Shown piece after piece: positions 1-12,243 of a DNA stretch of 12,243 bases. Below the pieces are notes generated by a model. That model was given only the letters and a program-made list of their open reading frames with translations, did no database searches and was not told where the DNA came from. The position numbers were made by a program, and so were the translations under genes. The DNA comes from Candidatus Hodarchaeota archaeon. Its GTDB lineage: Archaea > Asgardarchaeota > Heimdallarchaeia > Hodarchaeales > Hodarchaeaceae. The DNA lies in NCBI GenBank assembly GCA_029856365.1, contig JAHQWW010000116.1, positions 1-12,243 of the forward strand, read 5' to 3'. Within the stretch, counting starts at the first letter, position 1, and every line of letters starts with the position of its first letter.

Positions 1-160
1 AATAAAATCTCTTAATAATTGGTTTGTTAAAAAAAACCCAAACATAAATGGCATCATTATCATATCCAGTCCTATTATTAAACCAATTAGAAACAATATT
101 GTAATTGTTTTAAATTTTTGAATAGGGACAATTGAAGATAGTCAATAGAGGAGAGAGAAC

Positions 161-1087
161 TTAAACCTTTGGGATGAGTGGTACTTGTCGTGTGTAGGCT
201 GCAGAATTATAATACATACAGATTTTTTCGATTTTATCAATAGGTAAGCCAGTAGTACTGCTTATGTCTGTACTTGATAGACCCTGTTCAAGACAAACCA
301 AAATTCTGTCAACATCACCAACAGGTAAGTCAAAAAAATATATATATTTATTCTGGACGCCAGGTATAAGATCAGCTTTTGATAAGTTCCGAATAGGTTC
401 TGGAAGCTCAAGGTATTCTGCTAACTGAAATATCTGGGAACGATAAAGACCTCCCAAAGGCATTAAATCAGCGCAATGGCTATGCCCCCATTTTGTGAAC
501 AATCCTGTTGATAGCTCTGTTTTATTAATTGTACCCACTAGAAAACGATTTTCTTGTTCTGCAGTCAAATATGCAACCGCCATTTGAAGCCTAGATCGAA
601 ATTTATTCAGAGAAACAATTTTTTGAATCCATTTTTCTCGGTCTGAATCTGCTTTTCCAACCATGCTATAGGTTTTTTCTTCAATTTCCTTTTTAGCTGT
701 GCTTTTCAGCAATGAGTAACTAAGTGACTGATATACCGAAGGAATGTCGCGAACAGACCCAGGTATCAGATCTTTCGACTCGAAATTCTTAAGCAAAGGT
801 TCTATATCACATCGGACAATATTCTCCTCTGTAATTCCTAAGAATTCGATTGAGGTCTCAAGTATTTCCTCTTGCTTTTCAAAATACTTATTGGTTCTTA
901 AGAGTAATTTTACTCCTTTATTATCTAATGCATCAAGCGATAATTTGGAGACAACAGTAGAGTCCATATAACCAGAGAATAAAACTAAGACTCCTTCCAC
1001 TCCCCTTTCTTCTTTAGATGTTTCAATAAAATGAACGATTCTTTCTTTAATCTCCATTATGTCTTTACTAATATCAAGCTCTTCCAA
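161..1087 (-). CDS. NH3-dependent NAD synthetase (NadE)-fold protein, divergent paralogue 1
   Basis: 308-aa ORF with NadE motifs in canonical order: PP-loop variant VLFSGYMDSTV (canonical SGGxDS), RSRLQM (ARxRM), LVGTINKTE (GTxNKSE), GLFTKWG (GYFTKYGD), DLMPLGGLYRSQIFQLAEYLELPE (DxxPxxDLYKTQVxxLAxxLGxP), ADLIPG. The TTG start at 1087 has GGTG 7 nt upstream. Several catalytic positions deviate, so nadE is not assigned. Confidence 0.8.
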   Translation of the reverse strand: MEELDISKDIMEIKERIVHFIETSKEERGVEGVLVLFSGYMDSTVVSKLSLDALDNKGVKLLLRTNKYFEKQEEILETSIEFLGITEENIVRCDIEPLLKNFESKDLIPGSVRDIPSVYQSLSYSLLKSTAKKEIEEKTYSMVGKADSDREKWIQKIVSLNKFRSRLQMAVAYLTAEQENRFLVGTINKTELSTGLFTKWGHSHCADLMPLGGLYRSQIFQLAEYLELPEPIRNLSKADLIPGVQNKYIYFFDLPVGDVDRILVCLEQGLSSTDISSTTGLPIDKIEKICMYYNSAAYTRQVPLIPKV

Positions 1088-1340
1088 GATTTTACACCAT
1101 GTGACTAGATTTTCTTAAGCTAGCAATAATAATAAGTAGTATTCTTTATGGATAAAATAGTTTATATACAATTACTTTTTCTGAAATATGAAAAGAAAAA
1201 AGACTTTTTCAAAATAACAACCACAAATATTATTTTTTCAGTTTTTTTATAAAAATATGGATACCTCTTTTGGACTTTTTCATAATTACTTATATTGTTG
1301 AACATGTGCTCAGGGTTAAGAATTTCCTAAATATATGGAC

Positions 1341-2843
1341 TTAAATTACCCCAACAACGAACGCTAGGAAAGAAAGGTAGATACCGCTAAAAACAAGCAG
1401 AATGAGGGAGATTGGAACAAGTCGAAACATAAAGTATTTGAAATTTAATGGACGTCCTTCTTTTGCTAAGAGAGAAATCGCAAGAATGGAAGCAGCACTA
1501 CCAAAAGGAGTTAATCCTCCTCCAAATGCACCCGCAAAAACTAGGATAAACCATAGGAAACGTGGGTTATTTGTTACATAAGGTTCATTTATATCAGAAA
1601 CAATGGGGATTAAAGCAGCAGTCACAGGGATATTATCAAGGATTCCACTAAAAATAGAAGCAATTAATAAAATTAAAAAACCAGCAAAGAAAAGATCTCC
1701 ACCGCTTAATTCCTTAAGAGAATTTGCAATATTTTCAAGAACATGAGTGTCTTCAAGAACACCAACTAGGATGAATAGTCCTGCAAAAAAGAGCAAAGTA
1801 TCCCATGAAAGCTCACGTATGAGTCGATGCTCGTCACTCCTTGTCAAAACTATCGCTAGAATGCCTCCCAAAATGGCAATCACACCTATGGGGAAATTTA
1901 ATGGTTGAGATAAAATAAAACCCACGATTGTTATTATTAGTGATATAGCTGCTAAATAAAACCTCCTTCGATCTTCTACAACACCCCATTCATCAAGAGA
2001 AAGAATCATTTGAGTATCAATTCCATTCTTGGATACTTCTCCTAATGGAATTTTTTCAGCTGGAAAAGCCCATTTTAGATAAATAATTGTGATAGGAATC
2101 GTGATGATAAGAAATGGAATGGAAACAAGTATAAAATCAATAAATCCGATATTACCTGCATCTGTTGCTCCAACCATAATTGCAGGTAACGAGCTAACAA
2201 GGGTTGCCACACCCGCGAGACTTGTTGCGAGTACAGCACTGAGTAAAAAGGGAGTAGGATCGTAATCTAATCCATTACAAACTGTAAGGATCATTGAGCC
2301 AACTAAGATCATTGCTGTCACATTAGCTAAAACTGTAGATAATGAAAAAGTGAGGATAAAAGTGAGAGCAAAAAGAGGAAAAATATTCCCCCTTGATATT
2401 TTCAGCATGCGAATTATTAACCAATCAAAGAGTCCTGTCTCCGAGGTTGCAGCTACCAAGATTGACATACCAAAAACTACCGCTAGAACTTCCCATTCCA
2501 TGTACTCATCAATTACATGCAACCAGCGGAAATCTTCCAGTAATAAAAGGGCTAATAGCAATGACACTGAACATGCTACTAAAATTATGGTAAGTTGTAG
2601 ATGATGGTATTTAGCTACTAAAAGGAAGGTTCCAACGAAAATCAGCGAGAAAAGAATCATATTACCTGTGTGAGGATCATTTGGATAAAAAATTAAAAAT
2701 AGTCCTAAAAACAGTGCTAAAACAACGATAAAAAGTATTTCAAATAATCGTTGACTTCTAAACCTTTGATAGTCCAACAACCGAGGATGGAATGCCTTCT
2801 TTCTTTTTTCTTCTAGAATAATTTGGTCTCTTTCCTCTGTCAT
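1341..2843 (-). CDS. ArsB/NhaD-family (IT superfamily, P-protein/OCA2-like) membrane permease
   Basis: ~500-aa, highly hydrophobic polytopic protein with two internal halves: EWEVLAVVFGMSILV..SETGLFDWL and SWDTLLFFAGLFILVGVLEDTHV; LANVTAMIL and LDNIPVTAALIP; GVATLVSSLP and GGGLTPFGSAA. ATG at 2843 is preferred; the ORF track starts at the in-frame TTG at 2858. The substrate cannot be determined from sequence. Confidence 0.85.
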   Translation of the reverse strand: MTEERDQIILEEKRKKAFHPRLLDYQRFRSQRLFEILFIVVLALFLGLFLIFYPNDPHTGNMILFSLIFVGTFLLVAKYHHLQLTIILVACSVSLLLALLLLEDFRWLHVIDEYMEWEVLAVVFGMSILVAATSETGLFDWLIIRMLKISRGNIFPLFALTFILTFSLSTVLANVTAMILVGSMILTVCNGLDYDPTPFLLSAVLATSLAGVATLVSSLPAIMVGATDAGNIGFIDFILVSIPFLIITIPITIIYLKWAFPAEKIPLGEVSKNGIDTQMILSLDEWGVVEDRRRFYLAAISLIITIVGFILSQPLNFPIGVIAILGGILAIVLTRSDEHRLIRELSWDTLLFFAGLFILVGVLEDTHVLENIANSLKELSGGDLFFAGFLILLIASIFSGILDNIPVTAALIPIVSDINEPYVTNNPRFLWFILVFAGAFGGGLTPFGSAASILAISLLAKEGRPLNFKYFMFRLVPISLILLVFSGIYLSFLAFVVGVI

Positions 2844-3095
2844 TTTCCTATGCAACAACCTAACTTTGAACTATGTTAGATTCGAATTCTATGAAATTCA
2901 AACCTAAAATTATAAGAGAAAGAATTCCTTTTTATATACCTTGATAAACGTAAATGGAGTTAGTTCTTCAAGAATTTTTTGGCTGCCTTAATCCTCTTTA
3001 TTTTGTGTAATTTTTCTTTATTAGTCGTAATCATTACATCTAAAGTATTAACAACAAGTAATAAATTTCTTGGCAATATCTTTAAAGTCCTAATT

Positions 3096-3123
3096 TTTGT
3101 AAAAAAAGGGCCTTTTTTACAAA
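3096..3123. promoter_or_regulatory. Inverted repeat (11-bp arms, 6-nt spacer), candidate operator in a divergent intergenic region
   Basis: TTTGTAAAAAA-AGGGCC-TTTTTTACAAA has perfectly complementary arms. It lies between the divergently oriented permease and NadE-like paralogue 2. The function is inferred. Confidence 0.4.
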
Positions 3124-3236
3124 GTCATTAAAAATATCAAGACAATGAATAAGTTACATCGCTAAAAATATTTAGTACTCTTACTAAATAATTTTTTACG
3201 AAAGTTATTTTCGTGCGTAATCATGGAGAAGAAAAA

Positions 3237-4184
3237 ATGACGGTAGATAACATTCTGAGAATCGATCCTGGTTATGTTAAATCGAAAATCATTAGCTATA
3301 TTCGTTCCATTATAGAGAAAAGAGATATTGAAGGACTTCTTATCCTTTATAGGGACTGTATTGAGGTAATCATGAATGTTTTTCTTGCTAAAGAAATCGT
3401 GGGAAGAGAAAATGTTAAAGTTTTGGTAACGAAGGGAAGATTTCTTTATAAGCAACCCCGTGAAGAAATGGATCCCGTTACAATCAATAAGAACTTAGAT
3501 TTACCACATGATAATGTTGTCTTTGCAAATAAAGAGAGACCCCTAAAAGAAATAAGAGAAGTTCTTTCTAGAAGTTATGAAATTAAATCTGGATTTATTG
3601 TGCCTGAGGCTGTTCCTGCTCTTAATTACAACCTTAGCTACCTCTTATTACGTGAAATGACAAGCTATGAAATTGAAAAAATGACATATGCACCTCCAGT
3701 GAAAAAACCATCTTCACGAAGAGAGAGATTCATCCAAAGAACCATTGCTCATCATAAAAGCCAAATACGTTTACGTATTCTCCTCGCGTTCCTCTTGGCT
3801 GAAAGTGAGAATAAATCTATTATCGGATCCCCAAACAAGACTGAATGGTTATTAGGGTTATTTACAAAATTTGGGATTTATCACGCTTGTGATTTCTTAC
3901 CTTTAGCTGGCCTTTATCGAACCCAAGTCATACAACTTGCAGAACATCTAGGACTTCAAGAATATATTGCCGCCAAAAAACCTCAATCACCTTCCAGCTT
4001 TGAATATTTCTTTAACCTTTCTGTAGACGAGGTTGACCGCATTCTAATACGATTGGAATCTGATTTCTCAGTAGTAAAAATCTTCGAGGAAACAGGTATT
4101 CATTTAGAAGCGATCAAAAAGGTGGATCATTATTATAGAGGGTCGAATTATGCAAGAACGGTGCCATTGATACCTGAGTATTGA
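3237..4184 (+). CDS. NadE-fold protein, divergent paralogue 2 (PP-loop lost, likely pseudoenzyme)
   Basis: The C-terminal NadE motifs are clear: IRLRI, IIGSPNKTEWLLGLFTKFG, DFLPLAGLYRTQVIQLAEHLGL, VDEVDRIL. The PP-loop position reads LLILYRDCIEV instead of SGGxDS. It aligns end to end by eye with 161..1087. ATG at 3237 (GGAG upstream) is preferred over GTG at 3213. Confidence 0.8.
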   Translation: MTVDNILRIDPGYVKSKIISYIRSIIEKRDIEGLLILYRDCIEVIMNVFLAKEIVGRENVKVLVTKGRFLYKQPREEMDPVTINKNLDLPHDNVVFANKERPLKEIREVLSRSYEIKSGFIVPEAVPALNYNLSYLLLREMTSYEIEKMTYAPPVKKPSSRRERFIQRTIAHHKSQIRLRILLAFLLAESENKSIIGSPNKTEWLLGLFTKFGIYHACDFLPLAGLYRTQVIQLAEHLGLQEYIAAKKPQSPSSFEYFFNLSVDEVDRILIRLESDFSVVKIFEETGIHLEAIKKVDHYYRGSNYARTVPLIPEY

Positions 4185-4482
4185 TACCAGAGTTGAAACC
4201 CAAGTGAGAACACATCGAAATTGCTGTAAATGTAATAACCCTTTTTATGCTAGTTATAAGGGTAAATATTATTGTCCTATGCATCTTAAAGAAAGATTAG
4301 CTAAAGAAAAAAAATCAGTGCCTAATGAAGATATGAATGAAAGCTAAACCCGAAGTCTTCATTGAATTCTTAAATTTTAAGTTCATTCTTGAGGAAAATT
4401 TCAATATAGGAGGAGGAAAAGGTTTTTCCAAAAAGAAAGTTTCTTAAGAAATCACCATAAATTCATAATATATCAAATAGAG

Positions 4483-4488
4483 TTTATA
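4483..4488 (+). promoter_or_regulatory. Possible archaeal TATA box upstream of the small GTPase
   Basis: TTTATA ends ~25 nt before ATG 4513, which would fit a short or leaderless transcript. The evidence is weak in an AT-rich background. Confidence 0.25.
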
Positions 4489-4512
4489 TTACACCATGGA
4501 GATGCCTTTAAT

Positions 4513-5064
4513 ATGTCTACTGACGATATTTTATTTGAGATGCCTCATTTCTCACAATATAAAATTGTTGTTGCTGGTGATGCGTTAGTAGGAAAGACCC
4601 AGTTAGTTTCTATATTTACTGGCAGGGGTTTTGAGCATAAACCAACTGCAGGGGCTGATATTTCATTTTTGAAACTTAAGAGTTCATCAAGTGATCAAAC
4701 AACTACGGCAATTTTTTGGGACTTATCTGGCCAACCTGCTTTTGACAAGGTACGTCCCCTTTTTTACGAGGGTGCCCATGCCATTATGTACATTTTTGAT
4801 GTTACAAGAAAGTCCACAGTCCTTTCACTTCCAAGTTGGGTGAAAGAAGCAAAGAAAATTCTCCCTGATAGTCCAGCTGTCTTAATTGGGAATAAAATTG
4901 ACTTGGAGAAAGAACGTGAAGTTAGTGACGATATAGGATTGAAATTTGCTGATAAAATGAATGCAACTTATTTTGCCACCTCGGCACTCAAGAATCAAGG
5001 TGTTGGTACAGCTTTTGCTTCAGCCATTCGTCGAGCCGTTTATTATCGTGATTCATTAAAATGA
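4513..5064 (+). CDS. Ras-superfamily small GTPase, Rab-like
   Basis: 183 aa with all G motifs: G1 GDALVGKT, G2 KPTAGADI, G3 WDLSGQ, G4 GNKID, G5 TSAL. It also has Rab-like segments (FDKVRPLFYEGA, REVS). There is no C-terminal Cys. Confidence 0.95.
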   Translation: MSTDDILFEMPHFSQYKIVVAGDALVGKTQLVSIFTGRGFEHKPTAGADISFLKLKSSSSDQTTTAIFWDLSGQPAFDKVRPLFYEGAHAIMYIFDVTRKSTVLSLPSWVKEAKKILPDSPAVLIGNKIDLEKEREVSDDIGLKFADKMNATYFATSALKNQGVGTAFASAIRRAVYYRDSLK

Positions 5065-5089
5065 AATTCTCAGTAGACTTACTAACAAT

Positions 5090-5758
5090 CTAATCAAAAT
5101 CTTTTAGAAGCTCTGCAATCCTACTATATACATTTTTAAGCTTGTTGGAGCTCAAAAGGTCAATGTATTGAATGATTCTCTCACCACCAACAAAACAAAT
5201 CTTCCAATTTGAGGGGTAAGGATCACAAATGATCCCTTTCTGGGCTAAATCGCGCGCAAGTCCACTGATATGCTTAATTAAAGAGGGATGCATCTGAGCA
5301 GGCTCTCCAGGAGCCTCAGTGGTCATTAACACAGGATAAACCCTTGAAAAGGTTTCTATTTTGGCTAATCCAATGACAGTAGGGATTATTACTCGAATTT
5401 CTTCGATTTTAAATTGAAATTTTAAATTCTGAAGTTCATTGACAAAATCTTGCCCAGTTAAATAATGAATTATCAATGCTGAAATTTCGCGATTATAATA
5501 TGGTTTTAATATAATTGGACCAATTTTGTCAAAAGAAAAGCTCCACCCAAATAGAACACTACTACCTCCTGGGTACAGTTTTGTTCCTCTCATACGAGAA
5601 CCTAATTTCTTGTTTATACGCTCTATGTCTTTACTACTCAAATTTTTATCTTTGGAAAACGCAATAATGCTTTCAACCAACTCGAGACGTTTTTGCAATG
5701 CCCTAGATGAAATTTGGTTCTTATATTCAGGAAATATAAAAACAGAGATTTGGGACAT
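5090..5758 (-). CDS. Atypical protein-kinase-like (PKL) fold protein, RIO/Bud32/Kdo-like
   Basis: Correctly ordered kinase-like elements: Gly loop LYPGGSSVLF, beta3 Lys IILKPY, alphaC Glu REISAL, IPTVIG, hinge VLMTTEAPGE, catalytic loop LAQKGIICDPYPSNW (DxxxxN), and metal-binding QYIDL. ATG at 5758 is preferred over TTG at 5782. Confidence 0.65.
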   Translation of the reverse strand: MSQISVFIFPEYKNQISSRALQKRLELVESIIAFSKDKNLSSKDIERINKKLGSRMRGTKLYPGGSSVLFGWSFSFDKIGPIILKPYYNREISALIIHYLTGQDFVNELQNLKFQFKIEEIRVIIPTVIGLAKIETFSRVYPVLMTTEAPGEPAQMHPSLIKHISGLARDLAQKGIICDPYPSNWKICFVGGERIIQYIDLLSSNKLKNVYSRIAELLKDFD

Positions 5759-5849
5759 TGTCTTGAAATTGATTCTGCACAAGTAAAATTATAAAATCTT
5801 TCCTTTCAAGATCTTTTGCAGATCTTTCGTACATATATCTATTGAAGTA

Positions 5850-7262
5850 TCAAACCCAATCTGCGGAGTCTATTTTCATCGGAAGATATGTTCCAGTCAT
5901 AAATCGCCAATTCTTTCCTGCAAGTGCTTGAATCTCAGCTTTCTTTCCCGTTTCGGTCATTATTCTGATTTGCTTTTCCCAATCTGGACGAGACTTTACA
6001 AAATCTTCCTGAAGCAGATCCTCTGCTCGTTTCATGTCATTATCTGTCATTTTAATAAGAACAGATTTTGGGATAGAATATTCCTTGATATCAGAAGGTA
6101 ACAATCCTAACCACCGAATGTCTGGAACAGCTAACTCCACACTTTCAAAACTTAAGGCTTTACTGCCAATCGAATATACTCTAAGAATATCCAAACCATA
6201 AGGATCAGCGTCTAGGAACCCCAAAATTGGAATGCTTAACTCTTCATGAACTCTCTTGATAAACATTCGTGTGGCCATATCTGGTTGGCCTGAGGCTGTT
6301 ATTAATACACATGGCAGGTAATTGAAGAATTTGTCTTCTGCTAAGTCTTGGAATACCGCGTCCTTCTCAATGACTAAGACAAATTCAGCATCACTCTCAA
6401 TATTATCGACCTGATCTAACATAGGAGTAATAGCATGCCCTCCTAATCCTTGAGTACAATCAATTCGGTCGCCACCTTCAGTAAACGACATTCTACCAAT
6501 AACTTTTCCTTTAGCAGAAGCAATTACATTTAATGAATTTCGCGAAACACGCAATAATGCCCCCAAGTCTTCAATCAATCCATCAGATACTCGTTGATTT
6601 TCAAATAAGTTTACATCACGGTAAAATAAGTGTCTTTTTGTGGCATGTTTGTCAGTTTCTAATATCTCACTTACATATCGCATTAATCCAGTTAATTGAA
6701 CTACACTCTTAACGCTACTAAGGTGACGAAACTGTCTATCAATAACATGACTGCCAAGAAGTACCATTTTAGAATTATCATCATATCCAACATTTTCGGA
6801 ACTTCTTGATGGAATACGAAATGCTGCTCCTTTGGGGTCTTCAGCTATTTCCTCAAGAAACTCTCTTGCGACTGTTTGTAAACGTTTATTTGTTTCCTCT
6901 GGAACTACATTATCGACCTTAAGAACAGACACAGGCAAATCGGCTATATCCAATGTCATCATTTTTCGTAAATCTCGAACTTTCGAAAGATCGACCTTAC
7001 GTCGGATTTGTAATACAACCTCCTCTGATTTTGCGAGCTGCCATAATGAATTAAGATTCGTTTTTTTAAGTTCTTGAAAACGCTTCGCCTTCTTTGGCCC
7101 AAAAAAAATCAAGAAAGTTTGCTTTGTTTTCAAATCAAGTTCTTTTTTCACAAATGTTTTTATGGCATTAAGTGATCCATCTTTTTCCATATCAGTTTTA
7201 ATAACTTTATTAGTGAAAGAATAATCCTCAATTGTTGCTTTAATCAATTGTTTTTCAGACAT
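5850..7262 (-). CDS. top6A: DNA topoisomerase VI subunit A (Spo11/Top6A family) with N-terminal extension
   Basis: The winged-helix catalytic motif HATKRHLFY contains Tyr214 (codon 6621-6623), followed by SDGLIEDL and SRNSLNVIASAKGKVIG. The TOPRIM domain shows VIEKDAVF (E299), ITASGQPDMATR and FLDADPYG (D351/D353), then IRWLGLLPSD and KAEIQAL. Confidence 0.96.
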   Translation of the reverse strand: MSEKQLIKATIEDYSFTNKVIKTDMEKDGSLNAIKTFVKKELDLKTKQTFLIFFGPKKAKRFQELKKTNLNSLWQLAKSEEVVLQIRRKVDLSKVRDLRKMMTLDIADLPVSVLKVDNVVPEETNKRLQTVAREFLEEIAEDPKGAAFRIPSRSSENVGYDDNSKMVLLGSHVIDRQFRHLSSVKSVVQLTGLMRYVSEILETDKHATKRHLFYRDVNLFENQRVSDGLIEDLGALLRVSRNSLNVIASAKGKVIGRMSFTEGGDRIDCTQGLGGHAITPMLDQVDNIESDAEFVLVIEKDAVFQDLAEDKFFNYLPCVLITASGQPDMATRMFIKRVHEELSIPILGFLDADPYGLDILRVYSIGSKALSFESVELAVPDIRWLGLLPSDIKEYSIPKSVLIKMTDNDMKRAEDLLQEDFVKSRPDWEKQIRIMTETGKKAEIQALAGKNWRFMTGTYLPMKIDSADWV

Positions 7263-7269
7263 GAATAAT

Positions 7270-7276
7270 TCATCCT
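7270..7276 (-). promoter_or_regulatory. Shine-Dalgarno-like site of top6A overlapping the upstream stop codon
   Basis: The minus strand reads TAG-GATGAATTATTC-ATG. AGGATGA overlaps the TAG of the giant ORF and lies 7 nt before the top6A ATG. The intergenic gap is 12 nt. Confidence 0.45.
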
Positions 7277-10200
7277 ATTCTTTCGACATATATGCATCCA
7301 ATCGTCCAACAACGTCTGCTTTTCTCCTAAGTCTGATATTAGACTTAATTTGTTTGATTTTAGCTGCTGATAATCCATAAATCTGCTTCAAACCATCTTC
7401 TGGCCAGTAGAGGAAATCAATAATCCGTGTAATCCCTCTTTTAACCAGTTCTTGAGCGACTGGAATAGGTAACCCTGCTAGTCGTACAATTGGATTTTCC
7501 AAATCTCGAATACACGCGTTTATTAGCTTTGTTGGAACAACCTCTTCAGGAATGAAGTTATATCTCTTAAGATGGAAGTAGAGGTCCTCAATATTATCAA
7601 TACCGATTTCCTGTAGGGAAGTAATATATTCTTCAGGGATCCTTACAAAATTCTCGATAGGTGTCCCTAGATTCTTTTTTCGTTTCAAAGAACCAAGATT
7701 CATTTTTCGGTATTTTGAAATCTCATACCGTTTTATTTCAAGTAGTTCTGCTAGGTCGTCTTTGGGCCAAAACAGAAACTCAATCGTAGAAGCAATCCCT
7801 GCATTGTATAATAAGGGGATCTTCTGTGGAAAGTTTTCCTGTACATTGGGTAAGATGGCAACAGGTTTTTCAAGAACCTGTTTCACAGCCTCAACAGGTT
7901 TAATAAGAGATTTTGTTAATCTTTCTGTATCTAACCGGAAGTATAGGTCAACAACATTATCAATCCCAAGTTTTTGAATTTGGTCTAACTGTTTCGGAGT
8001 AAATGCTCGAAGAGATGATAATTTAACACGAAATTCTGTATCAGTTTTTTTATGGGTAATAATATCTACTAAATTTATCGATTTTTTTGCTATATTATAT
8101 TCTTCTTCTACAATAATACCCATAGGATCTTCTAATTGGGAAAAATCAGTCTTGATCAGCTGAGTAACAGAGGTTATGCCATTGAACGCCAATGGGGTAA
8201 CATATTGAGGAGGAAGTAAAGTATAGTAAGCTAGAGATGAGTTGAGGGCATCTTTTAAATTAACCAGTCGAGATTTTATTTGATCAGAAACAGGAATTGT
8301 TTCTAAGTCGACGAATAATAAATCTTCTAATACTAGGATCCCATATTTTTCTACTTCCTCAAAATCGATGTATCCCGTTTCAACATATGTATGAAGAGGA
8401 GTATCTTCTTCGGTGATTTCTTCAGTAGCTTGAAAATCGTATTCTTTCTTCAGGTTAATTATTTCAGAGGGATTCATTCCCAATAGTTTCGCTAAAGCAC
8501 TATTTGGGGCGAAAAACCAATCAGAAATCGTTGTCACTCCATTCTGTGACAACTTCCGCAAATCACTCAATGGAAGCTCTTCAGTCAATCTGTTAATCGG
8601 AGCTTCAAGAATTTCATAAATCTTTTTGATTTCATCAATATCAAACTCTTTTCTATCCCGTAGGATTAATTCTTGTATAGAAGTAATATTTTTATCCTCT
8701 AATTCAGAAATAACTTTAGATGGAAGAACATCTGAGAAATTATGGAGTGAAATCATTTCATCTTCTAAACATTTTATTACTTCTGGCATTTTGATTCCTG
8801 TAACTAGTCCCCGAACTTTGGGTGATGTAGTACCTAATTTTTCAGCGAGTTCTCTGATATTTTTGTCCAATAATGCTCCAATACGTTTAATTGAATGCTT
8901 TTGAAGTGTTTGAATCCAATCTAAAGAAATACCAGGAATGAAACAAATTGGAACGGTCAAAAATTGAGCTATTTCAAGAAAACTAAGCGAATCTAACTCA
9001 GTATATAATTCTACGGGATCAGCTTCTAATATCGCTTCAATTCGTTCCGAAGAAGTGGAATACACATCTTGTAATGTCTCAACTCGTTTTTGTTTCAGTT
9101 TTTTAACAATTTCACGATCAACCCCCAGTACCAAACCGAGAGGTATGGCCATTATAGAGAATAATTGTTCCCATCTGTCTCTGTCAATACGTACCTTCTT
9201 ATCACCTTCTTTTTTAAGAAATATGTCTTCATTTGGGTTAGTTAAAAGATCAAAAGCAGTTTTTATTTCCGCATGATGTAATGTAGCAAGATATTTTTGA
9301 GGAAAATCAAGTCTATCAATTGATACTCGTTTTAAGAAGGTCAAAATTGCATTGAGGTTAATTGAATCTTGAATAGCCTTTATTCTAGCTGATGGTAACA
9401 TTGTCCGCGCCTCAAGTTCATCCTGAGACTCCATCATTAGATCTAAAACCATTCTAATTTTTCCTTTCCGTAAAATGTTATTTTCTTCCTGTGTAGAAAC
9501 TGGACTAATCTCAATCGGCATTTCTAAAACAGTTTTTACGTCTACAATTTCCTGCCAATCGATATCGCTATTAACAAAGGTTTTGGGTGTAGCAACATAA
9601 TATAAATCTGCTAAACTCTCTATTCCTAAACGAGCGAGTTTTCTAACGGTGTTTCTATCGAAAAGAGAAACTCGGGCTAAAGGAACCATCTTTTCCTCTT
9701 TAATGGCCTTAATGTTAGTGAAATTAAGATCTTTTTTCATTGTGATCACTTGTTTAAGATCGAGATCTAGAATATTTGCGATCTGGTCATCAGGAGTTGT
9801 CAAAAAATCAAAAATAGTTAAAATTTGTTCATCAGCTAATATTTGAAGTTGTTTTCGGGGGAGTCCTTCAAGAATTGATACCGATGTTTCTGTCGATTCA
9901 CGCAATTGGACAAGATTAACCTTCTTTCTTAAATTAGCAACATTCTCTGGAGGGGTTTTTAGAATTTCAGAGAGCTCTTCTTCAGATGTTATTAAGAATC
10001 GAATTATTGTATCAATCCGTTTCTTAACCAAATTATCAATGTATTTGTCTGCAATGATCCCACTGAGAAATGTCATGGGAAGTTCAAGTGCTGAGATTGC
10101 TTTCTCTACATAGCTCCAATCAAGCTCATCATCTTCATCCAGCATATCTTCTGAGGCTGTGAAATAGAGATCTTCTACTGTTTCGATACCATAACCTAAT

Positions 10201-12242
10201 AATGTTGAGATTGTTTTACGATTGTATCCACAAACGTTTTCTAGTGGCATTCCATGTTCTTTTATCGCTACTGACTGTTTCAACTCTTCAATACGTTTTA
10301 GAGACATTGGAAGGATTGATTTCAGCTCATCAATAGGCCAGTAAATTAGTTTGATTATTTGATCGATTCCACTACTGGCTAATTTTTCAAGACCATCATG
10401 GGAGACGCGAATTGCTGACTGATCAGAACTGCTTCGTAACTGAAGCATTGCCACTGGAGTCTCAAGGATTCGTTGATATCTTTCAATTGTCTTCCACCTC
10501 ACACCCATTACCCCAAAAGTGTCTTTCTGGGCACAGAAATATATATTTTCTACCGTAGAGTATCCTTTAGCATTCAAGGATTTCATTTCAGTGGCAGATA
10601 AAACACCCAGGTCAACGAGTGGCATACCAGGGTTGAATTCAGTGAAATCTGACAATATATTATTTACAAAATTTTCGTCACGTCCAATTATTTCTGCAAT
10701 ATTTGCTCTTGACCAACTAATCAAATTAATAAAGGTATTTATATGGTTATTATGGAGGTTAGCAACCCATCTAGGTTTGATTTGAGGGATTCGTGAAATT
10801 GGTGTAAGAAAAAGTGTATCCAGTTGTGATAAATCACGATTAGAGAGGTAAAATTGTTTTATTTTTTCATTTGAATAAGGAAGATTGTAATAAAGGCCCT
10901 GAAGGCTAAGATCTGACTGAAGTAGCTTTTGCCAAGATTTACTCTCCAAATTACTTGTTAGTACAGAGAGAGGAAGGCTTTTGGAATCGACAAGATTTTT
11001 AATTTCATCGGGGGAAATTTTGCTTTTTGTTCGCTCAATAAGCTTGTATGACATTCCCGTTTTTCGATGTAAATCGGTGTCTGGCCAGATAAGAAAATCA
11101 ATAATTCGTGAAACACCTAAGTGATGAAGTGTCTGATAGTATTTACTTGGAATAGGAAGAAAACAAATAGGAACATTTAGGAGATTGAGTAATTCTTCTA
11201 TCCTATTATGAAATGTCTTAGGTTTCAATGTATGCTCGGATAAAGTGGCTTGCAACTCTTCTAGACAGAGAATATGTTGAGAATCAAGTTTATCACGTTC
11301 TTCTGGGGTTAAAAGAGGGATAGGTGTGCCATATGTTCTTTTGATTGTTTCTAGGATTTCTTGATCCATATTTTTTAGCTTTAACAGAGTCATTGATGGA
11401 TAGCGTGTAAAATCATAAACCGTTTGAATTCCCAAATTCTTTAGCTGGGTTTCTAATTCTAAATCAAGCCACCAGGCGGCTTTTGTAGGGAATATTTCAT
11501 GCTCTTGCTCAATTTGCTCTAAAATTTCGTCCTGTTTCATGGATATAAGATGAGGCACAAAATCTCGAATAATCTGTAAGTCTTTTTCATTTGCTAGAAG
11601 AAAATCTATGAATCCTTTAATTTCAAGACGGTCCAAATCTGATATCATTACTTCTTGAAGAGCAGCAACTTTCAAGAAAGCTTTCTCTTCGTTTAGCTGT
11701 TCAAACTCTTCGTTTTGAACTCTTTTCGAGCGAAGGATTAGATTCTCAACCAATTCTGATATGTCTGCTAATTTTTCAGTTGGGGTCTGTAAAAATTCAT
11801 TGATTTTTGAAATATTTCTTCCTCTTAAACGTGGTGTGACACGATAATCCATCCAATCAAAAGTTGCAGCACCAATTACTTTCTCAGGGTCAATGTATCC
11901 TTCTTTTATACCACTTTTGTTTTCTTTTTTAACGCTTTCAAGTAATAGAATTGACAAATTTGGAATTGTTGATATTTTTTCTGGGAATGCAATCATATAA
12001 TCTAAAATATTATGAATCTTTGCCGATTTCAGGTTTTTTTCCACTTTTTCAGTTACCCAAGGAAATATTCTCAGACTATATGTTTTTCCTGGATTATTTA
12101 CCAGATGTTCATCTATTGCGTTTTGTTTTGCCTCATAAATCAGTTTTTCAGGAAAACTCTCTACTAACCGTAGTTGGGAAATGGAGGTAGCAAAAAAATC
12201 AAGAGATGAGACAATCCATCTTTTATTTAATGCTTTATGAAT
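7275..12242 (-). CDS. Giant tandem helix-hairpin-helix (alphaCTD/RadA-NTD/HHH_5-like) repeat protein, 5'-partial (>=1655 aa)
   Basis: The frame stays open upstream of the tracked GTG (12044) to the window edge, adding 66 codons (IHKALNKRWIVSSLDFFATSISQLRLVESFPEKLIYEAKQN...IFPWVTEK) that themselves fit the repeat consensus. The recurrent motif is P-h-x-x-h...L-x-x-x-G-I-x-x-h-x-D-[FL]-h-x-x-P-x-x-x-L, e.g. PIVRLAGLPIPVAQELVKRGITRIIDFLYWPEDGLKQIYGLSAAKIKQIK. Confidence 0.9.
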   Translation of the reverse strand: MHKALNKRWIVSSLDFFATSISQLRLVESFPEKLIYEAKQNAIDEHLVNNPGKTYSLRIFPWVTEKVEKNLKSAKIHNILDYMIAFPEKISTIPNLSILLLESVKKENKSGIKEGYIDPEKVIGAATFDWMDYRVTPRLRGRNISKINEFLQTPTEKLADISELVENLILRSKRVQNEEFEQLNEEKAFLKVAALQEVMISDLDRLEIKGFIDFLLANEKDLQIIRDFVPHLISMKQDEILEQIEQEHEIFPTKAAWWLDLELETQLKNLGIQTVYDFTRYPSMTLLKLKNMDQEILETIKRTYGTPIPLLTPEERDKLDSQHILCLEELQATLSEHTLKPKTFHNRIEELLNLLNVPICFLPIPSKYYQTLHHLGVSRIIDFLIWPDTDLHRKTGMSYKLIERTKSKISPDEIKNLVDSKSLPLSVLTSNLESKSWQKLLQSDLSLQGLYYNLPYSNEKIKQFYLSNRDLSQLDTLFLTPISRIPQIKPRWVANLHNNHINTFINLISWSRANIAEIIGRDENFVNNILSDFTEFNPGMPLVDLGVLSATEMKSLNAKGYSTVENIYFCAQKDTFGVMGVRWKTIERYQRILETPVAMLQLRSSSDQSAIRVSHDGLEKLASSGIDQIIKLIYWPIDELKSILPMSLKRIEELKQSVAIKEHGMPLENVCGYNRKTISTLLGYGIETVEDLYFTASEDMLDEDDELDWSYVEKAISALELPMTFLSGIIADKYIDNLVKKRIDTIIRFLITSEEELSEILKTPPENVANLRKKVNLVQLRESTETSVSILEGLPRKQLQILADEQILTIFDFLTTPDDQIANILDLDLKQVITMKKDLNFTNIKAIKEEKMVPLARVSLFDRNTVRKLARLGIESLADLYYVATPKTFVNSDIDWQEIVDVKTVLEMPIEISPVSTQEENNILRKGKIRMVLDLMMESQDELEARTMLPSARIKAIQDSINLNAILTFLKRVSIDRLDFPQKYLATLHHAEIKTAFDLLTNPNEDIFLKKEGDKKVRIDRDRWEQLFSIMAIPLGLVLGVDREIVKKLKQKRVETLQDVYSTSSERIEAILEADPVELYTELDSLSFLEIAQFLTVPICFIPGISLDWIQTLQKHSIKRIGALLDKNIRELAEKLGTTSPKVRGLVTGIKMPEVIKCLEDEMISLHNFSDVLPSKVISELEDKNITSIQELILRDRKEFDIDEIKKIYEILEAPINRLTEELPLSDLRKLSQNGVTTISDWFFAPNSALAKLLGMNPSEIINLKKEYDFQATEEITEEDTPLHTYVETGYIDFEEVEKYGILVLEDLLFVDLETIPVSDQIKSRLVNLKDALNSSLAYYTLLPPQYVTPLAFNGITSVTQLIKTDFSQLEDPMGIIVEEEYNIAKKSINLVDIITHKKTDTEFRVKLSSLRAFTPKQLDQIQKLGIDNVVDLYFRLDTERLTKSLIKPVEAVKQVLEKPVAILPNVQENFPQKIPLLYNAGIASTIEFLFWPKDDLAELLEIKRYEISKYRKMNLGSLKRKKNLGTPIENFVRIPEEYITSLQEIGIDNIEDLYFHLKRYNFIPEEVVPTKLINACIRDLENPIVRLAGLPIPVAQELVKRGITRIIDFLYWPEDGLKQIYGLSAAKIKQIKSNIRLRRKADVVGRLDAYMSKE
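7320..12242 (-). repeat. Protein-level tandem array of ~25-27 degenerate 50-65 aa HhH-like modules
   Basis: Module cores counted by eye include AKIHNILDY, RNISKINEF, LEIKGFIDF, LGIQTVYDF, LGVSRIIDF, NHINTFINL, KGYSTVENIYF, SGIDQIIKL, YGIETVEDLYF, KRIDTIIRF, EQILTIFDF, LGIESLADLYY, GKIRMVLDL, AEIKTAFDL, KRVETLQDV, HSIKRIGAL, KNITSIQEL, NGVTTISDW, YGILVLEDL, NGITSVTQL, LGIDNVVDLYF, AGIASTIEF, IGIDNIEDLYF and RGITRIIDF. No nucleotide-level identity between units is obvious. Confidence 0.8.
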
Positions 12243-12243
12243 A

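Follow-up and report, generated by a model that had tools for sequence, protein, structure and literature searches.

A topoisomerase VI B subunit with a giant C-terminal arm of HhH-type modules in a Hodarchaeal archaeon

Type IIB topoisomerases are seen as compact enzymes, with a B subunit that ends shortly past the transducer. The canonical Top6B of S. shibatae (1MX0/2ZBK) has 530 aa comprising GHKL, H2TH and transducer domains, and that of M. mazei (2Q2E) reaches 621 aa with an Ig-like CTD. A long HhH array is familiar from another topoisomerase, topoisomerase V of Methanopyrus kandleri, a type IC enzyme with 12 (HhH)2 domains and with AP/dRP lyase sites within its HhH repeats. Plant RHL1/BIN4 and the partners of Spo11 give a type IIB core extra capacity to bind DNA or chromatin. 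In known forms of Top6B the C-terminus consists of one or two helices or of a CTD of ~100 aa, and lineage-specific C-terminal extensions of Top6B, described as 'a globular domain', occur in gyrase-bearing Asgard archaea (Villain et al. 2022, PMC9348778). The presence of several Top6A/B pairs and of a Top6A motif resembling that of eukaryotes was discussed in a 2025 replisome study (PMC12680538).

The window analysed here is the whole length (12,243 nt) of contig C145, one of the 204 contigs of a Hodarchaeal MAG that is 83.6% complete. It encodes the larger part of a Top6B, followed by top6A, as follows.

7275..12243, minus strand: 3' part of top6B, coding for residues 657-2311 of a 2311-aa Top6B
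7263..7274, minus strand: spacer of 12 nt, gatgaattattc, from the top6B stop to the start ATG of top6A at 7262
5850..7262, minus strand: top6A, 470 aa, with Pfam matches to TP6A_N (2.7e-18) and Toprim (3.5e-63)

The long minus-strand frame runs from the contig end at 12242 to a TAG at 7277-7275 through 1655 codons without a stop and represents the C-terminal 72% of Top6B. A preliminary description of this DNA had reported a frame of at least 1655 aa made of ~25-27 HhH-like modules that stops 12 nt ahead of top6A on the same strand. The frame is as described, with 25 modules detected and ~27 estimated, the spacer is of the length given, and the downstream ORF is indeed Top6A. An SD-like motif had also been noted at the stop; AGGA/AGGATG does overlap the top6B stop, but it is a weak SD match. 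The spacing between the two genes is 9 nt in the relatives G009 and G025. A co-oriented adjacent top6A is one of the marks of a Top6B gene, and it is found here at a gap of 12 nt.

A Pfam scan of the window alone shows no Top6B domain, and a PF09239 profile search of the incomplete MAG gave no match. Both results would suit one of the two readings offered in the preliminary description, namely that the frame is a stand-alone HhH accessory subunit comparable to RHL1/BIN4, with a normal Top6B encoded elsewhere. PF09239 is unmatched in the MAG because of a gap in the assembly, in which the codons for residues 135-656 are missing; those for residues 1-134 are found at the very end of another contig of the same MAG (G000:C160:154165-154566). 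A protein search returned P0003, a 2311-aa protein from another assembly that is near-identical across all 1655 window residues, the single mismatch being at residue 764, where the window has N and P0003 has I. We infer the full-length Top6B of the MAG by taking residues 135-656 from P0003. The same search also gave ~30 orthologues with lengths of 2279-2330 aa and identities of 54-77%; several of them carry the NCBI name 'DNA topoisomerase VI subunit B' and are assigned to Hodarchaeales, Hodarchaeota or Heimdallarchaeota. The preliminary description knew of no such case. This agrees with the literature searched, in which we found no description of the HhH array, of its size or of the ubiquitin-like domain of Top6A reported below, but not with NCBI, where homologues are already named Top6B.

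In P0003, the domains that had been proposed as a check on the frame are present N-terminal to the array and in the same frame. Pfam places HATPase_c at residues 44-139, an H2TH-like stretch at 254-327 and the transducer, Topo-VIb_trans (PF09239), at 350-510 (2.2e-51). P0003 passes the NCBIfam equivalog PRK04184 (NF003218 PRK04184.1; 439.5 bits versus a cut-off of 274), and its score for TIGR01052, 349 bits, is under the cut-off of 380.7. The core is fused to the array in P0003 and in ~30 orthologues, and in G009, a closed genome from this genus, gyrB, gyrA, top6B (2311 aa) and top6A (470 aa) are continuous. No separate top6B occurs in G009, and 17 of the 18 genomes of the genus surveyed besides the source MAG contain exactly one Top6B, which is always the giant form. 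Together with the gene start on contig C160, these results rule out the stand-alone reading for practical purposes. The other reading of the preliminary description, a Top6B with an enormous HhH tail, proved correct: the long frame is almost certainly Top6B, the ATPase subunit of topoisomerase VI.

In a PDB phmmer search, residues 11-509 of P0003 align to 1mx0/2zbk (1e-78), so that the GHKL, H2TH and transducer domains match the canonical S. shibatae protein end to end. By comparison to 1mx0, the N-box with its E/N pair (ELVENGLDA), DNGSG and GLGAK are conserved, as is characteristic of GHKL ATPases, and the switch-Lys motif SSKIPF of P0003 aligns to STKIPY. The N-box lies within residues 1-134 and is thus encoded on the MAG's own contig C160; the other ATPase motifs were seen in P0003 only. 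Judged by these motifs, the Top6B core is canonical, intact and apparently active, and ATP-driven strand passage by the A2B2 tetramer should therefore work as in S. shibatae and M. mazei. The partner subunit is similarly conserved. Residues 121-470 of Top6A align to S. shibatae 2zbk_A (E 6e-62) and retain Y214 (HLFYR) as the catalytic Tyr, E299 (IEKDAVF) as the Toprim Glu, and DADPYG, which identify it as a member of the Top6A/Spo11 family.

Our survey of Top6B covered 300 genomes of the phylum. In the genus, the giant frames measure 2311-2346 aa where they are uncut by contig ends. Other families of the class have Top6B frames of 4140-4305 aa, of ~3470-3590 aa or of 4244 aa, and one family has two pairs, a canonical one (B of ~500 aa, A of 378 aa) and one with a B subunit of 1110-1155 aa that carries classical HHH_5. 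In most of the remaining phylum, Top6B measures 500-680 aa. Outside the class, a collinear giant Top6B of at least 2289 aa was found in one genome, G048. A Top6B of 1348 aa in G227 was considered and set aside as an HhH giant; its additional length is an insertion of ~545 aa inside the core.

The arms of related families range from ~600 to 3,700 aa and are collinear with the 2311-aa form; the other Heimdall-group proteins (~1,114, 3,470-3,590 and 4,140-4,305 aa) have the same architecture. The first 753 residues of the 2311-aa form match the 1114-aa form, and its residues 10-1070, 1137-2090 and 2103-2292 correspond to residues 5-1110, 1268-2250 and 3918-4106 of the 4184-aa form. Based on this collinearity, the 2311- and 4184-aa forms differ by one internal block of ~1,650 aa (~26 modules). 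The proteins also differ in their tails, which take the form RLRRK...LDxYM in the 2311-aa family and are long and T/K-rich in the 4,184-aa form.

The break of the MAG assembly inside the gene raises the question of an assembly or gene-calling artefact, or of a repeat expansion that is decaying and without function. A length of 2311-2346 aa recurs in at least 15 independent genomes, two of them single-contig, and the frames have no internal stops. The gene is conserved without indels down to 54% identity, and the fold of the arm is predicted with confidence. We accordingly give such an artefact or decay next to no probability. When 1.84 billion representatives were searched exhaustively with a 690-aa arm query, only 36 clusters were returned, mostly of 2,200-4,341 aa. 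Within that search the array was not seen on any other enzyme; the shorter clusters that were scanned contain HhH modules only, with no other catalytic domain, and may be fragments.

Beyond the transducer, each B subunit carries an arm of ~1,790 aa, additional to the canonical forms, with ~28 small (HhH)2-type modules. The parts of the arm discussed below lie in the window as follows.

7344..12203, minus strand: array of ~27 five-helix (HhH)2-type modules of ~64 aa each (Top6B residues 670-2289)
7278..9347, minus strand: stretch modelled with AF2 from 26 sequences, all-helical (residues 1622-2311)
7287..7334, minus strand: conserved C-terminal peptide, RLRRK (2293-2297) and VGRLDAYM (2301-2308), from the orthologue alignment and AF2

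With an HMM iterated from one module, 25 modules were detected in the full-length protein over residues 578-2289, at a period of ~64 aa; 24 to 25 of these lie in the part encoded by the window, and degenerate modules probably fill two wider gaps. In Pfam, the window frame matches RAD51D_N (86.7 bits versus a cut-off of 27.3) and shows traces of HHH_5, IMS_HHH_1 and RNA_pol_A_CTD. The modules come in two real flavours, which do not alternate strictly. About 21 modules, the majority, are of B type (I..IIDFL.WP..eL), and six are of A type (GIE.VEDLYF ... LE.PI), with a degenerate second half, at residues 1201, 1326, 1515, ~1952, 2067 and 2188.

An alignment of 27 orthologues of 54-77% identity has 2348 columns for the 2311 residues and almost no indels; mean identity is 0.85 in the core and 0.67 in the arm. 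A self-BLAST of Top6B gave no off-diagonal match at E below 0.01, and therefore no sign of an origin by recent duplication or from a higher-order repeat. The array is thus not a repeat that drifts; its modules are paralogues of old origin, and each has been retained in its own place. Conservation from one module to the next is seen in the hydrophobic core, at the Gly and Thr of the first hairpin (G10/T13) and at one Asp, and positions of helix 1 are enriched in K/R. The canonical GhG is replaced by G-I-x-T, and the Gly of the second hairpin remains in only 7 of the 17 modules scored. The arm is acidic (net charge -39, pI 5.4), against a pI of 9.3 for the core. With this acidity and the degenerate hairpin signatures, it is doubtful that the arm binds DNA strongly over its full length.

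The AF2 model of residues 1622-2311 has a mean pLDDT of 82.5 and a pTM of 0.58. By DSSP it contains ~5 helices per 64 aa, with no disordered linkers; the last 16 residues are disordered. Single modules superimpose on the N-terminal domains of RAD51, RAD51C, Dmc1 and RadA with VIA Z scores of 7.3-8.9 (rmsd 2.1-2.4 A over 56-63 residues, identity up to 30%), on the RNAP alpha-CTD with VIA Z scores of 6.4-7.3 and on the Dbh thumb with a Z score of 8.0. The modules therefore share the five-helix (HhH)2 fold with the NTDs of RAD51, RadA, RAD51C and RAD51D and with the RNAP alpha-CTD, although the second hairpin is degenerate in most of them. RAD51-NTD and alpha-CTD occur once per protein, whereas in Top6B ~28 such domains are chained without linkers. 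A Foldseek search with the whole 690-aa arm model gave no significant row, the best being designed toroids (E 0.02).

The architecture resembles that of M. kandleri topoisomerase V, as both are topoisomerases whose C-terminal bulk is a long tandem (HhH)2-type array. The two belong to unrelated catalytic classes, topoisomerase V being a type IC monomer and the Hodarchaeal protein a type IIB ATPase subunit, and the array of Top6B is twice as long and acidic. It would be conceivable by analogy that the arm contains a second enzymatic activity, for example an AP/dRP lyase as in topoisomerase V, in a combined topoisomerase and repair enzyme. The topoisomerase V chains 2csb and 8df9 do appear among the weak rows of the whole-model Foldseek search (E ~0.5). 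By contrast, PDB phmmer at E up to 0.01 gave Top6B chains only and no topoisomerase V match, the modules fit RAD51-NTD and alpha-CTD better than topoisomerase V, and no conserved lysine cluster was identified. We consider a lyase in the arm very improbable. The acidity of the arm and its degenerate HhH signatures also weaken the simpler reading of the arm as a DNA binder of the topoisomerase V kind.

The motif of the C-terminal tip of the arm, N[IV]RLRRK.DV[VL]G[RQ]LD[SA]YM, is nearly invariant across the 2311-aa family, and the peptide is predicted to be disordered (pLDDT below 50). Downstream of a basic patch the tip fits h-x-x-L-x-x-Y-M. Compared with the PIP box, Q-x-x-[LIM]-x-x-[FY]-[FY], the tip agrees at positions 4 and 7, has a residue other than Gln at position 1 and has Met at position 8; it thus appears PIP-like by its sequence and is not a member of the PIP-box class. 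It resembles the end of Fen1 of the same genome, KRRKIKQKTDQLALDKFF, as well as the ends without Q of RNase HII and of one PolB (LKTLEEFL, NPTLESFL). Another PolB of this genome ends in GQVNLMEFFG.

Taken together, the best explanation in our view is a giant-armed Top6B in which the arms act as DNA or clamp tethers, a reading we hold to be somewhat more probable than its negation. For the mechanism of tethering itself, which we derive from sequence features, we put the chance a little below even. The two arms of an A2B2 tetramer would form long tethers. Weak contacts with the DNA backbone could be made many times over by the modules, through their mildly basic first helix and hairpin, and the basic, PIP-like tip could dock on DNA or on the sliding clamp. 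Tethered in this way, the decatenase would stay on the chromosome or close to the replisome and would be more likely to meet DNA crossings. In favour of tethering we count the K/R bias of helix 1, the retained G10/T13, the near-invariant disordered tip and its Fen1-like end. Against it we count the acidic arm, the lost Gly of the second hairpin, and a tip without Gln that has Y-M and not F-F.

The chief rival to tethering, suggested by the acidity of the arm and its degenerate DNA-contact signatures, is a role mainly as a rigid protein scaffold or spacer, in which the arm would bind partner proteins or keep the core a fixed distance away from an anchor at its tip (for example PCNA, chromatin or the ubiquitin-like domain of Top6A). 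The pI of 5.4, the restriction of between-module conservation mostly to the hydrophobic core and the conserved tip peptide are all consistent with a scaffold. So is the conservation of orthologues position by position with almost no indels, which is expected of a defined architecture, and RAD51-NTD-like domains also contact proteins and nucleosomes in solved complexes (8xbw). No partner was identified, however, the HhH, alpha-CTD and RAD51-NTD folds are mostly DNA binders in known contexts, and the basic bias is kept in helix 1. We regard a mainly scaffolding arm as rather unlikely, and tethering as the explanation to be preferred.

Top6A itself carries an additional domain, which lies at the following position.

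6948..7262, minus strand: N-terminal extension of Top6A, residues 1 to ~105, a predicted beta-grasp, ubiquitin-like domain

The AF2 model of this extension (pLDDT 77.8) has the order E-E-H-E-H-E-H of a beta-grasp fold, and Foldseek retrieved structures of PB1, UBL, SUMO and ubiquitin (E 3.5e-4 to 7e-3, TM by target 0.56-0.72). The Pfam profiles for ubiquitin and Rad60-SLD do not match the Top6A of the window; both are passed, at 27-30 bits, by the orthologous P0106 and P0109 and by the Top6A of G048. About 120 Top6A homologues are 460-483 aa long, indicating that the N-terminal extension is class-wide.

With this domain, a further and improbable reading can be formulated, that of an anchored topoisomerase VI with a rigid arm of measured length, a tip docked on clamp or chromatin and the ubiquitin-like domain of Top6A as a second handle that could be regulated. 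If this were true, the arm and the ubiquitin-like domain would represent a precursor, encoded in cis, of the accessory factors that are separate in eukaryotes and required by their topoisomerase VI and Spo11 complexes. Asgard archaea are the archaea placed closest to eukaryotes. RHL1/BIN4 and the partners of Spo11 are separate polypeptides without HhH arrays, whereas the extension of Top6B is in cis, and the possible analogy to them is one of function only.

As for canonical top6B, the giant gene lies directly upstream of top6A; unlike in the canonical case, Top6A carries a ubiquitin-like domain and the genes are in one operon with gyrBA. On contig C160 the start of top6B and the stop of gyrA share one base (TAATG), and gyrB is located upstream of gyrA at a distance of 20 nt. 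The order of the operon in this genus is gyrB-gyrA-top6B-top6A. Among the loci inspected, linkage of top6B to gyrBA was seen in the 2311-aa family only. Villain et al. (2022, PMC9348778) proposed that the C-termini of Top6B co-evolve with gyrase. We found GyrA in families f1, f3 and f5; our search gave none in G048, which is 100% complete and has the giant arm of at least 2289 aa, and none in G030. A strict link between arm and gyrase thus fails, and with it the extension of the earlier proposal to a strict gyrase adaptation of the arm, because of these two genomes in which GyrA was not found.

Across a whole Asgard class, the sole and presumably essential topoisomerase VI thus has a B subunit that exceeds the normal size 4- to 8-fold. 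Should the arm prove to be a tether to DNA or the replisome, these archaea would allow a natural test of the way in which decatenases come upon DNA crossings and of the division of work between topoisomerase VI and gyrase. The architecture also bears on the topoisomerase VI/Spo11 machinery of the eukaryotic ancestor. Finally, Top6B serves as a phylogenetic marker, and such use requires that the giant tails be trimmed.

The start of the giant top6B gene lies on C160, another contig of the same genome, where it is preceded by the two gyrase genes.

L021 (G000:C160:146000-154567), 3680-8567: gyrB and gyrA, immediately 5' of the top6B start

These encode proteins of 653 aa (gyrB) and 834 aa (gyrA), and the top6B ATG overlaps the gyrA stop by one base (TAATG). 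The order gyrB-gyrA-top6B recurs in the closed genome of the same genus (G009) and was not found in G025, G048, G030, or G023. The part of Top6B encoded in the window is identical to the corresponding part of P0003, a 2311-aa Top6B from another assembly, except at residue 764 (window about 11920, minus strand), which is Asn in the window genome and Ile in P0003.

In other genomes, the following was noted at loci with large Top6B proteins.

L023 (G227:C93), 594-4640: 1348-aa Top6B of another family
L016 (G025:C1), 4812-5000: long Thr/Lys-rich low-complexity tail ending the 4184-aa Top6B
L022 (G048:C6), 10330-14001: genes for a HEAT-repeat protein (968 aa) and for a second Toprim protein of the Top6A type, directly 5' of a giant top6B

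HhH modules were ruled out as the source of the size of the G227 protein, the length of which is accounted for by an insertion of ~545 aa, possibly an intein, separating the GHKL part from the H2TH/transducer part. Whereas the 4184-aa form of G025 ends in the Thr/Lys-rich tail, the 2311-aa family terminates in an RLRRK...LDxYM peptide. In G048, a genome outside the class, the giant top6B is cut at its 3' end, where a stretch of sequence is masked or consists of unknown bases.

Within the window, Top6A and the neighboring genes carry the following features.

6948-7262, minus: predicted ubiquitin-like beta-grasp domain, ~105 aa, at the start of Top6A
5090-5782, minus: 230-aa ORF, same strand as top6A and 67 nt 3' of it
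4513-5064, plus: Ras-family small GTPase (PF00071, 6e-34)
3213-4184, plus: second NAD-synthase-family ORF
1341-2858, minus: CitMHS-type transporter, between the two NAD-synthase-family ORFs
161-1087, minus: first NAD-synthase-family ORF

The N-terminal ubiquitin-like domain of Top6A, which is absent from the Sulfolobus shibatae and Methanosarcina mazei enzymes, keeps its length throughout the class. The 230-aa ORF had no match in Pfam and shares 67% identity with an ORF located 6 nt after top6A in G009. A structure search of the ESM Atlas returned small Kdo/RIO/APH-like kinase folds (TM 0.56-0.58), no more than a lead for this protein. The Ras-family neighbor, also present in G009, is of a type typical of Asgard archaea.
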